Shown: piece by piece, positions 1 to 64,000 of the stretch
Layout: every line of letters starts with the position of its first letter
How positions within the stretch are numbered: the first letter of the stretch is position 1
Assembly: GCF_003790525.1 (NCBI RefSeq)
Contig: NZ_CP033635.1
Length of the DNA: 64,000 bases
DNA from: Escherichia coli
Lineage (GTDB): Bacteria > Pseudomonadota > Gammaproteobacteria > Enterobacterales > Enterobacteriaceae
Strand: one strand, 5' to 3'
Notes under the pieces: model-generated
Database searches by the model: none
Told to the model about the DNA's origin: nothing
The model's input: only the letters and a program-made list of their open reading frames with translations
Made by a program: the position numbers and the translations under genes

Positions 1-498
1 AAAGCGTATGTGGTGGGCGAAGGCGCACTGATTCATGAACTGTACAAAGCCGGTTTCACTATTACCGATGTGAACCCTGATTTTGTGATTGTTGGCGAAA
101 CGCGTTCCTACAACTGGGACATGATGCATAAAGCAGCCTATTTCGTCGCTAACGGTGCACGCTTTATCGCCACCAACCCGGACACCCACGGGCGCGGTTT
201 TTATCCGGCCTGTGGCGCGTTGTGTGCAGGCATCGAAAAAATCTCCGGACGTAAACCGTTCTATGTTGGTAAGCCGAGTCCGTGGATCATCCGCGCAGCA
301 TTAAACAAAATGCAGGCGCATTCGGAAGAAACGGTGATTGTCGGCGATAACTTGCGCACCGACATTCTGGCGGGCTTCCAGGCGGGTCTGGAGACGATTC
401 TGGTGCTTTCTGGTGTTTCATCGCTCGACGATATCGACAGTATGCCGTTCCGCCCAAGCTGGATTTACCCGTCGGTCGCTGAAATCGACGTTATCTGA
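1..498 (+). CDS. umpH: UMP phosphatase, HAD superfamily (5'-truncated by window edge; C-terminal ~165 aa)
   Basis: ORF in frame from nt 1 to stop at 496-498; translation matches recalled NagD/UmpH C-terminus and sits upstream of asnB as in E. coli. Confidence 0.85.
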   Translation, partial: KAYVVGEGALIHELYKAGFTITDVNPDFVIVGETRSYNWDMMHKAAYFVANGARFIATNPDTHGRGFYPACGALCAGIEKISGRKPFYVGKPSPWIIRAALNKMQAHSEETVIVGDNLRTDILAGFQAGLETILVLSGVSSLDDIDSMPFRPSWIYPSVAEIDVI

Positions 499-754
499 AT
501 AGCAACCACGCCTCAGGGCGTGGTTTCTTATTTTTAGCCATCATTAAAATCATCCTATTCAATAAAACCCGCCCAAAATTATCGATCCATCAATAAATAC
601 GTCACCACACCCTATCCTTTTTCACAAATCAGCAATCGCCATTACGTTTTTTATTTTTCCACCGCCAAATCGCTTGCGCACAGTGCTGCTTTGCGGCATT
701 TTTTTAAACAAGCAAACACAACAAGCAACAAATACCAGGTTAACGGAGAAGGTT

Positions 755-2419
755 ATGTGTTCAATTTTTGGCGTATTCGATATCAAAACAGACGCAGTTG
801 AGCTGCGGAAGAAAGCCCTCGAGCTGTCACGCCTGATGCGTCATCGTGGCCCGGACTGGTCCGGTATTTATGCCAGCGATAACGCCATTCTCGCTCACGA
901 ACGTCTGTCAATTGTTGACGTTAACGCAGGGGCGCAACCTCTCTACAACCAACAAAAAACCCACGTACTGGCGGTAAACGGTGAAATCTACAACCACCAG
1001 GCACTGCGCGCCGAATATGGCGATCGTTATCAGTTCCAGACCGGATCTGACTGCGAAGTGATCCTCGCGCTGTATCAGGAAAAAGGGCCGGAATTTCTTG
1101 ACGACTTGCAGGGCATGTTTGCCTTTGCCCTGTACGACAGCGAAAAAGATGCCTACCTGATTGGTCGCGACCATCTGGGGATCATCCCACTGTATATGGG
1201 CTATGACGAACATGGTCAGCTGTATGTGGCCTCAGAAATGAAAGCCCTGGTGCCGGTATGCCGCACGATTAAAGAGTTCCCGGCGGGGAGCTATTTGTGG
1301 AGTCAGGACGGCGAAATCCGTTCTTATTATCATCGCGACTGGTTCGACTACGATGCGGTGAAAGATAACGTGACCGACAAAAACGAGCTGCGTCAGGCAC
1401 TGGAAGATTCCGTTAAAAGCCATCTGATGTCTGATGTGCCTTACGGTGTGCTGCTATCTGGTGGCCTGGATTCCTCAATCATTTCCGCTATCACCAAGAA
1501 ATACGCCGCCCGTCGCGTGGAAGATCAGGAACGCTCTGAAGCCTGGTGGCCGCAGCTGCACTCCTTTGCTGTAGGTCTGCCGGGTTCACCGGATCTGAAG
1601 GCAGCCCAGGAAGTGGCAAACCATCTGGGCACTGTGCATCATGAAATTCACTTCACTGTACAGGAAGGTCTGGACGCCATCCGCGACGTGATTTACCACA
1701 TCGAAACCTATGACGTGACGACAATCCGCGCTTCAACACCGATGTATTTAATGTCGCGTAAGATCAAGGCGATGGGCATTAAAATGGTGCTGTCCGGTGA
1801 AGGATCTGATGAAGTGTTTGGCGGTTATCTTTACTTCCACAAAGCGCCGAATGCCAAAGAACTGCATGAAGAGACGGTGCGTAAACTGCTGGCCCTGCAT
1901 ATGTATGACTGCGCGCGTGCCAACAAAGCGATGTCAGCCTGGGGCGTGGAAGCACGCGTTCCGTTCCTCGACAAAAAATTCCTCGACGTGGCGATGCGCA
2001 TTAACCCACAGGATAAAATGTGCGGTAACGGCAAAATGGAAAAACACATCCTGCGTGAATGTTTTGAAGCGTATCTGCCCGCAAGCGTGGCCTGGCGGCA
2101 GAAAGAGCAGTTCTCCGATGGCGTCGGTTACAGTTGGATCGACACCCTGAAAGAAGTGGCGGCGCAGCAGGTTTCTGATCAACAGCTGGAAACTGCCCGC
2201 TTCCGCTTCCCGTACAACACACCGACCTCAAAAGAAGCGTATCTGTACCGGGAGATCTTTGAAGAACTGTTCCCGCTTCCGAGCGCCGCTGAGTGCGTGC
2301 CGGGCGGTCCTTCCGTCGCGTGTTCTTCCGCTAAAGCGATTGAGTGGGATGAAGCGTTCAAGAAAATGGACGATCCGTCTGGTCGCGCGGTTGGTGTTCA
2401 CCAGTCGGCATATAAATAA
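755..2419 (+). CDS. asnB: asparagine synthetase B (glutamine-hydrolysing), 554 aa
   Basis: ATG at 755 preceded by GGAGAA (745-750); N-terminus MCSIFGVFDIK with catalytic Cys2; the ORF-track start at 674 is an upstream in-frame extension. Confidence 0.95.
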   Translation: MCSIFGVFDIKTDAVELRKKALELSRLMRHRGPDWSGIYASDNAILAHERLSIVDVNAGAQPLYNQQKTHVLAVNGEIYNHQALRAEYGDRYQFQTGSDCEVILALYQEKGPEFLDDLQGMFAFALYDSEKDAYLIGRDHLGIIPLYMGYDEHGQLYVASEMKALVPVCRTIKEFPAGSYLWSQDGEIRSYYHRDWFDYDAVKDNVTDKNELRQALEDSVKSHLMSDVPYGVLLSGGLDSSIISAITKKYAARRVEDQERSEAWWPQLHSFAVGLPGSPDLKAAQEVANHLGTVHHEIHFTVQEGLDAIRDVIYHIETYDVTTIRASTPMYLMSRKIKAMGIKMVLSGEGSDEVFGGYLYFHKAPNAKELHEETVRKLLALHMYDCARANKAMSAWGVEARVPFLDKKFLDVAMRINPQDKMCGNGKMEKHILRECFEAYLPASVAWRQKEQFSDGVGYSWIDTLKEVAAQQVSDQQLETARFRFPYNTPTSKEAYLYREIFEELFPLPSAAECVPGGPSVACSSAKAIEWDEAFKKMDDPSGRAVGVHQSAYK

Positions 2420-2432
2420 GACGTATAATATT

Positions 2433-2460
2433 GCCCCGGAGAAATCCGGGGCAATTTCAG
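2433..2460 (+). terminator. hairpin downstream of asnB (gccccgg-agaaat-ccggggc) followed by a weak T-run
   Basis: inverted repeat 2433-2452 read directly; T-tract is weak. Confidence 0.4.
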
Positions 2461-2730
2461 TTACTGGGGCGCTTGTTGATTCTGATATGCAGTAAGGAAA
2501 TGTTCCGGGTTTGCCACATCGCTGTTTGACAACTCATTACTGTAGGCCAGTATTTCATAGATTAATTTCCCACCACTATTGTTGAATTCCGAATTTCATC
2601 CTGTATGACAAAAGAATGGCTGTAGGGTGGGGAAAAAACACAAAGTAAACAATAATTGACGAATATAGCGCCACGCTGTTCGCAACCTAACCAAACAGTC
2701 ACTTTCGAGCAATTTTCCTTGAAAAAGAGG

Positions 2731-2760
2731 TTGACGCTGCAAGGCTCTATACGCATAATG
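2731..2760 (+). promoter_or_regulatory. candidate sigma70 promoter of the tRNA operon (TTGACG -35, 17-bp spacer, CATAAT -10, GC-rich discriminator gcgccccgc)
   Basis: motifs read in sequence ~40 bp upstream of the first tRNA; GC-rich discriminator is typical of stringently controlled stable-RNA promoters. Confidence 0.55.
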
Positions 2761-2799
2761 CGCCCCGCAACGCCGATAAGGTATCGCGAAAAAAAAGAT

Positions 2800-2876
2800 G
2801 GCTACGTAGCTCAGTTGGTTAGAGCACATCACTCATAATGATGGGGTCACAGGTTCGAATCCCGTCGTAGCCACCA
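2800..2876 (+). tRNA. metT: tRNA-Met (elongator, anticodon CAT)
   Basis: 77-nt sequence GGCTACGTAGCTCAGTTGGTTAGAGCACATCACTCATAATGATGG...GTAGCCACCA with encoded CCA. Confidence 0.97.
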
Positions 2877-2884
2877 TCTTTTTT

Positions 2885-2969
2885 GCGGGAGTGGCGAAAT
2901 TGGTAGACGCACCAGATTTAGGTTCTGGCGCCGCAAGGTGTGCGAGTTCAAGTCTCGCCTCCCGCACCA
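2885..2969 (+). tRNA. leuW: tRNA-Leu (anticodon TAG), long variable arm
   Basis: 85-nt sequence GCGGGAGTGGCGAAATTGGTAGACGCACCAGATTTAGGTTCTGG...CCCGCACCA. Confidence 0.96.
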
Positions 2970-2992
2970 TTCACCAGAAAGCGTTGTACGGA

Positions 2993-3067
2993 TGGGGTAT
3001 CGCCAAGCGGTAAGGCACCGGTTTTTGATACCGGCATTCCCTGGTTCGAATCCAGGTACCCCAGCCA
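2993..3067 (+). tRNA. glnU: tRNA-Gln (anticodon TTG)
   Basis: 75-nt TGGGGTATCGCCAAGCGGTAAGGCACCGGTTTTTGATACCGG...CCCCAGCCA. Confidence 0.96.
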
Positions 3068-3101
3068 TCTTCTTCGAGTAAGCGGTTCACCGCCCGGTTA
3101 T

Positions 3102-3176
3102 TGGGGTATCGCCAAGCGGTAAGGCACCGGTTTTTGATACCGGCATTCCCTGGTTCGAATCCAGGTACCCCAGCCA
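3102..3176 (+). tRNA. glnW: tRNA-Gln (anticodon TTG), second copy
   Basis: same 75-nt sequence as 2993-3067. Confidence 0.96.
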
Positions 3177-3191
3177 TCGAAGAAACAATCT

Positions 3192-3268
3192 GGCTACGTA
3201 GCTCAGTTGGTTAGAGCACATCACTCATAATGATGGGGTCACAGGTTCGAATCCCGTCGTAGCCACCA
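3192..3268 (+). tRNA. metU: tRNA-Met (elongator, anticodon CAT), second copy
   Basis: same 77-nt sequence as 2800-2876. Confidence 0.96.
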
Positions 3269-3316
3269 AATTCTGAATGTGTCGAATATGTTCGGCAAAT
3301 TCAAAAACCAATTTGT

Positions 3317-3391
3317 TGGGGTATCGCCAAGCGGTAAGGCACCGGATTCTGATTCCGGCATTCCGAGGTTCGAATCCTCGTACCCCAGCCA
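3317..3391 (+). tRNA. glnV: tRNA-Gln (anticodon CTG)
   Basis: 75-nt TGGGGTATCGCCAAGCGGTAAGGCACCGGATTCTGATTCCGG...CCCCAGCCA; anticodon is wild-type CTG (not the supE amber-suppressor CTA). Confidence 0.96.
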
Positions 3392-3428
3392 ATTTATTCA
3401 AGACACTTACCTTGTAAGTGCACCCAGT

Positions 3429-3503
3429 TGGGGTATCGCCAAGCGGTAAGGCACCGGATTCTGATTCCGGCATTCCGAGGTTCGAATCCTCGTACCCCAG
3501 CCA
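3429..3503 (+). tRNA. glnX: tRNA-Gln (anticodon CTG), second copy
   Basis: same 75-nt sequence as 3317-3391. Confidence 0.96.
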
Positions 3504-3507
3504 CATT

Positions 3508-3540
3508 AAAAAAGCTCGCTTCGGCGAGCTTTTTGCTTTT
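3508..3540 (+). terminator. rho-independent terminator of the tRNA operon (agctcgc-ttcg-gcgagct + TTTTTGCTTTT)
   Basis: perfect 7-bp stem with tetraloop directly followed by T-run, 5 nt after the last tRNA. Confidence 0.85.
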
Positions 3541-3718
3541 CTGCGTATATTCAATGTCGAATGCGATGTTGATACAGCTAATTTGAATTTGGCCCACGGT
3601 TCAGGGCAAACCAGCCTGGAAGCACACTCAGGCGCGGTTTTCCCCCTCACCCTAACCCTCACCCGAGGGGCGAGGGGACCGTCCGCACGCTTTTGTAGCT
3701 TTGGTATCAACCGTTACG

Positions 3719-4894
3719 CTACAACCCTAACGCATATTTCAGCGCCTGACGTTTCAACACGCCAGCACGCTCCGCCGCCATTAATCCGAGATTACGCATA
3801 AAACGCAGTGGTGGCAGATTATTGCTGAATCCGGCATAAAACAGATCCATACCGCTTTGCATAATGAAGTTATCCGCCATGCGCCGCATCTGGTAACGCT
3901 TGAGCACAGGATAACTGGCCCACGCTTCGCCGTAGCTGCGGGCGTTCACCAGAACGTCAATCAGGGCATCGACATCACGATAACCAAGATTCACCCCCTG
4001 CCCCGCCAGCGGATGGATGGTATGCGCGGCATCTCCCACCAGTGCCAATCCCGGCTGAACATACTGCAACGCATGGCGACGTGTCAGCGGAAACGCCCCC
4101 GCGGCAAGCGGTGTCACGTAACCCAGACGCGACGGGAAATGCTTCGCGATTTCCGCCTGTAGCTGCGCCATATTCATATTCTGCAACTGGCGAATGCGCG
4201 CCGGAGAGTCATACCACACCAGCGATGCCCAGTTATCAAACAACGGCAGAAACGCACGCGGTCCGTCCGGGGTAAATTGCTGCCAGGTGCTATCGCCGGG
4301 ATCGTTCTCGCACTGTACGCTAATCAACATACACGACTGTGCATACTGCCAGGCATGAACGCCAATTCCCGCCATCTGCCGCACCTGCGAATTTGCGCCG
4401 TCGGCACCAATCACCAGCTTCGCGCGGATCGTTTCACCGCCCTTCAGTTCCAGCTCCTGAAGATCATTATGGCGATGCAGCGCAATCAGCGAGCCTGGCA
4501 CACGTAACGTTACTTTCGGATGCGCTTCCAGCGCCTGCCACAGCGCCTGTTGCAGGACAGTGTTTTCCACCATGTAGCCAAGCAACGGTAGCTTAAGTTC
4601 AGCGGCGTCAAACACCACATGCGCCGTTTCCCACTCCCACGTTTCCAGTCTGCGGTAAGGATGGCAACGCATAGCCTGTACTGCATCCCAGACCCCTAAC
4701 CCTTTAAGCAATGATACCGAAGCCGCACTAATCGCCGAGATCCGCACGTCCGGCTGGCTGTCAGCGACAAACGGTGCAGGTTGGGCATGTTCGATAACCA
4801 TTACCGAAAATCCGTGCTGAGCCAGTCCCAGCGCCAGTGCGCCGCCGACCATTCCTCCGCCGACAATGGCAATTTCCGTTGGTTGATTTGTCAT
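3719..4894 (-). CDS. ubiF: 2-octaprenyl-3-methyl-6-methoxy-1,4-benzoquinol hydroxylase (FAD monooxygenase), 391 aa
   Basis: N-terminal Rossmann motif IAIVGGGMVGGALALGL; ORF may start two codons upstream at 4900 (ATGACCATG). Confidence 0.93.
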   Translation of the reverse strand: MTNQPTEIAIVGGGMVGGALALGLAQHGFSVMVIEHAQPAPFVADSQPDVRISAISAASVSLLKGLGVWDAVQAMRCHPYRRLETWEWETAHVVFDAAELKLPLLGYMVENTVLQQALWQALEAHPKVTLRVPGSLIALHRHNDLQELELKGGETIRAKLVIGADGANSQVRQMAGIGVHAWQYAQSCMLISVQCENDPGDSTWQQFTPDGPRAFLPLFDNWASLVWYDSPARIRQLQNMNMAQLQAEIAKHFPSRLGYVTPLAAGAFPLTRRHALQYVQPGLALVGDAAHTIHPLAGQGVNLGYRDVDALIDVLVNARSYGEAWASYPVLKRYQMRRMADNFIMQSGMDLFYAGFSNNLPPLRFMRNLGLMAAERAGVLKRQALKYALGL

Positions 4895-5039
4895 GGTCAA
4901 TCATCCTGTTAGCAATATGCTTTAAGTTTACAGGATTTTTACCCCCAAGGGCTGATAACGCTCATACTGGTCACAACGGCAGCAAAGCATTACACTATGC
5001 GCCCTGCATTCCTGGCTACTATTTCGCAAGAGCAAGTCG

Positions 5040-6464
5040 ATGACCAAAAAACTCCATATTAAAACCTGGGGCTGTCAGATGAACGAGTACGATTCATCGA
5101 AGATGGCCGATCTGCTGGATGCCACCCACGGCTATCAACTGACCGATGTGGCGGAAGAAGCGGATGTGCTGCTGCTGAACACCTGCTCAATCCGCGAGAA
5201 GGCTCAGGAAAAAGTCTTCCATCAGTTGGGTCGCTGGAAACTGTTAAAAGAGAAGAATCCAGACCTGATTATCGGCGTCGGCGGCTGCGTGGCATCGCAA
5301 GAAGGCGAGCACATTCGCCAGCGCGCCCACTATGTCGATATTATTTTTGGGCCGCAAACGCTGCACCGTCTGCCGGAGATGATCAACTCCGTGCGCGGCG
5401 ACCGCAGCCCGGTTGTAGATATCAGCTTCCCGGAAATCGAGAAGTTTGACCGTCTGCCGGAACCGCGCGCCGAAGGGCCGACCGCGTTTGTCTCCATCAT
5501 GGAAGGCTGCAATAAATATTGCACCTACTGCGTAGTGCCTTACACCCGTGGTGAAGAGGTAAGCCGTCCGTCCGACGATATTCTGTTTGAAATTGCCCAG
5601 CTTGCGGCTCAGGGCGTGCGTGAAGTCAACCTGCTCGGTCAGAACGTGAACGCCTGGCGTGGTGAGAACTACGACGGCACCACCGGATCGTTTGCCGACC
5701 TGCTGCGTCTGGTTGCGGCGATCGACGGGATCGATCGTATTCGCTTTACCACCAGCCATCCGATCGAATTCACCGACGATATCATCGAAGTGTACCGCGA
5801 CACGCCGGAGCTGGTGAGTTTCCTGCATCTGCCGGTACAGAGCGGTTCCGATCGCATTCTGAACCTGATGGGACGTACCCATACAGCGCTGGAGTACAAA
5901 GCGATCATCCGTAAACTGCGTGCGGCGCGTCCGGATATTCAGATCAGTTCTGACTTCATCGTTGGCTTCCCTGGCGAAACCACCGAAGACTTCGAGAAAA
6001 CGATGAAGCTGATTGCCGACGTCAATTTCGACATGAGCTACAGCTTTATCTTCTCTGCACGTCCGGGTACGCCAGCCGCCGATATGGTTGATGATGTTCC
6101 GGAAGAAGAGAAGAAGCAGCGTCTGTATATTCTGCAAGAACGTATTAATCAGCAAGCGATGGCATGGAGCCGCCGGATGCTCGGCACCACCCAGCGTATT
6201 CTGGTAGAAGGTACATCGCGTAAGAGCATCATGGAGCTTTCCGGTCGCACTGAAAATAACCGCGTGGTCAACTTTGAAGGCACGCCAGATATGATCGGTA
6301 AATTCGTCGATGTAGAAATTACCGACGTCTACCCGAACTCTCTGCGCGGTAAAGTGGTGCGTACTGAAGATGAAATGGGTCTGCGCGTGGCAGAAACGCC
6401 GGAATCGGTGATTGCCCGTACCCGCAAAGAAAACGACCTTGGCGTGGGTTATTATCAGCCGTAA
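5040..6464 (+). CDS. miaB: tRNA-i6A37 methylthiotransferase (radical SAM), 474 aa
   Basis: N-terminus [19 protein letters not shown] plus radical-SAM CNKYCTYC motif. Confidence 0.95.
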
Positions 6465-6616
6465 TTCTCAGGCCCGCCGTTCCGGTGGGCCTTGTTTTTT
6501 CTCTCTTTATCCCCATCTTTATCGCAATGCTTGCGCCTTTTTCCTGTGGCGTGAATAATTTCCTTATAGGCCGGTGAATGTTCAGCTTCCGGCGGCATAC
6601 AGATAAGAGGAACGGT

Positions 6617-7657
6617 TTGAACATAGACACTCGCGAAATCACCCTGGAGCCAGCAGACAATGCGCGTCTGTTGAGCCTGTGCGGCCCGTTTGATGACAAC
6701 ATCAAGCAGCTCGAACGCCGTCTCGGCATCGAGATCAATCGCCGCGATAACCACTTTAAACTGACCGGCCGTCCGATTTGCGTCACCGCTGCGGCAGACA
6801 TTCTGCGTAGCCTGTATGTCGATACTGCCCCGATGCGTGGTCAGATTCAGGATATCGAACCGGAACAGATCCACCTTGCGATTAAAGAAGCGCGGGTACT
6901 GGAGCAAAGCGCGGAGAGCGTGCCGGAGTACGGCAAAGCGGTCAATATCAAAACCAAACGCGGCGTAATCAAGCCGCGTACGCCAAACCAGGCGCAGTAC
7001 ATCGCCAATATTCTCGACCATGACATCACCTTCGGCGTTGGCCCGGCGGGTACGGGTAAAACCTACCTGGCAGTGGCTGCGGCAGTTGATGCCCTGGAGC
7101 GTCAGGAAATTCGCCGTATTCTGCTGACTCGTCCGGCGGTAGAAGCCGGTGAGAAACTGGGCTTCCTGCCTGGCGATTTAAGCCAGAAAGTAGACCCGTA
7201 TTTGCGCCCACTGTACGACGCGCTGTTTGAAATGCTGGGCTTTGAGAAAGTCGAGAAACTGATTGAGCGCAACGTTATTGAAGTCGCGCCGCTGGCCTAT
7301 ATGCGTGGTCGTACGCTGAACGACGCGTTTATCATTCTCGATGAGAGCCAGAACACTACCATCGAACAGATGAAGATGTTCCTGACCCGTATCGGTTTTA
7401 ACTCAAAAGCGGTTATCACCGGCGACGTCACGCAGATCGACTTGCCGCGTAATACTAAATCAGGCTTACGTCACGCTATCGAAGTGTTAGCCGATGTCGA
7501 AGAGATCAGCTTTAACTTCTTCCACAGCGAAGACGTGGTTCGTCACCCGGTGGTGGCGCGTATCGTTAACGCTTATGAAGCCTGGGAAGAAGCAGAACAA
7601 AAACGTAAAGCGGCGCTGGCAGCAGAACGCAAGCGCGAAGAACAGGAACAAAAATGA
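6617..7657 (+). CDS. ybeZ: PhoH-like ATPase, 346 aa, TTG start
   Basis: TTG at 6617 with AAGAGG 6 nt upstream; Walker [11 protein letters not shown]; ORF-track start at 6578 is an upstream extension. Confidence 0.9.
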
Positions 7658-8121
7658 GTCAGGTGATCCTCGATTTACAACTGGCATGTGAAGATAATTC
7701 CGGGTTACCGGAAGAGAGCCAGTTTCAGACATGGCTGAATGCGGTGATCCCGCAGTTTCAGGAAGAATCGGAAGTGACTATTCGCGTGGTCGATACCGCC
7801 GAAAGCCACAGTCTGAATCTGACCTATCGCGGTAAGGATAAGCCGACCAACGTGCTCTCCTTCCCGTTTGAAGTGCCGCCTGGCATGGAAATGTCGCTAC
7901 TGGGCGATCTGGTTATCTGCCGTCAGGTGGTTGAGAAGGAAGCTCAGGAGCAAGGCAAACCACTGGAGGCGCACTGGGCGCATATGGTGGTGCACGGCAG
8001 TCTGCATTTGTTAGGTTACGATCACATCGAAGATGACGAAGCAGAAGAAATGGAAGCCATCGAAACAGAGATTATGCTTGCTCTGGGCTATGAGGATCCG
8101 TACATTGCCGAGAAAGAATAA
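7654..8121 (+). CDS. ybeY: endoribonuclease YbeY (16S rRNA 3'-end maturation), 155 aa
   Basis: ATGA overlap with ybeZ stop; metal-binding [11 protein letters not shown] motif. Confidence 0.95.
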
Positions 8122-8210
8122 TTTGCCAGGCATTTGACTGGCAGACGTCCCCGCCGTTGGTGATTAACGACGGCGTTTTGATTAACTAACATGAGAACCC
8201 ATACGACGCC

Positions 8211-9089
8211 ATGAGCGACGACAATTCACACAGTAGTGACACGATAAGCAACAAGAAGGGATTTTTCTCCCTGTTACTCAGCCAACTTTTCCACGGTGAA
8301 CCGAAAAACCGTGACGAACTGCTGGCGCTGATCCGTGATTCCGGGCAGAACGACCTTATCGACGAAGATACGCGCGATATGCTCGAAGGGGTGATGGACA
8401 TCGCAGACCAACGCGTCCGCGACATCATGATCCCCCGCTCCCAGATGATTACCCTGAAACGCAACCAGACGCTGGACGAATGCCTTGATGTCATCATTGA
8501 GTCCGCCCACTCACGTTTCCCGGTGATTAGCGAAGACAAAGATCACATTGAAGGGATTCTGATGGCGAAAGACTTGCTGCCGTTTATGCGCAGCGATGCT
8601 GAAGCCTTCAGCATGGACAAAGTGTTACGTCAGGCGGTTGTCGTTCCTGAAAGTAAGCGCGTAGACCGGATGCTGAAAGAGTTTCGCTCTCAGCGTTACC
8701 ACATGGCGATCGTCATTGACGAATTCGGTGGAGTTTCCGGTCTGGTGACCATTGAAGACATCCTGGAACTGATTGTTGGTGAGATTGAAGACGAGTATGA
8801 CGAAGAAGATGATATCGACTTCCGTCAGCTGAGTCGTCATACCTGGACCGTGCGCGCACTGGCTTCTATTGAAGACTTCAACGAAGCGTTCGGCACCCAC
8901 TTTAGCGATGAAGAGGTTGACACTATCGGTGGTCTGGTGATGCAGGCATTTGGGCATCTTCCGGCGCGTGGCGAAACCATCGACATCGACGGTTACCAGT
9001 TCAAAGTGGCGATGGCCGACAGTCGGCGTATTATTCAGGTTCATGTCAAAATCCCGGATGACTCACCCCAGCCGAAGCTGGATGAATAA
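8211..9089 (+). CDS. corC: CorC/YbeX magnesium-cobalt efflux accessory protein (CBS-pair + CorC_HlyC), 292 aa
   Basis: translation matches recalled CorC; conserved position after ybeY. Confidence 0.93.
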
Positions 9090-9113
9090 AACCGAAACTG
9101 GATAGATAACTAC

Positions 9114-10652
9114 ATGGCTTTTGCCTCATTAATTGAACGCCAGCGCATTCGCCTGCTGCTGGCGTTATTATTCGGTGCCTGCGGAACGCTGGCCTTCTCT
9201 CCTTACGACGTCTGGCCTGCGGCGATTATTTCGCTGATGGGGCTTCAGGCGTTGACCTTTAACCGCCGTCCACTCCAGTCTGCCGCTATTGGCTTTTGCT
9301 GGGGATTTGGCCTCTTTGGCAGCGGTATTAACTGGGTCTATGTCAGCATCGCGACCTTTGGCGGAATGCCTGGCCCGGTTAACATCTTCCTGGTGGTACT
9401 GCTGGCGGCGTATTTGTCGCTGTATACCGGACTGTTTGCTGGCGTGCTGTCGCGTCTGTGGCCGAAAACCACCTGGCTGCGCGTGGCGATTGCCGCCCCT
9501 GCTCTCTGGCAAGTGACCGAGTTTCTGCGCGGTTGGGTACTAACAGGCTTCCCGTGGTTACAGTTCGGCTATAGCCAGATTGATGGCCCGTTAAAAGGGC
9601 TGGCACCGCTAATGGGCGTGGAAGCCATTAACTTCCTGCTTATGATGGTTAGCGGCCTGCTGGCACTGGCGTTAGTCAAACGCAACTGGCGTCCGCTGGT
9701 GGTGGCCGTCGTGCTGTTTGCCCTACCCTTCCCGCTGCGTTACATCCAGTGGTTTACCCCGCAACCGGAGAAAACCATTCAGGTTTCGATGGTTCAGGGC
9801 GATATTCCGCAATCGCTGAAATGGGACGGAGACCAGCTACTTAATACGCTGAAGATTTACTACAACGCAACGGCACCGCTGATGGGCAAATCATCGTTGA
9901 TTATCTGGCCGGAGTCGGCGATAACCGATCTGGAAATTAATCAGCAACCGTTCCTCAAAGCACTGGACGGTGAGTTGCGCGATAAAGGTAGCTCGCTGGT
10001 AACCGGGATTGTCGACGCGCGTCTCAATAAGCAGAACCGCTACGATACCTACAACACCATCATCACACTGGGTAAAGGTGCACCGTACAGCTACGAATCA
10101 GCCGATCGCTATAACAAAAACCATCTGGTGCCGTTTGGCGAGTTTGTCCCGCTCGAGTCGATTCTGCGTCCGTTAGCACCGTTCTTTGATCTGCCGATGT
10201 CGTCGTTCAGCCGTGGGCCATATATCCAGCCGCCGCTGTCGGTAAATGGTATTGAGCTTACTGCGGCTATTTGCTACGAGATCATTCTCGGCGAGCAAGT
10301 GCGCGATAACTTCCGCCCGGATACCGACTATCTGCTGACTATCTCCAACGATGCGTGGTTTGGTAAGTCTATTGGTCCATGGCAGCACTTCCAGATGGCG
10401 CGAATGCGTGCGTTGGAGCTGGCGCGCCCACTGTTGCGCAGCACCAACAACGGCATTACGGCGGTGATTGGCCCGCAGGGTGAGATTCAGGCGATGATCC
10501 CGCAGTTCACCCGCGAGGTGTTAACCACTAATGTGACGCCGACCACCGGACTCACACCGTATGCACGTACCGGCAACTGGCCGCTGTGGGTACTGACGGC
10601 ATTGTTTGGTTTTGCCGCTGTGTTGATGAGTCTGCGTCAACGACGTAAATAA
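9114..10652 (+). CDS. lnt: apolipoprotein N-acyltransferase, 512 aa
   Basis: multi-TM N-terminus plus CN-hydrolase domain; matches recalled Lnt. Confidence 0.95.
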
Positions 10653-11048
10653 TCCCTTCTTATCGTGCCGGAATACATCCCGTATTTCGGCACGCTCGCC
10701 GGATGTGGCATCAGTGCGTTATCCGGATGACAAAATTCCCCTATCCAACTTTGGCACATCTATTGCTTTGTTATACAAGGCAAAGCTTGAACCCGCATCA
10801 GTACAACCCGGTTGCACCACAGCAATCCACCGGTAGCACCAAAAGAGTGCATTTTAAGAATTTTGCTTCGGAATGGTGCGGCGCATCTCGCAAAAACAAA
10901 CAATAAAACATCAATATCTTTACATTTAGCCAAACTAAATGTTACCTAACAAACACAACACTGCACAATAAAGTTGCAGATGATAACAACACAAACACTC
11001 ACAACGGGTATCCATGCGTTCTTAACGCAGAAGATAAAGGAGTTGGAT

Positions 11049-11957
11049 ATGCAATTACGTAAACCTGCCACAGCAATCCTGGCCCTGGCGCTTTCCGCAG
11101 GACTGGCACAGGCAGATGACGCCGCCCCGGCAGCAGGCAGTACGCTGGACAAAATCGCCAAAAACGGTGTGATTGTCGTCGGTCACCGTGAATCTTCAGT
11201 ACCTTTCTCTTATTACGACAATCAGCAAAAAGTGGTGGGTTACTCGCAGGATTACTCCAACGCCATTGTTGAAGCAGTGAAAAAGAAACTCAACAAACCG
11301 GACTTGCAGGTGAAATTGATTCCGATCACCTCACAAAACCGTATTCCGCTGCTGCAAAACGGCACTTTCGATTTTGAATGTGGTTCTACCACCAACAACG
11401 TCGAACGCCAAAAACAGGCGGCTTTCTCCGACACTATTTTCGTGGTCGGTACGCGCCTGCTGACAAAAAAAGGCGGCGATATTAAAGATTTTGCCGATCT
11501 GAAAGACAAAGCCGTCGTAGTCACTTCCGGCACCACCTCTGAAGTTTTGCTCAACAAACTGAATGAAGAGCAAAAAATGAACATGCGCATCATCAGCGCC
11601 AAAGATCACGGTGACTCTTTCCGTACCCTGGAAAGCGGTCGTGCCGTTGCCTTTATGATGGATGATGCTCTGCTGGCTGGTGAACGTGCGAAAGCGAAGA
11701 AACCAGACAACTGGGAAATCGTCGGCAAGCCGCAGTCTCAGGAAGCCTACGGTTGCATGTTGCGTAAAGACGATCCGCAGTTCAAAAAGCTGATGGATGA
11801 CACTATCGCTCAGGTGCAGACCTCCGGTGAAGCGGAAAAATGGTTTGATAAATGGTTCAAAAACCCAATTCCGCCGAAAAACCTGAACATGAATTTCGAA
11901 CTGTCGGACGAAATGAAAGCACTGTTCAAAGAACCGAATGACAAGGCACTGAACTAA
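11049..11957 (+). CDS. gltI: glutamate/aspartate ABC transporter periplasmic binding protein, 302 aa
   Basis: ATG at 11049 preceded by AAGGAG; signal peptide MQLRKPATAILALALSAGLAQA; ORF-track start at 10974 is an upstream extension. Confidence 0.93.
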   Translation: MQLRKPATAILALALSAGLAQADDAAPAAGSTLDKIAKNGVIVVGHRESSVPFSYYDNQQKVVGYSQDYSNAIVEAVKKKLNKPDLQVKLIPITSQNRIPLLQNGTFDFECGSTTNNVERQKQAAFSDTIFVVGTRLLTKKGGDIKDFADLKDKAVVVTSGTTSEVLLNKLNEEQKMNMRIISAKDHGDSFRTLESGRAVAFMMDDALLAGERAKAKKPDNWEIVGKPQSQEAYGCMLRKDDPQFKKLMDDTIAQVQTSGEAEKWFDKWFKNPIPPKNLNMNFELSDEMKALFKEPNDKALN

Positions 11958-12114
11958 TTACAAGAACCAGGGGCGGAAATTCCAGCCCTCTCGATTGTTA
12001 CGTAGCACGGACAGACTATACGCCTGATGGTCGTTCCCCATCGGGCCTGAAAACCGCAATACGCTGGGTAACAATCTTCGAGGGTAGCAGTTAACGCTGC
12101 TACCCTCTTTTTTC
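11958..12114 (+). ncRNA. sroC: SroC-type sRNA region (gltI-gltJ spacer ending at an intrinsic terminator)
   Basis: location between gltI stop and gltJ start with terminator hairpin 12080-12107 and T-run; SroC is known to derive from this spacer; exact 5' end not determinable here. Confidence 0.55.
12080..12114 (+). terminator. intrinsic terminator/attenuator within the glt operon (gagggtagcag-ttaa-cgctgctaccctc + TTTTTT)
   Basis: 11-bp perfect stem plus T-run read directly. Confidence 0.8.
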
Positions 12115-12126
12115 TGGAGTAGATTT

Positions 12127-12867
12127 ATGTCTATAGACTGGAACTGGGGTATTTTTTTACAACAAGCCCCGTTCGGCAACACCACCTATCTTGGTTGGAT
12201 CTGGAGTGGTTTTCAGGTGACGATCGCTTTGTCGATCTGCGCCTGGATTATCGCTTTCCTCGTCGGTTCATTTTTCGGCATTTTACGTACCGTTCCAAAC
12301 CGTTTTCTCTCCGGTCTGGGTACGTTGTATGTCGAACTGTTCCGCAACGTGCCGTTGATTGTGCAATTCTTTACCTGGTATCTGGTGATCCCGGAGCTGT
12401 TGCCGGAGAAAATCGGCATGTGGTTTAAGGCCGAGCTGGATCCCAATATTCAGTTTTTCCTTTCATCCATGCTCTGCCTGGGGCTGTTTACCGCCGCCCG
12501 TGTTTGCGAACAGGTACGCGCCGCGATTCAGTCGTTGCCGCGTGGGCAAAAGAATGCCGCGCTGGCAATGGGTCTGACGCTACCGCAGGCTTACCGCTAT
12601 GTACTGCTGCCTAATGCTTATCGCGTTATCGTCCCGCCGATGACCTCCGAGATGATGAACCTGGTGAAAAACTCCGCCATCGCCTCGACTATCGGTCTGG
12701 TAGATATGGCGGCGCAGGCGGGTAAATTGCTCGATTACTCAGCTCATGCCTGGGAGTCGTTTACCGCCATTACGCTTGCGTATGTGTTGATTAACGCGGT
12801 TATCATGCTGGTAATGACGCTGGTTGAACGTAAAGTTCGCCTGCCCGGCAACATGGGGGGCAAATAA
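12127..12867 (+). CDS. gltJ: glutamate/aspartate ABC transporter permease, 246 aa
   Basis: ATG 12127 with GGAG upstream; polytopic membrane protein. Confidence 0.93.
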
Positions 12868-13541
12868 TGTACGAGTTTGACTGGAGTTCCATAGTTCCTT
12901 CCCTGCCATATCTGCTCGACGGGCTGGTGATCACCCTGAAAATCACCGTCACGGCAGTCGTGATTGGTATTTTGTGGGGCACCATGCTGGCGGTGATGCG
13001 CTTGTCCAGCTTTGCGCCCGTAGCGTGGTTTGCCAAAGCCTACGTTAACGTATTCCGCTCGATTCCTTTAGTTATGGTTTTGCTGTGGTTTTACCTGATT
13101 GTGCCGGGTTTTCTGCAAAACGTGCTGGGATTATCGCCAAAAAATGATATCCGTTTAATCTCGGCGATGGTGGCGTTTTCGATGTTTGAAGCGGCCTACT
13201 ATTCAGAGATTATCCGTGCCGGTATTCAAAGTATTTCCCGTGGTCAGTCGAGCGCCGCGCTGGCGTTGGGGATGAATCACTGGCAGTCGATGAAACTGAT
13301 TATTCTGCCGCAGGCGTTCCGCGCGATGGTGCCGCTGCTGCTCACTCAGGGCATCGTACTGTTCCAGGATACCTCACTGGTGTATGTGTTATCTCTGGCC
13401 GATTTCTTCCGTACCGCCTCAACCATTGGTGAGCGTGATGGTACGCAGGTCGAGATGATCCTGTTTGCCGGGTTTGTTTATTTCGTTATTAGCCTTAGCG
13501 CATCGTTGTTGGTCAGCTACTTGAAAAGAAGGACAGCATAA
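12867..13541 (+). CDS. gltK: glutamate/aspartate ABC transporter permease, 224 aa
   Basis: TAATG overlap with gltJ; permease fold. Confidence 0.93.
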
Positions 13542-14266
13542 TGATTACCCTGAAAAATGTTTCAAAATGGTATGGTCACTTTCAGGTGCTGACCGACTGC
13601 TCAACCGAAGTGAAAAAAGGCGAAGTGGTGGTGGTTTGCGGCCCGTCTGGTTCCGGCAAATCAACGCTGATTAAAACCGTCAACGGCCTCGAACCGGTGC
13701 AGCAAGGTGAAATCACCGTCGATGGCATCGTGGTTAATGATAAGAAAACCGATCTGGCAAAGCTGCGTTCCCGCGTCGGGATGGTGTTTCAGCATTTCGA
13801 GCTGTTCCCCCATCTGTCGATTATCGAAAACCTGACCCTGGCGCAGGTGAAAGTGCTTAAACGCAATAAAGCGCCGGCTCGTGAAAAAGCATTGAAATTG
13901 CTGGAGCGCGTCGGGCTTTCCGCACATGCCAATAAGTTTCCGGCGCAGCTTTCCGGCGGCCAGCAGCAGCGAGTGGCGATCGCTCGCGCATTGTGCATGG
14001 ATCCTATTGCCATGCTGTTCGACGAACCAACGTCGGCGCTGGATCCGGAGATGATCAACGAAGTGCTGGACGTGATGGTCGAACTGGCGAACGAAGGAAT
14101 GACGATGATGGTGGTGACCCACGAAATGGGCTTTGCCCGTAAAGTGGCGAATCGGGTGATCTTTATGGACGAGGGTAAAATTGTCGAAGACTCGCCGAAA
14201 GACGCTTTCTTCGATGATCCGAAATCGGACCGCGCAAAAGACTTCCTCGCGAAAATCCTGCATTAA
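13541..14266 (+). CDS. gltL: glutamate/aspartate ABC transporter ATP-binding protein, 241 aa
   Basis: TAATG overlap with gltK; Walker [10 protein letters not shown], signature [15 protein letters not shown]. Confidence 0.95.
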
Positions 14267-14273
14267 TCACTCT

Positions 14274-14297
14274 GGCGCGCATACCCAAGTGCGCGCC
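14274..14297 (+). terminator. GC-rich hairpin downstream of gltL (ggcgcgc...gcgcgcc), weak T-tract
   Basis: inverted repeat read directly; no strong U-run. Confidence 0.3.
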
Positions 14298-14383
14298 ATC
14301 TCACGCTTTATCGTTTCGCTCCTCGTATCTGTTACATCCTGGCGGTACCCTTGTCGCAAAGAAGCACACAACAAGGAGCAACA

Positions 14384-15319
14384 ATGGCACTGCCAATTCT
14401 GTTAGATTGCGACCCAGGTCATGACGACGCTATCGCAATCGTTCTCGCCCTCGCCTCACCAGAGCTTGATGTCAAAGCAATTACGTCTTCCGCCGGAAAC
14501 CAGACACCAGAAAAAACCTTACGCAATGTTCTGTGTATGCTGACCTTGCTTAATCGCACCGATATTCCGGTAGCAAGCGGTGCGGTAAAACCATTAATGC
14601 GTGATTTGATTATCGCGGACAATGTGCACGGCGAAAGCGGTCTCGACGGCCCGGCATTACCGGAACCGACGTTCGCACCGCAAAACTGTACGGCGGTGGA
14701 GCTGATGGCGAAAACGCTGTGTGAAAGTGAGGAACCTGTCACCATTGTTTCTACCGGACCGCAAACTAACGTTGCCTTGCTGCTCAATAGCCACCCGGAA
14801 CTGCATAGCAAAATTGCCCGTATCGTGATTATGGGCGGCGCAATGGGGCTTGGTAACTGGACGCCTGCGGCTGAATTTAATATTTACGTTGACCCGGAAG
14901 CGGCAGAAATTGTCTTCCAGTCAGGGATCCCGGTGGTGATGGCCGGTCTGGATGTTACTCACAAAGCACAAATTCACGTTGAGGACACCGAGCGTTTCCG
15001 CGCCATTGGCAACCCTGTTTCAACCATTGTTGCCGAACTGCTGGATTTCTTCCTCGAATATCATAAAGACGAAAAATGGGGCTTTGTCGGCGCACCGCTG
15101 CATGACCCATGCACCATCGCCTGGCTGTTAAAACCGGAGTTGTTTACCACTGTTGAGCGCTGGGTTGGCGTGGAAACACAAGGGAAATATACCCAAGGTA
15201 TGACGGTTGTTGATTATTATTATCTGACTGGCAATAAACCGAATGCCACTGTAATGGTCGATGTTGATCGTCAGGGCTTTGTTGATTTACTGGCCGATCG
15301 TCTGAAATTTTACGCTTAA
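14384..15319 (+). CDS. rihA: pyrimidine-specific ribonucleoside hydrolase, 311 aa
   Basis: ATG 14384 with AAGGAG upstream; nucleoside hydrolase DCDPGHDD motif. Confidence 0.93.
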
Positions 15320-15402
15320 CACACGTCATTGATTAAGATCACCACGCGTTACCTGGGTGGTCTTAATCTGTTTATCTCTTTTTCTTTCAAGATATAAATG
15401 CA

Positions 15403-17073
15403 ATGGATAATGCAGAACTCGCCATTGGTATCGATCTCGGTACTACCAATAGTTTAATTGCCGTCTGGAAAGACGGTGCCGCGCAATTAATTCCAAATAA
15501 GTTCGGTGAATATTTAACACCATCCATAATTAGCATGGATGAAAATAATCATATTTTAGTCGGAAAACCGGCTGTATCACGGCGTACTTCGCATCCGGAT
15601 AAAACGGCAGCGTTATTTAAACGTGCAATGGGCAGTAATACCAACTGGCGGTTAGGCAGCGACACATTTAACGCGCCAGAACTGTCCTCTTTGGTATTAC
15701 GCTCATTAAAAGAAGATGCCGAAGAATTTCTGCAACGTCCGATTAAAGATGTGGTGATCTCCGTTCCGGCTTATTTCAGCGATGAACAACGCAAGCATAC
15801 CCGTTTAGCAGCGGAGTTAGCCGGGTTAAATGCGGTACGCTTAATTAATGAACCCACAGCAGCTGCGATGGCATATGGCCTGCATACGCAACAAAATACC
15901 CGCTCGCTGGTTTTTGATCTCGGTGGCGGCACGTTTGACGTCACGGTGCTCGAATACGCCACGCCGGTGATTGAAGTTCACGCCTCCGCTGGCGACAACT
16001 TTCTTGGCGGCGAAGATTTTACTCATATGCTGGTGGATGAAGTTTTAAAACGCGCCGCAGTGGCTAAAAACATGCTCAACGAAAGTGAGCTGGCAGCCCT
16101 GTACACCAGCGTGGAAGCGGCAAAATGTAGCAATCAATTACCGCTGCAAATTAGCTGGCAGTATCAGGAAGAAACGCGTGAGTGCGAATTTTACGAGAAC
16201 GAACTGGAAGATTTGTGGTTGCCGCTGCTCAATCGCTTGCGAGTGCCGATTGAACAGGCGTTGCGCGATGCACGTCTGAAGCCAAGTCAAATCGACAGTC
16301 TGGTGCTGGTTGGCGGCGCATCACAAATGCCGCTGGTGCAGCGAATCGCCGTGCGTCTGTTTGGCAAATTACCGTATCAAAGTTACGATCCGAGCACCAT
16401 TGTCGCGCTGGGCGCAGCAATCCAGGCCGCCTGCCGCTTACGCAGTGAAGATATTGAAGAAGTGATCCTCACTGATATTTGCCCCTACTCCTTAGGTGTT
16501 GAAGTTAACCGCCAGGGCGTTTCCGGCATTTTCTCACCGATTATTGAACGAAATACCACTGTGCCGGTGTCGCGAGTAGAAACTTACTCGACCATGCACC
16601 CGGAGCAGGATTCAATAACGATTAATGTTTATCAGGGAGAAAATCACAAAGTTAAGAATAATATACTGGTTGAATCCTTTGATGTTCCGCTGAAGAAAAC
16701 CGGGGCTTATCAGTCTATTGATATTCGCTTTAGTTATGATATTAACGGATTGCTTGAAGTTGACGTGCTTCTGGAAGACGGCAGCGTTAAGTCCAGAGTC
16801 ATTAACCACAGCCCGGTAACGTTAAGTACCCAGCAAATTGAAGAGAGTCGGGCACGGTTATCCGCATTAAAAATTTATCCGCGCGATATGCTCATCAACC
16901 GTACCTTTAAAGCCAAACTGGAAGAGTTATGGGCGCGGGCGCTGGGTGACGAGCGAGAAGAGATTGGCCGGGTAATCACCGATTTTGATGCGGCGCTGCA
17001 ATCAAACGATATGGCCCGCGTCGATGAAGTTCGTCGACGGGCGAGCGATTATTTGGCCATTGAGATCCCTTAA
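15403..17073 (+). CDS. hscC: Hsp70-family chaperone HscC, 556 aa
   Basis: Hsp70 ATPase motifs IGIDLGTTNS and DLGGGTFD. Confidence 0.93.
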   Translation: MDNAELAIGIDLGTTNSLIAVWKDGAAQLIPNKFGEYLTPSIISMDENNHILVGKPAVSRRTSHPDKTAALFKRAMGSNTNWRLGSDTFNAPELSSLVLRSLKEDAEEFLQRPIKDVVISVPAYFSDEQRKHTRLAAELAGLNAVRLINEPTAAAMAYGLHTQQNTRSLVFDLGGGTFDVTVLEYATPVIEVHASAGDNFLGGEDFTHMLVDEVLKRAAVAKNMLNESELAALYTSVEAAKCSNQLPLQISWQYQEETRECEFYENELEDLWLPLLNRLRVPIEQALRDARLKPSQIDSLVLVGGASQMPLVQRIAVRLFGKLPYQSYDPSTIVALGAAIQAACRLRSEDIEEVILTDICPYSLGVEVNRQGVSGIFSPIIERNTTVPVSRVETYSTMHPEQDSITINVYQGENHKVKNNILVESFDVPLKKTGAYQSIDIRFSYDINGLLEVDVLLEDGSVKSRVINHSPVTLSTQQIEESRARLSALKIYPRDMLINRTFKAKLEELWARALGDEREEIGRVITDFDAALQSNDMARVDEVRRRASDYLAIEIP

Positions 17074-17075
17074 AC

Positions 17076-17183
<108 letters not shown>

Positions 17184-18635
17184 CTAACTGAACAACATCG
17201 CGATTTTACCGATCGCGTAACCTATCACCAGCACCGTTAAGCTGATTTTGATAATGCTGGTAATGCTCTGTGGTTTTTCATCCTCATCATTTTTTTCTTC
17301 GTGGTTTTCAGGTGTTGGCTCATCGACATCTTCATCCTCCGGCTCGAGTTTCACTTTCGTCAACAGCATCCGCGTGATAATGGCCTCTAATGGATGAGCA
17401 TCTCCACCTTCCAGCCTTGTATTAAGACGGGCCAGCATCTCTTGTTTCGGGAACGCTTCCAGCACAACCTGTTCCGCTACCCGATACAAATCCAGTAACG
17501 GTGAATCTTGTTCTGTCTCGCTACCGACTCTCGATTTCCACCATGCCCATGCTTTGCGCTTGAAGAATAACGACTCAATAAACGATTGACCTAACGGCGA
17601 TAATTTTCCGCTATGTAAAATTTCCGCCCATAACAGCCGCGTCCGGGCGCTCTCACCAGGAACATATTTCAACGGTTGACCTTGCGCATCTATCATGCTT
17701 CGCGCTTCGATAACCATCACTAATAACGCGAAATAATCCGGGCAATGACGCTTGCTCCACTGCAACAACAAATTATCAGCTTGTGTAGATGGGTAACTCT
17801 CCCGGTATGCGCAGAGATCGGCAAGCAGGCTTTCCCCCTCGCCACAGTACAACCGTTGCGCACACTGGTAATAACGGGCATCTTCGCTTTCTGGATTTTC
17901 TGCTTGCCACTGTTGGGCAACAGGAATAAGTTCCGCCATACCTGTTTTCACCGAGCTGTACCAGCGCAACAGTTTGCGATGTAACTTGACATCATCAGGA
18001 ATGAACCACGGACCTTCCATTGCCATAAACGCAGTGACATAGTCAGGATGGTAACGGCAGCAGCGTTCCAGCGCGAAGTAATACTCAACAGTCTGGTTCT
18101 GCAACGCGACGGGATATTCCAGAAGGCTAAGGAAATCGAAACAATCACCAGCCTGAATGGCCTCAAGAAAAGCCTCCCTTTCTTCCTCATCCATTCCTTC
18201 GCTGTCATTAAACGAATGCCAGTTCAAACGCTCTGCCAGCAAAGAAGCACAATTTAATGAAAGATATCGCGCTTCTATAGCGACTGCACACAGCGGCCAG
18301 CGTAATTGATCGACATCCTCCATGTTCCAGGTATTTAATTGCTGAATAAATTTCTGCCAGGCGGAGGGCTGAAAACGATCACTTTCAGAATCCAGTAATG
18401 CCCTGAATGCACGTAGTATTTCATGTTCAGCGGCGGCATCTTTTTCTTCATCATCTGCTTCCTCGACAGGATTTACCGCCAGTCGCAGCGCCTCTTCATA
18501 GGCCTGGCGTAATGCTTTAAACCCCTGCGGATCGGTTTCGGGATGACACAACGGTAAGCGAGCAAGATAAGCCTGGCGGATAATGTCTATTTGCGTCGTG
18601 CTTTCAATTTCGAGGATTTGCCAACATGTTTTCAT
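17184..18635 (-). CDS. djlC: J-domain-like co-chaperone of HscC, C-terminal membrane anchor, 483 aa
   Basis: N-terminal J-like segment with HPE at the HPD position; hydrophobic C-tail; start overlaps ybeU stop by 4 nt. Confidence 0.9.
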
Positions 18636-19339
18636 AGGTCGCTCACATCCTTAAGCGTTACCGGGCATTCAGGCTGGACAGTTAATGGCTGCCAGGGAAG
18701 CGTGGCATAGAAACGGTCGCTTCCCGCTGCCAGCTCTTCGAACATCCGACTCCCGGCGCTATCGTATTTGTACAGGGTTAGCGCCTCGCGTAGCGAAGCG
18801 TTGTCTTCGCACTGAGAAGATTGCCAGTAGAGACGCCCTAACGAATAGGCGGAAAAATAGTGCATCCAGCTGTGATAGTAATGGTGTGCTCGTATATAGA
18901 CGCGCGATTGCAGCCATAAACTCTCGTCTTCCGTCAGCCACTTGTTGAGCACACCAACCCGTGATAAAAAACCCATCCGCACATAATCCCAGGCTTTGAT
19001 TCCCCCTTCCCCACAACACATAGCGGTTTGGGCAACGAATTGGGTATAAATCAACCCTCTCTCCGAGCCGCCAGCAATTAATGCTTTCCACTCTTCAGGG
19101 GAAGAGCGATGCCATGTCAGATATAAGCCAGCTAAATCATTGGCATGACCATCATCGGTCATCTGATAAATAGTCTGAATTAAATCATCACGATTATTTA
19201 TTCCCCAGGATGATGAGAGATCGAATTCTTTTATCCCGGTATACATTTTTGGCGAGTCATGCGCGGGCTTGCAACCCTGATTAAGTATTTCCATGGGCGT
19301 AGAAAGCGCAAAAAGAAGATATTGTTCTTCCTTATTCAT
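18632..19339 (-). CDS. ybeU: DUF1266-family protein, 235 aa
   Basis: translation matches recalled YbeU; paralog of the ORF at 21429-22136. Confidence 0.88.
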
Positions 19340-19440
19340 TTGTTAATAATCCCTTATGTGCATTAACTGACTACTTTTTTATTATTGATGAGTATAAACT
19401 TGACGCTTTCAAAATAAAAAGAAAATCGAAGCATTCACTC

Positions 19441-19995
19441 ATGAATAAAAAATTAATGTATATATTCGCAATATTTATAGTTGCAGCAATAACCTGTATT
19501 AGCCAACCCAAGAAAACGACGTTGCGTGATAAAGCCATGGCGAATTATGCCTTTGATTATTTAAGCTCACCGGGCAGTCTTCCATTCACCACGGCAGCCA
19601 CGGAGCTTTCCGCGATTCATGGTCACTCAACGTCGCAATATCGCCTTGGAGAATTTTATCTTCATGGTAGCGACGGTAAACCACTGGATTATACACAGGC
19701 GAGATACTGGTATGAGCAATCAGCGGAACAGGAAAATCCACGCGCGCAAAGTAAACTGGGGTGGATCTACCTCAAAGGTCTGGGGGTCAAACCCGATACC
19801 CGTAAAGCAATTCTCTGGTATAAGGAAGCAGCTGAACAAGGGTATGCTCATGCTCAATATACTTTAGGTTTGATCTACAGAAACGGCTCAGGTATTAATG
19901 TTAACCATTATGAATCTCAAAAATGGTTAAAACTGGCCGCCAAACAACATTACAAAAACGCGGAAAGATTACTTGCCGGGCTTCCCGCACATTAA
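19441..19995 (+). CDS. ybeT: Sel1-repeat (TPR-like) protein with N-terminal signal/anchor, 184 aa
   Basis: repeated ~36-aa motifs such as AQ..LG..Y..G.GV and WY..AAEQG. Confidence 0.88.
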
Positions 19996-20004
19996 CGTCG
20001 ACTG

Positions 20005-21432
20005 TCACCCGAACAGATGGAGTATTTTCCCTATCAAACCGGCAAAGATAAAAATGTAGAAAATAATTTTGATGACGCCCAGGCAGCCCGGCCCACCATC
20101 GTCAACGGGCATCGACTGCGGTTGCGGCTCCGGTTCGACGGTTTGCTTCTCGGTAAAATTTGCCGCCTGAATTAATAATCGACGAATCATTAATGCTTCC
20201 AGTGGACAACGATCTTCTGCATCAAGGCGGCTGACGATCGGCATTAATGATTCTTCTGTCGGTTGGCTGGCCTGAACTAATTGTTTAGCAACTAAATATA
20301 ATGGCCATAAGGGATGTTCTGTATCACGCGTGAGTGAGATCCGCGGCTTACGTCCTTTGTGCAAAACCATCTCGACCAGAGAACGCCCCAGCGCAGAGAG
20401 TTTTTCATCACTGAGTATTTCGTATAAATGAAAACGCGTACGAGCGCTGTCACCAGGGACATAAAGTAGCGGTTTTCCCTGATCGTTAACCAGATCACGC
20501 GCTTCAATCATCATCACCACTAACGGGTAATAATCGACCCGATGCTGACGGCACCATTGCAACATTAAAGCATCCGCCTGGGTGGAGGGATACTCGCGCC
20601 AGTAGTCACAAAGTTCTGCCAGCAGGCTTTCGCCTTCTCCACAATAGACGCGTTGCGCGTATTCATAATAACGCGCATCTTCATTATCAGGTTCAGCTTC
20701 CCGCCACGACCGGGCGTAATCCAGAAGTTCGGGGATATCCAGACGGCTTGTGCTATACCAGCGGAGTAAATTTCTGTGCAAATTTGCATCATCGGGGATA
20801 ATCACTGCGCGATGTTGCGCTAAATACAATGTCAGCCATTCTGGATGCGATGACCAAATCCGAGCGAACATTTGGTAAAAATCAATGGTGTCATTTTGTA
20901 CGGCAACGGGCAGATGCAGAATGGTCTGGAAGTTAAAAACATTCCCCTTCGCAATGGCATATAAAAAGGATTCCAGTTCTTCTTCGTCTATTTCCCCGAC
21001 GTTTTCCTCCTGCAACCACCGCAATCTTTCTGCTAATAACACCACGCACTCGAAGGATAAATGGGCAGTGTTCATGGCTATTGTGCACAGCGACCAGCGT
21101 AATTCATCAATATCTTCCATCGAGCAATAATTTAATTGCTGAATGAATCGCTGCCAGGCAGAGGGCAGAAAACGTTCGCTATCAGAGGCGAGTAACGCAC
21201 GAAAGGCGAGCAGAATTTCATGTTCTGCAACTTCATGTTCTTCTGGTTGCCAAACAGATTTAGCAGGCGACTGCGCAATCCGTAGCGCGTCCTCATACGC
21301 CTGACGAAGTTGTTTAAAACCCTGCGGATCGGTTTCTGGATGAAAGGACGGTAACAGCGCCAGATAAGCGCGGCGGATAATATCGACGTCAGTCGTTTCC
21401 TCTATTTCGAGAATCTTCCAGCAATTTTTCAT
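20005..21432 (-). CDS. djlB: J-domain-like co-chaperone paralog, C-terminal membrane anchor, 475 aa
   Basis: paralog of djlC (~75% identity over the first 50 aa, by eye); HPE at the HPD position; hydrophobic C-tail. Confidence 0.9.
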
Positions 21433-22136
21433 AGGTCGCTCATATCCTTAAGCGTTTCCGGGCATGTGGGGTAGTCAGCCAGTGGTTGCCAGGGTAAGGT
21501 CGCGTAATATGCATCGTCACTGGCAAATAATTGATAAAACATATCATTGCCGGAATCGTCGTATTCTTTACGCGCTAAGAATTCACGTAATAAAGGCAGA
21601 TCATCATCCTCGGGAGACTGCCAATATTGCCGACCAAAGGTATAACCGGCAAAGTATTGCCGCCAGTGACTATAATAACGTAGAGCCCGTAGATGAATGC
21701 GCGACTGGATCCACAGGCTTTCTTCTTCACTCAACCAGTTATTAAGTACGCCCATTCGGCTTAAAAAACCCATCCGGACATAATCCCAGGCTTTAATTCC
21801 TCCCTCACCACAGCATTCGGCGGTGCTGGCGACAAATTGCGCATAAGCCTGACCTTGCTCATTTAATTCAGCAAGATAGTCACGCCATTCACATGGCGAA
21901 TAACGAAACCAGCAGTGATAAAACCCTGCCAACCGCGCGGCATGACCGTTATCAATCATTCGGTAAATTGTGCGCAGCAGGTCATCACGGTCATCAATTC
22001 TCCAGGAGGAAGAAAGGTCAAAAAAGCGTGTACCTAAATACATTTTGGGGGATGAATGCGAAGGTAAACAGCATTCATTGCGTATTTCCATCGGAGTGGA
22101 AAGTGCAAACAATATTTTTTGCGACTCCATGTCCAT
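21429..22136 (-). CDS. ybeR: DUF1266-family protein, 235 aa
   Basis: paralog of ybeU; start chosen at the ATG at 22136 with AAGGA 9 nt upstream (ORF extends in frame to 22163). Confidence 0.85.
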
Positions 22137-22299
22137 ATAATTCATCCTTAAATATTCATTCAATGAATATTAACCACGTTGCGAGGCTCATTTATTTATA
22201 CTTTTCTGACGCAACATAATACGCATAAAATAAGGCTTACGCAAAAATGGAACACATAAAAATATAATATGTTTTATATGCAACCATAAGGAAATGATA

Positions 22300-23277
22300 A
22301 TGATTTTTACGTCAAGTTGCTGCGATAATTTATCAATAGAAAAGATTGTTAAACGTGCTGAAAAAGGCGATAGCGAGGCTCAATATATTGTTGGGTTTTA
22401 TTATAATCGCGATAGCGCAATTGACTCTCCGGACGACGAAAAAGCCTTCTACTGGCTGAAGCTTGCCGCTGAACAAGGCCATTGTGAAGCACAATATTCC
22501 TTAGGGCGGAAATACTCCGAGGATAAAAGCCGTCATAAAGATAATGAGCAAGCCATCTTTTGGCTGAAAAAAGCTGCCCTACAAGGCCATACTTTCGCTT
22601 CCAACGCCCTTGGCTGGATACTGGATCGTGGAGAAGACCCCAACTATAAAGAAGCGGTTGCCTGGTATCAGATAGCCGCGGAGAGCGGAATGCCTTATGC
22701 GCAAAATAATCTTGGATGGATGTACAGAAATGGTAACGGAGTCGCACAAGACTATGCGCTGGCATTTTTCTGGTACAAACAAGCTGCATTACAAGGCCAT
22801 AGTTACGCGCAAGACAACCTGGCCGATCTCTATAAAGACGGAGAAGGCGTTGCTCAAAACAAGACACTCGCCGCATTCTGGTATTTGAAAAGCGCACAGC
22901 AGGGTAATCGGCATGCCCAGTTTCAAATTGCATGGGATTATAACGCTGGCGAAGGGGTGGACCAGGACTATAAGCAAGCGATGTACTGGTATCTGAAGGC
23001 TGCCGCTCAGGAAAGCGTCGGCGCTTACGTCAACATCGGTTATATGTATAAACATGGACAAGGCGTTGAGAAAGATTATCAGGCCGCCTTTGAATGGTTT
23101 ATGAAAGCCGCTGAATGCAATGACGCCACTGCCTGGTATAACCTGGCCATTATGTATCACTACGGAGAAGGAAGACCTGTCGATCTCCGACAGGCTCTCG
23201 ACCTGTATCGTAAAGTTCAGGCATCCGGTACCAGGGATGTCAGTCAAGAAATCCGTGAGATTGAAGATTTACTGTAA
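22300..23277 (+). CDS. ybeQ: Sel1-repeat protein, 325 aa
   Basis: seven or more Sel1-like repeats; start at ATG 22300 with AAGGA 7 nt upstream (alternative ATG at 22294). Confidence 0.88.
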   Translation: MIFTSSCCDNLSIEKIVKRAEKGDSEAQYIVGFYYNRDSAIDSPDDEKAFYWLKLAAEQGHCEAQYSLGRKYSEDKSRHKDNEQAIFWLKKAALQGHTFASNALGWILDRGEDPNYKEAVAWYQIAAESGMPYAQNNLGWMYRNGNGVAQDYALAFFWYKQAALQGHSYAQDNLADLYKDGEGVAQNKTLAAFWYLKSAQQGNRHAQFQIAWDYNAGEGVDQDYKQAMYWYLKAAAQESVGAYVNIGYMYKHGQGVEKDYQAAFEWFMKAAECNDATAWYNLAIMYHYGEGRPVDLRQALDLYRKVQASGTRDVSQEIREIEDLL

Positions 23278-23347
23278 GAGATAAAAACAAGGGCCGGGGA
23301 ATTTTATTCGGCCCATATTCTCTTTATTGCTGTGCGAAATCAGACCA

Positions 23348-23830
23348 TTAAGGCTCGAACGGGCGTCTCTGGAACTGGTCATGACCACATTTCGGGCATA
23401 GCGTCAGCACTTCCGGTGTGTAGATTGGGAGATGGAAATGACATTTCTCGCAGACCAGATTTCCCAGCCCTACCACTTCTCCGCTGTGATAAACCCCATG
23501 ATGATTGAGGTCCTGGAAAACTTCGCGCCATTCAAGCTGCGTTTTATCGGTGATGTCTGCCAGCTCCTGCCATAAGCTTTCTTTAATCACCCGCATAAAG
23601 ACGCTGTCAGATTCTTCTTTCAGGCTCTCTTCATAGCTCATGGCGAACTCTTCCAGGTCACGTCTGACAGCTCGCGTCAGCTCATCGACCTCGGTTCGCG
23701 TTAACTCCCCTGTTTTTATTACGCGCTCGCGCGCCTGCTCCACCAGTGCGTCGATATCACGTTCCCCATTACGCAGGCGTTCGCTCAGTGACGCGACCAG
23801 TTCACGGTAATATTGAGCAACCTTGTTCAT
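23348..23830 (-). CDS. ybeL: DUF1451 protein with C-terminal CxxC...CxxC zinc-ribbon, 160 aa
   Basis: translation matches recalled YbeL; CEKCHF...CPKCGH motif. Confidence 0.88.
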   Translation of the reverse strand: MNKVAQYYRELVASLSERLRNGERDIDALVEQARERVIKTGELTRTEVDELTRAVRRDLEEFAMSYEESLKEESDSVFMRVIKESLWQELADITDKTQLEWREVFQDLNHHGVYHSGEVVGLGNLVCEKCHFHLPIYTPEVLTLCPKCGHDQFQRRPFEP

Positions 23831-24064
23831 CGTTTCATCTCCCGGGTCGTTAACTGACTATAATAATAGACGTTCTTTGTTCCTTGCTTTGCTAATACGC
23901 CCACAAACTCTGTAAATTAATGTATGAATAATCCGGGCATCATTTCAACGTCGAGTGCGCGAAAGGCTGTTTTGACGCGGACGTTTGGGCTATGCTATGC
24001 GGATCTGAAAAACCACCTCAACGCTACATTTGTAGCCGTATTGAAAACAGGACCACTGGCTGCC

Positions 24065-26647
24065 ATGCAAGAGCAATACCGCCCGGAAGAGATAGAATCC
24101 AAAGTACAGCTTCATTGGGATGAGAAGCGCACATTTGAAGTAACCGAAGACGAGAGCAAAGAGAAGTATTACTGCCTGTCTATGCTTCCCTATCCTTCTG
24201 GTCGACTACACATGGGCCACGTACGTAACTACACCATCGGTGACGTGATCGCCCGCTACCAGCGTATGCTGGGCAAAAACGTCCTGCAGCCGATCGGCTG
24301 GGACGCGTTTGGTCTGCCTGCGGAAGGCGCGGCGGTGAAAAACAACACCGCTCCGGCACCGTGGACGTACGACAACATCGCATACATGAAAAACCAGCTC
24401 AAAATGCTGGGCTTTGGTTATGACTGGAGCCGCGAGCTGGCAACCTGTACGCCGGAATACTACCGTTGGGAACAGAAATTCTTCACCGAGCTGTATAAAA
24501 AAGGCCTGGTATATAAAAAGACTTCTGCGGTCAACTGGTGCCCGAACGACCAGACCGTACTGGCGAACGAACAAGTTATCGACGGCTGCTGCTGGCGCTG
24601 CGATACCAAAGTTGAACGTAAAGAGATCCCGCAGTGGTTTATCAAAATCACCGCTTACGCTGACGAGCTGCTTAACGATCTGGATAAACTGGATCACTGG
24701 CCAGACACCGTTAAAACCATGCAGCGTAACTGGATCGGTCGTTCCGAAGGCGTGGAAATCACCTTCAACGTTAACGACTATGACAACACGCTGACCGTTT
24801 ACACTACCCGTCCGGACACCTTTATGGGTTGTAGCTACCTGGCGGTAGCGGCGGGTCATCCGCTGGCGCAGAAAGCGGCGGAAAATAATCCTGAACTGGC
24901 GGCCTTTATTGACGAATGCCGTAACACCAAAGTTGCCGAAGCTGAAATGGCAACGATGGAGAAAAAAGGCGTCGATACTGGCTTTAAAGCGGTTCACCCA
25001 TTAACGGGCGAAGAAATTCCCGTTTGGGCAGCAAACTTCGTATTGATGGAGTACGGCACGGGCGCAGTTATGGCGGTTCCGGGTCACGACCAGCGCGACT
25101 ACGAGTTTGCCTCTAAATACGGCCTGAACATCAAACCGGTTATCCTGGCAGCTGACGGCTCTGAGCCAGATCTTTCTCAGCAAGCCCTGACTGAAAAAGG
25201 CGTTCTGTTCAACTCTGGCGAGTTCAACGGTCTTGACCATGAAGCGGCCTTCAACGCCATCGCCGATAAACTGACTGCGATGGGCGTTGGCGAGCGTAAA
25301 GTGAACTACCGCCTGCGCGACTGGGGTGTTTCCCGTCAACGTTACTGGGGCGCGCCAATTCCGATGGTAACGCTGGAAGACGGCACTGTGATGCCGACCC
25401 CGGACGACCAGCTGCCGGTGATCCTGCCGGAAGATGTGGTGATGGACGGTATTACCAGCCCGATTAAAGCAGATCCGGAGTGGGCAAAAACTACCGTTAA
25501 CGGTATGCCAGCGCTGCGTGAAACCGACACTTTCGACACCTTTATGGAGTCCTCCTGGTACTATGCGCGCTACACTTGCCCGGAGTACAAAGAAGGTATG
25601 CTGGATTCCAAAGCGGCTAACTACTGGCTGCCGGTGGATATCTACATTGGTGGTATCGAACACGCCATTATGCACCTGCTCTACTTCCGCTTCTTCCACA
25701 AACTGATGCGTGATGCAGGCATGGTGAACTCTGACGAACCAGCGAAACAGTTGCTGTGTCAGGGTATGGTGCTGGCAGATGCCTTCTACTATGTTGGCGA
25801 AAACGGCGAACGTAACTGGGTTTCCCCGGTTGATGCTATCGTTGAACGTGACGAGAAAGGCCGTATCGTGAAAGCGAAAGACGCGGCAGGTCATGAACTG
25901 GTTTATACCGGCATGAGCAAAATGTCCAAGTCGAAGAACAACGGTATCGACCCGCAGGTGATGGTTGAACGTTACGGCGCGGACACCGTTCGTCTGTTTA
26001 TGATGTTTGCTTCTCCGGCGGATATGACTCTCGAATGGCAGGAATCCGGCGTGGAAGGGGCTAACCGCTTCCTGAAACGTGTCTGGAAACTGGTGTACGA
26101 GCACACAGCAAAAGGTGATGTTGCGGCACTGAACGTTGATGCGCTGACTGAAGATCAGAAAGCGCTGCGTCGCGATGTGCATAAAACTATCGCTAAAGTG
26201 ACCGATGATATCGGCCGTCGTCAGACCTTCAACACCGCTATTGCGGCGATTATGGAGCTGATGAACAAACTGGCGAAAGCACCGACCGATAGCGAGCAGG
26301 ATCGCGCCCTGATGCAGGAAGCGCTGCTGGCGGTAATCCGTATGCTTAACCCGTTCACCCCACACATCTGCTTCACGCTGTGGCAGGAACTGAAAGGCGA
26401 AGGCGATATCGACAACGCGCCGTGGCCGGTTGCTGACGAAAAAGCGATGGTGGAAGACTCCACGCTGGTCGTGGTGCAGGTTAACGGTAAAGTCCGTGCA
26501 AAAATCACCGTTCCGGTGGACGCAACGGAAGAACAGGTTCGCGAACGTGCTGGCCAGGAACATCTGGTAGCAAAATATCTTGATGGCGTTACTGTACGTA
26601 AAGTGATTTACGTACCAGGTAAACTCCTCAATCTGGTCGTTGGCTAA
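24065..26647 (+). CDS. leuS: leucyl-tRNA synthetase, 860 aa
   Basis: class I HMGH motif ([15 protein letters not shown]) and KMSKS; start [11 protein letters not shown] at 24065; ORF-track start 23924 is an upstream extension. Confidence 0.96.
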
Positions 26648-26661
26648 GCGCGGGAGGAAGC

Positions 26662-27243
26662 GTGCGATATCTGGCAACATTGTTGTTATCTCTGGCGGTG
26701 TTAATCACCGCCGGGTGTGGCTGGCATCTGCGTGATACCACGCAGGTTCCTTCCACTATGAAGGTCATGATCCTGGACTCAGGCGATCCGAACGGGCCAT
26801 TAAGCCGTGCGGTGCGTAATCAGTTACGTCTGAATGGTGTCGAGTTGCTTGATAAAGAAACCACGCGTAAGGACGTTCCATCCCTGCGTTTGGGTAAAGT
26901 GAGCATCGCGAAAGATACCGCATCGGTATTCCGTAACGGTCAAACAGCAGAGTATCAGATGATCATGACGGTGAATGCGACCGTGTTGATCCCCGGCCGT
27001 GATATCTACCCGATTAGCGCCAAAGTCTTCCGTTCGTTCTTCGATAACCCGCAAATGGCGTTAGCGAAAGATAACGAACAAGACATGATCGTAAAAGAGA
27101 TGTACGACCGTGCTGCCGAACAGCTGATTCGTAAGCTGCCAAGCATCCGTGCTGCGGATATTCGTTCCGACGAAGAACAGACGTCGACCACAACGGATAC
27201 TCCGGCAACGCCTGCACGCGTCTCCACCACGCTGGGTAACTGA
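26662..27243 (+). CDS. lptE: LPS assembly lipoprotein LptE, 193 aa, GTG start
   Basis: GTG at 26662 after GGGAGG; lipobox LITAGC. Confidence 0.93.
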
Positions 27244-28274
27244 TGATTCGGTTGTACCCGGAACAACTCCGCGCGCAGCTCAATGAAGGGCTGCGCGCGG
27301 CGTATCTTTTACTTGGTAACGATCCTCTGTTATTGCAGGAAAGCCAGGACGCTGTTCGTCAGGTCGCTGCGGCACAAGGATTCGAAGAACACCACACTTT
27401 TTCCATTGATCCCAACACTGACTGGAATGCGATCTTTTCGTTATGCCAGGCTATGAGTCTGTTTGCCAGTCGACAAACGCTATTGCTGTTGTTACCAGAA
27501 AACGGACCGAATGCGGCGATCAATGAACAACTTCTCACACTCACCGGACTTCTGCATGACGACCTGCTGTTGATCGTCCGCGGTAATAAATTAAGCAAAG
27601 CGCAAGAAAATGCCGCCTGGTTTACTGCTCTTGCGAATCGCAGCGTGCAGGTGACCTGTCAGACACCGGAGCAGGCTCAGCTTCCCCGCTGGGTTGCTGC
27701 GCGTGCAAAACAGCTCAACTTAGAACTGGATGACGCTGCAAATCAGGTGCTCTGCTACTGTTATGAAGGTAACCTGCTGGCGCTGGCCCAGGCACTGGAG
27801 CGTTTATCGCTGCTCTGGCCAGACGGCAAACTGACATTACCGCGCGTTGAACAGGCGGTGAATGATGCCGCGCATTTCACCCCTTTTCATTGGGTTGATG
27901 CTTTGTTGATGGGAAAAAGTAAGCGCGCGTTGCATATTCTTCAGCAACTGCGTCTGGAAGGCAGCGAACCGGTTATTTTGTTGCGCACATTACAACGTGA
28001 ACTGTTGTTACTGGTTAACCTGAAACGCCAGTCTGCCCATATGCCACTGCGTGCATTGTTTGATAAGCATCGGGTATGGCAGAACCGCCGGGGCATGATG
28101 GGCGAGGCGTTAAATCGCTTAAGCCAGCCGCAGTTACGTCAGGCCGTGCAACTCCTGACACGAACGGAACTCACCCTCAAACAAGATTACGGTCAGTCAG
28201 TGTGGGCAGAGCTGGAAGGGTTATCTCTTCTGTTGTGCCATAAACCCCTGGCGGACGTATTTATCGACGGTTGA
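27243..28274 (+). CDS. holA: DNA polymerase III delta subunit, 343 aa
   Basis: TGATG overlap with lptE; matches recalled HolA. Confidence 0.93.
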
Positions 28275-28275
28275 T

Positions 28276-28917
28276 ATGAAATCTTTACAGGCTCTGTTTG
28301 GCGGCACCTTTGATCCGGTGCACTATGGTCATCTTAAACCCGTGGAAACGCTGGCGAATTTGATTGGTCTGACGCGGGTCACAATCATCCCTAATAATGT
28401 TCCTCCGCATCGTCCCCAGCCGGAAGCGAACAGCGTGCAGCGTAAACACATGCTTGAACTGGCGATTGCCGACAAGCCATTATTTACTCTTGATGAACGC
28501 GAGCTAAAGCGCAATGCCCCCTCTTACACTGCGCAAACACTGAAAGAGTGGCGGCAGGAACAAGGACCGGACGTGCCGCTGGCGTTTATTATTGGTCAGG
28601 ATTCATTGCTGACCTTTCCGACCTGGTACGAATACGAAACGATACTCGACAATGCACATTTGATCGTCTGTCGGCGTCCAGGTTACCCACTTGAAATGGC
28701 GCAACCGCAATACCAGCAATGGCTGGAAGATCATTTGACACATAACCCGGAAGATCTTCACCTTCAGCCTGCCGGTAAAATTTATCTGGCTGAAACGCCG
28801 TGGTTTAACATCTCGGCGACCATCATCCGCGAACGTTTGCAAAACGGTGAATCGTGTGAGGATTTATTGCCGGAACCGGTACTGACTTACATTAACCAAC
28901 AAGGCTTGTATCGCTGA
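28276..28917 (+). CDS. nadD: nicotinate-mononucleotide adenylyltransferase, 213 aa
   Basis: nucleotidyltransferase motif [11 protein letters not shown]. Confidence 0.95.
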
Positions 28918-28940
28918 TACCTGTCGTTACGGAGGGCATG

Positions 28941-29552
28941 ATGCGACTGTGGTTAATTCGTCATGGCGAAACGCAAGCGAATGTCGATGGTCTGTACAGC
29001 GGTCATGCGCCCACTCCCCTGACCGCACGCGGTATTGAGCAAGCGCAAAATCTGCATACGCTGCTACATGATGTTTCCTTTGACCTGGTTTTATGCAGTG
29101 AACTGGAACGGGCACAGCATACCGCGCGACGGGTTCTCAGTGATCGCCAGCTCCCCGTGCAAATCATCCCTGAACTCAACGAAATGTTTTTTGGCGACTG
29201 GGAGATGCGACATCATCGCGACCTCATGCAAGAAGATGCCGAAAACTATAGCGCGTGGTGCAATGACTGGCAGCATGCTATCCCCACGAACGGTGAAGGA
29301 TTTCAGGCATTTTCACAACGTGTGGAACGGTTTATCGCAAGGCTTAGTGAATTTCAGCACTATCAGAATATTTTAGTCGTCAGCCATCAGGGTGTACTGA
29401 GTCTGTTAATCGCTCGTTTAATTGGCATGCCTGCCGAGGCTATGTGGCATTTTCGCGTTGATCAAGGGTGTTGGAGCGCCATTGATATCAACCAAAAATT
29501 CGCGACGCTACGCGTCCTCAATAGCCGTGCCATCGGGGTCGAGAATGCATGA
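28941..29552 (+). CDS. cobC: histidine-phosphatase family enzyme (alpha-ribazole phosphatase), 203 aa
   Basis: RHG catalytic motif LIRHGETQAN; an in-frame ATG also exists one codon upstream (28938). Confidence 0.9.
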   Translation: MRLWLIRHGETQANVDGLYSGHAPTPLTARGIEQAQNLHTLLHDVSFDLVLCSELERAQHTARRVLSDRQLPVQIIPELNEMFFGDWEMRHHRDLMQEDAENYSAWCNDWQHAIPTNGEGFQAFSQRVERFIARLSEFQHYQNILVVSHQGVLSLLIARLIGMPAEAMWHFRVDQGCWSAIDINQKFATLRVLNSRAIGVENA

Positions 29553-29793
29553 CTTTTCTGTTTTTTTACGGGTAAGCCGCAACGACCATTGACAGCCCCG
29601 GGCAGGCTGATATTCTCCGCAGCCAGACTTTTTCCGCCAGACACGACTTTGTAGAAATTGTTTTACAAAAATGGCGATGCAATCTGCGGCGCGGGGTGGG
29701 ATGATAGCCCACTTTCGAAAGCCGATTCGGCGACAATTGTCCCGAAATCGCCTCTGGTTCAGGTATACTGACAGACCATTTTTATCTATTTGA

Positions 29794-30129
<336 letters not shown>

Positions 30130-30132
30130 TGC

Positions 30133-30600
30133 GTGAAGCTGCAACTTGTCGCCGTGGGAACGAAAATGCCGGACTGGGTACAAACCGGTTTTACCGAGTA
30201 CCTGCGTCGTTTTCCGAAAGATATGCCCTTCGAGCTGATTGAAATTCCGGCCGGAAAACGCGGCAAGAATGCGGACATCAAGCGCATACTCGACAAAGAG
30301 GGTGAGCAGATGTTGGCGGCCGCAGGCAAAAACCGCATTGTCACCCTCGATATTCCAGGCAAGCCCTGGGATACGCCGCAGTTAGCCGCTGAGCTGGAAC
30401 GCTGGAAGCTGGATGGTCGCGACGTCAGTCTACTGATTGGCGGGCCTGAAGGGTTGTCGCCTGCCTGTAAAGCGGCGGCTGAGCAGAGCTGGTCGCTGTC
30501 GGCGCTTACCCTCCCCCATCCGCTGGTTCGCGTGCTGGTCGCAGAGAGTCTGTACCGGGCGTGGAGCATCACCACCAACCATCCTTATCACCGTGAGTGA
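30133..30600 (+). CDS. rlmH: 23S rRNA (pseudouridine1915-N3) methyltransferase, 155 aa, GTG start
   Basis: SPOUT-family sequence; matches recalled RlmH. Confidence 0.92.
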
Positions 30601-30630
30601 TAAGGGAGCCTTGAGTAGAAAACGCAGCGG

Positions 30631-32532
30631 ATGAAACTACAGAACTCTTTTCGCGACTATACGGCAGAGTCCGCGCTGTTTGTGCGCCGGGCGCTGGTCG
30701 CCTTTTTGGGGATTTTGCTGCTGACCGGCGTGCTTATCGCCAACCTGTATAATCTGCAAATTGTTCGCTTTACCGACTACCAGACCCGCTCTAATGAAAA
30801 CCGCATTAAGCTGGTGCCTATCGCACCCAGCCGCGGCATTATCTACGACCGTAACGGTATCCCTCTGGCTCTCAACCGCACTATCTACCAGATAGAAATG
30901 ATGCCGGAGAAAGTCGATAACGTGCAGCAAACGCTGGACGCTTTGCGCAGCGTGGTTGATCTGACCGATGATGATATTGCTGCATTCCGAAAAGAGCGCG
31001 CACGTTCACACCGTTTCACCTCCATTCCGGTGAAAACTAACCTGACCGAAGTACAAGTAGCTCGCTTTGCCGTCAACCAGTACCGTTTTCCGGGTGTTGA
31101 AGTTAAAGGCTATAAACGTCGTTACTATCCTTACGGTTCGGCGTTGACCCACGTCATCGGCTATGTGTCGAAAATCAACGATAAAGACGTCGAACGCCTG
31201 AATAATGACGGCAAACTGGCCAACTATGCGGCAACGCATGATATCGGTAAGCTGGGCATTGAGCGTTACTATGAAGACGTGCTGCACGGTCAGACTGGTT
31301 ATGAAGAGGTTGAAGTTAACAACCGTGGGCGTGTTATCCGCCAGTTAAAAGAAGTACCACCGCAAGCCGGACACGATATTTACCTGACGCTGGATCTCAA
31401 ACTCCAGCAATATATTGAAACGCTGCTGGCGGGTAGCCGCGCAGCTGTGGTAGTCACCGATCCGCGTACAGGTGGGGTGCTGGCGCTGGTTTCCACGCCT
31501 AGTTATGACCCAAACCTGTTTGTTGACGGTATCTCCAGCAAAGATTATTCCGCCTTGCTGAACGACCCGAATACACCGCTGGTGAACCGCGCCACACAAG
31601 GGGTTTATCCTCCCGCGTCTACAGTTAAACCCTATGTGGCGGTTTCGGCATTGAGCGCCGGAGTGATCACGCGCAATACGACGCTGTTTGACCCAGGCTG
31701 GTGGCAACTGCCAGGTTCGGAAAAACGTTATCGTGACTGGAAAAAATGGGGCCACGGGCGTCTGAATGTCACAAGATCGCTGGAAGAATCTGCGGATACC
31801 TTCTTCTATCAGGTGGCCTACGATATGGGAATCGATCGCCTCTCCGAATGGATGGGTAAATTCGGTTATGGTCATTACACCGGTATCGACCTGGCGGAAG
31901 AACGTTCCGGCAACATGCCTACCCGCGAATGGAAACAGAAACGCTTTAAAAAACCGTGGTATCAGGGTGACACCATTCCGGTTGGTATCGGTCAGGGTTA
32001 CTGGACAGCGACCCCAATCCAGATGAGTAAGGCACTGATGATCCTGATTAATGACGGTATCGTGAAGGTTCCGCATTTGCTGATGAGCACCGCCGAAGAC
32101 GGCAAACAGGTGCCATGGGTACAACCGCATGAACCGCCCGTCGGCGATATTCATTCCGGTTACTGGGAGCTGGCAAAAGACGGTATGTACGGTGTTGCTA
32201 ACCGCCCTAACGGTACGGCGCATAAATACTTTGCCAGCGCACCGTACAAAATTGCAGCAAAATCCGGTACGGCTCAGGTCTTCGGCCTGAAAGCGAACGA
32301 AACCTATAATGCGCACAAAATTGCCGAGCGTTTACGTGACCACAAACTGATGACCGCCTTTGCGCCATACAACAATCCGCAAGTGGCTGTCGCCATGATT
32401 CTGGAGAACGGTGGCGCGGGTCCGGCGGTTGGTACGCTGATGCGCCAGATCCTCGACCACATTATGCTGGGTGATAACAACACCGATCTGCCTGCGGAAA
32501 ATCCAGCGGTTGCCGCAGCGGAGGACCATTAA
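30631..32532 (+). CDS. mrdA: penicillin-binding protein 2 (elongasome transpeptidase), 633 aa
   Basis: matches recalled PBP2; transpeptidase STVK motif present. Confidence 0.95.
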
Positions 32533-32534
32533 TC

Positions 32535-33647
32535 ATGACGGATAATCCGAATAAAAAAACATTCTGGGATAAAGTCCATCTCGATCCCACAATGCTGCTG
32601 ATCTTACTGGCATTGCTGGTTTACAGCGCCCTGGTTATCTGGAGCGCCAGCGGTCAGGATATTGGCATGATGGAGCGTAAAATCGGCCAGATTGCGATGG
32701 GTCTGGTCATCATGGTGGTGATGGCGCAAATTCCTCCACGCGTTTATGAAGGCTGGGCCCCCTATCTCTATATCATCTGTATTATTTTGCTGGTGGCGGT
32801 AGATGCTTTCGGTGCCATCTCTAAAGGCGCTCAACGCTGGCTGGACCTCGGTATTGTTCGTTTTCAACCGTCGGAAATTGCCAAGATAGCCGTACCACTG
32901 ATGGTTGCACGCTTTATCAACCGCGACGTTTGCCCACCTTCATTGAAGAATACAGCTATCGCGCTGGTGCTGATATTTATGCCCACGCTGCTGGTGGCTG
33001 CACAGCCTGACCTGGGAACATCAATCCTCGTTGCGCTTTCCGGCCTGTTTGTACTGTTCCTCTCTGGCCTTAGCTGGCGTCTGATTGGCGTCGCAGTAGT
33101 GCTGGTAGCGGCGTTCATTCCGATTCTGTGGTTCTTCCTGATGCATGATTACCAGCGCCAGCGCGTAATGATGCTCCTGGACCCGGAATCAGACCCACTC
33201 GGCGCGGGCTATCATATTATTCAATCTAAAATTGCTATTGGCTCCGGCGGATTACGCGGCAAAGGCTGGCTGCACGGTACTCAGTCACAGCTTGAATTTC
33301 TCCCCGAACGCCATACCGACTTTATCTTCGCGGTACTGGCGGAAGAGCTGGGATTAGTGGGCATTTTGATTCTGCTCGCTCTTTACATTCTGCTGATCAT
33401 GCGCGGGCTGTGGATAGCCGCCAGAGCGCAAACCACCTTTGGTCGCGTCATGGCTGGCGGCTTAATGCTGATATTATTCGTTTATGTCTTCGTAAATATT
33501 GGTATGGTAAGCGGTATTCTGCCGGTTGTAGGGGTTCCGCTCCCACTGGTCAGTTATGGAGGATCGGCGCTAATTGTGCTGATGGCTGGGTTCGGGATTG
33601 TAATGTCAATCCACACCCACAGGAAAATGTTGTCGAAAAGCGTGTAA
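32535..33647 (+). CDS. mrdB: SEDS-family peptidoglycan polymerase RodA, 370 aa
   Basis: polytopic membrane protein immediately downstream of mrdA. Confidence 0.95.
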
Positions 33648-33657
33648 GAGGTGCGCA

Positions 33658-34746
33658 ATGCGTAAGCAGTGGCTCGGGATCTGCATCGCGGCAGGAATGC
33701 TCGCGGCATGTACAAGCGATGATGGTCAGCAACAGACGGTAAGTGTACCGCAGCCTGCGGTATGTAACGGCCCCATAGTTGAAATTAGCGGGGCGGACCC
33801 GCGTTTCGAACCACTGAACGCGACGGCAAATCAGGATTACCAGCGCGACGGTAAAAGCTACAAAATCGTGCAGGATCCGTCTCGATTTAGCCAGGCGGGA
33901 CTGGCGGCAATCTATGATGCCGAACCCGGCAGTAACCTGACGGCCTCTGGCGAAGCTTTCGATCCGACACAGTTGACGGCGGCCCATCCAACGCTTCCGA
34001 TCCCCAGCTACGCCAGAATCACTAACCTGGCTAACGGGCGAATGATCGTGGTGCGCATTAATGATCGCGGTCCTTACGGCAACGACCGCGTTATTTCGCT
34101 TTCTCGCGCGGCAGCTGACCGTCTTAACACGTCAAACAACACCAAAGTTCGTATCGATCCGATTATTGTCGCCCAGGATGGTTCGCTTTCTGGTCCTGGT
34201 ATGGCCTGTACCACAGTTGCCAAACAGACTTACGCCCTGCCTGCACCTCCCGATTTAAGCGGCGGCGCAGGAACAAGTTCAGTGTCTGGCCCGCAGGGTG
34301 ACATTCTTCCGGTCAGTAATTCGACGCTAAAAAGCGAAGATCCGACTGGCGCGCCGGTAACCAGCAGCGGTTTCCTCGGCGCACCAACGACCTTAGCGCC
34401 TGGTGTTCTGGAAGGCAGCGAACCAACGCCTGCACCACAGCCCGTTGTTACAGCTCCGTCGACAACGCCTGCAACCTCGCCTGCAATGGTGACACCGCAA
34501 GCCGCCTCGCAAAGCGCCAGCGGCAACTTTATGGTGCAAGTCGGGGCCGTTAGCGATCAGGCTCGTGCGCAACAGTACCAACAGCAACTGGGACAGAAGT
34601 TCGGCGTCCCCGGTCGCGTAACTCAAAATGGCGCGGTCTGGCGGATCCAGCTTGGCCCATTCGCCAGCAAAGCCGAAGCCAGTACCTTGCAGCAACGTTT
34701 GCAAACCGAAGCCCAATTACAGTCATTTATTACCACCGCGCAGTAG
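33658..34746 (+). CDS. rlpA: septal-ring lytic transglycosylase lipoprotein RlpA (DPBB + SPOR domains), 362 aa
   Basis: lipobox LAAC, Pro/Ala/Thr-rich linker, C-terminal SPOR-like region. Confidence 0.93.
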   Translation: MRKQWLGICIAAGMLAACTSDDGQQQTVSVPQPAVCNGPIVEISGADPRFEPLNATANQDYQRDGKSYKIVQDPSRFSQAGLAAIYDAEPGSNLTASGEAFDPTQLTAAHPTLPIPSYARITNLANGRMIVVRINDRGPYGNDRVISLSRAAADRLNTSNNTKVRIDPIIVAQDGSLSGPGMACTTVAKQTYALPAPPDLSGGAGTSSVSGPQGDILPVSNSTLKSEDPTGAPVTSSGFLGAPTTLAPGVLEGSEPTPAPQPVVTAPSTTPATSPAMVTPQAASQSASGNFMVQVGAVSDQARAQQYQQQLGQKFGVPGRVTQNGAVWRIQLGPFASKAEASTLQQRLQTEAQLQSFITTAQ

Positions 34747-34885
34747 CGTAAAGCAGGCATCTGATGTGTCAATTTCTGTAAATGACGTTAACAAAGTCAC
34801 GCGGAAAGTCAGATGCCTGCCGGTAGTGCATTTGCTATAGTAGGGCACTTTTTTTAATTCCATCACGGATGTCGTAGTTCAGACC

Positions 34886-36097
34886 ATGAATACCATTTTT
34901 TCCGCTCGTATCATGAAGCGCCTGGCGCTCACCACGGCTCTTTGCACAGCCTTTATCTCTGCTGCACATGCCGATGACCTGAATATCAAAACTATGATCC
35001 CGGGTGTACCGCAGATCGATGCGGAGTCCTACATCCTGATTGACTATAACTCCGGCAAAGTGCTCGCCGAACAGAACGCAGATGTCCGCCGCGATCCTGC
35101 CAGCCTGACCAAAATGATGACCAGTTACGTTATCGGCCAGGCAATGAAAGCCGGTAAATTTAAAGAAACTGATTTAGTCACTATCGGCAACGACGCATGG
35201 GCCACCGGTAACCCGGTGTTTAAAGGTTCTTCACTGATGTTCCTCAAACCGGGCATGCAGGTTCCGGTTTCTCAGCTAATCCGCGGTATTAACCTGCAAT
35301 CGGGTAACGATGCTTGTGTCGCCATGGCCGATTTTGCCGCTGGTAGCCAGGACGCTTTTGTTGGCTTGATGAACAGCTACGTTAACGCACTGGGCCTGAA
35401 AAATACCCACTTCCAGACGGTACATGGTCTGGATGCTGATGGTCAGTACAGCTCCGCGCGAGATATGGCGCTGATCGGCCAGGCGTTGATCCGTGACGTA
35501 CCGAATGAATACTCGATCTATAAAGAAAAAGAATTTACGTTTAACGGTATTCGCCAGCTGAACCGTAACGGCCTGTTATGGGATAACAGCCTGAATGTCG
35601 ACGGCATCAAAACCGGACACACTGACAAAGCAGGTTACAACCTTGTTGCTTCTGCGACTGAAGGCCAGATGCGCTTGATCTCTGCGGTGATGGGCGGACG
35701 TACTTTTAAAGGCCGTGAAGCCGAAAGTAAAAAACTGCTAACCTGGGGCTTCCGTTTCTTCGAAACCGTTAACCCACTGAAAGTAGGTAAAGAGTTCGCC
35801 TCTGAACCGGTTTGGTTTGGTGATTCTGATCGCGCTTCGTTAGGTGTTGATAAAGACGTGTATCTGACCATTCCGCGTGGCCGCATGAAAGATCTGAAAG
35901 CCAGCTATGTGCTGAACAGCAGTGAATTGCATGCGCCGCTGCAAAAGAATCAGGTCGTCGGTACTATCAACTTCCAGCTTGATGGCAAAACGATCGAACA
36001 ACGCCCGCTGGTTGTGCTGCAAGAAATCCCGGAAGGCAACTTCTTCGGCAAAATCATTGATTACATTAAATTAATGTTCCATCACTGGTTTGGTTAA
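34886..36097 (+). CDS. dacA: D-alanyl-D-alanine carboxypeptidase PBP5, 403 aa
   Basis: SxxK active site (SLTKMMT) and SGN motif. Confidence 0.95.
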
Positions 36098-36153
36098 AAA
36101 TCGAACACTTGAAAGTGTAATTTCCGTCCCCATATACTAAGCATCAGTAAAAA

Positions 36154-36183
36154 ACTCCCGCCTTCTGGCGGGAGTTGCTATTT
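36154..36183 (+). terminator. hairpin after dacA (actcccgcc-ttct-ggcgggagt) followed by T-containing tail
   Basis: 9-bp stem read directly; T-run is interrupted. Confidence 0.5.
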
Positions 36184-36206
36184 AATTACGTTACGCCGGA
36201 GCTGAC

Positions 36207-36470
36207 ATGAAAACCAAACTTAACGAACTGCTTGAATTCCCTACTCCTTTTACTTACAAAGTTATGGGGCAGGCGTTACCTGAGCTGGTTGATCAGGTGG
36301 TTGAAGTGGTACAGCGCCATGCGCCAGGTGACTACACCCCAACGGTAAAACCAAGCAGCAAAGGCAACTACCACTCGGTATCTATCACTATCAACGCGAC
36401 TCATATCGAGCAGGTTGAAACACTGTATGAAGAACTGGGCAAAATCGATATTGTCCGCATGGTTCTGTAA
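36207..36470 (+). CDS. ybeD: UPF0250 protein YbeD, 87 aa
   Basis: full-length match to recalled YbeD; upstream of lipB. Confidence 0.93.
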
Positions 36471-36570
36471 CTCGCTTCTCCGTTACCCGGCTCCTGGTCG
36501 GGTAACTCCCCTCTCCTCGCTGTGATATACTTTTCCCCCACTTTTACTCATTCTCCACGGAGATGCCGTT

Positions 36571-37212
36571 TTGTATCAGGATAAAATTCTTGTCCGCCAG
36601 CTCGGTCTTCAGCCTTACGAGCCAATCTCCCTGGCTATGCATGAATTCACCGATACCCGCGATGAAAGTACCCTTGATGAAATCTGGCTGGTCGAGCACT
36701 ATCCGGTATTTACCCAAGGGCAGGCAGGAAAAGCGGAGCACATTTTAATGCCGGGTGATATTCCGGTGATTCAGAGCGATCGCGGTGGGCAGGTGACTTA
36801 TCACGGGCCGGGGCAACAGGTGATGTATGTGTTGCTTAACCTGAAACGCCGTAAACTCGGTGTGCGTGAACTGGTGACCTTGCTTGAGCAAACAGTGGTG
36901 AATACCCTGGCTGAACTGGGTATAGAAGCGCATCCTCGGGCTGACGCGCCTGGTGTCTATGTCGGGGAAAAGAAAATTTGCTCACTGGGTTTACGTATTC
37001 GACGCGGTTGTTCATTCCACGGTCTGGCATTAAACGTCAATATGGATCTTTCACCATTTTTACGTATTAATCCTTGTGGGTATGCCGGAATGGAAATGGC
37101 TAAAATATCACAATGGAAACCCGAAGCGACGACTAATAATATTGCACCGCGTTTACTGGAAAATATTTTAGCGCTACTAAACAATCCTGACTTCGAATAT
37201 ATTACCGCTTAA
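36571..37212 (+). CDS. lipB: octanoyltransferase LipB, 213 aa, TTG start
   Basis: TTG at 36571; matches recalled LipB. Confidence 0.92.
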
Positions 37213-37471
37213 TTGCATACATCAATGGCCCAATTTACACTGGGTCATTACTCATAATACCTGCTAATGCTTTACATCTCCTTCGCGTTTGTATATTTTC
37301 TTTATCACTAGCAGAAATGCGATGCTACGCCTTGCTCCGTAACTCACCCCATTGATTAACTTATTGAAATAGTTGATTATGGTGAGCAAAAGCGTTCCGT
37401 TCCAATTAGACATAAGATTATTGTAATTTTTTTTAATATTATTTTTCCATGAATAAAATTGGAGTAAGTGC

Positions 37472-38425
37472 GTGGATAGTAATAATCAAATTGAAACCTG
37501 TTTAAGCAGAAAGTCGTCAGAAGGTAAACCACAAATATTTACAACCTTACGAAATATTGATCTTAACCTTCTGACTATTTTTGAAGCTGTATATGTACAT
37601 AAAGGGATCGTTAATGCAGCGAAAGTGCTTAATCTGACACCCTCGGCAATCAGTCAGTCTATTCAGAAACTGCGCGTTATATTCCCTGACCCATTGTTTA
37701 TTCGCAAAGGCCAGGGTGTCACTCCTACCGCATTTGCGATGCATCTACATGAGTATATCAGTCAGGGCCTTGAGTCCATTCTTGGCGCGCTGGATATCGA
37801 AGGAAGCTATGATAAGCAACGAACGATAACTATTGCGACCACCCCCTCGGTCGGAGCCCTGGTCCTTCCTGTCATCTATCGGGCGATTAAATCTCACTAT
37901 CCGCAGCTTTTACTGCGCAACCCACCCACCAGCGACGCGGAAAACCAACTCAGTCAGTTTCAAACCGATCTCATCATCGATAACATGTTTTGCACCAATC
38001 GTACGGTGCAACATCATGTTCTGTTCACCGACAATATGGTGTTAATTTGCCGTGAGGGAAATCCACTACTCTCTTTAGAAGATGACAGAGAGACTATCGA
38101 CAACGCTGCGCATATACTCCTGTTACCGGAAGGGCAAAATTTCAGCGGTCTGCGGCAGAGAGTTCAAGAGATGTTTCCGGACCGGCAAATCAGTTTCACC
38201 AGCTACAACATTTTGACAATCGCTGCACTGGTTGCCAACAGTGACATGTTAGCGATTATTCCCAGCCGTTTTTATAACCTGTTTAGCCGTTGTTGGCCGC
38301 TAGAAAAACTGCCTTTTCCGTCCTTAAATGAGGAGCAAATAGATTTCTCTATCCACTACAACAAATTCAGCCTGCGTGATCCCATCCTGCACGGGGTAAT
38401 AGATGTTATCCGGAATGCATTTTGA
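37472..38425 (+). CDS. ybeF: LysR-family transcriptional regulator, 317 aa, GTG start
   Basis: N-terminal HTH (LNLLTIFEAVYVHKGIVNAAKVLNLTPSAISQSIQKLR); AT-rich coding sequence. Confidence 0.88.
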   Translation: MDSNNQIETCLSRKSSEGKPQIFTTLRNIDLNLLTIFEAVYVHKGIVNAAKVLNLTPSAISQSIQKLRVIFPDPLFIRKGQGVTPTAFAMHLHEYISQGLESILGALDIEGSYDKQRTITIATTPSVGALVLPVIYRAIKSHYPQLLLRNPPTSDAENQLSQFQTDLIIDNMFCTNRTVQHHVLFTDNMVLICREGNPLLSLEDDRETIDNAAHILLLPEGQNFSGLRQRVQEMFPDRQISFTSYNILTIAALVANSDMLAIIPSRFYNLFSRCWPLEKLPFPSLNEEQIDFSIHYNKFSLRDPILHGVIDVIRNAF

Positions 38426-38633
38426 AAAAGTATTGTTACAGCCAGATCACAGCGAAGAACGAAAAAATGGCACAATCCAACAACAATTTTACATTTTCGC
38501 GACCGCTTTGGCTGCTTTCAGGTCCGTTTCAATGATATACTGCCAGTCGTTAATTCAAAAATAGTTGATAATTACAACAATCTATTGAATTGAAACGCTT
38601 TCCTTCGTAATTCGCAACTGGAACACGCACGCT

Positions 38634-39599
38634 ATGAGTAAACCCATTGTGATGGAACGCGGTGTTAAATACCGCGATGCCGATAAGATGGCCCTTATCC
38701 CGGTTAAAAACGTGGCAACAGAGCGCGAAGCCCTGCTGCGCAAGCCGGAATGGATGAAAATCAAGCTTCCAGCGGACTCTACACGTATCCAGGGCATCAA
38801 AGCCGCAATGCGCAAAAATGGCCTGCATTCTGTCTGCGAGGAAGCCTCCTGCCCTAACCTGGCGGAATGCTTCAACCACGGCACAGCAACTTTTATGATC
38901 CTCGGCGCTATTTGTACCCGCCGTTGTCCGTTCTGTGACGTTGCCCACGGTCGCCCGGTAGCTCCGGATGCCAATGAACCAGTGAAACTGGCGCAGACCA
39001 TTGCCGATATGGCGCTGCGTTATGTGGTTATCACCTCCGTTGACCGTGATGACCTGCGCGATGGCGGTGCCCAACACTTTGCGGATTGCATTACTGCCAT
39101 TCGGGAAAAAAGCCCGCAAATCAAAATTGAAACTCTGGTGCCGGATTTCCGCGGTCGTATGGATCGTGCTCTGGATATTCTGACCGCCACACCACCAGAT
39201 GTGTTCAACCATAACCTGGAAAACGTACCGCGTATTTACCGTCAGGTACGGCCTGGTGCAGATTACAACTGGTCGCTGAAGCTGCTGGAACGCTTTAAAG
39301 AAGCGCATCCGGAAATCCCGACCAAGTCTGGTCTGATGGTGGGTCTGGGTGAAACCAATGAAGAAATTATTGAGGTAATGCGCGACCTGCGCCGTCATGG
39401 TGTGACGATGTTAACGCTGGGGCAATATTTGCAGCCAAGCCGCCATCACCTGCCGGTTCAACGTTACGTTAGCCCGGATGAGTTCGACGAAATGAAAGCC
39501 GAAGCGCTGGCGATGGGCTTTACCCATGCTGCATGCGGTCCGTTTGTCCGCTCGTCTTACCACGCCGATTTGCAGGCGAAAGGGATGGAAGTTAAGTAA
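38634..39599 (+). CDS. lipA: lipoyl synthase (radical SAM), 321 aa
   Basis: Cys clusters [12 protein letters not shown] and CTRRCPFC. Confidence 0.96.
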
Positions 39600-39630
39600 T
39601 CCTGTAATAATTACTTACATCTGTCTGATA

Positions 39631-39660
39631 AAAAACCCGCTTTTTGAAGCGGGTTTTTTG
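39631..39660. terminator. bidirectional intrinsic terminator between convergent lipA and tatE (AAAAAACCCGCTTTTTGAAGCGGGTTTTTT)
   Basis: stem flanked by A-run and T-run, functional in both directions. Confidence 0.8.
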
Positions 39661-39699
39661 TATCGAACAAGATATTGAGGGAGCGTCCTGCTCGCCACG

Positions 39700-39903
39700 T
39701 CACTCTTTATGAGAGAGCTTTTCAGCCTGAAGATCAACGTCTGCGCCTTTTTTCGCCGCAGCATCGTCATCATTCATCGCCTTCTTGAACCCTTTAATGG
39801 CCGCTCCAAGGTCTCCGCCCAGCGTACGTAACTTCTTAGTCCCAAACAGCAGAACGACCAGCGCCGCAACTACCAGCAGTTTGGTAATACTAATCTCACC
39901 CAT
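39700..39903 (-). CDS. tatE: twin-arginine translocase subunit TatE, 67 aa
   Basis: full-length match to recalled TatE ([33 protein letters not shown]). Confidence 0.95.
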
Positions 39904-40031
39904 AGATACCTTCTTGACATATAACCGGCAACAGAACGCGCCTTAAAAACCAGAGAATATTAACGGTCATTCGACGCGCGCACACAATAGCAATCTGTAA
40001 CAAGGTGAATCAAGCGCCGAGTAAAAAAACA

Positions 40032-40826
40032 TCATAATAATTGCGGCGGCGCAAAGCGACGGTTGTTTAAGACGGGCAGTTGCGCGCGCACCTGACGCAC
40101 ACGTTCGGGCGTCACTTCCGCCATAATGAGTGCAGGCATTTCTGACGCTGCCGCAATGGTGACGCCAAAGGGATCTATAATCCGGCTTTGCCCGATATTT
40201 TTGTTCCCGCACTCCCCCGCCGCCACCATATAACAGGTGGTATCCAGCGCACGAGCGGCAAGCAACGTTGACCAGTGATGCTCTTTGAGCGGCCCACGAA
40301 CCCAGGCAGCAGGAAGTACCAGGATTTCAGCTCCCTGTAATGCCTGTGCCAGCGCCAGCTCTGGAAAGCGTAAGTCATAACAGGTCATCAGACCGACCTT
40401 CATCCCTTCCACCTCCAGTAACGGAGCTATTTCATTACCAGCATCAACATGGCGTGATTCCTGAATGGCAAATGCATCATAGAGATGAAGTTTGGCATAA
40501 CGGGCGACGATGTTTCCTGCCTGTAGCGCCACCAGCATATTCCATGCGCGCCCCGGCGTTGAAGGAACATGAATCGTCAGAATTGTCGTCATCATGTTAC
40601 GTTTACTTTCTCGACGTAAACGTCCGAGGAATTCGCCTTCCAGCAGCTGTGCTGATTTAACCGATAGATCTGCATCATGATCATCACGCGCCAACAATGC
40701 TTCCGGCAGGACAAACAGCGAAACGTCGTTTTCCGCCGCCTGCGCCATCAACGAGGCACAAATCTCAGCGTTCTTTTCCCACACAGATGTCACAGCAAAC
40801 TGTCCTGCGGCAACCAGCATTGCCAC
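40032..40826 (-). CDS. ybeM: CN-hydrolase (nitrilase-superfamily) amidase, uninterrupted ORF of 262-264 aa
   Basis: Glu/Lys/Cys catalytic context visible ([22 protein letters not shown]); no frameshift or stop. Confidence 0.85.
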
Positions 40827-40915
40827 CTCCTCCTGTCAGAGTCGTAAAATTCGCCAACGGCGATTATTCGGCGTTACACTTATCACTCATACAAATCAAA
40901 TAGCAGGATTTTGCA

Positions 40916-41299
40916 GTGTTACAACTTCTTTTAGCAGTTTTTATAGGCGGTGGTACGGGAAGCGTGGCGAGATGGCTGTTAAGTATGCGATTTAACCCGC
41001 TGCATCAGGCGATTCCGTTGGGGACGCTGGCAGCCAACCTGATTGGGGCATTCATCATAGGAATGGGATTCGCCTGGTTCAGCAGGATGACGAACATTGA
41101 TCCCGTGTGGAAAGTATTAATCACCACCGGATTTTGTGGCGGTCTAACAACCTTCTCAACATTTTCGGCAGAAGTGGTGTTTTTGTTACAAGAGGGTCGC
41201 TTTGGCTGGGCATTACTGAACGTTTTCGTCAACCTTCTGGGGTCTTTTGCCATGACCGCACTGGCTTTCTGGCTGTTTTCGGCCTCAACCGCACACTAA
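40916..41299 (+). CDS. crcB: fluoride channel CrcB/Fluc, 127 aa, GTG start
   Basis: full-length match to recalled CrcB; four TM segments. Confidence 0.93.
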
Positions 41300-41302
41300 A
41301 GA

Positions 41303-41337
41303 CCAAAAAAAACCCGCTGATTAAGCGGGTTTTGAAT
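41303..41337. terminator. bidirectional intrinsic terminator between convergent crcB and cspE (AAAAAAACCCGCTGATTAAGCGGGTTTT)
   Basis: stem with A-run and T-run on opposite sides. Confidence 0.75.
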
Positions 41338-41352
41338 TCTTGCTGACGTATC

Positions 41353-41562
41353 TTACAGAGCGATTACGTTTGCAGCAGAAGGGCCTTTGGCACCGTTAGT
41401 GATTTCGAACTCTACGCGCTGACCTTCAGCAAGAGTTTTAAAACCATTAGTCTGGATTGCAGAGAAGTGTACGAACACGTCTTTGCTGCCGTCTTCCGGA
41501 GTAATGAAACCGAATCCTTTGGACTCATTAAACCACTTAACGTTACCTTTAATCTTAGACAT
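41353..41562 (-). CDS. cspE: cold-shock-domain protein CspE, 69 aa
   Basis: [37 protein letters not shown] with RNP motifs; ORF-track upstream extension to 41646 rejected. Confidence 0.95.
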
Positions 41563-41736
41563 CAAAATTACCTTTACATGAAAAATAGACACAAATGCTG
41601 TGTCGGTTACCAGTACACCAATTGTGGTACGCTTTGTCCAGTGCAACTTTACTAAAAAGTGATAAAAGTCGCGTTATTTTTGATGTTAATTATTTTAGTG
41701 GTTGATTTTAAAGAATTTACTAAAACTTCATTTGTC

Positions 41737-42297
41737 TCAAAACTGAAAGCGCATCCAGGCAAAGTACACATTGCCATTGTTGTAGGTACCCGGAATGTAG
41801 GTCATCTGAAACGTCGCGGGGCCATACCCCACAGAGGCCAATGGCAGTAGAACCGGGAGAGGGATGTAATTCCAGTTATCGCGTGCCGTTACGCCAGCGG
41901 TGAATCCCAGGCCTAAATGAAAATTTTCATCTGCCAGCGGTCGCCAGGTACTTTCCCATCCGTATCCGGCAATCGGTTCCCATTTGTTCCACGAGTCCTT
42001 AAATGCCATGGCATACAGGCCATGCCAGTTTCCTTTTTCGTCCCAACGCGACTGACCAAAACCGCCACCCCACGGTCGCTCGTTATAGCGATCGGTTTTT
42101 TCTTTGTCATAGGCAAAACGCGCATGCCAGGTGATGGCAGGAATATATAAATCATAATGTTCTGGCTGTTGCCAGGTTTGTGCAATATTTTCTCTAAACG
42201 TTGTCATCCACTCATCAGCGTTAGCAAAAACTTTACCAACACTGATTAACTGAATAAAAACAAAGAAAAATATAGTGACATATTTACTCACGTTCAT
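41737..42297 (-). CDS. pagP: lipid A palmitoyltransferase PagP (outer-membrane beta-barrel), 186 aa
   Basis: matches recalled PagP incl. signal peptide. Confidence 0.95.
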
Positions 42298-42885
42298 TTG
42301 TGACCATTAAACATTTATCAAAAATCTACTACTAGCATAGCAAAGCTACAATTAACATAACCTTAATAGCCCCAACATAAAAAATAATCTGAATAGCTGC
42401 TCTATTTATTTCCGCTTGTTTAAGTTAAATATTTCCGCACATCGATTAAAGATGATGCGTCGTTTTCTGCGATGGGAATAGTCAAAAAAGAAAAACCAAG
42501 TCTTTTTTGATGACAAAATGCAATCAAGGAAAAATTATTTTATTTTTTAACGAGATACAACAATCATCTTAACGAAGTATATAATATATATCGTCAACCC
42601 ATGCTCATATTAGATTATTTTTTGAGCGCATGGCCGCAGCTAACACCATTGCAATTAACAAATTTGCATCAATCCACCATCAATTTACACACATTATTAT
42701 GTGATATTTGCCAACCGCTAAATATGCGTTTTGTTATCTACGTATAAAAACAGCAACTTCAATGTCTTAATGGCAGTTTTTCTTGATTTTAATCAGCATT
42801 CACCGCCAATTTATTGGGCATATTTTTTCCTTAGTTTTTAGGAATTTTTTATTATTTACTTTGGGGCCTGGAGACAGGAAAAATT
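42298..42885. promoter_or_regulatory. 588-bp AT-rich divergent control region between pagP and dcuC
   Basis: long non-coding AT-rich tract with no credible ORF; contains a tgtttaagttaaat motif (42417-42430) resembling a PhoP half-site pair (weak). Confidence 0.45.
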
Positions 42886-44271
42886 ATGCTGACATTCATT
42901 GAACTCCTTATTGGGGTTGTGGTTATTGTGGGTGTAGCTCGCTACATCATTAAAGGGTATTCCGCCACTGGCGTGTTATTTGTCGGTGGCCTGTTATTGC
43001 TGATTATCAGTGCCATTATGGGGCACAAAGTGTTACCGTCCAGCCAGGCTTCAACAGGCTACAGCGCCACGGATATCGTTGAATACGTTAAAATATTGCT
43101 AATGAGCCGCGGCGGCGACCTCGGCATGATGATTATGATGCTGTGTGGCTTTGCCGCTTACATGACCCATATCGGCGCGAATGATATGGTGGTCAAGCTG
43201 GCGTCAAAACCATTGCAGTATATTAACTCCCCTTACCTGCTGATGATTGCCGCCTATTTTGTCGCCTGTCTGATGTCTCTGGCCGTCTCTTCCGCAACCG
43301 GTCTGGGTGTTTTGCTGATGGCAACCCTGTTTCCGGTGATGGTAAACGTTGGTATCAGCCGTGGTGCAGCTGCTGCTATTTGTGCCTCCCCGGCGGCGAT
43401 TATTCTCGCACCGACTTCAGGGGATGTGGTGCTGGCGGCGCAGGCTTCCGAAATGTCGCTGATTGACTTCGCCTTCAAAACGACGCTGCCTATCTCAATT
43501 GCTGCAATTATCGGCATGGCGATCGCCCACTTCTTCTGGCAACGTTATCTGGATAAAAAAGAGCACATCTCTCATGAAATGTTAGATGTCAGTGAAATCA
43601 CCACTACTGCTCCTGCGTTTTATGCCATTTTGCCGTTCACGCCGATCATCGGAGTGCTGATTTTTGACGGCAAATGGGGTCCGCAATTACACATCATCAC
43701 TATTCTGGTGATTTGTATGCTGATTGCCTCCATTCTGGAGTTCATCCGCAGCTTTAATACCCAGAAAGTTTTCTCTGGTCTGGAAGTGGCTTATCGCGGG
43801 ATGGCCGATGCGTTTGCTAACGTGGTGATGCTGCTGGTTGCCGCTGGGGTATTCGCTCAGGGGCTTAGCACCATCGGCTTTATTCAAAGTCTGATTTCTA
43901 TCGCCACCTCGTTTGGTTCGGCGAGTATCATCCTGATGCTGGTATTAGTGATCCTGACAATGCTGGCGGCAGTCACGACCGGTTCAGGCAATGCGCCGTT
44001 TTATGCGTTTGTTGAGATGATCCCGAAACTGGCGCACTCTTCCGGCATTAACCCGGCGTATTTGACTATCCCAATGCTGCAGGCGTCAAACCTCGGCCGT
44101 ACCCTGTCACCCGTTTCTGGCGTAGTCGTTGCGGTTGCCGGGATGGCGAAAATCTCACCATTTGAAGTCGTAAAACGCACCTCGGTGCCGGTGCTTGTTG
44201 GGCTGGTGATTGTTATCGTTGCTACAGAGCTGATGGTGCCAGGAACGGCAGCCGCGGTCACAGGCAAGTAA
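42886..44271 (+). CDS. dcuC: anaerobic C4-dicarboxylate transporter DcuC, 461 aa
   Basis: polytopic membrane protein; matches recalled DcuC. Confidence 0.93.
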   Translation: MLTFIELLIGVVVIVGVARYIIKGYSATGVLFVGGLLLLIISAIMGHKVLPSSQASTGYSATDIVEYVKILLMSRGGDLGMMIMMLCGFAAYMTHIGANDMVVKLASKPLQYINSPYLLMIAAYFVACLMSLAVSSATGLGVLLMATLFPVMVNVGISRGAAAAICASPAAIILAPTSGDVVLAAQASEMSLIDFAFKTTLPISIAAIIGMAIAHFFWQRYLDKKEHISHEMLDVSEITTTAPAFYAILPFTPIIGVLIFDGKWGPQLHIITILVICMLIASILEFIRSFNTQKVFSGLEVAYRGMADAFANVVMLLVAAGVFAQGLSTIGFIQSLISIATSFGSASIILMLVLVILTMLAAVTTGSGNAPFYAFVEMIPKLAHSSGINPAYLTIPMLQASNLGRTLSPVSGVVVAVAGMAKISPFEVVKRTSVPVLVGLVIVIVATELMVPGTAAAVTGK

Positions 44272-44279
44272 ATAGTCAT

Positions 44280-44308
44280 GCCGGAGGCAAGTTTCCTCCG
44301 GCTTTATC
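44280..44308. terminator. hairpin between convergent dcuC and dpiA (gccggagg-caagttt-cctccggc)
   Basis: 8-bp stem followed by T-rich TTTATCA. Confidence 0.55.
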
Positions 44309-44311
44309 ATG

Positions 44312-44992
44312 TCACCCACTGTGGTATATGCGTTGCGGTCTGCCAACTTTGCCGTGAACAATTTCAGCAATAATCAGATGGCGGCTGGCGCAATATTCAA
44401 GATAACGTCTGGCAGTGGTGCGGCTGATAGTCAGTGCCTGCGCCACCGTTTCTGCCGTATGTTGCACACCAGGCTCTTTAAACAGTTTTCGCACTGCGTT
44501 TAGCGTCAAGGGGTCAATGCCGGTCGGCAGTTCGTCTTTGGGTTCACCGCGAGCATAGGCATTAAACATCTCATCAATTTGCTTCTGGCTGGCGCTATCA
44601 ATACTTTCCAGCATATGTTTACGCTGGCGGAAACGGGTTAGCGTTTGCCCCAGCCGTTCATAGGCAATGGGCTTAATGAGATAATCAAATACACCACAAC
44701 GTACGGCTTCAGACACCGTTTCCATATCGCTGGCTGCAGTGGTAAACACCACGTCGCCGGGATAATGCGCCTGCACCAGTTCATGCAGTAAATTAATCCC
44801 TCTACCGTCAGGAAGATAGTTATCGAGCAAGATTAGCCCCGGCTTAAAACGCTCGATCATCATTCGGGCCTGCGCCAGGTTTCCCGCCAGTAATATCTGA
44901 CTGAATCCGGGAATGTGACGAATATATTCCGCATGCATCTCTGCCAGCGGCGTTTCGTCCTCAACGATCAATAGGGTTAATGGAGCTGTCAT
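44312..44992 (-). CDS. dpiA: two-component response regulator DpiA (CitB), 226 aa
   Basis: receiver domain with phospho-acceptor context LILLDNYLPDG; C-terminal HTH. Confidence 0.93.
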   Translation of the reverse strand: MTAPLTLLIVEDETPLAEMHAEYIRHIPGFSQILLAGNLAQARMMIERFKPGLILLDNYLPDGRGINLLHELVQAHYPGDVVFTTAASDMETVSEAVRCGVFDYLIKPIAYERLGQTLTRFRQRKHMLESIDSASQKQIDEMFNAYARGEPKDELPTGIDPLTLNAVRKLFKEPGVQHTAETVAQALTISRTTARRYLEYCASRHLIIAEIVHGKVGRPQRIYHSG

Positions 44993-46619
44993 TAGGTTTC
45001 ACTTTCGGAATATAGATTGAAAATAAGGTACCGCAGGGATCATTATCTTCGAGAGTGATAACACCACCGCAGCGCGTTACGTAGCTGGCAATCAAGTACA
45101 ACCCAATGCCATGTTCGCCGGGCTCGTCAGCACGCGTACTGACACCCTGCTCAAATATTTTGTCTCGTAGAGACTCTGGAACGCCGCAGCCCTGATCGGC
45201 GACTTCAATCACCACATCATCGCCTTCATCGCTGAGGAATAATTCAACGATCTTGTTTCCTTCATCGCTACGTAGGCTGGCTTCGAAGGCGTTATCAAGT
45301 AAATTGCCAACAATGGCTGCAAACTCGGTGCTGTCCAGTCCTGGCGGCAGTTGCGAAAGCTGACTTCCGGGGACGATGACCATTTTTAGCCCCAGTTCGC
45401 GGGCGCGCTGCACTTTACCAAAAAGCAGCCCCGCCACCTGGCGATCGGCAAACGCCTCGCGCAGGCTATCAATAAGCTGTTGCTGGGCCTGAGACTCCCC
45501 CTGCACCATCGCCAGCACGCGATCATACTCTTTCATCTGCAACAGACCATTGAGCGTCGACATCCAATTGAGATGCTCGTGTCGCAATGTGCGCAGGCTC
45601 TCGACGTATTGTTTAATTTGCGTCAGTTGCGCATTGAGGGTGGATATTTCGTCTTTACTACGAAAGCTGATAATGGCCCCCAGCAAATCATCACCAGAAC
45701 GAATAGCTTCCCGGTTGGCAATAACGCTCAGACCGTTAAAGTTCGCCACCACATCCTGACGTTTTTCATCAATCTGTTCGGTAAAGAAATCGGCGGGCCT
45801 GACCACTTCAGCAATGGGTTTACCCAACCATTGCCGTCCGGGGGAACTCAGACCCAGCATCTTTCTTGCGTTACGATTGATGGCGGTAATGTAACCATGC
45901 GGATCCACCGCAATGAGCCCTTCATAAACCGAACTAAACAGCGCCTCTTGCTGACGGACCACGCGTGCGATTTGCTTTGGCTCCATGCCCATCATCTGCC
46001 GACGGATATGCGCGGCCAGGAACCACGATAGCAACATCAGAATCCCTAACAGCACGACAAACACGCCAGCCATCGGTAATAAAAACTCAGCCCGCCAGCT
46101 ATCGATTTTACTCACCAGGTAGCCAATCGACACCACGCCGATGACTTTTCCATCGTCATCAAAGATTGGCGTTTTGGCACGCATCGCCATGCCAATTGAC
46201 CCTTTCCCGGTGATGAAGTAGCTCTCCCCTTTCTCCAGCGCGCCCGGTTTGGTGAACTGCATAGGATAACCAATTTTCTCCGGATTAGGATGGTAAAGAC
46301 GAATCGAGTGCCGATCGCCAATCACCACATAATCGAAATCAGTATCTCTTTGTAATTTGTCAGCGATGGTCGCCAGCCTCTTGTAGTCACGCGTTTTCAC
46401 TGCGCTGATGATACTGTCATTAGAAGCAATAATTTTTGCCTGATTCATTGCCATGTCGCGCACATGAAGCGTTAAATAGTCCTCAAAACTGGCTGTAAAA
46501 TATTGCGCCAGGGCTGCAATGACAAATATTGAGAACACCAGAATCAGCAAAAAGATACGCAGCGGAAATGCCAGTCTTTGGAAAAATGCAAACTGTTTAT
46601 TCTCGTTAAGCTGCAACAT
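44961..46619 (-). CDS. dpiB: sensor histidine kinase DpiB (CitA family), 552 aa
   Basis: two TM segments flanking a periplasmic domain, HATPase motifs; start at MLQLNENKQFAFF; 3' end overlaps dpiA by 32 nt. Confidence 0.92.
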   Translation of the reverse strand: MLQLNENKQFAFFQRLAFPLRIFLLILVFSIFVIAALAQYFTASFEDYLTLHVRDMAMNQAKIIASNDSIISAVKTRDYKRLATIADKLQRDTDFDYVVIGDRHSIRLYHPNPEKIGYPMQFTKPGALEKGESYFITGKGSIGMAMRAKTPIFDDDGKVIGVVSIGYLVSKIDSWRAEFLLPMAGVFVVLLGILMLLSWFLAAHIRRQMMGMEPKQIARVVRQQEALFSSVYEGLIAVDPHGYITAINRNARKMLGLSSPGRQWLGKPIAEVVRPADFFTEQIDEKRQDVVANFNGLSVIANREAIRSGDDLLGAIISFRSKDEISTLNAQLTQIKQYVESLRTLRHEHLNWMSTLNGLLQMKEYDRVLAMVQGESQAQQQLIDSLREAFADRQVAGLLFGKVQRARELGLKMVIVPGSQLSQLPPGLDSTEFAAIVGNLLDNAFEASLRSDEGNKIVELFLSDEGDDVVIEVADQGCGVPESLRDKIFEQGVSTRADEPGEHGIGLYLIASYVTRCGGVITLEDNDPCGTLFSIYIPKVKPNDSSINPIDR

Positions 46620-46997
46620 TGTTTTCCTTGCGGGTTGTCCCGAGCCTCTTTGACGGATGTAATTAAAATGTTGAATCAAAATACATAGATATTAAATATG
46701 ATCGTGGCAAATTTTATTCATTAAATCAATTAAATCACTTAAACCTGCGGGTCATTTCGTAATTACATTAGTTAAAAAACTTAAAACCATTAAATAAATA
46801 AAAAACCACTAACTCTATGTGAAATAAATCAAAATTTCACGCCGAAATACTCCTTAGGATGTATAGCGAAAGGAGAAAAAGATATATCTCGATCACCCCC
46901 TTTCTCCCAAGTGAAAATAAAAGGTTATCAGTTTGCAACATCGAACAACATTCGTTGCAAATCGATAACAACATGCACCTTCAGGATACTATTTATT
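46620..46997. promoter_or_regulatory. divergent AT-rich control region of dpiBA and citCDEFXG-citT
   Basis: 378-bp AT-rich non-coding spacer between divergent operons; DpiA and CRP sites are expected from literature but were not motif-verified. Confidence 0.5.
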
Positions 46998-48056
46998 ATG
47001 TTCGGCAATGATATTTTCACCCGTGTAAAACGTTCAGAAAATAAAAAAATGGCGGAAATCGCCCAATTCCTGCATGAAAATGATTTGAGCGTTGACACCA
47101 CAGTCGAAGTATTTATTACCGTAACCCGCGATGAAAAGCTTATCGCGTGCGGTGGAATTGCCGGAAATATTATTAAATGCGTTGCTATCAGTGAATCCGT
47201 TCGCGGTGAAGGACTGACGCTGACATTAGCCACTGAATTGATAAACCTCGCCTATGAGCGGCACAGCACGCATCTGTTTATTTATACCAAAACCGAATAC
47301 GAGGCGCTGTTCCGCCAGTGCGGTTTTTCCACGCTGACCAGTGTACCCGGCGTGATGGTGCTGATGGAAAACAGCGCCACGCGACTGAAACGCTATGCCG
47401 AATCGCTGAAAAAATTTCGTCATCCAGGGAACAAGATTGGCTGCATTGTGATGAACGCCAATCCCTTTACGAATGGTCACCGTTATCTGATTCAACAGGC
47501 TGCAGCACAGTGCGACTGGTTGCATCTGTTTTTAGTTAAAGAAGATTCTTCACGCTTTCCCTATGAAGACCGGCTGGATCTGGTGTTAAAAGGCACCGCC
47601 GATATTCCACGCCTGACTGTGCATCGCGGCTCCGAATACATCATCTCCCGCGCTACGTTCCCTTGCTACTTCATTAAAGAACAGAGCGTCATTAACCATT
47701 GTTACACCGAAATTGATCTGAAGATTTTCCGTCAGTACCTCGCTCCCGCGCTGGGTGTAACTCACCGCTTTGTCGGTACTGAACCCTTTTGTCGTGTTAC
47801 CGCCCAGTACAACCAGGATATGCGCTACTGGCTGGAAACGCCGACTATCTCCGCACCGCCCATCGAACTGGTTGAAATTGAGCGGCTGCGTTACCAGGAG
47901 ATGCCGATATCCGCTTCCCGGGTACGTCAACTGCTGGCGAAAAACGATCTCACGGCTATCGCGCCGCTGGTCCCTGCAGTCACGCTGCATTATTTGCAGA
48001 ACCTGCTTGAGCACTCCCGCCAGGACGCGGCAGCTCGTCAAAAGACCCCCGCATGA
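46998..48056 (+). CDS. citC: [citrate (pro-3S)-lyase] ligase, 352 aa
   Basis: start MFGNDIFTRV at ATG 46998; ORF-track start 46911 is an upstream extension. Confidence 0.93.
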   Translation: MFGNDIFTRVKRSENKKMAEIAQFLHENDLSVDTTVEVFITVTRDEKLIACGGIAGNIIKCVAISESVRGEGLTLTLATELINLAYERHSTHLFIYTKTEYEALFRQCGFSTLTSVPGVMVLMENSATRLKRYAESLKKFRHPGNKIGCIVMNANPFTNGHRYLIQQAAAQCDWLHLFLVKEDSSRFPYEDRLDLVLKGTADIPRLTVHRGSEYIISRATFPCYFIKEQSVINHCYTEIDLKIFRQYLAPALGVTHRFVGTEPFCRVTAQYNQDMRYWLETPTISAPPIELVEIERLRYQEMPISASRVRQLLAKNDLTAIAPLVPAVTLHYLQNLLEHSRQDAAARQKTPA

Positions 48057-48070
48057 GAAACAGGTGAAAA

Positions 48071-48367
48071 ATGAAAATAAACCAGCCCGCCGTTGCAGGC
48101 ACCCTTGAGTCTGGGGATGTGATGATACGCATCGCCCCACTCGATACGCAGGATATCGACCTGCAAATCAACAGCAGCGTTGAGAAACAGTTTGGCGATG
48201 CAATTCGCACCACCATTCTGGACGTTCTCGCCCGCTACAACGTGCGCGGCGTACAGCTGAATGTCGATGACAAAGGCGCACTGGACTGCATTTTACGTGC
48301 ACGACTGGAAGCCCTGCTGGCACGCGCCAGCGGTATCCCGGCTCTGCCATGGGAGGATTGCCAATGA
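48071..48367 (+). CDS. citD: citrate lyase acyl carrier protein (gamma subunit), 98 aa
   Basis: full-length match to recalled CitD. Confidence 0.95.
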
Positions 48368-49272
48368 TTTCCGCTTCGCTGCAACAACGTAAAACTCGCA
48401 CCCGCCGCAGCATGCTGTTTGTGCCAGGTGCCAATGCCGCGATGGTCAGCAACTCATTCATCTACCCGGCTGATGCCCTGATGTTTGACCTCGAAGACTC
48501 CGTGGCATTGCGTGAAAAAGACACCGCCCGCCGCATGGTTTACCACGCGCTGCAACATCCGCTGTATCGCGATATTGAAACCATTGTGCGTGTAAACGCG
48601 CTGGATTCCGAATGGGGTGTTAACGACCTGGAAGCCGTCGTTCGCGGTGGTGCGGACGTTGTGCGTCTGCCGAAAACCGATACCGCTCAGGATGTTCTGG
48701 ATATCGAAAAAGAGATCCTGCGCATCGAAAAAGCCTGTGGTCGTGAACCCGGCAGCACCGGCCTGCTGGCAGCGATTGAATCTCCGCTGGGCATTACCCG
48801 CGCAGTGGAAATCGCTCACGCTTCCGAGCGTTTGATCGGTATCGCCCTCGGTGCAGAAGACTATGTGCGCAACCTGCGTACAGAACGCTCCCCGGAAGGA
48901 ACTGAACTGCTGTTCGCACGCTGCTCCATTTTGCAGGCCGCGCGCTCTGCGGGTATTCAGGCGTTCGATACCGTCTATTCCGACGCTAACAACGAAGCCG
49001 GATTCCTGCAAGAAGCCGCCCACATCAAACAGCTGGGCTTTGACGGCAAATCGCTGATCAACCCGCGTCAGATTGATCTGCTGCACAACCTCTACGCACC
49101 GACTCAGAAAGAAGTGGATCACGCCCGCCGCGTCGTAGAAGCCGCTGAAGCCGCCGCTCGCGAAGGCCTCGGCGTGGTTTCCCTGAACGGCAAGATGGTG
49201 GACGGTCCGGTTATCGATCGCGCCCGTCTGGTGCTCTCCCGTGCAGAACTTTCCGGCATCCGCGAAGAATAA
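48364..49272 (+). CDS. citE: citrate lyase beta subunit (citryl-ACP lyase), 302 aa
   Basis: ATGA overlap with citD; start [10 protein letters not shown]. Confidence 0.93.
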
Positions 49273-49282
49273 GGCAATCAAA

Positions 49283-50815
49283 ATGACGCAGAAAATTGAA
49301 CAATCTCAACGACAAGAACGGGTAGCGGCCTGGAATCGTCGCGCTGAATGCGATCTTGCCGCTTTCCAGAACTCGCCAAAGCAAACCTACCAGGCTGAAA
49401 AAGCGCGCGATCGCAAACTGTGCGCCAACCTGGAAGAAGCGATTCGTCGCTCTGGTTTACAGGACGGTATGACGGTTTCCTTCCATCACGCTTTCCGTGG
49501 CGGTGACCTGACCGTCAATATGGTGATGGACGTCATCGCGAAGATGGGCTTTAAAAACCTGACTCTGGCCTCCAGCTCCCTGAGTGATTGCCATGCGCCG
49601 CTGGTAGAACACATTCGCCGGGGCGTGGTTACCCGCATTTATACCTCTGGCCTGCGCGGTCCACTGGCGGAAGAAATCTCCCGTGGTCTGCTGGCGGAAC
49701 CGGTGCAAATCCACTCTCACGGCGGACGTGTGCATCTGGTACAGAGCGGCGAACTGAATATCGATGTGGCTTTCCTCGGCGTCCCGTCCTGTGATGAATT
49801 CGGTAATGCCAACGGCTACTCCGGTAAAGCCTGCTGCGGCTCCCTCGGCTATGCAATGGTTGATGCCGACAACGCAAAACAGGTCGTGATGCTTACCGAA
49901 GAACTGCTGCCTTATCCGCATAATCCGGCAAGCATTGAGCAAGATCAGGTTGATCTGATCGTCAAAGTTGATCGCGTTGGCGATGCTGCAAAAATCGGCG
50001 CTGGTGCTACCCGTATGACCACTAACCCGCGCGAACTGCTTATTGCCCGTAGCGCTGCGGATGTGATTGTTAACTCTGGCTACTTCAAAGAAGGTTTCTC
50101 CATGCAGACCGGCACCGGCGGCGCTTCGCTGGCGGTAACCCGTTTCCTGGAAGACAAAATGCGTAGCCGCGATATTCGCGCCGACTTCGCCCTCGGCGGT
50201 ATTACCGCAACGATGGTTGATCTGCACGAAAAAGGTTTGATCCGCAAACTGCTGGATGTGCAGAGCTTTGACAGCCACGCTGCGCAATCGCTGGCCCGTA
50301 ACCCCAATCACATCGAAATCAGCGCCAACCAGTACGCTAACTGGGGTTCGAAAGGTGCATCGGTTGATCGTCTCGACGTGGTGGTACTGAGCGCGCTGGA
50401 AATTGACACCCAGTTCAACGTTAACGTGCTGACCGGCTCTGACGGCGTACTGCGTGGCGCTTCCGGTGGTCACTGCGATACCGCGATTGCCTCTGCACTT
50501 TCCATCATCGTCGCACCGCTGGTACGCGGTCGTATTCCGACTCTGGTGGATAACGTGCTGACCTGCATCACCCCGGGCTCCAGTGTCGATATTCTGGTCA
50601 CAGACCACGGTATCGCAGTTAACCCGGCACGTCCGGAACTGGCAGAACGTCTGCAGGAAGCGGGCATTAAAGTGGTTTCCATTGAGTGGCTGCGTGAACG
50701 TGCGCGTCTGCTGACCGGTGAACCACAGCCGATTGAATTCACCGACCGCGTCGTTGCCGTTGTGCGTTACCGCGATGGCTCGGTGATCGATGTTGTGCAT
50801 CAGGTGAAGGAATAA
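49283..50815 (+). CDS. citF: citrate lyase alpha subunit (citrate CoA-transferase), 510 aa
   Basis: ATG 49283 with AAGG upstream; start MTQKIEQSQRQ. Confidence 0.93.
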   Translation: MTQKIEQSQRQERVAAWNRRAECDLAAFQNSPKQTYQAEKARDRKLCANLEEAIRRSGLQDGMTVSFHHAFRGGDLTVNMVMDVIAKMGFKNLTLASSSLSDCHAPLVEHIRRGVVTRIYTSGLRGPLAEEISRGLLAEPVQIHSHGGRVHLVQSGELNIDVAFLGVPSCDEFGNANGYSGKACCGSLGYAMVDADNAKQVVMLTEELLPYPHNPASIEQDQVDLIVKVDRVGDAAKIGAGATRMTTNPRELLIARSAADVIVNSGYFKEGFSMQTGTGGASLAVTRFLEDKMRSRDIRADFALGGITATMVDLHEKGLIRKLLDVQSFDSHAAQSLARNPNHIEISANQYANWGSKGASVDRLDVVVLSALEIDTQFNVNVLTGSDGVLRGASGGHCDTAIASALSIIVAPLVRGRIPTLVDNVLTCITPGSSVDILVTDHGIAVNPARPELAERLQEAGIKVVSIEWLRERARLLTGEPQPIEFTDRVVAVVRYRDGSVIDVVHQVKE

Positions 50816-50818
50816 GCC

Positions 50819-52223
<1,405 letters not shown>

Positions 52224-52272
52224 TAATTTAAGCACTTGATAAAATTGGAATATTAATTGTCGGAGAACCCGT

Positions 52273-53736
52273 ATGTCTTTAGCAAAAGATAATATATGGA
52301 AATTATTGGCGCCCCTGGTGGTGATGGGTGTCATGTTTCTTATCCCTGTACCTGACGGTATGCCGCCGCAGGCGTGGCATTACTTTGCAGTGTTTGTGGC
52401 AATGATTGTCGGCATGATCCTCGAGCCAATTCCGGCAACGGCGATCAGTTTTATTGCGGTTACTATTTGCGTTATTGGCAGTAATTACCTGCTCTTTGAT
52501 GCCAAAGAATTAGCTGACCCAGCGTTTAATGCGCAAAAACAGGCGCTGAAATGGGGGCTGGCAGGTTTCTCCAGCACCACCGTCTGGCTGGTGTTTGGCG
52601 CATTTATTTTTGCGCTGGGCTATGAAGTCACCGGTCTGGGCCGTCGTATCGCCCTTTTCCTGGTGAAATTCATGGGTAAACGCACGCTGACGCTGGGTTA
52701 CGCGATTGTCATTATCGACATTCTGCTGGCACCGTTTACACCGTCCAACACCGCGCGTACCGGGGGTACGGTTTTTCCGGTCATTAAAAACCTGCCGCCG
52801 CTGTTTAAATCATTCCCGAACGATCCGTCCGCGCGTCGTATTGGCGGCTATTTGATGTGGATGATGGTCATTAGTACCAGTCTGAGTTCGTCCATGTTTG
52901 TCACCGGTGCGGCACCAAACGTGCTGGGTCTGGAGTTCGTCAGCAAAATCGCAGGGATCCAGATTAGCTGGCTGCAATGGTTCCTGAGCTTCCTGCCGGT
53001 CGGTATTATTTTGCTGATCGTTGCTCCGTGGCTCTCCTATGTGCTGTACAAGCCGGAAGTGACTCACAGTGCCGAAGTGGCAGCATGGGCCGGTGATGAA
53101 CTGAAAACGATGGGTGCATTGAGCCGTAAAGAGTGGACCCTGATAGGTCTGGTGCTGCTGAGCTTAGGCTTATGGGTATTCGGCGGCGAAATGATCGACG
53201 CCACGGCGGTAGGTCTGCTGGCGGTTTCGCTGATGCTGGCCCTGCACGTTGTACCGTGGAAAGACATTACCCGCTACAACAGCGCCTGGAACACACTGGT
53301 CAACCTGGCAACGCTGGTTGTTATGGCGAACGGTTTGACCCGCTCTGGTTTTATCGACTGGTTCGCTAGCACCATGAGCACGCACCTGGAAGGCTTCTCA
53401 CCGAACGCAACGGTAATTGTACTGGTTCTGGTGTTCTACTTTGCACACTACCTGTTTGCCAGCCTGTCTGCGCACACCGCAACCATGCTGCCGGTTATTC
53501 TGGCCGTCGGTAAAGGTATTCCGGGCGTACCAATGGAACAACTGTGTATCCTGCTGGTGCTGTCTATCGGTATCATGGGCTGTCTGACGCCGTATGCAAC
53601 CGGTCCTGGGGTGATTATTTACGGCTGTGGCTATGTGAAATCAAAAGATTACTGGCGTCTTGGCGCAATCTTCGGGGTGATTTACATCTCTATGCTGCTG
53701 TTGGTTGGCTGGCCGATTCTCGCCATGTGGAACTAA
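52273..53736 (+). CDS. citT: citrate:succinate antiporter (DASS family), 487 aa
   Basis: matches recalled CitT; polytopic membrane protein. Confidence 0.95.
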   Translation: MSLAKDNIWKLLAPLVVMGVMFLIPVPDGMPPQAWHYFAVFVAMIVGMILEPIPATAISFIAVTICVIGSNYLLFDAKELADPAFNAQKQALKWGLAGFSSTTVWLVFGAFIFALGYEVTGLGRRIALFLVKFMGKRTLTLGYAIVIIDILLAPFTPSNTARTGGTVFPVIKNLPPLFKSFPNDPSARRIGGYLMWMMVISTSLSSSMFVTGAAPNVLGLEFVSKIAGIQISWLQWFLSFLPVGIILLIVAPWLSYVLYKPEVTHSAEVAAWAGDELKTMGALSRKEWTLIGLVLLSLGLWVFGGEMIDATAVGLLAVSLMLALHVVPWKDITRYNSAWNTLVNLATLVVMANGLTRSGFIDWFASTMSTHLEGFSPNATVIVLVLVFYFAHYLFASLSAHTATMLPVILAVGKGIPGVPMEQLCILLVLSIGIMGCLTPYATGPGVIIYGCGYVKSKDYWRLGAIFGVIYISMLLLVGWPILAMWN

Positions 53737-53767
53737 TACGTTCGCCAAACGCTGAATAAATCATCAC

Positions 53768-53803
53768 GCCCGCCAGGTAAGCCCACCTGGCGGGCTTTTT
53801 TAT
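53768..53803 (+). terminator. intrinsic terminator after citT (gcccgccaggt-aagccc-acctggcgggc + TTTTTTAT)
   Basis: 11-bp stem and T-run. Confidence 0.8.
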
Positions 53804-53849
53804 GATTTAATAGATAGTATTCAGTATATGTATGAGTTCCACACCCATT

Positions 53850-54656
53850 ATGAAAGCATTCTGGCGTAACGCCGCGTTGCTCGCGGTTTCTCTGCTTCCC
53901 TTCTCTTCTGCCAACGCCGTGGCGTTGCAGGCAAAACAGTATGGCGATTTTGATCGCTATGTCCTGGCCCTCTCCTGGCAAACCGGATTTTGCCAGAGTC
54001 AACACGATCGAAATCGTAACGAACGAGATGAATGTCGCCTGCAAACCGAAACGACCAACAAAGCTGATTTTCTGACCGTACATGGTCTGTGGCCAGGATT
54101 GCCTAAATCGGTTGCTGCCCGTGGTGTTGATGAACGCCGCTGGATGCGCTTCGGTTGCGCTACTCGCCCAATCCCGAATCTACCAGAAGCGCGCGCCAGC
54201 CGAATGTGTTCATCTCCGGAAACCGGGTTATCGCTGGAAACGGCCGCTAAACTAAGTGAAGTCATGCCAGGAGCTGGCGGACGTTCCTGCCTGGAACGCT
54301 ACGAATATGCCAAACACGGTGCCTGCTTTGGTTTTGATCCAGACGCATACTTCGGCACGATGGTACGCCTGAATCAAGAAATTAAAGAGAACGAAGCCGG
54401 AAAATTCCTTGCGGATAACTACGGTAAAACAGTGAGCCGCCGTGACTTTGATGCCGCCTTTGCCAAAAGCTGGGGAAAAGAGAACGTGAAAGCAGTTAAG
54501 CTAACGTGCCAGGGTAACCCTGCGTATTTGACTGAAATTCAGATCTCGATCAAAGCTGACGCCATCAACGCTCCGCTTTCTGCCAACTCATTCTTGCCAC
54601 AACCACACCCAGGCAACTGTGGCAAAACCTTTGTGATTGATAAAGCAGGTTATTAA
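53850..54656 (+). CDS. rna: periplasmic ribonuclease I (T2 family), 268 aa
   Basis: signal peptide MKAFWRNAALLAVSLLPFSSANA; T2 active-site motifs HGLWP and KHGAC. Confidence 0.93.
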   Translation: MKAFWRNAALLAVSLLPFSSANAVALQAKQYGDFDRYVLALSWQTGFCQSQHDRNRNERDECRLQTETTNKADFLTVHGLWPGLPKSVAARGVDERRWMRFGCATRPIPNLPEARASRMCSSPETGLSLETAAKLSEVMPGAGGRSCLERYEYAKHGACFGFDPDAYFGTMVRLNQEIKENEAGKFLADNYGKTVSRRDFDAAFAKSWGKENVKAVKLTCQGNPAYLTEIQISIKADAINAPLSANSFLPQPHPGNCGKTFVIDKAGY

Positions 54657-54885
54657 TCCTCTGATTTACAAAACACGCTAATTCGTCTTCCATAAACCAT
54701 GACGATTAAGATTTATACATAATGCGCTACATTGAGGAATTCCCTGAATGTGACGCAAATCACTTCAAAGAGTGAGCAACAGTCAGTATCATCATGTGAG
54801 TTAAACCCTCGCCGCCTGACGGTGAGGGTTTTCTTTTGGGTATGTTTATCTGCGACACTCGCAGTACCGACGACATGGAGTAAAA

Positions 54886-55296
54886 ATGTCCAGACCAACT
54901 ATCATCATTAACGACCTGGATGCCGAACGCATCGATATTCTGCTGGAGCAACCCGCCTATGCTGGTTTGCCAATCGCCGACGCGTTAAACGCAGAGTTGG
55001 ATCGCGCCCAAATGTGTTCGCCAGAAGAGATGCCACACGACGTGGTGACAATGAACAGCCGGGTTAAATTCCGCAATCTTAGCGATGGCGAAGTGCGTGT
55101 GCGCACGCTGGTGTATCCGGCAAAAATGACCGACAGCAATACTCAGCTTTCCGTTATGGCTCCGGTAGGTGCCGCACTGCTGGGGCTGCGCGTTGGCGAT
55201 TCCATTCACTGGGAACTGCCGGGCGGCGTTGCAACCCACCTTGAAGTGCTGGAACTCGAATACCAGCCAGAAGCTGCTGGCGATTACCTGCTTTAA
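54886..55296 (+). CDS. rnk: regulator of nucleoside diphosphate kinase (GreA/GreB-like C-terminal domain), 136 aa
   Basis: full-length match to recalled Rnk. Confidence 0.93.
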
Positions 55297-55330
55297 TCCC
55301 ATCTGCACAAGCGATAACTCGCTTTGCCCA

Positions 55331-55356
55331 GAGGATGCACTCGCATCCTCTTTCCG
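55331..55356 (+). terminator. hairpin after rnk (gaggatgc-actc-gcatcctc + TTTCC)
   Basis: perfect 8-bp stem, short T-run. Confidence 0.5.
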
Positions 55357-55438
55357 CTCAAATATCAACCAGATTTATCATTTTGCTCTTAAGCGCAGCA
55401 TTCTAATCTGAACTGGTTATTCATCTGCGGAACCTCAT

Positions 55439-55528
55439 ATGAGCGAAGCTCTCGGTATCACTGCATTTTATATATTCATAGCAGCAATTATTGTTGCTGC
55501 AGTGCTATACCTTGAACAACGCTGGTAG
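55439..55528 (+). CDS. candidate small hydrophobic protein, 29 aa (MSEALGITAFYIFIAAIIVAAVLYLEQRW)
   Basis: ATG...TAG ORF below the ORF-track cutoff; single predicted TM helix; weak Shine-Dalgarno (gcggaa); lies between rnk terminator and uspG promoter. Confidence 0.3.
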   Translation: MSEALGITAFYIFIAAIIVAAVLYLEQRW

Positions 55529-55651
55529 CGCCTGGTTTTATTTATTTTCCAGCTCAATAGCAAATTCAGATCAAATCAGCCTCGCAAATCATAGATTCAT
55601 AACCAATAATGTGCTGTTATGTATACATGCAAAAACAAGGAGAGAATGCTT

Positions 55652-56080
55652 ATGTACAAAACAATCATCATGCCAGTGGATGTTTTCGAAATGGAATTGA
55701 GCGACAAAGCGGTTCGCCACGCTGAATTCCTCGCCCAGGATGACGGAGTTATTCATCTACTTCACGTACTACCGGGGTCAGCCAGCCTGAGCCTGCACCG
55801 TTTTGCCGCTGATGTACGTCGTTTTGAAGAGCATCTGCAACATGAAGCAGAAGAACGTCTGCAAACGATGGTCAGCCACTTCACCATCGATCCTTCCCGC
55901 ATTAAGCAACATGTCCGTTTTGGTAGTGTGCGGGATGAAGTTAACGAGTTAGCGAAAGAACTTGATGCAGATGTAGTAGTGATTGGTTCGCGTAACCCAT
56001 CAATTTCAACTCATCTGTTGGGTTCTAACGCCTCGAGCGTGATCCGCCACGCCAATTTGCCGGTGCTGGTTGTGCGTTAA
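55652..56080 (+). CDS. uspG: universal stress protein G, 142 aa
   Basis: ATG 55652 with AAGGAGA 8 nt upstream; matches recalled UspG. Confidence 0.93.
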
Positions 56081-56099
56081 TTGCCAGAATAAGTATCCC

Positions 56100-56133
56100 G
56101 CCCTGCCCGGAGCCATCCCTGCAGGGCTTTTTA
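56100..56133 (+). terminator. uspG terminator hairpin (gccctgc...gcagggc + TTTTT)
   Basis: inverted repeat with T-run. Confidence 0.55.
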
Positions 56134-56140
56134 ATGCAAT

Positions 56141-56170
56141 AAAAAAGCCGCCAGGTTTGACCCCGGCGGC
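56141..56170 (-). terminator. ahpF terminator (minus-strand read: gccgccggggtcaaacctggcggc + TTTTTT)
   Basis: stem-loop with T-run on the minus strand. Confidence 0.65.
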
Positions 56171-56200
56171 TAAGCAATTGCAGGTGAATCTTACTTCTTC

Positions 56201-57766
56201 TTATGCAGTTTTGGTGCGAATCAGGTAGTCAAAAGCACTCAGAGAGGCTTTGGCACCTTCGCCAGTAGCGATGATGATCTGCTTGTACGGAACCGTCGTA
56301 CAGTCACCCGCTGCGAACACGCCTTTGACGTTGGTTTCGCATTTCGCATCAATGATAATCTCGCCCATGCGGTTACGTTCGACTGCGCCTTCCAGCCAGT
56401 TGGTGTTCGGCAGCAGACCAATCTGGACGAAAATACCGGCCAGTTCGATGTTGTGAATATCGCCGCTGACACGATCGCGATATTCCAGACCTACGACTTT
56501 GCTACCGTCGCCTTTCACTTCCGTGGTTTGCGCATTCAGAATAATGTCGACGTTTTTCAGGCTGCGCAGTTTGTCCTGCAGAACCTGGTCGGCTTTCATT
56601 TCTGGCGCAAATTCCAGCAGCGTTACGTGCTCAACGATACCCGCCAGGTCAATTGCCGCTTCCACGCCGGAGTTACCGCCGCCGATAACCGCTACGCGTT
56701 TGCCTTTAAACAGCGGGCCGTCGCAGTGCGGGCAGTAGGTCACGCCTTTGGTGCGATACTGATCTTCGCCAGGAACGTTCATGTTGCGCCATTTTGCACC
56801 GGTCGCCACGATAATGCTGCGTGCTTTCAGTACCGCGCCAGAAGCTGTTTCAATCTGATGCAGGCCGCCTTCAACCGCTGCCGGGATCAGTTTGCTCGCG
56901 CTCTGGCTGTCGATCACATCAACGTCGTATTCATCAACATGAACTTTCAGCGCACCTGCCAGTTTCTGGCCTTCGGTCTTCGGTACAGAAATGTAGTTTT
57001 CGATATCAACGGTATCGAGGATCTGACCACCAAAACGTTCGCCCATCAGACCGGTACGGATGCCTTTACGTGCGGAGTAAATTGCTGCCGCTGCACCCGC
57101 CGGGCCGGAACCAACGATTAATACGTCATAAGCATCACGCTTGTTCAGCTCTTCTGCCGCACGTTTTTCCGCACCCGTATCAATTTTGGCAACGATTTCA
57201 GTCAACGTCATGCGGCCCTGACCAAACTCTTTCCCGTTTACGAACACTGCCGGAACGCCCATCACGTTGCGATCGGTGATTTCGTTCTGGAAGGTGCCGC
57301 CGTCAATTGCAGTGTGCTTGATGCGCGGGTTCAGTACGCTCATCAGGTTCAGCGCCTGCACCACGTCCGGGCAGTTGTGGCAAGAGAGCGAGTAATAGGT
57401 TTCGAATTCAAAATCACCGTCAATATGGCGAATCTGCTCCAGCAGAGACTGCGCTTCTTTCGACGGATGACCACCGGTCCACAGCAACGCCAGTACCAGC
57501 GAGGTGAACTCGTGGCCCAGCGGGGAGCCTGCAAAACGTGGTCCCTGGTTGGAACCTGGGTTGGTGATCAGGAAAGACGGCTTACGCACTGGCAAGCTGT
57601 TATCTTCTTTAAAGGTGACTTTGTCTGACAGTTCTGCGATTTCAGCCAACAGTTCCTTGATTTCTGCCGATTTAGCGCTGTCATCCAGCGTGGCAATTAA
57701 CTCAACAGGCTTGGTCAATTTCTCAAGGTAAGCCTTGAGTTGAGTTTTCATATTTGTGTCGAGCAT
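56201..57766 (-). CDS. ahpF: alkyl hydroperoxide reductase subunit F (NADH:peroxiredoxin oxidoreductase), 521 aa
   Basis: start [11 protein letters not shown]; redox CxxC motifs CHNC and CPHC; FAD/NAD Rossmann motifs. Confidence 0.95.
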
Positions 57767-57846
57767 GTTTATCTCCTGGGCTTTAAACATCATCATGCAA
57801 GCGGCCTCTGCGGCTACCTGGATGCAGCTTGCATCATGGTGCGGGG

Positions 57847-57878
57847 AAGAAAATCGGGTGCCGCAGCACCCGATTAAT
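57847..57878 (-). terminator. hairpin between ahpC and ahpF (minus read: aatcgggtgctgcggcacccgatt + TTTCTTC), likely partial terminator
   Basis: stem-loop and T-rich tail seen on the minus strand. Confidence 0.5.
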
Positions 57879-57894
57879 TACGCGATTGCGGAAC

Positions 57895-58458
57895 TTAGAT
57901 TTTACCAACCAGGTCCAGAGACGGAGCCAGAGTTGCTTCACCTTCTTTCCATTTAGCCGGGCAAACTTCACCTGGGTGAGAAGCTACGTACTGTGCTGCT
58001 TTGATTTTACGCAGCAGGTCAGACGCGTCACGGCCAATGCCTTCAGCGGTAACTTCGATTGCCTGGATGATACCCTGCGGGTCAACAACGAAGGTCGCAC
58101 GGTCAGCCAGACCTTCATCTTCACGCATGTTGTCGAAGTTACGGGTCAGGGCGCCAGTCGGGTCGCCGATCATCGCATATTTGATTTTAGCGATGGTTTC
58201 AGAGCTGCTGTGCCATGCTTTGTGGGTGAAGTGAGTATCGGTAGATACTGCGTATACGTCTACGCCCAGTTTCTGCAGTTCTTCGTAATGGTCAGCAACG
58301 TCACCCAGTTCGGTCGGGCATACGAAAGTAAAGTCAGCCGGGTAGAAGAAGAAGACGCTCCAGCGGCCTTCGGTATCTTTTTCGGTGATTTCGATGAATT
58401 CGCCGTTTTTGAATGCCTGGTTTTTAAAAGGTTTAATTTTGGTGTTAATCAAGGACAT
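57895..58458 (-). CDS. ahpC: alkyl hydroperoxide reductase subunit C (2-Cys peroxiredoxin), 187 aa
   Basis: peroxidatic Cys in FTFVCPTEL and resolving Cys in EVCPAKW. Confidence 0.96.
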
Positions 58459-58829
58459 CTATACTTCCTCCGTGTTTTCGATGAGATGTAAGGTAACCAA
58501 TTTTTGCCGATTCGGCTAATGCGTTTCCATTATCAAATCGATAAGTTTTACCTTACAACCTTCGTAAGACAACTTTGTGAACTTTGCACCGCCAGCGGCG
58601 ATAAAAAGTAAAATGGCCCCCTTTCCAGGTGACCGTGTAATCTGAACTACCCTTTGGTATCTTCAGCGCCTGCCTGCAGGCTGAGGTGTTGCCCTTACAA
58701 ATGCAACAACGACGTGGATTACAACACCCTCATAAACAAAGGGCAATCACCTGATCTAAGCTCTTACCTATGACAGTGATAGGTTATGCCTTTTACCCGA
58801 CTTTTGCACTGACTGAAAAGGACAAATTA
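58459..58829. promoter_or_regulatory. divergent ahpC / dsbG control region (OxyR-regulated per literature)
   Basis: 371-bp non-coding spacer between divergent genes; OxyR site expected from established knowledge, not motif-confirmed. Confidence 0.5.
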
Positions 58830-59576
58830 ATGTTAAAAAAGATACTTTTACTGGCTCTGCTTCCTGCAATCGCCTTCGCAGAGGAACTTCCTGCCCCAGT
58901 AAAAGCGATTGAAAAACAGGGCATTACAATCATCAAAACGTTCGATGCTCCCGGAGGAATGAAAGGTTATCTCGGCAAGTATCAGGATATGGGCGTCACC
59001 ATCTACCTGACTCCAGATGGTAAGCACGCTATCTCCGGTTACATGTACAACGAGAAAGGTGAAAACCTGAGTAACACACTTATCGAAAAAGAAATTTACG
59101 CACCCGCCGGACGCGAAATGTGGCAACGGATGGAACAATCCCACTGGCTCCTCGACGGTAAAAAAGACGCGCCGGTCATTGTCTACGTCTTCGCCGATCC
59201 GTTCTGCCCATATTGTAAACAGTTCTGGCAGCAGGCTCGCCCGTGGGTAGATTCTGGCAAAGTGCAATTAAGAACATTGTTGGTTGGCGTTATCAAGCCA
59301 GAAAGCCCGGCGACAGCAGCGGCAATTCTTGCCTCCAAAGATCCCGCAAAAACCTGGCAAGAATATGAAGCCTCTGGTGGCAAGCTTAAGCTAAACGTGC
59401 CTGCAAACGTAAGTACAGAGCAAATGAAAGTGTTAAGCGATAACGAGAAACTGATGGACGATCTGGGGGCAAATGTCACGCCAGCTATCTATTACATGAG
59501 TAAGGAAAATACACTGCAACAGGCCGTGGGGTTGCCCGATCAGAAAACGCTTAATATCATTATGGGGAATAAATAA
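58830..59576 (+). CDS. dsbG: periplasmic thiol:disulfide oxidoreductase DsbG, 248 aa
   Basis: ATG 58830 with AAGGA 7 nt upstream; signal peptide [17 protein letters not shown]; CPYC active site; in-frame upstream extension to 58770 exists. Confidence 0.92.
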
Positions 59577-59581
59577 AAGAT

Positions 59582-59640
59582 AATTCATGGATGGTTGAAA
59601 TATATTCCTGCTTTTCAACCATCCTAAAAAAGCATGAATT
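59582..59640. repeat. nested inverted repeat downstream of dsbG (aattcatg / ggatggttgaaa ... tttcaaccatcc / catgaatt)
   Basis: 12-bp inner stem and 8-bp outer stem read directly; followed by A-run rather than T-run. Confidence 0.45.
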
Positions 59641-59780
59641 GCTCGTAACCCACCTGACAGCTATGCTATTTTAGAAAATCTTAATCCAAAGTTAAGCAGA
59701 AAAACATAACACATATAAATACAACAACATTATTGATCAAGTGAATGATTTATGGAAGAGACAATACAACGGAGTATGTT

Positions 59781-60683
59781 ATGGCTAATCTTTATGATCT
59801 AAAAAAATTTGACCTCAATTTACTGGTTATATTTGAATGTATTTATCAACATCTCAGCATTAGTAAAGCGGCAGAATCATTATATATAACGCCCTCTGCT
59901 GTTAGTCAGTCGTTACAACGTTTACGTGCGCAATTTAATGACCCGTTATTCATTCGCTCAGGGAAAGGTATCGCGCCGACTACAACAGGGTTAAACCTGC
60001 ATCACCATCTTGAGAAAAATCTCAGAGGCCTTGAACAAACGATCAATATCGTTAATAAGTCTGAACTAAAGAAAAATTTTATTATCTACGGTCCTCAGCT
60101 TATTTCTTGTACTAATAACAACATGCTAATCCGCTGTCTTAGACAAGATACTTCAATCGATATAGAATGCCATGACATACTGCTTTCAGCTGAAAATGCC
60201 GAAGAACTGTTGGTTCAACGCAAAACTGACCTGGCAATTACACTACAACCAGTAATTAGCCGCTCTGTCATCTGCATGCCGTTACATACTATTCGCAATT
60301 CTCTTATATGTAGCAACAGACATCCTCGTATTACCGATACCAGTAACTATGAACAAATTATCGCCGAAGAATTCACCCTGTTGATATCTAAATCAGCAGG
60401 GATTGACGAAATTCAAATGGACATAGATGAACGTTTTATGAACCGTAAAGTTTCATTTCGCAGTTCTTCTTTGATGACTATAATTAATAGTATTTCTGTT
60501 ACTGACTTATTAGGCATTGTGCCCACCGAACTGTACAATTTACATCGTGACTTTTTGAAGTTAAAAGAAATAAAACTGGAACAACCTCTTCCTGCGGTTA
60601 AACTTTATATTTCCTATAACAAGGCTTCGTTGAACAACCTTGTCTTCTCCCGATTCATAGATCGTTTAAATGATAGCTTCTGA
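59781..60683 (+). CDS. ybdO: LysR-family transcriptional regulator, 300 aa
   Basis: N-terminal HTH (LNLLVIFECIYQHLSISKAAESLYITPSAVSQSLQRLR); strongly AT-rich coding sequence. Confidence 0.88.
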   Translation: MANLYDLKKFDLNLLVIFECIYQHLSISKAAESLYITPSAVSQSLQRLRAQFNDPLFIRSGKGIAPTTTGLNLHHHLEKNLRGLEQTINIVNKSELKKNFIIYGPQLISCTNNNMLIRCLRQDTSIDIECHDILLSAENAEELLVQRKTDLAITLQPVISRSVICMPLHTIRNSLICSNRHPRITDTSNYEQIIAEEFTLLISKSAGIDEIQMDIDERFMNRKVSFRSSSLMTIINSISVTDLLGIVPTELYNLHRDFLKLKEIKLEQPLPAVKLYISYNKASLNNLVFSRFIDRLNDSF

Positions 60684-60829
60684 TTCATTACCACTGACAA
60701 ATAATATATTACGCATCAATTAATTCATTATGTGAATATAAAATAATGTGCTCTATCTTGCTTCGTTTATCCTATAATTAGCGGATTCATCTCACGAGTC
60801 ACCCCGTAACGTTCAGAGAGCGTTTTTAG

Positions 60830-62050
60830 ATGTCTATTTATAAAATCCCGCTTCCACTGAATATTCTGGAAGCTGCAAAAGAACGTATTACCTGGACACT
60901 TAATACCCTACCCCGTATCTGTGTTTCTTTTTCGGGTGGTAAAGATTCCGGATTAATGCTGCATCTGACCGCCGAAATTGCCCGACAAATGGGCAAAAAA
61001 ATCTGCGTTTTGTTTATCGACTGGGAAGCGCAGTTCTCATGCACTATTAACTATGTTCAGTCATTACGTGAGTTTTACGCCGATGTCATCGAAGAGTTTT
61101 ACTGGGTTGCGCTCCCGCTTACGACGCAAAATTCCCTTTCTCAATACCAACCCGAATGGCAGTGCTGGGAACCTGATGTCGAATGGGTACGTCAGCCCCC
61201 GCAAGATGCGATAACCGATCCTGACTTTTTCTCCTTTTACCAGCCTGGCATGACCTTCGAACAATTTGTGCGTGAGTTTGCCGAATGGTTTTCGCAAAAA
61301 CGTCCGGCGGCGATGATGATCGGCATCCGTGCGGATGAGTCCTACAACCGTTTTGTCGCCATCGCCAGTTTAAATAAACAACGTTTTGCCGATGATAAGC
61401 CCTGGACTACTGCCGCACCAGGCGGTCATAGCTGGTACATTTACCCCATCTACGACTGGAAAGTCGCTGATATCTGGACCTGGTATGCTAACCATCAACA
61501 GCTCTGTAACCCACTGTATAATATAATGTATCAGGCAGGCGTTCCTCTGCGTCATATGCGAATTTGCGAACCTTTTGGCCCGGAGCAACGGCAAGGATTA
61601 TGGCTCTATCACGTTATCGAACCGGATCGCTGGGCTGCTATGTGCGCACGAGTCAGCGGGGTAAAAAGTGGCGGCATTTACGCCGGACATGATAATCATT
61701 TTTATGGTCATCGGAAAATCCTCAAGCCAGAACATTTAGACTGGCAAGAATATGCATTATTGCTGCTCAATAGCATGCCGGAAAAAACAGCTGAGCATTA
61801 CCGCAATAAAATCGCCATTTATTTGCACTGGTATCAGAAAAAAGGCATCGAAGTTCCACAAACCCAGCAAGGGGACATTGGCGCGAAAGATATCCCCTCC
61901 TGGCGGCGAATATGCAAAGTTTTACTCAATAACGATTACTGGTGCCGGGCATTATCATTTAGTCCTACGAAAGCGAAGAACTATCAGCGTTATAACGAAC
62001 GGATAAAAGGAAAACGTCAGGAATGGGGGATACTATGCAACAACGATTAA
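60830..62050 (+). CDS. ybdN: PAPS-reductase-like / PP-loop ATP-pyrophosphatase family protein, 406 aa
   Basis: PP-loop SFSGGKDS near N-terminus; matches recalled YbdN. Confidence 0.9.
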   Translation: MSIYKIPLPLNILEAAKERITWTLNTLPRICVSFSGGKDSGLMLHLTAEIARQMGKKICVLFIDWEAQFSCTINYVQSLREFYADVIEEFYWVALPLTTQNSLSQYQPEWQCWEPDVEWVRQPPQDAITDPDFFSFYQPGMTFEQFVREFAEWFSQKRPAAMMIGIRADESYNRFVAIASLNKQRFADDKPWTTAAPGGHSWYIYPIYDWKVADIWTWYANHQQLCNPLYNIMYQAGVPLRHMRICEPFGPEQRQGLWLYHVIEPDRWAAMCARVSGVKSGGIYAGHDNHFYGHRKILKPEHLDWQEYALLLLNSMPEKTAEHYRNKIAIYLHWYQKKGIEVPQTQQGDIGAKDIPSWRRICKVLLNNDYWCRALSFSPTKAKNYQRYNERIKGKRQEWGILCNND

Positions 62051-62652
62051 CGCAGGATTTAACCCAATTTCTCGCCAGCTTGCCGGAAGATGATCGCATC
62101 AAAGCGATTAATGAAATCCGCATGGCGATCCATCAGGTTAGCCCCTTTCGTGAAGAGCCAGTGGATTGCGTTCTGTGGGTTAAAAACAGCCAACTTATGC
62201 CTAATGATTACAACCCAAACAACGTGGCACCACCCGAAAAAAAACTGCTGAAAAAATCCATTGAAATAGATGGTTTTACCCAACCCATTGTGGTCACGCA
62301 TACGGATAAAAATGCCCTGGAAATCGTGGATGGTTTTCACCGCCATGAAATTGGTAAAGGCTCATCATCGTTAAAATTACGCTTAAAAGGTTATTTGCCG
62401 GTGACCTGTCTGGAAGGTACGCGTAATCAACGCATCGCCGCAACTATTCGTCATAATCGCGCTCGTGGACGTCACCAAATCACTGCCATGTCAGAAATCG
62501 TCCGAGAACTCAGCCAGTTGGGATGGGACGATAATAAAATTGGCAAAGAGCTGGGAATGGACAGCGACGAAGTGTTGCGCCTGAAGCAAATTAACGGCCT
62601 GCAAGAGTTGTTTGCCGACCGTCAATTTTCCCGCGCCTGGACGGTTAAATAA
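62023..62652 (+). CDS. ybdM: ParB-like nuclease (ParB/Srx) domain protein, 209 aa
   Basis: DGFHRHE motif (DGxHR class); 28-nt overlap with ybdN. Confidence 0.9.
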   Translation: MGDTMQQRLTQDLTQFLASLPEDDRIKAINEIRMAIHQVSPFREEPVDCVLWVKNSQLMPNDYNPNNVAPPEKKLLKKSIEIDGFTQPIVVTHTDKNALEIVDGFHRHEIGKGSSSLKLRLKGYLPVTCLEGTRNQRIAATIRHNRARGRHQITAMSEIVRELSQLGWDDNKIGKELGMDSDEVLRLKQINGLQELFADRQFSRAWTVK

Positions 62653-63813
62653 CTAAAGCTGGCGCAGGCGTTCTGCTGCTGCCAGCAACGTCGATTCCTT
62701 CTTGGCAAAACAGAGACGAATCAGTTTATGTGGGAAGGGATCGGCGCAAAACACCGACAGCGGAATCGCCGCTACGCCGTGCTCCCGCGTCAGCCACTGG
62801 CAAAACTCAACATCATCCAGCGTAGATACGGCGCTGTAATCCACCAGCAAAAAGTATGTACCTTCGCACGGTAAAATCTCCAGCCGACTTTCATTTAAGG
62901 CATTCACCAGAATATCGCGCTTCTGGCGATAAAAGTCCGGTAACGCAAGATAATGCTCAGGTTCTGCACGTAGCATATCGGCAAGCGCCAACTGTGCCGG
63001 GGTATTCACCGAAAAGGTCAGATACTGATGCACTTTGCGGATCTCGGCGCTGATGGGCGCAGGTGCAACGCAATACCCCACTTTCCAGCCGGTCATATGA
63101 TAGGTCTTGCCAAACGATGACACCGCCACCGCTCGCTCACACAATTGCGGATGCGCCAGCACGCTGGCATGGCCCTGTTGTGAAAAATTGATGTGCTCGT
63201 AGACTTCATCGCTAATGACAAAAATCTCGTGCCCGGCAATCGCCTGCCACAGAGCGGAGAAATCAGCCTACTGCCAGACAGTTGCACTGGGGTTATGCGG
63301 GGTGTTGAGGATCACCAGTCGGGTGCGCTCGCTTAACAATGCGGCAAATTCCTGCCAGTCCACGCGAAAATGCGGTGGTTGCAGTGCAATACGTTTCACT
63401 ATTCCCCCCGAAAGCGCGATGGCGGGCGCGTAACTGTCATAGCTGGGATCAAAGCAAATCACTTCATCGCCATTGCGAACCAATGCAGTAATCGCTGCGT
63501 ATAGCGCTTCCGTCGCCCCTGCTGTTACGGTGATATCGCTGTCGGCATCTGGTTGATAGCCATACAGCCGTTCCGTTTTCTGAGCAATCGCCTCGCGTAA
63601 TGCCTGCACGCCGGTCATGGGTGCGTATTGGTTTGCCCCCTGGGCAACGTGGTACGCCAGCCGTTCCTGCAAATAGCGCGGACCATCAAAATCAGGAAAG
63701 CCTTGCGACAGGTTAATCGCCTGGTGTTGCTGCGCCAGTGCACTCATCTGGGTGAAAATAGTGGTGCCAAGTTGTGGAAGTTTGCTTTGTGGAATCAGAG
63801 GGTTATTTGTCAT
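62653..63813 (-). pseudogene. ybdL: methionine aminotransferase (PLP fold type I) interrupted by an in-frame TAG after codon 181
   Basis: N-terminal ORF 63268-63813 ends ...SATVWQ at a TAG (plus-strand CTA at 63268-63270); reading continues in the same frame ADFSALWQAIAGHEIF... into the C-terminal ORF 62653-63162 that carries the PLP-lysine motif SFGKTY. Confidence 0.85.
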
Positions 63814-63921
63814 TTTTATTGTGCCTGATGAAGTTGCGTGTTGAAGGCACTATAACACGATGCTAGTATTTGGCAATCAAGACGTTTAGATGTCTAAATA
63901 AAACAATAAGGACAACACAAC

Positions 63922-64000
63922 ATGCCTCACAATCCTATCCGCGTGGTCGTCGGCCCGGCTAACTACTTTTCACATCCCGGAAGTTTCAATCACCTGCACG
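63922..64000 (+). CDS. ybdH: iron-containing alcohol/hydroxycarboxylate dehydrogenase (3'-truncated by window edge)
   Basis: ATG 63922 with AAGGA upstream; N-terminus MPHNPIRVVVGPANYFSHPGSF; only 26 codons in window. Confidence 0.6.
   Translation, partial: MPHNPIRVVVGPANYFSHPGSFNHLH

Follow-up and report, generated by a model that had tools for sequence, protein, structure and literature searches.

The regulation of pagP (crcA), which encodes a lipid A palmitoyltransferase, has been described both in Salmonella and in Escherichia coli. The promoter of Salmonella pagP contains a footprinted PhoP box, CTGTTTATAGTTTGTTAAG, and was assigned to PhoP 'architecture IV' by Zwir et al. (2012; PMC3335776). 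This promoter has a second PhoP box, at a distance of about 126 bp from its start site (PMC3335776). The PhoP box of E. coli crcA differs from the consensus at three bases (PMC7667037), and the distance between the box and the start site is 32 bp, compared to 44 bp for Salmonella pagP (PMC2908699). It has further been published that deletion of hns leads to an 18-fold derepression of pagP and that SlyA counteracts the silencing, that the pagP promoter region contains three SlyA-like sites, and that RcsB contributes to the control of the gene. In genomic SELEX the spacer between dcuC and pagP was bound both by the RpoD holoenzyme and by H-NS (PMC3946193), and IS5 has been found inserted repeatedly in the same spacer in kanamycin-evolved lines.

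The divergently transcribed neighbour, dcuC, encodes an anaerobic C4-dicarboxylate transporter. Myers et al. (2013) placed it in the class of operons activated directly by FNR, with a single FNR motif and the ChIP-seq summit located at 655,298 (U00096.2); an increased occupancy of sigma-70 was also reported (PMC3688515). For dcuC, the same study has the entry 'TSS not in peak region' (PMC3688515), which means that the start site annotated in 2013 lay elsewhere and leaves room for a distal promoter with a long dcuC leader. An ArcA site has been predicted upstream of dcuC/crcA (Park et al.; PMC3798270). A genomic SELEX peak for RpoN/NtrC is located at 655,760, beside pagP; a scan with the sigma-54 consensus found no matching -24/-12 element near this peak, and it is treated here as in vitro binding. 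The control region shared by pagP and dcuC is already known from the literature on PhoP, FNR, H-NS/SlyA, and RcsB.

The pagP-dcuC Intergenic Region

The window analysed here is a stretch of 64 kb from an E. coli genome (NZ_CP033635.1). In this window the ATG of pagP is found at 42297 on the minus strand, and exactly 588 bp separate it from dcuC, which is transcribed divergently (Table 1). The G+C content is 0.30-0.335 across the gap, compared to about 0.47-0.56 in the flanking genes. No other stretch of the window without an ORF of at least 60 amino acids on either strand is as large. If the threshold is raised to 100 amino acids, it is exceeded only by the metT-leuW-glnUW-metU-glnVX tRNA operon (2800-3503). 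The 588 bp are also the largest distance between two features in the RefSeq annotation of a strain that is 99.4% identical, where the second largest gap is 453 bp. In K-12 MG1655 the equivalent 588 bp (NC_000913.3, 655969-656556) carry no annotated features in RefSeq; no small protein is given there, even though the nearby YldA is listed. Five ORFs of 35-48 amino acids can be found in the gap, but when seven E. coli alleles are compared, they shift in start, length, or frame. The ORF map, the G+C content, and the annotation gaps thus bear out the initial annotation, which described a 588-bp, AT-rich, divergent region that was the longest non-coding stretch and had no credible ORF.

Of 5426 complete E. 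coli genomes, 5375 have a gap of about 588 bp. The sequence in the window is identical to that of SMS-3-5 and of 2016C-3878, is 97.4% identical to that of K-12, and is of the phylogroup F type. The K-12 gap shares the length of 588 bp, the FNR box, the PhoP box, and the -10 elements with the window; the differences are a few substitutions, among them the T at 42421 that creates a TGTTTA half-site.

The whole gap is very probably a shared control region in which two short, conserved promoter modules are joined by an unconstrained AT-rich spacer. The expectation that it would hold the sites of several regulators agrees with what is known for FNR, PhoP, H-NS, SlyA, and RcsB, and with the predicted ArcA site. 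A dense packing of such sites was considered as an explanation for the length of the gap, but was rejected, since the middle 240 bp or so are unconstrained and hardly alignable outside Escherichia. The gap is long because AT-rich filler separates two compact and well-studied promoters, and not because a new element is hidden in it, and the result can serve as a calibration.

Table 1. Features of the pagP-dcuC region (positions refer to the 64-kb window).
Feature	Position	Strand	Remarks
pagP (crcA), lipid A palmitoyltransferase CDS	41737..42297	-	ORF and RefSeq annotation
Whole pagP-dcuC divergent intergenic region	42298..42885		588 bp, about 31% G+C, unannotated in K-12
pagP -10-like hexamer TATGCT	42334..42339	-	12 nt 3' of the candidate PhoP box; aligned to the Salmonella -10 TATTAT
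Probable PhoP box TATTAA-GGTTA-TGTTAA, TATTAAGGTTATGTTAA	42352..42368	-	3 mismatches; direct orientation relative to pagP
Central AT-rich spacer	42400..42640		Gapped or poorly aligned in other genera; includes the hypervariable core 42481-42640
Single PhoP-like half-site in tgtttaagttaaat	42418..42431	+	Not conserved
10-bp perfect AT-rich inverted repeat TCAAAAAAGA/TCTTTTTTGA	42482..42510		Allele-specific
Hexamers proposed from RpoD genomic SELEX, ATGACA-17-AATTAT / TTAAGA-17-TAAAAA	42510-42538 / 42581-42553	+ / -	PMC3946193
Weakly conserved distal block, CAATTAACA followed by two ATCAAT copies 11 bp apart	42652..42684		Conservation profile 0.36-0.46
FNR box TTGAT-TTTA-ATCAG, TTGATTTTAATCAG	42783..42796	+	1 mismatch to consensus (9 of 10 positions)
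dcuC -10-like hexamer CATATT (CACATT in other genera)	42819..42824	+	Conserved block TTATTnGGCA(C/T)ATT
dcuC Shine-Dalgarno AGGA	42876..42879	+	6 nt before ATG; block ACAGG(G/A) conserved
dcuC, anaerobic C4-dicarboxylate transporter CDS	42886..44271	+	ORF and RefSeq annotation

Conservation in Other Enterobacteriaceae

Eighty loci encoding relatives of PagP were retrieved, using one genome for each species, and 23 Enterobacteriaceae loci were used for the comparison between genera, giving an alignment of 24 sequences. The divergent order of dcuC and pagP is present in Escherichia, Citrobacter, Salmonella, Klebsiella, Raoultella, and many Enterobacter. The length of the gap varies two-fold, from 275-293 bp in Klebsiella and Raoultella, via 391 bp in Salmonella, 412-465 bp in Citrobacter, and about 438 bp in typical Enterobacter and Lelliottia loci, to 558-588 bp in Escherichia. 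Only two parts of the gap are conserved in the alignment. One is the approximately 100 bp closest to pagP (42298-42397), the other the approximately 110 bp closest to dcuC (42778-42885). From 42398 to about 42640 the conservation score is mostly 0.1-0.3, and the alignment is largely gapped outside Escherichia.

The dcuC Promoter

The best conserved segment of the entire gap is the one containing the FNR box, with a score of 0.87; its TTGAT and TCAG hardly vary among the 24 sequences of the alignment. An FNR motif scan had been proposed initially, and a consensus search identifies this conserved box with its single mismatch beside the ChIP-seq summit. Using an offset between the two K-12 sequence versions that we take to be correct, the published summit is placed at about 42779 in the window. 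The FNR box coincides with the summit, its centre being about 10 bp away.

We infer that dcuC transcription starts near 42831. This would place the FNR box (centre 42789.5) at -41.5, as in class II geometry, and give a leader of about 55 nt. A module of about 110 bp organized in this way would fit the anaerobic induction of dcuC. The locus resembles class II FNR-activated promoters in having a TTGAT-N4-ATCAx box, a -10-like hexamer at the right distance, and a gene that is activated by FNR. It differs from them in that the start site is a predicted one and that the -10 hexamer (CATATT) is weak. A 14-nt inverted repeat (42818-42831 and 42876-42889) is also present here.

Further upstream of dcuC the distal block displays weak conservation, and its ATTAACA sequence is kept in most genera. 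It is a candidate for a distal regulator site and might, speculatively, correspond to the ArcA site of Park et al. An ArcA motif scan had also been suggested. The search with the consensus GTTAATTAAATGTTA found nothing specific in the gap when up to three mismatches were allowed, which is weak evidence given that a consensus string was used and not a matrix.

The pagP Promoter

PhoP boxes were searched for as the direct repeat (T/G)GTTTA-N5-(T/G)GTTTA, where known functional boxes have up to three mismatches. Matches at this threshold are common, as 193 are found in the 64 kb, and other PhoP-like matches with two or three mismatches exist near pagP, such as 42308-42324 with two. The sequence at 42352-42368 is a direct repeat within this limit, with three mismatches as published for crcA, and lies 12 nt upstream of the TATGCT hexamer. 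Based on published secondary statements and on homology to the Salmonella box, it is probably the PhoP box of pagP. A block that reads CTTAAC is invariant across the genera; on the pagP strand it is TGTTAAG, and in E. coli TATTAAG. In the footprinted box of Salmonella this block constitutes the 3' half; in the E. coli candidate it would be the upstream (5') half. The E. coli box thus seems to be shifted by one half-site relative to that of Salmonella, which would account for the start-site distances of 32 and 44 bp.

The start site of pagP is predicted to be near 42327, about 7 nt downstream of TATGCT, which would give a leader of about 30 nt and place the centre of the candidate box about 33 nt from the start. 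In the proposed pagP module of about 100 bp, the PhoP box would overlap the -35 position, an arrangement that fits induction by low Mg2+. The Salmonella enterica promoter is similar in having a homologous -10 element, the TGTTAAG/TATTAAG block, activation by PhoP, and a short leader. It differs in its second upstream box and in the position of the footprinted one, which is displaced upstream by one half-site (11-12 bp) and lies at 43-44 nt from the start. The Salmonella gap of about 391 bp also lacks the central spacer of Escherichia.

The initial annotation placed a PhoP-like pair of half-sites, tgtttaagttaaat, about 120 bp upstream of pagP. The position is right, as the motif is found 121 bp from the ATG, but the likeness to a PhoP pair does not hold. 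Read as TGTTTA-AGTTA-AATATT, the motif has four mismatches, all of them in the second half (AATATT), and thus exceeds the limit of three used in the search. It is also on the opposite strand to pagP, and in K-12, where the PhoP control was defined, the half-site reads TGTCTA. The T at 42421 is a C in five of the seven E. coli sequences compared (K-12, O157:H7, B2, L008, and L009). The segment has a conservation score of 0.18 between genera, and it is gapped in most of them. In DNA with 31% G+C a single consensus half-site is no more than what is expected by chance, and judged by its sequence the motif is such a chance half-site in AT-rich DNA. The PhoP site is consequently better sought closer to the gene, where the candidate box and the -10 hexamer are found 37-71 bp from the pagP ATG and not at about 120 bp.

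The AT-Rich Spacer

The spacer between the two modules (about 240-370 bp, 30% G+C) may hold filaments of H-NS by which pagP is silenced; SlyA would then relieve the silencing, and RcsB would contribute to the control. The most likely role of the spacer is thus structural, as H-NS-binding DNA, with H-NS presumably extending over much of it. The low G+C content was computed here, while the occupancy by H-NS and the 18-fold derepression are taken from the literature. Together these are the properties of an H-NS-silenced AT-rich region. The likeness to H-NS-silenced promoters that are relieved by SlyA or IS5 consists of the 30% G+C, the presence of H-NS on the spacer, the 18-fold derepression, the counteraction by SlyA, and the recurrent IS5 insertions. 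The bgl promoter is an example of an H-NS-silenced promoter that is relieved by insertion of IS5. A scan with the SlyA consensus TTAGCAAGCTAA found nothing specific in the gap, and scans for the high-affinity H-NS motif and the sigma-54 consensus found no specific or enriched site there; all three used consensus strings in place of matrices, and their negative outcome is weak evidence.

Among seven E. coli sequences the mean pairwise divergence of the gap is 6.0%, compared to 1.3-2.4% in the flanking genes. The core of the spacer (42481-42640) has a mean divergence of 12.9% and a maximum of 18.2% in the same set. At 686 four-fold degenerate sites, taken from six neighbouring genes, the corresponding values are 5.5% and 7.9%, and the core evolves faster than these synonymous sites. 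When compared to two other Escherichia lineages, the centre has 46-62% mismatches and is nearly unalignable. The identity of the core to that of the window is bimodal over 5376 genomes: it is at least 95% in 3264, 90-95% in 68, and 80-90% in 2042. The distribution of these allele classes contradicts that of the flanking genes. The window and K-12 differ at 1.9% of the positions in the core and at 7.4% of the four-fold sites, while K-12 and O157 differ at 17.6% and 2.2%, respectively. The core is not unique in this respect, as 9-14 patches with at least 10% divergence are found in the 64-kb window when it is compared to K-12, O157, and a B2 genome; the presence of comparable patches elsewhere gives less weight to the core as an outlier.

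The discrete classes of 160-bp core alleles, discordant with their flanks, resemble the 'switched' intergenic regions of the Piggy concept (PMC5890482). They differ from these in that the core alleles are 81-88% identical and alignable, which is not a wholesale replacement. The pagP-dcuC locus was not found in the literature on switched intergenic regions. One may ask if pagP is silenced by H-NS to different degrees in the allele classes, or if these differ in the activity of cryptic promoters, giving heritable differences in pagP expression among lineages that are maintained by selection and moved by recombination. We consider this a tentative idea with a rather small chance of being correct. 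If it is true, the core alleles would cause lineages to differ in basal or inducible pagP expression, in palmitoylation of lipid A, and in resistance to antimicrobial peptides. An effect on silencing would represent natural regulatory variation in a gene for outer-membrane remodelling, with consequences for survival in biofilms as well as for peptide resistance. This dimorphism of the spacer alleles is the one part of the locus with some value for later work, and its interest is modest.

Alternative Interpretations of the Spacer

It has been suggested that the region might host an unannotated sRNA or a leader. In Shigella flexneri 301 a 295-nt sRNA, Ssr31, was predicted on the pagP strand of this gap from a promoter plus a terminator, and was positive in RT-PCR (PMC4782007). 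RT-PCR can, however, not tell a discrete sRNA from read-through or from pervasive transcription of H-NS-bound AT-rich DNA. The 10-bp inverted repeat at 42482-42510 forms the only clear hairpin in the gap and could pass for a terminator, but it exists only in the allele shared by the window, K-12, and L008. In four of the seven alleles (O157, B2, ST69, and L009) it is broken without compensating changes, and it is probably without function. The centre in which it lies is hypervariable in E. coli and aligns poorly with other genera. A terminator scan found no terminator-like site inside 42298-42885. An Rfam search of the gap at permissive thresholds gave nothing above noise, the best E-values being 3.4 or worse, for eukaryotic snoRNA and miRNA models and for unrelated bacterial sRNA models. 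The only real Rfam match in the search was that of a cspA-type model to cspE. Compared to shuffled sequences, the whole gap folds slightly better on the + strand (z = -2.5) but not on the minus strand (z = -1.1). The fold was rejected as evidence for an RNA, as the structure consists of long-range AT pairing and the non-conserved hairpin. In the parts of the 3'-end map supplements considered here, neither pagP nor dcuC appears, and the corresponding part of a RIL-seq-derived list has no intergenic node for the gap, dcuC being represented there only by its coding sequence. It is thus very improbable that the spacer encodes an independent small RNA like Ssr31. Distal promoters in the spacer are also improbable, although less so; dcuC would then have a leader of about 340 nt, starting from ATGACA-17-AATTAT, and pagP one of about 250 nt, starting from TTAAGA-17-TAAAAA. 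RpoD holoenzyme binds the spacer in vitro, hexamers were proposed there, and the + strand pair was recovered by our consensus scan as the only sigma-70-like match in the gap. The dcuC start known in 2013 lay outside the FNR peak, and in a read-through transcript the 14-nt inverted repeat could mask the ribosome-binding site of dcuC. Against this, the gap contains fewer promoter-like sites than shuffled sequences (1 versus a mean of 3.9), both hexamer pairs are in the hypervariable core, ATGACA is not kept intact in the alleles L005, L006, and L009, and the sequence of the long leaders is neither conserved nor matched by any riboswitch or leader family. H-NS-bound AT-rich DNA commonly contains spurious promoters, and the two pairs are likely to be spurious or minor. 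With a structural spacer and two proximal start sites, the 5' UTRs would instead be about 30 and 55 nt.

Two further interpretations concern parts of the spacer DNA, and both are very improbable. The half-site at 42418-42423 could belong to a functional secondary PhoP site, as in the two-box promoter of Salmonella pagP. TGTTTA is a perfect half-site, and it is also the 3' half of a pair with three mismatches, TTATTTCCGCTTGTTTA (42406-42422). Such matches are frequent in the window, though, and the half-site is in reverse orientation and has no partner of any quality within the motif that was first noted. Since the half-site reads TGTCTA in K-12, O157, B2, and others, and no alignment of the segment with other genera is obtained, a secondary site here is hardly to be expected. 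Equally doubtful is the idea that a gene or mobile element was once inserted and has decayed to leave the centre as its remnant. The gap of Escherichia is about 120-300 bp longer than that of the other genera, and the extra DNA is central. However, the centre is not similar to any of the phage records, is present in one copy per genome, and displays neither notable terminal repeats nor a conserved ORF. In a plasmid collection it is matched only by copies of the pagP-dcuC locus itself, carried by eight E. coli records. These eight records range from 113 kb to 4.9 Mb, several being chromosome-sized, and all are non-mobilizable.

Allelic divergence in the pagP-dcuC spacer and elsewhere

In E. coli the hypervariable core in the middle of the pagP-dcuC spacer (42481-42640) falls into separate allele classes when genomes are compared by their identity to the sequence of the window. 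The identity is at least 95% in 3264 genomes and 80-90% in 2042, while only 68 lie in between. The distribution of these classes contradicts the flanking genes: K-12 and O157, for instance, differ by 17.6% in the core versus 2.2% at the four-fold degenerate sites of six neighbouring genes. Further patches display 10-46% mismatches to K-12, O157 or a B2 strain, some of them apparently within genes. Mosaic segments of very high divergence are, as these patches demonstrate, frequent across these 64 kb.

Features of the window and of the SMS-3-5 locus
Feature	Position	Strand	Remarks
Divergent patches besides the spacer core	15911-16250, 16950-17340, 52880-53450, 59530-61100		Window against K-12, O157 or B2 strain
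Inverted repeat, 14 nt	42818-42831 and 42876-42889		93% complementary
IS5-like element in pagP, SMS-3-5 locus	L001 1797-2952
gltI-lnt interval	~8700-10600		Placed by mapping to NZ_CP029747.1
Sigma-54 -24/-12 consensus TGGCACATCTATTGCT	10752-10767	+	Perfect, 0 mismatches; consensus scan
Rfam cspA thermoregulator match	41305-41753	-	cspE 5' UTR and coding region

Insertion elements and neighbouring genes

The intergenic region of E. coli SMS-3-5 is identical to the dcuC/pagP spacer of the window, and the 5' end of its pagP is interrupted by a frameshifted IS5-like element of the ISKpn26 family. Recurrent IS5 insertions in this spacer have been described in kanamycin-evolved laboratory lines (PMC6307192). 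In the gltI-lnt interval, a gene encoding a rhomboid-family serine protease is present in the strain type of the window and in the B2 strain; K-12 has IS5D in its place, and O157 contains neither. Mapping to an annotated, near-identical genome places gltI about 280 bp downstream of the sigma-54 consensus.

Potential RNA structures

The inverted repeat pairs the -10 region of dcuC with its Shine-Dalgarno sequence and AUG, a pairing that would be relevant only for transcripts begun upstream of the FNR-dependent dcuC promoter. On cspE, the Rfam cspA thermoregulator model scores 136 bits, exceeding the gathering score of 78.

Follow-up and report, generated by a model that had tools for sequence, protein, structure and literature searches.

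In Escherichia coli K-12, the two-component pairs dcuS–dcuR, kdpD–kdpE, baeS–baeR, phoP–phoQ, narX–narL, and cusR–cusS have gene spacings of −4, −4, −4, −1, −8, and −11, respectively, and for the COG pair CitA@CitB the median spacing is −3.4 (quartiles −7.4 and −0.4, n=423). More than 80% of overlapping gene pairs share <30 bp, and overlaps of 10–60 nt are approximately four-fold rarer than the short classes. Reporter studies reviewed in 2025 (PMC12548453) placed the best translational coupling at spacings of −4 to +3; larger overlaps cut coupling faster than equivalent spacers, and in one reviewed reporter study (Tian and Salis) no coupling was left at −25. Huber et al. 2023 (PMC10666635) reported that long overlaps produced by stop loss are typically uncoupled, and that phase-1 overlaps (−8, −11, ... 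−32) were retained several-fold more often than phase-2 overlaps.

The dpiBA locus analyzed here resembles the K-12 pairs in consisting of a kinase and a regulator gene in one operon with a co-directional overlap, DcuSR being its closest paralogue. Unlike those pairs, its genes share 32 nt, a spacing outside the −8 to +6 range given in the literature for termination-reinitiation and beyond the interquartile range of CitA@CitB. The dpiBA junction is an outlier within its family; among gene overlaps at large it is uncommon without being remarkable. The initial annotation had described the overlap as longer than the usual 1–4 nt; the coordinates were confirmed, RefSeq and PGAP give the same ones, and the length exceeds that of most such pairs. 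Two other co-directional overlaps of similar length and standard annotation lie in the same window (the whole 64,000-nt stretch of E. coli contig NZ_CP033635.1), although they involve different genes: citX–citG (26 nt, phase 1) and ybdN–ybdM (28 nt, phase 2). Coordinates of all features are collected in Table 1.

Table 1 Features of the dpiB–dpiA junction and its surroundings (window positions).
Feature	Coordinates	Strand	Description
dpiB (citA) CDS	44961..46619	minus	sensor histidine kinase, 552 aa; ORF, RefSeq annotation
dpiA (citB) CDS	44312..44992	minus	response regulator, 226 aa; ORF
dpiB–dpiA overlap, 32 nt including stop codon	44961..44992	minus	dpiA codons 1–11 / dpiB residues 543–552 + stop
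dpiA ATG start codon	44990..44992	minus	first start downstream of the in-frame TGA
dpiB TGA stop	44961..44963	minus	composed from dpiA Val10 (GTT) + Glu11 (GAG)
TGA in dpiA frame	44999..45001	minus	9 nt 5′ of dpiA ATG
DpiB C-terminal tail, residues 542–552	44964..44996	minus	past the HATPase_c end at residue 539
Invariant CCGAAAGTGAA, dpiB codons P538–K541	44998..45008	minus	6–16 nt 5′ of dpiA ATG
GC-rich terminator-like hairpin	44280..44302	plus	between convergent dpiA and dcuC; consensus scan only
citC	46998..48056		
citX (50819..51370) / citG (51345..52223) overlap, 26 nt	51345..51370	plus	neighboring cit operon
ybdN (60830..62050) / ybdM (62023..62652) overlap, 28 nt	62023..62050	plus	

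The pair is the DpiB/DpiA (CitA/CitB) citrate two-component system of E. coli, as identified by equivalog models, domain architecture and genomic position. DpiB matches the NCBIfam equivalog NF011627 with 1227 bits (cut-off 656) over residues 1–552 of 552, and DpiA matches NF007467 with 520 bits (cut-off 264) over residues 1–226 of 226. The Pfam domains sCache_3_2, PAS, SPOB_a, and HATPase_c (429–539) were found in DpiB, and Response_reg (8–117) and HTH_64 (162–226) in DpiA. Their neighbors are dcuC and the divergently transcribed citCDEFXGT operon. Within citC of E. coli O157:H7, an antisense overlapping gene, nog1, has been described (PMC4683798). Elsewhere in the window, K-12 641885..643495 (ybdR and yldA, ~1.6 kb) has no counterpart, with only 276 bp (55358..55633) between the flanking alignments, so this strain seems to lack ybdR. 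The ybdL–dsbG side (57892..64000) is only ~93% identical to K-12 vs ~98% elsewhere.

At the junction, the dpiB 3′ end reads ATT CCG AAA GTG AAA CCT AAT GAC AGC TCC ATT AAC CCT ATT GAT CGT TGA, and the dpiA 5′ end, in the +1 frame relative to dpiB, reads ATG ACA GCT CCA TTA ACC CTA TTG ATC GTT GAG GAC GAA. The shared nucleotides accordingly encode MTAPLTLLIVE in the dpiA frame and NDSSINPIDR followed by the stop in the dpiB frame. The layout is identical in K-12 RefSeq (b0619, 652235..653893; b0620, 653862..654542), and the PGAP annotation of other strains agrees, including that of an O157:H7 variant with 97.5% identity at the junction. Of 5426 complete E. coli genomes, 5416 contain the 120-nt junction (5101 of them at identity of at least 99%), and 5420 match a 2.6-kb query around it. 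Strain CM2 (NZ_CP158308.1 2679840..2683781) matches the query at 100% identity apart from an IS4-family transposase that interrupts dpiB. Huber et al. 2023 (PMC10666635) give the pair as "NGHB#596 -32" in their Supplementary Table S2 (E. coli). The 32-nt overlap is therefore genuine and previously catalogued, both in RefSeq and in a published E. coli gene-spacing table. A DpiB–DpiA fusion by frameshifting was considered and finds no support: the dpiA frame opens only 6 nt before its ATG, and no slippery run occurs there in E. coli.

The reality of the overlap depends on where DpiA begins. Many very long annotated overlaps turn out to be mispredictions, and dpiA has no signal in start-site data sets; DpiA might then begin downstream, at codon 8 (TTG) or codon 19 (ATG), or a frameshift error might misplace the dpiB stop. 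We give this reading next to no probability. No start upstream of the annotated ATG is possible, because an in-frame TGA lies 9 nt before it, and within the first 30 dpiA codons the only downstream alternatives are the two just named. Initiation at codon 19 would delete strand β1 and the E11–D12 acidic pair, and Met19 is a conserved internal residue; with initiation at codon 8, only "MIVEDE" would be left, and many orthologs have CTG or TTA instead of TTG at this codon. The Pfam receiver domain opens at DpiA residue 8, which corresponds to profile position 2, and the closest solved receiver (PDB 5lwk) aligns to DpiA from residue 6. In all 33 orthologous loci analyzed, the ATG keeps a constant position relative to the receiver domain. 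A frameshift error is countered by the recurrence of the same junction sequence in more than 5000 complete genomes and by the intact dpiB reading frame in the 24 species that have the 32-nt overlap. The annotated ATG is a sound start as judged from domain limits and ortholog conservation, with (M)TAPLTLLIVEDETPLAEMHAEYIR as the predicted DpiA N-terminus. Initiation at a downstream ATG, which the initial annotation had named as the finding that would remove the overlap, finds no place in these data. The ortholog comparison it had proposed gave a fixed regulator ATG in the 33 loci and a kinase stop that shifts.

Published start-site data sets add little for dpiA. The INRI-seq table (PMC9825163) gives an in vivo Ribo-RET value of 0 for each of the two genes, neither of which was expressed in the conditions used. 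In the cell-free INRI-seq experiment of the same study, dpiA scored 0 in each of five replicates, with a template of only 22 CPM vs 548 for dpiB, for which peaks of 8.7–15.3 were recorded at the annotated start, the ATG at 46619. Because of the 22-CPM template, and because ~38% of annotated starts in the part of the table analyzed have no INRI-seq peak, the missing dpiA peak says little. The TRAINSPOTTER N-terminomics data set has no entry for DpiA. At the other end of the kinase gene, the dpiB open frame reaches 20 codons further upstream than the annotated start, to a TTG at 46679 (46620..46679, minus).

We then compared overlap lengths, computed from the conserved motif, in 33 loci from GTDB species representatives. 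The overlap is 32 nt in 24 loci from five genera (Escherichia, Citrobacter, Salmonella diarizonae, Intestinirhabdus, and Buttiauxella), 16 nt in one Buttiauxella MAG, 14 nt in Moellerella, 8 nt in four Providencia loci, and 4 nt (ATGA) in Salmonella arizonae and one Enterobacter sp., while Providencia rettgeri RB151 has a 1-nt gap. The features expected of an overlap that arose by stop loss are present. The length is 2 modulo 3; shorter overlaps in the same frame exist (those of 8 and 14 nt in Providencia and Moellerella, respectively); and the extension lies outside the conserved kinase domain and is poorly conserved. Models of DcuS/MalK, WalK, PhoR, VanS, and many other kinases end at DpiB residues 538–542. 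Within the 32-nt group, mean pairwise identity is 0.86 for dpiA codons 2–11 (5 variants), compared with 0.59 for the DpiB tail (16 variants in 24 species, e.g., NDSSINPIDR, NDGTINATDR, and NDATYYDSDC). In Providencia, DpiB ends 1–4 residues beyond the conserved PKVK. The dpiBA overlap is in these respects like the phase-1 overlaps of Huber et al. 2023 (PMC10666635): it is 2 modulo 3, and its origin fits the route given there, in which the upstream gene loses its stop and reads on to whatever stop chance supplies next.

The codons next to the dpiA start indicate how the proximal stop could have been lost. In Providencia, regulator codons 2–3 (ATT/GCT/GTT AAG) supply the TAA at −8; Enterobacteriaceae have ACN GAA/GCT there and no TAA. 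With the proximal stop lost, the next dpiB-frame stop along dpiA falls at frame-codon index 9, which is within the chance range, so the length of the overlap needs no special explanation. The series of ortholog overlaps from −8 to −32 also contains reversions. In two lineages, insertion of a single A shifts the tail frame to end at ATGA, which reduces the overlap from 32 nt to the canonical 4 nt and shrinks the DpiB tail to KKQ or KEQ. This differs from the account of Huber et al. 2023 (PMC10666635), in which phase-1 overlaps are not easily shortened: here two dpiBA lineages reached ATGA at −4 by a 1-nt insertion. The extra A lies between GTG and the dpiA ATG in Salmonella arizonae and Enterobacter sp. 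BIGb0383 (loci L015 and L043, 2981..3004 in each), where the A-run lengths are A9 vs A8 and A6 vs A5; an assembly error at the homopolymer is conceivable. The ortholog series, with its reversion to −4 by single-A insertions, is a small addition of this analysis.

Does the tail, or the overlap itself, serve a purpose? The tail could contact DpiA or tune the kinase, or ribosome occlusion of the dpiA start could set the regulator:kinase ratio. Retention of the 32-nt state in 24 species-level loci from five genera would fit such selection, as would the invariant Val10 GTT, which keeps the stop in place, and the recurrence of N-D at the start and D-R/C at the end of the tail. However, those recurring residues are dictated by conserved dpiA codons, and retention of the stop is explained by avoidance of a longer DpiB: the next dpiB-frame stop lies 39 codons beyond the current TGA, and loss of the TGA would lengthen DpiB by 39 codons. 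The variability of the tail, its trimming by one A in two lineages, and the short Providencia ends also speak against selection on the overlap or the tail, which we regard as very improbable. The DpiB tail instead appears to have little sequence-specific function and to evolve almost freely.

We next asked where synonymous constraint is visible. In the 24 species with the 32-nt overlap, 2 of 126 amino acid-invariant degenerate dpiA codons use a single codon, and one of them is Val10. It is GTT in 24/24 of these species, its wobble base supplying the T of the dpiB TGA, whereas other conserved dpiA Val columns have major-codon frequencies of 0.38–0.67, and Val10 is GTG, GTC, or GTA in orthologs whose kinase stops earlier. 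The other single-codon dpiA column is Glu13 (window 44954..44956, minus), just beyond the dpiB stop; it is GAA in 24/24 species with the 32-nt overlap and in 32/33 overall. Among 191 amino acid-invariant degenerate dpiB columns in the 33 orthologs, only K539 (AAA) and V540 (GTG) are single-codon, and they are adjacent. P538 is CCG in 97%, and the mean for the triplet P538–V540 is equalled by ~5e-6 of random triplets.

These codons lie in the invariant CCGAAAGTGAA. Its GUGA is the best anti-Shine-Dalgarno match in 33/33 orthologs (−3.9 kcal/mol), 5–9 nt from the AUG. On this comparison, CCGAAAGTGAA is probably the ribosome-binding region of dpiA embedded in dpiB, with GUGA as a weak Shine-Dalgarno-like element. 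Among the 48 genes in the 50 kb of K-12 around the locus, which have a median of −6.0, the match ranks 41st. Since this element is weak and lies 8–9 nt from the AUG outside Escherichia, the invariance of CCGAAAGTGAA could also serve another purpose. The claim in the initial annotation that the overlap constrains both sequences thus stands in a narrow form, limited to the Val10 wobble base in dpiA and to CCGAAAGTGAA in dpiB, and fails for the tail, which is not conserved. The two sites of synonymous constraint are likewise a small addition of this analysis.

Other elements that could bring ribosomes or RNA polymerase to dpiA were sought near the junction. Inside dpiB, an ORF of 14 codons (MIPAVPYFQSIFRK; 45043..44999, minus) shares the dpiA frame and stops at a TGA 6 nt before the dpiA ATG; it was considered as a leader for reinitiation. 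Citrobacter orthologs lack its start codon, and the ORF is probably due to chance. An internal dpiA promoter in the dpiB 3′ end was also rejected, as no promoter-like site was found there on the minus strand and the overall number of sites is what shuffled sequences give.

Based on these observations, we propose a plausible history and mode of expression for the junction, which we consider likely: a genuine, correctly annotated overlap of the phase-1 type that arose by stop loss, with DpiA made from the annotated ATG, constraint at the Val10 wobble base and CCGAAAGTGAA, and dpiA initiation that is mainly independent. First, an ancestral-type stop, as in the Morganellaceae orthologs, would have lain 8 nt into dpiA as a TAA formed from regulator codons 2–3. 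In Enterobacteriaceae, a change of these codons from Ile/Val-Lys to Thr-Glu/Ala would have made the TAA vanish. The dpiB frame, now without a stop near the dpiA start, would have continued 10 codons past the catalytic domain, and it is this lack of a nearby stop that would account for the 32-nt overlap. The first in-frame stop reached would be the TGA formed by the conserved Val10-Glu11 (GTT GAG), which gives 32 nt. Selection may then act on the Val10 wobble base, preserving the stop and avoiding the 39-codon extension, and on the invariant CCGAAAGTGAA, which holds the sole Shine-Dalgarno-like element for dpiA. We infer that dpiA is translated mainly by initiation within the dpiBA mRNA, at a site that is weak, unstructured, and A/U-rich, that the position of the DpiB stop matters little to this, and that efficient termination-reinitiation is not the main route. 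Initiation regardless of the DpiB stop fits the retention of the same upstream motif at spacings of +1 to −32.

The A+T content from −20 to +20 is 60% for dpiA and 51% for dpiB. The 130-nt junction folds no better than shuffled sequences (MFE z=−0.26), which gives no sign of an inhibitory structure, and the 15-species consensus over the dpiA start reaches only −2.35 kcal/mol, which gives none of a conserved structure there. A local weak A-U/G-U helix, UUAUUUUC/GAAAGUGA, is paired in 87.5% of cells vs ~55% in slid controls; its 3′ arm is invariant, leaving no covariation. The UUAUUUUC/GAAAGUGA helix could sequester the dpiA site and so make dpiA depend on dpiB translation.

The initial annotation had read the overlap as implying tight translational coupling. 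In this alternative, ribosomes would back up ~30 nt from the TGA and reinitiate, or dpiB translation would open the dpiA start, and DpiA output would be locked to DpiB output. The weak Shine-Dalgarno match of dpiA (rank 41/48, as above) is in line with such dependence, as are the absence of an INRI-seq peak from the isolated −30..+120 dpiA fragment and the possible weak helix over GAAAGUGA, and published work has proposed that ribosomes scan in both directions after termination. On the other hand, the missing peak is uninformative for the reasons given above (22-CPM template; ~38% of annotated starts peakless in the part of the table analyzed), and the structure is neither significant nor covarying. 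Coupling efficiency is steeply lower with longer overlaps and was gone at −25 in the study of Tian and Salis as reviewed in PMC12548453, the long stop-loss overlaps surveyed by Huber et al. (PMC10666635) being typically uncoupled. Moreover, the upstream motif is the same in orthologs with the kinase stop at −1, 4, 8, 14, or 32. Tight coupling hence does not follow from the overlap, because coupling falls with overlap length and the folding analysis of the junction turned up no significant conserved structure that would block dpiA, and we regard it as unlikely at this locus.

A related idea is that the 32-nt overlap and CCGAAAGTGAA together form a deliberate expression device, working by occlusion or unmasking of the weak dpiA start or by backward reinitiation over ~30 nt. 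We think this improbable. If true, the regulator:kinase ratio set by the device would differ from that of the usual ATGA junction, and single-A indels in the upstream A-run, as in Salmonella arizonae and an Enterobacter, would switch between the two modes.

Under the preferred reading, an overlap left by stop loss with dpiA initiation mainly independent, the long form may still be of some benefit, the 32-nt state being stable over several genera. For strain engineering, deleting or tagging the dpiB 3′ end takes away the dpiA start region, and altering dpiA codons 1–11 changes the DpiB tail or its stop. The junction has little importance beyond confirming the annotation; dpiBA illustrates cleanly how losing a proximal stop creates a long overlap, and where selection then acts.

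Follow-up and report, generated by a model that had tools for sequence, protein, structure and literature searches.

A short rnk-uspG interval without ybdR, carried by one third of finished Escherichia coli genomes

The question raised by this locus is whether a gene has been lost from between rnk and uspG in one E. coli strain, or whether the short interval found there is a form of the locus in its own right. In K-12, the gene order is rnk-yldA-ybdR-uspG, with ybdR on the opposite strand and 1689 bp between rnk and uspG (b0607-b0610 region). The product of ybdR is an uncharacterized Zn-dependent medium-chain alcohol dehydrogenase, the best NCBIfam match of which is glutathione-independent formaldehyde dehydrogenase, at a score far under the cut-off. 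An earlier note on the 64-kb stretch of DNA analyzed here (the window) had correctly stated the position of ybdR in K-12, had seen that rnk and uspG are only 355 bp apart with no dehydrogenase-like gene nearby, and had suggested either a strain-specific deletion or a different ancestral arrangement. The spacer is exactly as described, occupying positions 55297-55651 between the rnk stop (55296) and the uspG start (55652). Regarding its origin, we are confident that the rnk-uspG interval is polymorphic across the species, with two alleles, that the window has the short one (S-type), and that the difference reflects replacement of a whole cassette with no deletion in this strain.

From rnk to uspG, the window matches E. 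coli SMS-3-5 (NC_010498.1) at 100% identity, and in that record the order is annotated as rnk-yldA-uspG. The features of the locus are as follows:

54886-55296 (stop codon included), + strand: rnk, nucleoside diphosphate kinase regulator, from the open reading frame and RefSeq annotation
55330-55354, + strand: terminator-like hairpin past rnk, AGAGGATGC-ACTC-GCATCCTCT and then TTT, an inverted repeat with 9/9 positions complementary (stem and loop at 55330-55351)
55358-55633 (276 bp): S-type-specific segment; BLASTN homology to K-12 stops at 55357 and restarts at 55634
55439-55528, + strand: yldA, S allele, 90 bp encoding the 29-aa MSEALGITAFYIFIAAIIVAAVLYLEQRW, a predicted small membrane protein (RefSeq CDS WP_001287361.1)
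55570-55651, + strand: S-class uspG upstream region, presumed to hold the promoter, 5'UTR, and RBS AAGGAGAG; unrelated to the K-12 ybdR-uspG intergenic region
55652-56080, + strand: uspG, universal stress protein G, from RefSeq annotation of the identical SMS-3-5 sequence; right flank

The reading of this interval as only a spacer was therefore right about its length and wrong about its emptiness, given the annotated yldA. Rnk scores 201.6 bits against NCBIfam NF004396 (cut-off 109) and UspG 312.9 bits against NF012000 (cut-off 189); rnk, which forms the left conserved flank, is 99.3% identical to the K-12 gene. Directly 5' of rnk, at 54732-54840 (+), the Rfam model rnk_leader (RF01771) also matches over its full length, with 124.9 bits where the gathering score is 50. 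The hairpin past rnk is the last block common to both E. coli haplotypes, is kept across genera in alignments of Kosakonia, Citrobacter, and Escherichia, and is likely to serve as the rnk terminator. A consensus promoter and terminator scan of 55200-55720 made no calls, and the hairpin surfaced through a repeat finder alone; it escaped the terminator scan because its T-run is short. The uspG promoter presumably lies within 55570-55651, where no consensus sigma-70 site was found.

Three other candidate features of the spacer were set aside. A 23-aa open reading frame at 55335-55406 (+), MHSHPLSAQISTRFIILLLSAAF (MHSHPLSAQ...), begins inside the rnk hairpin and recurs in relatives, and it is probably not a gene because its conserved N-terminus is the conserved hairpin read as codons. 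An Rfam search of the spacer returned no family, and its lone sub-threshold snoRNA match (27 bits, with 45 required) was attributed to chance, so that a structured RNA was rejected. Lastly, an imperfect 22-nt inverted repeat, 77% complementary, brackets yldA (55406-55427 and 55550-55571); a MITE-like insert carrying yldA was rejected as an explanation, since the repeat probably arose by chance and its right arm is degraded in E. albertii.

A comparison of 54886-56080 with K-12 by BLASTN placed the breakpoints at 55357/55358 and 55633/55634. Identity is 99.2% up to 55357, just past the hairpin, and the two sequences become homologous again ~17 bp short of the uspG ATG, at 55634. Between these points, 276 bp stand in place of 1611 bp of K-12 sequence, comprising the K allele of yldA, ybdR, and the ybdR-uspG intergenic region, and there is no BLASTN similarity between the two. 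In agreement with the earlier reading, a tblastn search with K-12 YbdR reached a best E value of 0.36 across all 64 kb of the window and gave no matches inside 55297-55651. The S and K alleles of yldA are homologous in forced global alignment, weakly so at the DNA level, where BLASTN cannot align them, and the uspG upstream regions of the window and K-12 share only ~65% identity when forced into global alignment.

The uspG gene of the window is 93% identical to that of K-12 at the DNA level, with SNPs clustered at 55637-55711 and 55942-56020. Judged from the sequences, such clustering is a sign that recombination has made the right edge of the block mosaic. Strain 042 has S-type SNPs in uspG only up to 55981 and is K-like beyond. 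The 3' patch of uspG in K-12 resembles that of the non-coli Escherichia SCPM-O-B-8794, and the SMS-3-5 patch resembles that of Escherichia sp. MOD1-EC7003. On the other side of the locus, citT (52585-53385) has patches that are just 81-87% identical to K-12 amid sequence that is 97-100% identical, which looks like another recombination mosaic.

The frequency of each form was assessed in 5426 complete E. coli genomes, all but four of which (5422) have some match to the rnk-uspG region. The contiguous short arrangement (at least 80% of the query) was found in 1816 genomes at 95-100% identity; the 276-bp S segment occurs in 1817 and the 1611-bp K-12 segment in 3605, and these two counts sum to the 5422 genomes with an rnk region. 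When K-12 ybdR alone was used as the query in a sensitive blastn search (11-base words, E <= 1e-5), 3605 genomes matched, and in the remaining 1821 the same search gave no match to ybdR-like DNA on chromosome or plasmids. Because the number of genomes with ybdR equals the number with the K segment, genomes with the short haplotype have no ybdR-like DNA anywhere; the 1821 ybdR-negative genomes must include SMS-3-5, since it carries that haplotype. Thus, the K-12 order is not the norm for E. coli at this site, and one third of finished genomes are without ybdR.

Among well-known strains, the short form is found in SMS-3-5, 042, LF82, ATCC 25922, and an O25b:H4-ST131 isolate, and the long form in K-12, TG1, IAI1, and O157:H7. 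We take 042, SMS-3-5, LF82, and ATCC 25922 to be members of phylogroups D, F, and B2, which branch early, and the long-form strains to belong to A, E, and B1. If these assignments are correct, the short/long split would match the deepest phylogroup split of the species. The difference between the two forms is an ordinary presence/absence polymorphism that is already annotated in genomes; we found no description of a ybdR presence/absence polymorphism in the literature on ybdR/b0608. Departures from the two main forms also exist. E. coli HS-02, a rare variant with a 278-bp spacer, is S-type and has no annotated yldA, only 56% of the S segment being matched. On a 300-kb plasmid of E. coli MSB1_9D (NZ_LR890350.1), positions 1-7100 hold a piece of chromosome resembling that of Citrobacter, in the order citT-rna-(two extra genes)-rnk-uspG and with a copy of IS26 at its end; yldA and ybdR are both missing from it, and its rnk shares 81% identity with that of E. 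coli.

Relatives were sampled with Rnk as the query, at one genome per species, and the resulting 80 loci were scored for Rnk, YldA, YbdR, UspG, and AhpF. Across the Enterobacteriaceae, the rnk-uspG interval has four states, defined by the presence or absence of yldA and of ybdR:

State A, rnk-uspG, 146-202 bp: Kluyvera, most Kosakonia, the C. freundii complex, Trabulsiella, and Yokenella
State B, rnk-yldA-uspG, ~350-510 bp: S-type E. coli, E. albertii, Escherichia sp. MOD1-EC7003, "E. coli" SCPM-O-B-8794, several Citrobacter, Lelliottia, some Enterobacter, and Phytobacter
State C, rnk-yldA-ybdR-uspG, ~1650-1790 bp: K-12, C. sedlakii, many Enterobacter, and Pseudenterobacter
State D, rnk-ybdR-uspG, ~1510-1630 bp: Salmonella, Silvania, Intestinirhabdus, and some Enterobacter and Leclercia

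Sampling of Escherichia other than E. coli consisted of E. albertii, MOD1-EC7003, and SCPM-O-B-8794, with E. fergusonii and the named cryptic species falling outside the sample. Despite its label, SCPM-O-B-8794 belongs to a non-coli Escherichia lineage, given that its ahpF is just 95% and its rna just 88% identical to K-12. All three genomes are S-type, and their YldA is 97-100% identical to that of the window.

The 100 bp 5' of uspG fall into two classes. The S class includes the window, E. albertii, the other Escherichia genomes, Citrobacter R56, and the C. freundii complex, and the K class includes K-12, C. sedlakii (81% identical to K-12), the C. amalonaticus group, and Salmonella (74%), with Enterobacter nearer to the K class. 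The class signature runs on into the first 36 bp of uspG, the K form of which is common to Salmonella, C. sedlakii, and Enterobacter. For yldA, identity is 78% between the S allele and the corresponding genes of Citrobacter sp. R56, NCU1, and Awk4, and 78-80% between the K allele and those of C. koseri and the C. amalonaticus group. The ybdR gene of K-12 is 80-81% identical at the DNA level to the copies at the same site in Salmonella and C. sedlakii. Each of S and K thus has a counterpart in Citrobacter or Salmonella at ~78-81% identity, which makes each class about as old as the separation of the genera; as the two cannot be aligned with one another, the S/K split appears to be older still and to predate the divergence of Escherichia and Citrobacter. 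The depth of this split and the occurrence of both classes in more than one genus are mildly unusual aspects of an otherwise ordinary polymorphism.

Together, these comparisons show two versions of the interval. The S-type version (355 bp) consists of the probable rnk terminator, the S allele of yldA, and the S-class uspG upstream region, without ybdR; the K-type version (1689 bp) consists of the probable rnk terminator, the K allele of yldA, a convergent ybdR, and a divergent control region between ybdR and uspG. They have only the flanks in common, namely rnk with its terminator and uspG from ~17 bp before the ATG, and the cassette was presumably swapped by homologous recombination in these conserved flanks. 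It is the lack of alignable sequence between shared flanks that argues for replacement of the whole cassette, and not for a deletion in this strain. S-type strains would consequently have no Zn-dependent dehydrogenase YbdR and a diverged predicted YldA, and uspG would probably be driven from a different upstream region. A convergent ybdR-yldA transcript overlap is listed for K-12 (PMC12288877), and from gene content S-type strains would be expected to lack it.

The suggestion of a different ancestral arrangement holds in the sense of an old alternative haplotype; which of the two versions is the older one in Escherichia is a separate matter. On grounds of parsimony, we lean slightly toward the S-type being older within Escherichia, with the K-type fixed on the stem of phylogroups A/B1/E. 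Speaking against this polarity, ybdR is clearly ancient at this site in the family, and the K-type could be an ancestral state that was vertically retained. Relative to Salmonella and C. sedlakii, the genes flanking the site in K-12 are 82-83% (rnk), 78-80% (uspG), and 83-86% (ahpF) identical. Because ybdR has diverged to the same degree as these core genes, the K-class uspG signature is widespread, and no near donor was found, vertical retention is possible. When YbdR was used in a protein search for a possible source of the K-type, the best match outside E. coli was Salmonella at 91% identity, with none above that. One YbdR cluster at 94% identity (P0007) was rejected as a donor: it is a K-type locus of E. 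coli itself, in which ybdR has lost 51 bp in frame. This allele, found in GCA_012871855.1, encodes 395 aa where the usual one encodes 412 and is present on at least 24 contigs.

The strongest alternative is that the long K-type is ancestral in E. coli and Escherichia, and that the S-type arose by an ancient loss of ybdR elsewhere, followed by recombination into Escherichia, including B2/D/F strains of E. coli. We consider this quite possible, although we would not bet on it. In its favor, Salmonella, C. sedlakii, Enterobacter, Leclercia, Silvania, and Intestinirhabdus all carry ybdR at this position, as diverged from K-12 as the core genome is, and the K-class uspG upstream signature is the more widely distributed one outside Escherichia; loss of ybdR giving rise to a short haplotype is documented in Enterobacter. 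However, all three sampled non-coli Escherichia are S-type, as are the E. coli strains that we take to be early-branching (D, F, and B2), so that this explanation needs either several introgressions or a single very old one.

A recent deletion of ybdR from a K-12-like ancestor, specific to a strain or clone, was one of the two origins first suggested, and the data refute it. K-12 does have ybdR at the same position, and such losses do occur. For instance, E. coli HH97, a rare variant, has a K-type yldA (its reading frame lengthened), a 192-bp ybdR pseudogene fragment, and a K-type uspG. In Enterobacter asburiae, TN152 (no ybdR) aligns with INSAq146 (ybdR present) through yldA and ~50 bp of the ybdR 3' end, and the alignment restarts ~65 bp 5' of uspG; Citrobacter sp. 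HRGM0066 has a K-class haplotype with a clean ybdR indel relative to K-12. The window bears no signature of a deletion like that in HH97, TN152, or HRGM0066. It has no ybdR remnant and has 276 bp of non-K-12 sequence at the junction, and the search for direct repeats or microhomology at the borders of the segment, another check put forward at the outset, found none, the only direct repeat being an 18-nt, 78% pair inside the segment. Further, an arrangement in which rnk and uspG are adjacent across a spacer of about 350 bp is shared, as 1816 of the 5426 genomes show, by a large part of the species at 95-100% identity, and by E. albertii and two other non-coli Escherichia; rnk and uspG lying next to each other at such a distance in reference genomes is what the earlier note had named as refuting its suggestion, and on that ground too a deletion fails.

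Relocation of ybdR to a site outside the window has as little to commend it. Many Enterobacteriaceae without ybdR at this site do have a 397-aa YbdR homologue with ~80% identity (Kluyvera, Kosakonia, Yokenella, C. amalonaticus, and Phytobacter, which have no ybdR between rnk and uspG, and also Klebsiella), but in E. coli the sensitive blastn matches to ybdR are as many as the long haplotypes (3605) and the other 1821 genomes have none, including those with the short haplotype. Refuted as well, and least credible of all, is a collapse of the region through an assembly or sequence artefact, in favor of which we could count nothing; the same structure recurs in other species and across 1816 E. 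coli genomes, each finished independently.

The gene that remains in the interval belongs to a recognizable family. The 55439-55528 reading frame has the attributes of YldA, being a 29-aa hydrophobic protein encoded just 3' of rnk on the same strand, with a C-terminal AVLYLE motif. Both alleles clear the threshold of NCBIfam NF041476 (Pfam PF23689; cut-off 45), at 59 bits for S and 57.9 bits for K-12, with 52-54% protein identity between MSEALGITAFYIFIAAIIVAAVLYLEQRW and the K-12 form MAEAFYILIGFLIMAAIIVMAVLYLENHS. Of 36 genomes with YldA, 35 encode a 29-aa form and one, Pseudenterobacter, a 33-aa form, and M1, E3, A21, V22, L25, and E26 are invariant in more than 20 species. In the annotation table of PMC6001520, K-12 yldA is included with its sequence among new E. 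coli small-protein genes. The S-allele product is predicted to be a small membrane protein.

The prevalence of the short form, which includes a pathogen-associated ST131 isolate, LF82, and 042, calls for caution in carrying K-12 data on uspG regulation, ybdR-yldA transcript overlap, or YldA function over to B2/D/F strains. The locus also provides a clean two-state marker, one that seems to track the deep division between phylogroups. A more ambitious idea, which we advance only as a speculation that may well be wrong, is that the rnk-uspG interval is an ancient two-class cassette, with alternative yldA alleles, unrelated uspG control regions, and ybdR in many K-class genomes. If so, balancing selection or recurrent exchange between genera would have maintained both classes in more than one genus, and phylogroups B2/D/F would regulate uspG and yldA differently from A/B1/E.

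Set beside known systems, the window resembles the K-12 locus in its flanks (citT, rna, and rnk with its terminator on one side; uspG, ahpF, and ahpC on the other) and in having a 29-aa yldA ~140 bp 3' of rnk on the same strand. It differs in lacking ybdR, in the low identity of its YldA, in its interval of 355 versus 1689 bp, and in an unrelated uspG upstream region. HH97 and TN152 are like the window in that rnk lies near uspG with no intact ybdR, but in both, yldA and the region before uspG are still those of relatives that have ybdR, and a ybdR fragment persists; the window has neither K-type flanks nor a fragment. At the protein level, YldA can be compared with YoaI (NCBIfam NF041475), another single-helix protein of ~30 aa; YldA scores 30 bits on the YoaI model, below its cut-off of 45 bits, and has an equivalog model of its own, whereas YoaI is encoded at another locus. 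The closest counterparts of the window are E. albertii, MOD1-EC7003, SCPM-O-B-8794, and Citrobacter R56, NCU1, and Awk4, which have the same gene order, a spacer of 353-357 bp, and the same class of uspG upstream region. YldA of the three Citrobacter is 69-76% identical to that of the window, and the differences throughout this group amount to ordinary between-species divergence only.

Follow-up and report, generated by a model that had tools for sequence, protein, structure and literature searches.

The locus between rnk and uspG

We analysed a window of 64,000 nucleotides of Escherichia coli DNA and concentrate here on the spacer that separates rnk from uspG. At 55439..55528 on the plus strand, this spacer holds an ATG-initiated open reading frame (ORF) of 29 codons followed by a TAG stop codon, whose product is the 29-aa peptide MSEALGITAFYIFIAAIIVAAVLYLEQRW. 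The features of the locus to which we refer below are, in order of position:

54886..55296, plus strand: rnk, the conserved upstream neighbour (ORF list, RefSeq), located approximately 145 nt upstream of yldA in 19 of 19 cross-species loci
55330..55351, plus strand: terminator-like hairpin of rnk, AGAGGATGC-ACTC-GCATCCTCT and then a short run of T; folding energy -20.1 kcal/mol (z = -5.2 relative to shuffled sequences)
55354..55633, no strand assigned: haplotype-specific segment of 280 bp, versus approximately 1615 bp (yldA allele 2, ybdR and uspG upstream region) in the K-12-type haplotype (blastn)
55402..55413, plus strand: candidate -10 region, TCTAAT and then CTGAAC, the latter aligned to a conserved CTTAAT box of other genera (low confidence)
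55429..55432, plus strand: likely Shine-Dalgarno sequence GGAA, six nt before the ATG, read from the sequence and of presumed function
55439..55528, plus strand: coding sequence of yldA, the Escherichia 'ybdR-less' allele (ORF call, RefSeq, NCBIfam model NF041476, codon-level purifying selection)
55652..56080 (RefSeq start), plus strand: uspG, the downstream neighbour, 123 nt after the yldA stop codon

Further out, rna is located upstream of rnk, and ahpF downstream of uspG on the opposite strand. A preliminary description of this DNA had reported the ORF as encoding a small hydrophobic peptide, placed between a terminator hairpin after rnk and the uspG promoter region. The ORF exists exactly as claimed, according to the ORF list and the annotation, and its placement between rnk with the hairpin and uspG was borne out. 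The same description had called the ORF unannotated. This is wrong, since RefSeq annotates yldA in this very haplotype, and the gene is known as b4734 in K-12.

Identity of the open reading frame

RefSeq names the exact ORF yldA, "small membrane protein YldA" (WP_001287361.1). When 5,426 complete E. coli genomes were searched, yldA was annotated under every full-length match listed; strain 7/2, for instance, matches with 100% identity over the query and has yldA annotated. In K-12 MG1655, yldA (b4734) is located at 643330..643419. The gene was named in 2018.

The peptide scores 59 bits (E = 3.2e-16) against the NCBIfam equivalog model for YldA, NF041476, whose curated cut-off is 45 bits, and residues 1-29 align to model positions 1-29. 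It also possesses all invariants of the YldA family, which are M1, E3, I7, A16 and the stretch A21-V22-L23-Y24-L25-E26. The Pfam model PF23689.1, 'YldA-like', gives 22.9 bits (E = 9e-5) for the window peptide and 73.6 for the K-12 allele, at a gathering threshold of 27. Precomputed matches of the later version, PF23689.3, extend even to YoaI, to which we return below.

Taken alone, the ORF is weak evidence for a gene. The peptide is hydrophobic, with a mean Kyte-Doolittle hydropathy of 2.5 over residues 4-25, and an ATG ORF of 25-60 aa this hydrophobic occurred in 12 of 2000 shuffles of the spacer. The spacer itself contains other ORFs of 20-69 aa. It is conservation together with family membership that lifts the ORF well above chance. 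Furthermore, YldA of K-12 is among the 'SPs detected in this study' of VanOrsdel et al. 2018, where a chromosomal SPA tag was used, and it accumulates enough for immunoblot detection (PMC6001520). A tag experiment of this kind, which the preliminary description had named as a check, is thus already published for the K-12 allele. The ORF is almost certainly yldA and protein-coding. As a gene discovery this is already known, with yldA present in K-12, RefSeq, NCBIfam and Pfam. A literature search on the name of YldA found no functional study addressing its function, partner, topology or localisation.

Conservation and selection

An exhaustive profile search over 1.84 billion cluster representatives, with each allele query padded by its one in-frame upstream codon, returned only 48 matches. 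Its full-length members comprise 29 aa, except for N-terminally over-called ORFs and C-terminally altered variants. The UniRef label 'Protein MgtR' on YldA of C. koseri (P0055) was rejected as an annotation artefact, a mislabel by the pipeline.

A scan of one genome per species located 19 loci in Escherichia, Citrobacter, Enterobacter, Lelliottia and Huaxiibacter; the pattern employed, AIIVxAVLYL, is blind to variants such as AAVIV or AIIIA and says nothing on absence in Salmonella or Klebsiella. All 19 loci have an ATG start, exactly 29 codons, and a position approximately 145 nt downstream of rnk on the same strand. The window fits this arrangement, with yldA directly downstream of rnk on the same strand and upstream of uspG. 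Likewise, the 21 distinct orthologous nucleotide sequences, drawn from five named genera, are without exception ATG-initiated and exactly 29 codons long. Many indels are found in the surrounding spacer of the aligned orthologues, and zero in the ORF.

The nucleotide exchanges follow the reading frame. Among the 21 sequences, variable columns amount to 14 of 28, 14 of 28 and 27 of 28 at codon positions 1, 2 and 3, respectively, and mean pN/pS is 0.35 in the yldA frame versus 1.4-1.5 in the two shifted frames. Broken down by region, the ratio drops from 0.45 in codons 2-14 to 0.16 in codons 15-26 and rises again to 0.53 in the tail. Between the window allele and the K-12 allele, codons 15-26 show a pS of 0.90 and a pN of 0.09. 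All three stop codons, TAA, TAG and TGA, are in use, yet always at the same position. We conclude that the yldA sequence is under purifying selection as a protein.

This pattern, which is that of a protein-coding gene (21 orthologous sequences, pN/pS 0.35), comes from the very conservation analysis that had been proposed in the preliminary description, and it contradicts the reservation made there that the ORF may be non-coding: all orthologues examined keep frame and length amid flanking DNA that is rich in indels. A chance ORF in a non-coding spacer would agree with the weak Shine-Dalgarno sequence, the lack of a consensus promoter (see below) and the other short ORFs of the spacer, but conservation, selection, family evidence and the published detection of the K-12 orthologue all speak against it. 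With 19 conserved cross-species loci and codon-level selection on 21 sequences it is effectively refuted, and we attach next to no probability to it. A genuine gene for a small single-transmembrane protein, as originally suspected, is supported by the match to the YldA model, the purifying selection in frame and the detection of the K-12 orthologue (PMC6001520).

Two strains deserve a separate remark. HS-02 (NZ_CP172818.1) has the sole visibly disrupted window-type yldA among the copies that we met. In the equivalent of window 55294..55660, it shows several 1-nt insertions and a deletion of approximately 80 bp, by which the stop codon and the larger part of the yldA-uspG spacer are lost, and yldA is unannotated there; this may be a true pseudogene or may be due to assembly errors. 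The annotation of E. coli RM10466 lists a frameshifted ybdR pseudogene (1728..2965 of the compared locus) next to an intact yldA.

Expression signals

The hairpin after rnk was confirmed by folding; its T run is short, and a terminator scan left it unflagged. In 14 of 14 sequences from several genera, the stem core GAGGATGC/GCATCCTC is invariant and the loop variable. In view of the invariant stem core and the short T run, read-through from rnk is plausible. Two hairpins in fact follow rnk (window 55310..55351). The second stem varies less in sequence than a simple terminator would lead one to expect, and in most of the non-window sequences the second hairpin is followed by a conserved AAA(A/T)TCACC motif.

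A scan of the spacer for consensus sigma-70 promoters found no site. The 14-sequence alignment reveals partly conserved, TTAAT-like columns 25-35 nt upstream of the ATG. Transcription of yldA would probably come from read-through of the rnk hairpin, from a weak promoter within the last 85 nt upstream of the ATG, or from both. The ribosome-binding site is weak, as had been stated before. In the register of GGAA, the K-12 allele holds GGGAA and Enterobacter GGGGA, and all aligned orthologues are purine-rich there. Structure in the initiation region does not exceed that of shuffled sequences (z = +1.04).

Between yldA and uspG, neither folding (z = -0.26) nor the terminator scan gave a terminator-like structure, and transcripts may therefore extend beyond yldA into uspG in the window haplotype. 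Rfam finds no known RNA family in the spacer; its only match, a plant snoRNA model at 27 bits versus a threshold of 45, was treated as chance. With respect to published expression data, yldA occurs in the upregulated part of the gene table of an anaerobic fluoride study (PMC10100675).

Two alleles in two haplotypes

In approximately two thirds of the E. coli genomes, O157:H7 and K-12 included, the match to the window ends 58 nt past rnk, and another YldA is found instead. This K-12-type allele encodes MAEAFYILIGFLIMAAIIVMAVLYLENHS (WP_000796528.1; the K-12 protein is YP_009518757.1), and a convergent ybdR lies 3 nt further on. Judging from the blastn junctions, the haplotypes remain collinear as far as 55353, where the rnk hairpin ends, and join up again only near 55634, which leaves 18 nt to the start of uspG. 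The counterpart of the window segment 55354..55633 occupies 486..2100 of the O157 locus compared.

Among the complete genomes, 1817 of 5426 carry the window haplotype, which is devoid of ybdR, and 3605 the K-12 haplotype with ybdR. Since these sum up to 5422 of 5426, practically every strain keeps one yldA allele. Strains with the window haplotype include, among the matches listed, ST131, ST95 and Nissle. A yldA haplotype occupies a median of one place per genome, and its chromosomal position is fixed across genera. A few genomes contain two places that match a yldA haplotype, and two matches of the K-12-type segment lie on plasmid-classed records.

Both alleles are located approximately 140 nt downstream of rnk on the same strand, comprise 29 codons, and keep M1, E3, I7, A16-V19 and A21-E26; their NF041476 scores are nearly equal (59 bits for the window allele, 57.9 for K-12). 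However, only 15 of 29 residues (52%) and 48 of 87 nucleotides are identical, the tail reads ENHS in K-12 and EQRW in the window, and the next gene is the convergent ybdR at a distance of 3 nt in K-12 but uspG, on the same strand, in the window. Protein synthesis has been demonstrated for the K-12 allele alone (PMC6001520). The ybdR-yldA pair of K-12 is reported to show convergent overlapping transcription and was described as an 'excludon' (PMC12288877).

K-12-type YldA shares 22 of 29 residues with YldA of C. amalonaticus, which makes this protein nearer to it than the window allele with 15 of 29. The 90% identity cluster of the window allele, in turn, also includes E. marmotae, E. albertii and cryptic Escherichia clades; a peptide identical to that of the window is encoded in an E. 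albertii genome, and the window allele is also found in a named Escherichia sp. isolate. The proximity of the one allele to C. amalonaticus, together with the sharing of the other with E. albertii, suggests that the K-12-type yldA-ybdR segment came from outside Escherichia by old recombination or that the polymorphism is very old. Across genera, ybdR is independently present or absent after yldA. Wherever it is present among the loci of Enterobacter, Huaxiibacter, Lelliottia and Citrobacter, it is always convergent and directly after yldA. As presence and absence are also found within Enterobacter, the ybdR polymorphism recurs across genera.

Downstream, the uspG upstream region is wholly different between the haplotypes, and homology is regained no earlier than 18 nt before the uspG ATG. 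The first approximately 70 nt of uspG coding DNA are about 87% identical between them, and the UspG accession, WP_000278505.1, is the same in 7/2 and O157. Regulation of uspG may thus differ between strains with and without ybdR.

A 67-aa 'double YldA' (P0046; ERZ28624427 scaffold_2756, 2703..2906) fuses the first 19 window-type codons in frame to the upstream region of the K-12 type, which leads into a complete allele of that type. Found on one metagenome scaffold of 4 kb only, it is probably an assembly chimera of two co-occurring strains and, less probably, a real tandem or hybrid.

The arrangement of the haplotypes bears on the question whether the peptide itself matters, or rather its translation, with yldA serving as a leader or upstream ORF that controls in cis uspG or the fate of the rnk 3' region. 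The position 123 nt upstream of uspG, on the same strand and with no terminator-like structure in between, would suit such a role. Yet conservation of the ORF is just as strong in loci where an oppositely oriented ybdR comes between yldA and uspG, purifying selection acts on the amino acids themselves (core pN/pS 0.16), and the K-12 peptide accumulates to a level visible in immunoblots (PMC6001520). We consider a leader ORF very unlikely.

Relationship to YoaI

The YoaI equivalog model NF041475 matches the window peptide with 30 bits (E = 4e-7), aligning YldA 3-29 to YoaI 8-34. As its curated cut-off is 45 bits, we rejected the window peptide as a YoaI orthologue; the two are homologous nonetheless. 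Comparison of the two families by hhalign gave a probability of 96.6% (E = 6e-10) for an alignment of YldA 1-28 to YoaI 6-33, and reciprocal matches between the YoaI and YldA profiles exist as well. A profile built from YoaI only found this ORF alone among the 985 ORFs of the window (E = 1.5e-6). The query of the YoaI homologue search was an over-called database entry of 50 aa. A YoaI-like protein of 34 aa, VNDPMMAEALMITTGFIAIAMVLVASVLFLERQG, bridges the two families. Pairwise BLASTP of YldA versus YoaI gave no match, and the relationship is visible by profile methods only. By these profile comparisons YldA is a paralogue of YoaI, with the qualification that homology between hydrophobic peptides of 29-34 residues rests partly on composition. 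The homology is not new, because the precomputed matches of PF23689.3, "YldA-like", already contain YoaI.

According to Vellappan et al. (PMC11429745), YoaI is membrane-localised with a cytoplasmic C-terminal tail, and its residues Ser26, Val27 and Glu31 are invariant. The exchanges E31A and E31Q abolish binding and activation of the sensor kinase EnvZ, and overexpression of YoaI leads to a longer lag phase that is independent of EnvZ (Vellappan et al., PMC11429745). At an offset of 5, Ser26, Val27 and Glu31 of YoaI correspond to Ala21, Val22 and Glu26 of YldA, all of which are invariant in YldA. Both are single-helix peptides that align end to end and share an N-terminal Glu (E8/E3), Val27/Val22 and the juxtamembrane Glu31/Glu26. 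In contrast to YldA, YoaI has 34 aa with five extra N-terminal residues, carries Ser26 where YldA has Ala21, and is encoded at a separate, PhoB-controlled locus. Owing to the replacement of Ser26 by Ala, partner specificity may differ in YldA.

The longer lag phase upon YoaI overexpression (PMC11429745), together with the shortness and strong hydrophobicity of YldA, would also fit a type I toxin-like peptide that damages the membrane when expressed. We judge this highly improbable, given that yldA is essentially single-copy at a fixed chromosomal position across genera, that Rfam finds no known antisense or other RNA family in the spacer, that the tagged protein was detected from its native locus in K-12 (PMC6001520), and that the sequence is conserved more strictly than generic hydrophobicity requires.

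Peptide anatomy and a proposed mode of YldA action

Conservation within the peptide is uneven. In addition to the invariant positions listed above, I17, I18 and V19 are nearly invariant, and the N-terminus always reads M-x-E. The outer half, residues 4-14, is variable yet hydrophobic, with a mean hydropathy of 1.95-3.60 across orthologues. The tail of the 21 orthologous sequences is ENHS, ENHW, EQRW, ERHR, ERHW or ERRW, i.e., E-[RNQ]-[HR]-[WSR]. The conserved part is thus limited to one helix end and the juxtamembrane glutamate.

We propose that the peptide forms one transmembrane helix in the inner membrane, with its N-terminus (M-x-E) outside and the short C-terminal tail in the cytoplasm, as in YoaI. 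The outer half of the helix (residues 4-14) would need only to stay hydrophobic, and the invariant inner half from A16 to E26 (AIIV.AVLYLE) would be the contact surface. With this inner-leaflet surface and the juxtamembrane Glu26, YldA would most likely bind a larger inner-membrane protein and tune its activity. The proposal is founded on the analogy with Glu31 of YoaI, which is required for binding and activation of EnvZ. By the same analogy, a sensor kinase is the leading candidate partner.

MgrB and SafA, both acting on PhoQ, as well as MgtS and AcrZ are small modulators of this sort. Their likeness to YldA is one of functional analogy only, with no sequence relationship found. The general logic, by which small inner-membrane proteins bind and tune larger membrane proteins, has been reviewed (PMC12648545).

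Graded by its parts, the overall explanation, namely the known gene yldA encoding an inner-membrane peptide that likely tunes a larger membrane protein, is in our judgement very probable. That YldA acts through binding a larger membrane protein is, as a claim of its own, evenly balanced on the analogy with YoaI, and the identity of this partner as a histidine kinase is put forward with considerable reserve.

AcrZ, KdpF, CydX and MgtS are accessory subunits or stabilisers of transporters or respiratory complexes, and YldA could act in the same manner rather than as a kinase modulator. Such a role is consistent with the same size class and single-helix architecture, and the concentration of conservation in the membrane-embedded half suits helix-helix packing. 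On the other hand, YoaI, the one homologue that has been characterised, has a sensor kinase as its target and works through a Glu that is kept in YldA, and no conserved gene for a transporter or complex is found nearby, the neighbours being rnk, ybdR or uspG, and ahpF. An accessory subunit is therefore a possible reading of YldA that we regard as rather doubtful.

Implications

Returning to modulation of a partner in the manner of YoaI, the invariant inner-leaflet surface of YldA, which ends in a Glu that matches the EnvZ-binding Glu31 of YoaI, provides a testable lead on YldA function.

For the species, the present comparison means that E. coli is split, approximately one third versus two thirds, between deeply divergent yldA alleles that are tied to absence or presence of ybdR and to different uspG upstream regions. 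Both aspects might be joined in one scenario, which we consider improbable in its entirety: YldA would modulate a kinase or another membrane protein as YoaI does, its two alleles would have become as distant as those of different genera through an old swap of the rnk-to-uspG spacer, and B2-type and K-12-type strains would differ in the wiring of this stress-related locus. If true, this swap would have given YldA a different outer helix half, brought the gain or loss of ybdR, and put uspG under another promoter.

Follow-up and report, generated by a model that had tools for sequence, protein, structure and literature searches.

The inverted repeat that follows the dsbG stop codon in Escherichia coli is a real palindrome under selection, and it is a single-copy RNA hairpin at the end of the dsbG gene. 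It occupies positions 59582-59640 of the window, which is the whole 64-kb stretch of E. coli DNA that was analysed. Its likeness to known E. coli transcript ends suggests that it probably acts as a protective stem-loop that defines the 3′ end of the dsbG message without the help of a U-tract, with termination itself being mainly factor-dependent.

Structure and position of the element

An earlier note on this DNA had described a 12-bp inner stem enclosed by an 8-bp outer stem, and both repeats are perfect and can be read directly in the sequence. The inner repeat, GGATGGTTGAAA and TTTCAACCATCC (59589-59600 and 59613-59624), has arms of 12 nt that are 100% complementary and separated by a 12-nt loop, and the outer repeat, AATTCATG and CATGAATT (59582-59589 and 59633-59640), has arms of 8 nt that are likewise 100% complementary. 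G59589 is common to the inner and outer repeats, so that at most seven outer Watson-Crick pairs can form alongside the inner stem. The A-run that the note had seen in place of a T-run is TAAAAAAG at 59625-59632, and it lies directly 3′ of the right inner arm. The outer stem begins 6 nt and the inner stem 13 nt after the dsbG stop codon, and 141 nt separate the end of the element from the start codon (59781) of citR, formerly ybdO. Gene coordinates are those of the RefSeq annotation of an identical strain. The features of the element and of its two flanking genes are:

58830-59576, + strand: dsbG coding sequence from the RefSeq start, with stop codon TAA at 59574-59576
59582-59588, + strand: AATTCAT, forming the 5′ side of the outer stem, a stem that is broken in Escherichia sp. 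E1V33; the next base, G59589, also belongs to the inner stem
59589-59600, + strand: left arm of the inner stem, GGATGGTTGAAA, supported by the repeat, by folding and by covariation
59601-59612, + strand: 12-nt loop, TATATTCCTGCT, hypervariable among E. coli strains
59613-59624, + strand: right arm of the inner stem, TTTCAACCATCC, supported by the repeat and by covariation
59625-59632, + strand: A-run, TAAAAAAG, at the position of a terminator U-tract and within a 9-nt bulge (59625-59633) of the fold
59634-59640, + strand: 3′ arm of the outer stem, ATGAATT, supported by the repeat and by folding
59781-60683, + strand: coding sequence of citR (ybdO), the next gene downstream, from the open reading frame list and the RefSeq annotation

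Fold energies, which the note had proposed as a check, agree with this description. Folded as RNA, the inner hairpin reaches -16.1 kcal/mol with a z-score of -6.45 (none of 200 shuffles is equally good), and the full 59-nt element reaches -18.8 kcal/mol, the outer stem contributing only about -2.7 kcal/mol. Five of the 12 pairs of the inner stem are G-C, corresponding to 42% G+C. Perfect inverted repeats of at least 11 bp with loops of 3-20 nt number seven in the window versus the 0.27 expected from first-order Markov simulations. Four of the six other repeats are G+C-rich stems followed by a T-rich tail; the dsbG hairpin is the most A+T-rich of the seven, has the longest loop, and is without a T-tail.

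Conservation and covariation across relatives

Loci bearing dsbG were taken from one genome per species, giving 70 loci, and 66 species-representative loci were folded. A stable hairpin starts within about 20 nt of the dsbG stop codon in most of these 66; the loci without such a hairpin include L035, L051 and L055, together with L054 and L071, in which dsbG is interrupted. The hairpin is present in Citrobacter lineages that have no citR (L019, L022, L023), and a hairpin also stands at the dsbG end in Pectobacterium, which has neither citR nor ybdN. Since it is kept where citR is absent, the hairpin travels with dsbG and not with citR.

Covariation was assessed over a 9-bp core in 21 in-register hairpins from Escherichia, Citrobacter and Pseudocitrobacter. 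Within this set 98.9% of cells are paired and compensatory double changes are found in six of the nine core pairs; when the 3′ partner is slid by 1-3 columns as a control, pairing falls to 24-56%. The same nine pairs are predicted independently by RNAalifold. The stem takes the form GGATGGTTG/CAACCATCC in E. coli, GGATAACTG/CAGTTATCC in Escherichia sp. E1V33, and GAGTGATTG/CAATCACTC in Citrobacter. All eight one-sided changes (8/8) are G.U or U.G pairs on the + strand, which is the dsbG sense strand, with a single A.C besides, and these + strand G.U pairs would be C.A mismatches on the other strand. The bias towards the sense strand may represent 5-8 independent events and lends support without settling the matter. 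The arms of the homologous hairpins are 9 to 18 nt apart, and their loops are hypervariable in both sequence and length; within E. coli the core of the stem is invariant and the loop hypervariable in sequence. Covarying arms, sense-strand G.U bias and a variable loop are together what would be expected of an RNA structure on the dsbG transcript and not of a protein-binding palindrome, and they point to selection of the symmetry at the RNA level. The earlier note had offered an RNA stability element and an unusual terminator among its options, and both gain from the placement of the hairpin 13 nt past the stop codon, from compensatory changes that span genera, and from G.U pairs that fall on the sense strand only.

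The outer stem has a much narrower distribution, being found only in E. coli and its nearest relatives. No compensatory changes were found for it in Escherichia, and it is broken in Escherichia sp. E1V33. Its 3′ arm abuts a conserved TTGCTCG just upstream of the citR promoter, and conservation of the arm may therefore have a promoter-related cause.

Some likeness is also seen in the loops. Two Citrobacter groups with differing stems (GAGTGATTG versus GGGTGATTG) have the loop motif TTCTCAT (alignment columns 18-23) in common, and E. coli loops are also pyrimidine-rich (TTCCTGCT, TCCCTGCT). These likenesses may reflect residual ancestry or a loop-specific constraint.

Formation of the dsbG 3′ end and competing explanations

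In the window and in K-12 the tail that follows the inner stem is TAAAAAAG, with one T in 8 nt, and the 8 nt after the outer stem hold two. The loop of 12-14 nt in E. coli and the 42% G+C of the stem are both beyond the usual range of terminators. Relatives present a different picture: a T-tract, TTCTTTTC, follows the homologous stem in Citrobacter youngae CCUG 30791 (L011) and Citrobacter sp. wls619 (L013), TTTTCT follows it in Pseudocitrobacter (L027, L030, L067), and in Pectobacterium the equivalent position is occupied by a G+C-rich hairpin that runs into a T-rich tail. The T-tracts after the stem imply that this position is a terminator in those relatives. Intermediate tails exist closer to hand, with TTT right after the stem in one E. 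coli (L006) and TT in Escherichia sp. MOD1-EC7003 (L005). The hairpin resembles a canonical intrinsic terminator in standing directly past a stop codon and in having homologous or equivalent counterparts with T-tracts (Citrobacter L011 and L013, Pseudocitrobacter, Pectobacterium), but differs from one in E. coli by an A-run in place of the U-tract, a stem that is not G+C-rich and a loop longer than 8 nt. It was rejected as a canonical terminator in E. coli for want of a G+C-rich stem with a 3-8 nt loop and of a 7-8 nt U-rich tract; such a tract does follow the homologous stems of L011, L013, L030 and L067. The Citrobacter alignment raised the idea that the A-run arose by a small inversion, for which no testable support was found.

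A closer parallel is provided by the E. coli Rho-dependent transcripts described by Dar & Sorek 2018 (PMC6061677), which have precise steady-state 3′ ends just past stem-loops that are without uridine-rich tails. Termination in these transcripts is diffuse and lies further downstream, and the stem-loops then shield the message from PNPase and RNase II; a mild excess of C over G is found downstream of them, and the type of terminator could switch easily in evolution through U content (PMC6061677, which cites Peters et al. 2012 for the protective stem-loop hypothesis). The dsbG hairpin shares with this class a stable stem-loop just past the coding region and the missing uridine-rich tail, has no upstream A-tract paired with a downstream U-tract, and is accompanied in relatives by U-tract versions, as the idea of easy switching predicts. 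It departs from the class in its long loop (12 nt) and A+T-rich stem.

The region between the hairpin and citR holds regulatory features of its own. In K-12 the transcription start site (TSS) of ybdO/citR precedes the ATG by 107 nt (PMC4720273), which maps to about position 59678 of the window, and citR has been described as a single cistron with its own TSS (PMC4720273). A role for the hairpin as a 5′ UTR element of citR is thus ruled out, the TSS being downstream of it. The conserved box ATGCTATTTTAG (59663-59674), which contains the citR extended -10 TGcTATTTT, reads GTGCTATTTTAG in K-12 and most Citrobacter, and TGCTATTTTA is invariant across Escherichia. The features that bear on termination and on citR are:

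59535-59609, unstranded: equivalent of the H-NS-dependent upstream regulatory element of ybdO (K-12 -250 to -176), mapped to the window from PMC4720273
59641-59720, + strand: 80 nt downstream of the element with 17 C versus 9 G, weakly compatible with a putative Rho loading region (expectation from PMC6061677)
59667-59672, + strand: citR (ybdO) -10 hexamer TATTTT, preceded by TGc, from the TSS mapping of PMC4720273; the box is invariant in Escherichia
59681-59697, unstranded: predicted CitR operator, CTTAA-N7-TTAAG, from PMC9068703 Fig. S2, outside the hairpin

These elements can be arranged into a plausible sequence of events. Transcription from the dsbG promoter would pass the stop codon, and the nascent RNA would fold the 12-bp hairpin, possibly with the weak 7-bp outer stem in addition. 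With no U-tract behind it, the E. coli hairpin is probably inefficient as an intrinsic terminator. Release of RNA polymerase would occur further downstream, mostly by Rho, in the untranslated, H-NS-bound and mildly C-over-G region upstream of citR; untranslated, H-NS-bound regions favour the action of Rho. The excess of C fades over 140 nt downstream, where the C/G ratio is 1.14 in the window and 0.95 in K-12. The tail would next be shortened by PNPase and RNase II as far as the hairpin, which would set a stable 3′ end and may thereby protect the dsbG message. Standing 40-55 bp upstream of the citR -10 and TSS, the hairpin would also keep the dsbG unit apart from citR, which has a promoter of its own and is silenced by H-NS. 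Two features, the outer stem and the conserved A-run, are outside what the protective stem-loop model explains. Neither a 3′ end nor a Rho region is listed at dsbG in the curated Term-seq data of Adams et al. 2021 (no 6377xx entry), an absence that says little, as these lists are sparse locally (638796, 639668/639670, 643497) and have no ahpF entry, and dsbG depends on induction by OxyR and is weakly expressed without oxidative stress. A full-text literature search for dsbG together with terminator, Term-seq, ProQ, RIL-seq or Rho returned nothing relevant.

The main alternative is that the hairpin is itself a weak or non-canonical intrinsic terminator, at which RNA polymerase is released without Rho even though a U-tract is lacking and the stem directly fixes the 3′ end. 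This is possible but unlikely: the canonical-looking stems with T-tracts in Citrobacter (L011, L013), Pseudocitrobacter and, at the equivalent position, Pectobacterium speak for it, as do the TTT and TT that follow the stem in L006 and L005 and the mixed or transitional cases discussed by Dar & Sorek (PMC6061677), and against it stand the single T among the 8 nt of TAAAAAAG in the window and K-12, the stem of 42% G+C and the loop of 12-14 nt. A consensus promoter and terminator scan was also blank for a terminator at the hairpin, though its 3-8 nt loop rule excludes this hairpin anyway. Weak intrinsic termination and a protective stem-loop are not mutually exclusive. It is very improbable that the element works on the minus strand, where antisense transcripts leaving the AT-rich citR region would have it as their terminator or 3′ hairpin, with the composite stem then followed by ATCTTTTATTTATT. 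The fold of the minus-strand RNA is nearly as stable (-15.2 and -17.9 kcal/mol), a T-rich stretch lies past the outer stem on that strand, and a promoter-like site at 59695-59668 points that way; yet the fold in context has a z-score of only -2.0, the T-rich stretch coincides with the region of the dsbG stop codon and is constrained by coding, promoter-like sites occur at shuffle level (7 found versus 7.5 expected), and the eight + strand G.U cells would become C.A mismatches. Least credible of all, and barely worth entertaining, are the ideas that the element belongs to a family of dispersed repeats, whether REP/BIME-like or a miniature mobile element, and that the palindrome arose by chance in AT-rich DNA. 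The element is palindromic and intergenic and adjoins a spot prone to recombination or IS1 insertion, but of the 5426 complete E. coli genomes searched by blastn 5357 carry it, at a median of one place each and invariably where dsbG ends. An Rfam scan (E <= 10) gave no credible match at the hairpin; its best hit, to a plastid 3′ UTR family, scored 27.6 bits where the gathering score is 52.7. Further copies are absent from the window, where the arm motif with up to two mismatches recurs only at chance level. The genome-wide search for similar palindromes that the earlier note had suggested thus found no others, with one copy per E. coli genome; by the note's own reasoning this would speak against the element, but there is no reason to expect further copies of a 3′ hairpin that is specific to one gene. 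Chance is excluded by the fold z-scores, the count of inverted repeats and the covariation. Like the REP/BIME stabilisers of mRNA 3′ ends, the hairpin is an intergenic palindrome able to block 3′-5′ exonucleases, but it is single-copy, has no REP consensus and has A+T-rich arms.

A function of the symmetry at the level of DNA, as an H-NS nucleation site for citR, a site for some unnamed dimeric regulator, or a cruciform or boundary element, is improbable. In its favour, ybdO-lac fusions that lack K-12 -250 to -176 (window 59535-59609) show relief of H-NS-dependent repression in three strains (PMC4720273), the 300-bp segment upstream of ybdO is bound by H-NS in vitro (PMC9141747), and a sharp drop in identity between E. 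coli citR alleles starts 5 nt past the element. In K-12 numbering the inner stem lies at -196 to -161, and the 3′ endpoint of the deletion falls in the hairpin loop, so that the deletion takes the very A+T-rich end of dsbG, the left arm and most of the loop and is no test of the palindrome as such. H-NS binding to this DNA is plausible, and a role for dyad symmetry in it is unsupported. The left half of the element lies within the ybdO upstream regulatory element, which belongs with the H-NS upstream and downstream regulatory elements of bgl and proU (for ybdO, Higashi et al. 2016, PMC4720273), but the ybdO element is defined by a 75-bp deletion and not by a palindrome, H-NS recognises A+T-rich curved DNA and not dyad symmetry, and the covariation and strand bias of the hairpin are RNA-like. 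The hairpin shares dyad symmetry upstream of a LysR-family gene with the operators of LysR-type regulators such as CitR (a T-N11-A dyad), but its arms are 12 nt long, their spacing varies from 9 to 18 nt, and it lies upstream of the promoter. The site CTTAA-N7-TTAAG, predicted by phylogenetic footprinting with ChIP-exo support (PMC9068703 Fig. S2), lies at about +3 to +19 of citR, a position that fits autorepression, and the hairpin was ruled out as the CitR operator, with covarying, variably spaced arms 40-55 bp upstream of this predicted site. The protein-binding palindrome of the earlier note fares poorly on these grounds, even if its left half does overlap the H-NS-dependent element. Strand-asymmetric one-sided changes, with G.U on the sense strand, are not predicted by DNA symmetry, and the hairpin persists in loci without citR. 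As a separate observation, AAGATAATTC (59577-59586), which overlaps the outer 5′ arm and is inside the ybdO upstream regulatory element, resembles tCGATAAATT, reportedly a high-affinity motif of H-NS.

The dsbG-citR locus and wider meaning

The gene order in which ahpC points away from dsbG, citR and ybdN is common to Escherichia, Citrobacter, Klebsiella, Raoultella, Pseudocitrobacter and others, and is also found in Salmonella enterica subsp. arizonae and diarizonae; an order so common across the Enterobacteriaceae argues that the segment is not a recent island in E. coli. The earlier note had placed the element at the border of an AT-rich ybdO-ybdN-ybdM segment, which holds for citR and its flanks (about 59600-60800) and not for ybdN, which is not AT-rich. 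In the two Salmonella enterica subspecies (L020, L021) a G+C-rich, REP-like palindrome, GCCCGATA..GCG..TATCGGGC, replaces the A+T-rich hairpin, 20-70 nt past the dsbG stop and between dsbG and citR.

E. coli citR exists as two deeply divergent alleles (window 59645 to about 61000), which were known in outline from Higashi 2016 (PMC4720273). The window and K-12 alleles are 70-80% identical in DNA and 89% in protein, whereas on either side, in dsbG and in ybdN from about 61100 onwards, identity to K-12 is 94-100%. Divergence sets in 5 nt past the hairpin element, and the window allele beyond 59645 is matched by only 1316 of the 5357 genomes. Upstream of citR, the allele of the window agrees with the sequence given for E. 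fergusonii in Fig. S2 of PMC9068703. The window, which is identical to strain FDAARGOS_497, has K-12-type bases in the hairpin region and a B2-type downstream allele, so that a recombination junction is possible at about 59631-59645. In E. coli PSS-12 (L003, 3019-3050, at about window 59594) an IS1A is present inside the left arm, right after GGATGG, and citR and the 5′ end of ybdN are deleted. Three of 44 strains were without ybdO, with a breakpoint downstream of dsbG, in the survey of Higashi 2016 (PMC4720273).

Further upstream, the longest dsbG open reading frame starts at 58770 (268 aa), 60 nt before the RefSeq start at 58830 (248 aa), and its 20 extra N-terminal residues (window 58770-58829) precede a signal-peptide-like stretch. 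The ahpC-dsbG intergenic region contains an Rfam match to the enterobacterial sRNA STnc70 (58603-58696, - strand; 44.1 bits against a gathering score of 40), which lies upstream of ahpC and on the same strand as that gene. Among the Term-seq 3′ ends of Adams 2021 is an 'orphan' at K-12 638796(+), 149 nt upstream of ahpC, which maps to about window 58607, at a T-run.

The dsbG hairpin is most likely a new example of a well-described kind of element, an ordinary conserved gene-end signal and not a new type of element. That it is bifunctional, serving dsbG as a 3′ hairpin in RNA and citR through H-NS filament nucleation on its left half and the AT-rich dsbG end, is a long shot. If this were so, the Escherichia-specific A-run and outer stem that replace the U-tract would have made an ancestral intrinsic terminator leaky and dependent on Rho and H-NS, and OxyR-driven transcription of dsbG under peroxide stress could invade and transiently de-silence citR-ybdNM. 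With regard to studies of H-NS at this locus, some caution is warranted: the deletion that defines the ybdO upstream regulatory element ends in the hairpin loop, and so removes a possible transcription barrier as well as H-NS-binding DNA. For annotation, the hairpin marks the likely 3′ end of the dsbG unit, placed against the citR promoter, the CitR operator and the H-NS upstream element. It also offers a comparative example of a homologous stem that is followed by a U-tract in some genera and stands without one in others, as has been proposed for switching between intrinsic and Rho-dependent termination.

Follow-up and report, generated by a model that had tools for sequence, protein, structure and literature searches.

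IbrA and IbrB, the immunoglobulin-binding regulators of the IbrAB island in Escherichia coli ECOR-9, are encoded by co-oriented, tightly coupled genes, the first specifying a PAPS_reduct domain followed by DUF3440 and the second a ParB-N domain followed by a helix-turn-helix (HTH). Activation of Eib has been reported for IbrAB; a passage of PMC7649339 citing Sandt 2002 states that Eib expression is enhanced when IbrB is present. In DndB/DndC of the DNA phosphorothioation system (SspD and the BrxP protein of type 4 BREX are comparable), a ParB-superfamily protein is paired with a PAPS-reductase-like PP-loop ATP pyrophosphatase that acts on DNA and has conserved cysteines; DndC holds a [4Fe-4S] cluster on three cysteines and has a distinct Cys dyad (PMC10853773). 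In Dpd, the ParB-like ATPase DpdB is found with the TGT homolog DpdA (PMC12839542).

The citR(ybdO)-ybdN-ybdM genes, located in a 64,000-nucleotide stretch of E. coli DNA (the window), are an annotated and already known locus (K-12 b0601-b0603), with a regulator that has been named and studied. Kinship of the pair with IbrA/IbrB, proposed in the initial annotation, is correct and already present in database names: homologs are called "Co-activator of prophage gene expression IbrA/IbrB," RefSeq describes YbdM as an "IbrB-like domain-containing protein," and the two-gene architecture is shared, YbdN having PAPS_reduct plus a C-terminal DUF3440 and being encoded next to, and in the same orientation as, its IbrB-like partner. 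Identity to YbdN is about 57-62% for the IbrA-type copies found in other enterics and on plasmids and prophages. The IbrAB-type copies reside on islands, prophages, and virulence plasmids, whereas ybdNM is core and syntenic, with a dedicated LysR regulator, CitR, and H-NS; a phenotype comparable to Eib activation is absent from the literature on ybdNM, and YbdM is termed "completely uncharacterized" in a paper from 2022. The earlier statement that the pair has no defined biochemical function holds, since our literature search found no biochemical activity, substrate, product, or complex for any family member. Our main reading, to which we assign a probability of about 40%, is that ybdN-ybdM is a chromosomal, normally silenced IbrA/IbrB-family copy, a DNA-directed, ATP-consuming obligate pair of mobile-element origin.

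Layout and distribution of the citR-ybdN-ybdM locus

The window is part of an E. coli SMS-3-5-like chromosome, and RefSeq places the three genes (Table 1) at the same coordinates in the near-identical record NC_010498.1. The open reading frames, motifs, AT-rich regulator, and overlapping frames noted initially were borne out by ORF calls, the GC profile, and motif positions.

Table 1. Features of the citR-ybdN-ybdM region, in window coordinates
Feature	Position	Strand	Remarks
Inverted repeat GGATGGTTGAAA N12 TTTCAACCATCC	59589..59624	.	perfect, 12 nt; directly past dsbG stop
citR (ybdO)	59781-60683	+	300 aa; annotated start inside ORF 59745..60683
citR-ybdN spacer	60684..60829	+	146 bp; TATAAT at 60773-60778
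ybdN	60830-62050	+	406 aa, intact ORF
YbdN PAPS-reductase-like core	60917-61531	+	residues 30-234; Pfam PAPS_reduct
YbdN PP-loop SGGKDS	60932-60949	+	
YbdN DUF3440	61538-61978	+	residues 237-383; Pfam
YbdN conserved Cys codons	61565..61945	+	C246 61565-61567, C362 61913-61915, C372 61943-61945; all in DUF3440
ybdN/ybdM overlap	62023..62050	+	28 nt by annotated start; 16 nt from ATG 62035
ybdM	62023-62652	+	209 aa, intact ORF
YbdM motifs	62329-62343 (DGFHR)	+	NDYNPN box, DGFHR, RHNRARG box; ParB/sulfiredoxin-fold nucleotide-binding domain
YbdM C-terminal helix-turn-helix	62479-62610	+	about residues 153-196

YbdO is CitR according to the NCBIfam equivalog model NF047710 (454.8 bits, cutoff 400; residues 1-294 of a 295-position model). 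The AT-rich LysR gene noted ahead of the pair is therefore a characterized regulator. Its own GC content is 33-38%, and the fraction falls to 0.33-0.38 over positions 59400-60999, compared with 0.45-0.57 in the flanks. CitR is a published LysR-type regulator, bound and silenced by H-NS and reported to repress ybdNM, so the H-NS silencing that was to be checked is already on record for citR. In a citR mutant, ybdN was up 2^5.5-fold and the cys regulon also rose 4- to 7-fold, which we treat as a lead only. Two deeply diverged citR alleles exist within E. coli (dS 1.9 and dN/dS 0.03 versus K-12). The citR-ybdN spacer is ~69% identical between the two alleles and is not alignable between genera (11 orthologous spacers aligned); inspection of the spacer sequence found no good -35 element for its TATAAT. 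Upstream, the inverted repeat that follows dsbG (58770-59576) is likely the dsbG terminator and the border of the AT-rich block. The only inverted repeats of at least 12 nt in 59560-62700 are two overlapping ones at 59589-59639, and no parS-like palindrome was found near ybdNM.

Throughout the ybdN-ybdM family, the two genes typically overlap tightly, by -4 to -28 nt. The 28-nt overlap described initially stands if the annotated ybdM start is used. However, the start position at 62035 (ATG; GTG in Pseudocitrobacter) is kept in 12/12 enterobacterial orthologs, it is preceded by GGGGGA at 62025-62030, which could be a Shine-Dalgarno sequence, and Citrobacter YbdM proteins are 205 aa long. From these sequence features, the true start is probably ATG 62035 and the overlap 16 nt.

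The locus is present in 5422 of 5426 complete E. coli genomes, with citR, dsbG, and ybdL as neighbors, and is syntenic amid housekeeping genes (ahpCF, dsbG, ybdL) across Enterobacteriaceae. Both genes are under purifying selection (dN/dS 0.05 for ybdN and 0.07 for ybdM).

Domains and relatives of YbdN and YbdM

YbdN matches Pfam PAPS_reduct (PF01507, 4.8e-14) and DUF3440 (PF11922, 5.1e-23, residues 237-344 and 352-383), as well as phrog_2302 of PHROGs (3e-76, residues 2-387). YbdM matches Pfam ParB_N (2.8e-4) and phrog_2159 (1.1e-68). Given these scores, we regard them as family matches and not as chance, and both domain calls of the initial annotation, PAPS-reductase-like and ParB-like, were correct.

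The AF2 model of YbdN has a pLDDT of 92. The best structural and profile matches are CysD and the PAPS domain of eukaryotic FMN adenylyltransferase (FMNAT)/FAD synthase, with CysD giving the best PDB profile match (1.9e-10); the structure-based search returned CysD, FMNAT, and APS reductases as closer relatives than tRNA enzymes. The sequence SFSGGKDS (residues 33-40) includes the G-K-D-S/C loop common to CysD and FMNAT, where PAPS reductase 6vpu has SSSFGIQ, and residues conserved at 95-100% in the family comprise SGGKDS, D64, E66, R167, E170, S171, R174, D209, and D214. YbdN also shares with CysD and FMNAT the motif P-x-x-D-W-x-x-x-D-[IV]-W, and together the ATP-type PP-loop and this motif imply adenylyl transfer with release of PPi. 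YbdN differs from CysD and FMNAT in having a Trp-rich insert (W110, W113, and W119), DUF3440, and an obligate DNA-binding partner, and in having no CysN-like GTPase partner. We conclude that YbdN combines a PAPS-reductase fold with a canonical ATP-binding PP-loop of the CysD/FMN adenylyltransferase type and lacks the catalytic tail of CysH.

The RefSeq product name suggests a second PAPS reductase of assimilatory sulfate reduction, a role that we find scarcely credible. Scores against the NCBIfam models are 35.1 bits versus a cutoff of 254.2 for TIGR02057, 33.9 versus 154 for PRK02090, and 24.3 versus 165.1 for TIGR00434; the loop is the ATP-type SGGKDS and not the SSSFGIQ of CysH; DUF3440 stands in place of the C-terminal catalytic Cys tail; and the protein comes with an obligate ParB-like HTH partner and DNA-enzyme neighbors.

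Three cysteines of YbdN, C246, C362, and C372, are conserved across the family in an hmmalign alignment of 154 homologs, apart from a small clade without two of them, and judging from this pattern they form a candidate metal or Fe-S site. They bear on the proposal that the pair is of the Dnd/Ssp phosphorothioation type, with YbdN equivalent to DndC/SspD and YbdM to DndB. The pairing of a ParB-superfamily protein with a PAPS-reductase-like PP-loop protein is the same, three cysteines would in principle suffice for a 3-Cys [4Fe-4S] cluster like that of DndC, de-repression of ybdNM is accompanied by induction of the cys regulon, and there are weak DndC matches in NCBIfam (8.5e-5) and PADLOC (2.3e-5, residues 155-254 only). 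However, the NCBIfam score is 21.6 bits, far under the DndC TIGR03183 cutoff of 290.4, DndC models cover only the YbdN core (residues 145-254), and the YbdN cysteines lie in DUF3440, a Pfam domain separate from PAPS_reduct. The YbdN sequence contains no adjacent Cys-Cys pair, so a DndC-type dyad is absent if that dyad consists of adjacent cysteines. Neither dndA, dndD, dndE, ssp, nor BREX genes occur among the recurrent neighbor clusters of 153 homologous loci. Relative to Dnd, Ssp, and BREX, ybdNM thus has marginal sequence similarity, DUF3440, and a different cysteine pattern, and we consider Dnd/Ssp equivalence very improbable.

Membership in two further systems was rejected. For type 4 BREX, the PADLOC match to BrxP is weak (1.7e-4, residues 29-102 only) and no BREX genes are nearby. 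For Dpd, no TGT-like gene is found among recurrent neighbors; the Dpd parallel drawn initially is a loose one, since DpdB is ParB-like but the partner there is a TGT and not a PAPS-reductase-like enzyme.

YbdM (AF2 pLDDT 85.5) begins with a helical hairpin and consists of a ParB/sulfiredoxin-fold nucleotide-binding domain followed by an HTH, which is the domain order of a ParB N-domain protein. Its top structural match is the CTP-dependent regulator KorB, and its C terminus resembles the HTHs of the KorB DNA-binding domain and sigma region 4. The DGFHRHE motif (residues 103-109, 62329-62349) contains the DGFHR that aligns with GERR of ParB. ParB/Spo0J, Noc, KorB, PadC, and VirB have a GERRxR arginine patch, whereas YbdM has a sulfiredoxin/DndB-like G-x-H-R and, at 205-209 aa, ends after the HTH, without the C-terminal dimerization domain of ParB-family CTP switches; its score against NCBIfam parB_part is 15.8 bits versus a cutoff of 58.45. 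A canonical ParB/Noc/KorB CTPase clamp was rejected on account of DGFHR in box II, the missing dimerization domain, and the lack of a parS-like site. The corresponding sulfiredoxin motif, G-C-H-R, includes a catalytic Cys; YbdM has Phe at this position. Compared with the ParB/Srx-fold phosphotransferases sulfiredoxin, SbnI, and free serine kinase, YbdM adds the HTH and the N-terminal hairpin, and the proximity of ahpC to ybdNM reflects housekeeping synteny and not a family-wide partnership.

Across phyla, YbdM proteins are 41-58% identical overall, with an HTH that is nearly invariant from E. coli to phages of Bacteroidetes and Firmicutes. A DNA binder with sequence specificity would not be expected to show such HTH conservation, which, as far as sequence comparison goes, makes a universal non-DNA target conceivable.

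Pairing and gene neighborhoods across the family

At 50% identity, the family falls into hundreds of clusters, which occur in lytic as well as temperate phages, plasmids (about 790 sequenced ones), and core genomes. The N and M genes are adjacent and co-oriented in 151/153 homologous loci, whether phage, plasmid, or chromosomal, across several phyla, and no N-M fusion proteins were found in the family survey. A SNF2-like helicase is present in 26 loci and another helicase family in 7; DNA methyltransferases, a RimI-like GNAT, and terminase also recur, as do two unannotated small proteins (M' and c7) with known fusions to M or N. Primase and DnaB are further DNA-centered neighbors. The core operon of Listeria reads SNF2-N-M-SAM methyltransferase, and Arthrobacter phage Salgado has the order ParB-PAPSred-ParB-methyltransferase-terminase. 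With a ParB-type HTH partner at nearly every locus, helicases, DNA methyltransferases, and phage replication and packaging modules, the nucleic-acid-related role suggested for the pair is supported. These neighbors are compatible with both a DNA-modifying enzyme and a nucleotide-gated regulator and cannot separate the two; in several phages the module lies directly upstream of terminase, also a site of late-gene activators. M', c7, GNAT, and SNF2 of the phage versions are absent from the E. coli ybdNM locus; the chromosomal pair may therefore be a reduced or repurposed form.

The location before terminase bears on a possible, if doubtful, alternative, a nucleotide-gated transcription co-activator that modifies no nucleic acid. 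YbdM/IbrB would be a ParB/KorB/VirB-like DNA-binding switch, and YbdN/IbrA would load the YbdM pocket or make or destroy its ligand, for instance by adenylylating a nucleotide phosphate, much as CysD adenylylates sulfate and FMNAT adenylylates FMN; jointly, the two would turn on H-NS-silenced acquired genes. The pre-terminase position is the classical one for late activators, and the database name, the reported effect of IbrB on Eib, the KorB- and sigma-like features of YbdM, and the transfer of AMP onto small oxyanions by the closest enzymatic relatives of YbdN all argue for it. So do plasmid copies, which directly adjoin iroBCDN (with fecIRA) and the fae fimbrial operon; iroBCDN-adjacent copies occur on Klebsiella virulence plasmids. 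However, a promoter-specific activator would be expected to have a fast-evolving recognition helix, which is not what the nearly invariant HTH shows; neighbors such as SNF2 helicases, DNA methyltransferases, and GNAT are more suggestive of a DNA-processing module; and the conserved Cys triad would have no obvious role.

The pair has been domesticated in the unrelated core genomes of Enterobacteriaceae, Listeria, and Bacteroides, which, together with the cross-phylum conservation of YbdM, argues for a universal target. If that target were tRNA, rRNA, or a protein, effects on gene expression would be indirect. Most PP-loop enzymes (TilS, ThiI, TtuA, NcsA) act on tRNA, QueC-like Cap9 was solved in complex with the covalently modified protein CdnD, and the RimI-like GNAT, M', and c7 could be substrates or adaptors. 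Yet tRNA or RNA-modification genes are not recurrent around the 153 loci, and the closer structural relatives of YbdN are CysD, FMNAT, and APS reductases, not tRNA enzymes. To our knowledge, every characterized SNF2 translocase, and every characterized protein that combines ParB-N with an HTH, is directed at double-stranded DNA. We consider a non-DNA target quite unlikely.

The initial annotation also saw in the pair a candidate defense-type module. Such a role (anti-phage defense, toxin-antitoxin, or abortive infection, or anti-defense in phages and plasmids) would agree with the weak DndC and BrxP similarity, with a toxin-antitoxin-like flag given to the pair in Listeria by guilt-by-association, with occurrence on plasmids and in accessory phage positions (e.g., in Streptococcus and Lactobacillus phages, the lysogeny-replacement region), and with the ~10% growth-rate cost of YbdM overexpression. 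Against this, deletion of ybdM shifts fitness by 1-2% only, no PADLOC family matches at a meaningful score, and the family itself resides inside phages and plasmids. In E. coli and relatives, the locus is core, fixed in position, and flanked by housekeeping genes, with no variable-island signature. Recurrent neighbors at non-viral loci are addAB-like genes, ettA, and galE, which are housekeeping and not defense genes. The claim of a defense-type module is therefore not supported, and we judge it improbable.

A possible mechanism and its meaning

According to our main reading, a silenced, DNA-directed IbrA/IbrB-family pair, YbdM would bind DNA in a nucleotide-dependent manner and position YbdN, which would spend ATP (yielding AMP and PPi) so that a group on DNA, or on a DNA-bound target, becomes activated and can be covalently changed. 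Delivery of the incoming group, which might be sulfur, may fall to a metal or Fe-S center on the Cys triad. As its visible output, the pair would change how horizontally acquired genes are expressed, in line with what is reported for IbrAB and the eib genes of prophages; in E. coli the module is kept off by H-NS and CitR. In favor of this reading we count the folds and motifs, the near-constant pairing, the DNA-centered neighbors, the conserved cysteines, purifying selection, the published regulation, the IbrB effect on Eib, and the plasmid copies beside iroBCDN and fae; against it, the unusual HTH conservation, the lack of N-M fusions and of a parS-like palindrome, the accessory proteins missing from E. 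coli, and the small clade without two of the cysteines.

A bolder proposal, which we rate as rather unlikely, is that the family constitutes an undescribed, very widespread DNA-modification or chromatin-switch system common to phages, plasmids, and core chromosomes, whose AMP-activated covalent mark would de-silence foreign genes or protect mobile DNA. A ParB/sulfiredoxin-fold HTH protein would then load a CysD-like, possibly Fe-S PP-loop enzyme onto DNA, often joined by a SNF2 translocase, a methyltransferase, and the two unannotated small proteins, and in its chemistry the mark would differ from methylation, from phosphorothioation, and from the insertion of deazaguanine.

The motifs of YbdN suggest an adenylyl-transferase that uses ATP and may have a metal or Fe-S site, and not a reductase. 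If the pair marks DNA or is an enzyme-driven anti-silencer, it would give mobile elements one more way of controlling or protecting their DNA, and would also explain the 20-year-old "co-activator" phenotype.

Organization, conservation and regulation of the citR-ybdN-ybdM locus

The three ORFs described in the initial annotation were recovered by ORF calling, with the motif SFSGGKDS at residues 33-40 of YbdN and DGFHRHE at residues 103-109 of YbdM, and the RefSeq annotation of the E. coli SMS-3-5 reference record, NC_010498.1, has citR (ybdO), ybdN and ybdM at the same coordinates. The locus is real and already known as an annotated orphan. Full-text literature searches returned no biochemical characterization of YbdN/YbdM or IbrA/IbrB, in agreement with the statement that the pair has no defined biochemistry.

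Coordinates of the locus, of small phage partner proteins and of plasmid copies (window coordinates unless another record is named)
Feature	Record and position	Strand	Description
citR/ybdO	59781-60683	+	Annotated start 59781; longest ORF from 59745
ybdN	60830-62050	+	ORF, 406 aa; RefSeq product "phosphoadenosine phosphosulfate reductase"
ybdM	62023-62652	+	ORF, 209 aa; RefSeq product "IbrB-like domain-containing protein"
M'	IMG/VR contigs L089-L143, e.g. L099:9608-10003, L126:4163-5413; MN313256.1 22574-22900		Small unannotated partner protein
c7	P0124; L004:1736-2098; L101:2737-3105		Small unannotated partner protein
IbrAB-type copy (L169)	NZ_CP030924.1 27332-29193		K. pneumoniae IncFIB/HI1B plasmid; iroBCDN immediately downstream, with fecIRA alongside
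IbrAB-type copy (L168)	CP057536.1 33121-34976		E. coli IncF plasmid; beside fae (K88) fimbrial operon and an EAL-domain gene

An overlap of 28 nt between ybdN and ybdM had been described. This value holds for the annotated ybdM start at 62023, but not for the start kept in 12 enterobacterial orthologues in an alignment of the junction, which is the ATG at 62035 (GTG in Pseudocitrobacter), preceded by GGGGGA. The ATG at 62023 falls within codons for the conserved E-W-G motif of YbdN and is not conserved as a start. Since the conserved start is at 62035 and Citrobacter YbdM is 205 aa long, the true overlap is probably 16 nt. Tight overlaps between the two genes are the rule across the family.

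The locus was found in 5422 of 5426 complete E. coli genomes, and over window positions 59600-62700 identity to strain SMS-3-5 of E. coli is 100%. The order ahpF-ahpC / dsbG-citR-ybdN-ybdM / ybdL is syntenic in K-12, Citrobacter, Enterobacter, Kluyvera, Pseudocitrobacter and Superficieibacter, and both ybdN and ybdM are under purifying selection (dN/dS of 0.05 and 0.07, respectively). A sulfiredoxin-peroxiredoxin link to the nearby ahpC was considered and rejected because ahpCF adjoins the genes only within the enterobacterial synteny block.

The LysR-type gene is AT-rich, as had been noted: GC content is 0.33-0.38 across citR and the citR-ybdN spacer versus 0.45-0.57 in the surroundings. YbdO exceeds the cutoff of the NCBIfam equivalog model for CitR. 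According to Rodionova et al. (2022), a ChIP-exo peak lies upstream of citR-ybdNM, and a citR mutant shows elevated expression of ybdN and ybdM (log2 5.5 and 2.5, respectively), of flagellar genes and of the cys regulon. The rise of ybdN may stem from polar read-through, since the text searched contains no description of how the citR deletion was made. Silencing by H-NS, suggested earlier as a point to check, has been published: ybdO is bound and repressed by H-NS, and its promoter and coding region are unusually divergent (Higashi et al., 2016).

Promoter and terminator scans of the locus gave matches at chance level only, and in the search for a conserved operator the citR-ybdN spacer could not be aligned between genera. 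No RNA family was matched in an Rfam scan of 59500-62700. Near the genes there were no parS-like palindromes, only overlapping terminator-like hairpins after dsbG. These are two overlapping perfect or near-perfect 12-nt inverted repeats at 59589-59639, directly 3' of dsbG, and are a probable terminator at the edge of the AT-rich block. The ahpC-dsbG intergenic region contains an Rfam match to the enterobacterial sRNA STnc70 (58603-58696, minus strand; 44.1 bits, gathering threshold 40).

E. coli has two allelic forms of citR: those of SMS-3-5 and K-12 share 80% DNA identity and 89% protein identity. Their dS is about 1.9 (saturated) and their dN/dS 0.03; the flanks have dS of 0.01-0.25, and ybdM, dsbG and ahpC 0.01-0.10. 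The divergent region (window 59600-60850) consists of citR and both flanking spacers. SMS-like alleles (≥95% identity) occur in 1811 genomes and K-12-like alleles (80-90%) in 3550. The very low dN/dS suggests old balanced or imported alleles rather than relaxed constraint.

Outside the locus, the window departs from NC_010498.1 at three points, so that it derives from a near-identical relative or an edited form of SMS-3-5 and not from the RefSeq record. Its pagP lacks the 1.2-kb IS5-family (ISKpn26-like) insertion and has an intact TTAG junction at ~42224, and there are G-to-A changes at 47217 and 63270. The latter puts a TAG stop (codon 63268-63270) in place of Gln182 in ybdL, a methionine aminotransferase gene (62653-63813, minus strand, convergent with ybdM), and splits it into two ORFs (181 and 169 aa); in RefSeq the gene is annotated as intact.

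Family assignment of YbdN and YbdM

YbdN contains the Pfam domains PAPS_reduct (residues 30-234) and DUF3440 (237-383), and its AF2 model has a pLDDT of 92. The best match of the family profile is CysD (1.9e-10). In alignments, YbdN has the ATP-type loop common to CysD and FMNAT (IGKDS, GGKDC), as opposed to the SSSFGIQ of a true PAPS reductase, and YbdN scores far below every cutoff of the curated PAPS-reductase, CysD and DndC models. From the loop and the sub-cutoff PAPS-reductase scores, YbdN is predicted to belong to the CysD/FMNAT/DndC clade of PP-loop enzymes and to use ATP, and not to be a PAPS reductase. No solved structure of a close relative was found for YbdN or for YbdM.

Cysteine conservation was assessed in 154 homologues aligned to the family HMM by hmmalign. 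C372 is conserved in 94-95% of them, and C362, or a Cys two positions on, in most. C94 and C246 are alternatives: Cys246 is present in 34 of 39 members of the Ala94 group, and all enterobacterial chromosomal YbdN proteins have Ala94. A small clade lacks both C362 and C372. The conserved C246, C362 and C372 of E. coli YbdN all lie within DUF3440, and the catalytic Cys at the C terminus of CysH has no counterpart among them. Together with the ATP-type loop and the sub-cutoff scores, this makes a role in sulfate assimilation, the outcome that would have undone the initial proposal, scarcely credible. By analogy with DndC, the three cysteines possibly form a candidate 3-Cys metal or [4Fe-4S] site. 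The DndC model score is far below its cutoff, and we regard true phosphorothioation as extremely unlikely. Because curated scores are far below cutoff and partner genes are absent, ybdNM does not belong to the CysH, DndC, BrxP or Dpd systems.

YbdM carries a ParB N-domain. Profile alignments place its DGFHR on the GERR of ParB and its NDYNPN on ParB box I, and the helices at its C terminus resemble those of the KorB DNA-binding domain and of sigma region 4 HTHs. YbdM is similar in fold to ParB CTP switches; it has neither their GERRxR patch nor their dimerization domain, and no parS lies nearby. Across phyla, YbdM is better conserved than YbdN (41-58% versus 27-49% identity to the E. coli proteins). 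Kinship with IbrA/IbrB, proposed at the outset, is upheld by both architecture and database names, including the RefSeq name "IbrB-like", and ybdNM is a member of this family.

Pairing and genomic partners of YbdN and YbdM homologues

An exhaustive search yielded 1691 cluster representatives (50% identity) at E ≤ 0.001, 221 of them with E ≤ 1e-30. We retrieved 79 genomic and 80 viral loci and called their ORFs anew. An adjacent, co-oriented YbdM homologue was present in 151 of 153 loci with a YbdN homologue (136 at first pass and 15 by six-frame search). The 17 loci that seemed to lack YbdM were ORF-calling artefacts or contig ends, the 15 recovered by six-frame search among them. No fusion of the two proteins was found among 3103 ORFs; the fused-looking entries in AFDB and in cluster representative P0244 resemble frameshift or assembly products.

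In 26 loci the gene directly upstream encodes a SNF2-like helicase. A GNAT recurs as a partner in 25 loci and a second helicase family in 7. Two small proteins with no Pfam, NCBIfam or named PHROG match accompany the pair. M' (~131 aa, conserved motifs W..W and WLGQAxC) is joined to the C terminus of YbdM-like (ParB-like) proteins in ~20 loci and adjoins the pair in Pseudoalteromonas phage XCL1123, Mycobacterium phage Gaia and a Microcystis phage; many phages encode it alongside the pair, and the E. coli locus has none. c7 (phrog_26647, ~120 aa) immediately precedes a YbdN homologue in 8 loci and is fused to the N terminus of one in a 535-aa representative.

In ten viral contigs the first large same-strand ORF downstream encodes a large terminase (5), a DNA methyltransferase (2) or a replication protein (3). 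With N and M for the YbdN and YbdM homologues, the order in phage XCL1123 is helicase, exonuclease, SSB, RusA ... N-M-M-M' ... portal, and in Arthrobacter phage Salgado ParB-N-ParB-methyltransferase-terminase; in Streptococcus and Lactobacillus phages, the pair is located between lysin and the early region. The pair has been independently domesticated in the core chromosomes of Listeria and Bacteroides. Listeria has a core operon hypothetical-SNF2-N-M-SAM methyltransferase-DUF2785 between pyrH/frr and tkt (5451-10432 of the L. monocytogenes locus L173). In Bacteroides, GNAT-N-M adjoins addAB-like genes in five genomes (L036, L041, L042, L043 and L050), with galE near in three. Homologues occur in 789 records of the "plasmids" collection (323 from Klebsiella), mostly as IbrA-type copies ~57-58% identical to YbdN in Klebsiella, E. 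coli, Shigella and Salmonella.

Near-complete pairing, with SNF2, helicase, methyltransferase and terminase genes close by, is what the suggested survey of genomic context brought out, and these DNA-enzyme neighbours and the ParB/Srx+HTH partner support the nucleic-acid-related reading. The suggestion of a defence-type module fared less well. PADLOC run on the three proteins and the recurrent neighbours gave nothing specific, and no enrichment in defence islands emerged, the bacterial neighbours outside the pair being housekeeping genes (addAB-like genes, ettA and galE in Bacteroides). We consider a defence or TA module very unlikely.

A tentative model of YbdN/YbdM action

We take as established the folds, the ATP-type PP-loop, the ParB/Srx+HTH partner, the obligate pairing and the DNA-enzyme neighbourhood, as well as purifying selection and silencing by CitR and H-NS. 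On this basis our preferred reading, held tentatively at a probability of roughly 40%, is DNA-directed covalent chemistry. YbdM would bind DNA in a nucleotide-dependent manner and position YbdN, which would consume ATP in preparing a group on DNA, or on a target bound to it, for covalent change; the Cys triad of YbdN may deliver the incoming group.

The main rival, which we find rather unlikely, is a nucleotide-gated co-activator, a pure regulator in which YbdN merely makes or removes the YbdM ligand. The only phenotype in the family, enhanced prophage eib expression with IbrAB (Sandt, 2002, as cited in PMC7649339), is compatible with such a regulator and fits DNA-directed covalent chemistry as well. 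The near-invariant HTH of YbdM speaks against promoter-specific activation and would be compatible with a universal target other than DNA, for instance tRNA or protein, a reading that appears distinctly unlikely.

The survey adds the near-absolute coupling of YbdN and YbdM, the accessory components M', c7, GNAT and SNF2, the argument from the ATP-type loop, the conserved DUF3440 cysteines and a corrected ybdM start. The E. coli pair may be a pared-down form of a phage module with more components.
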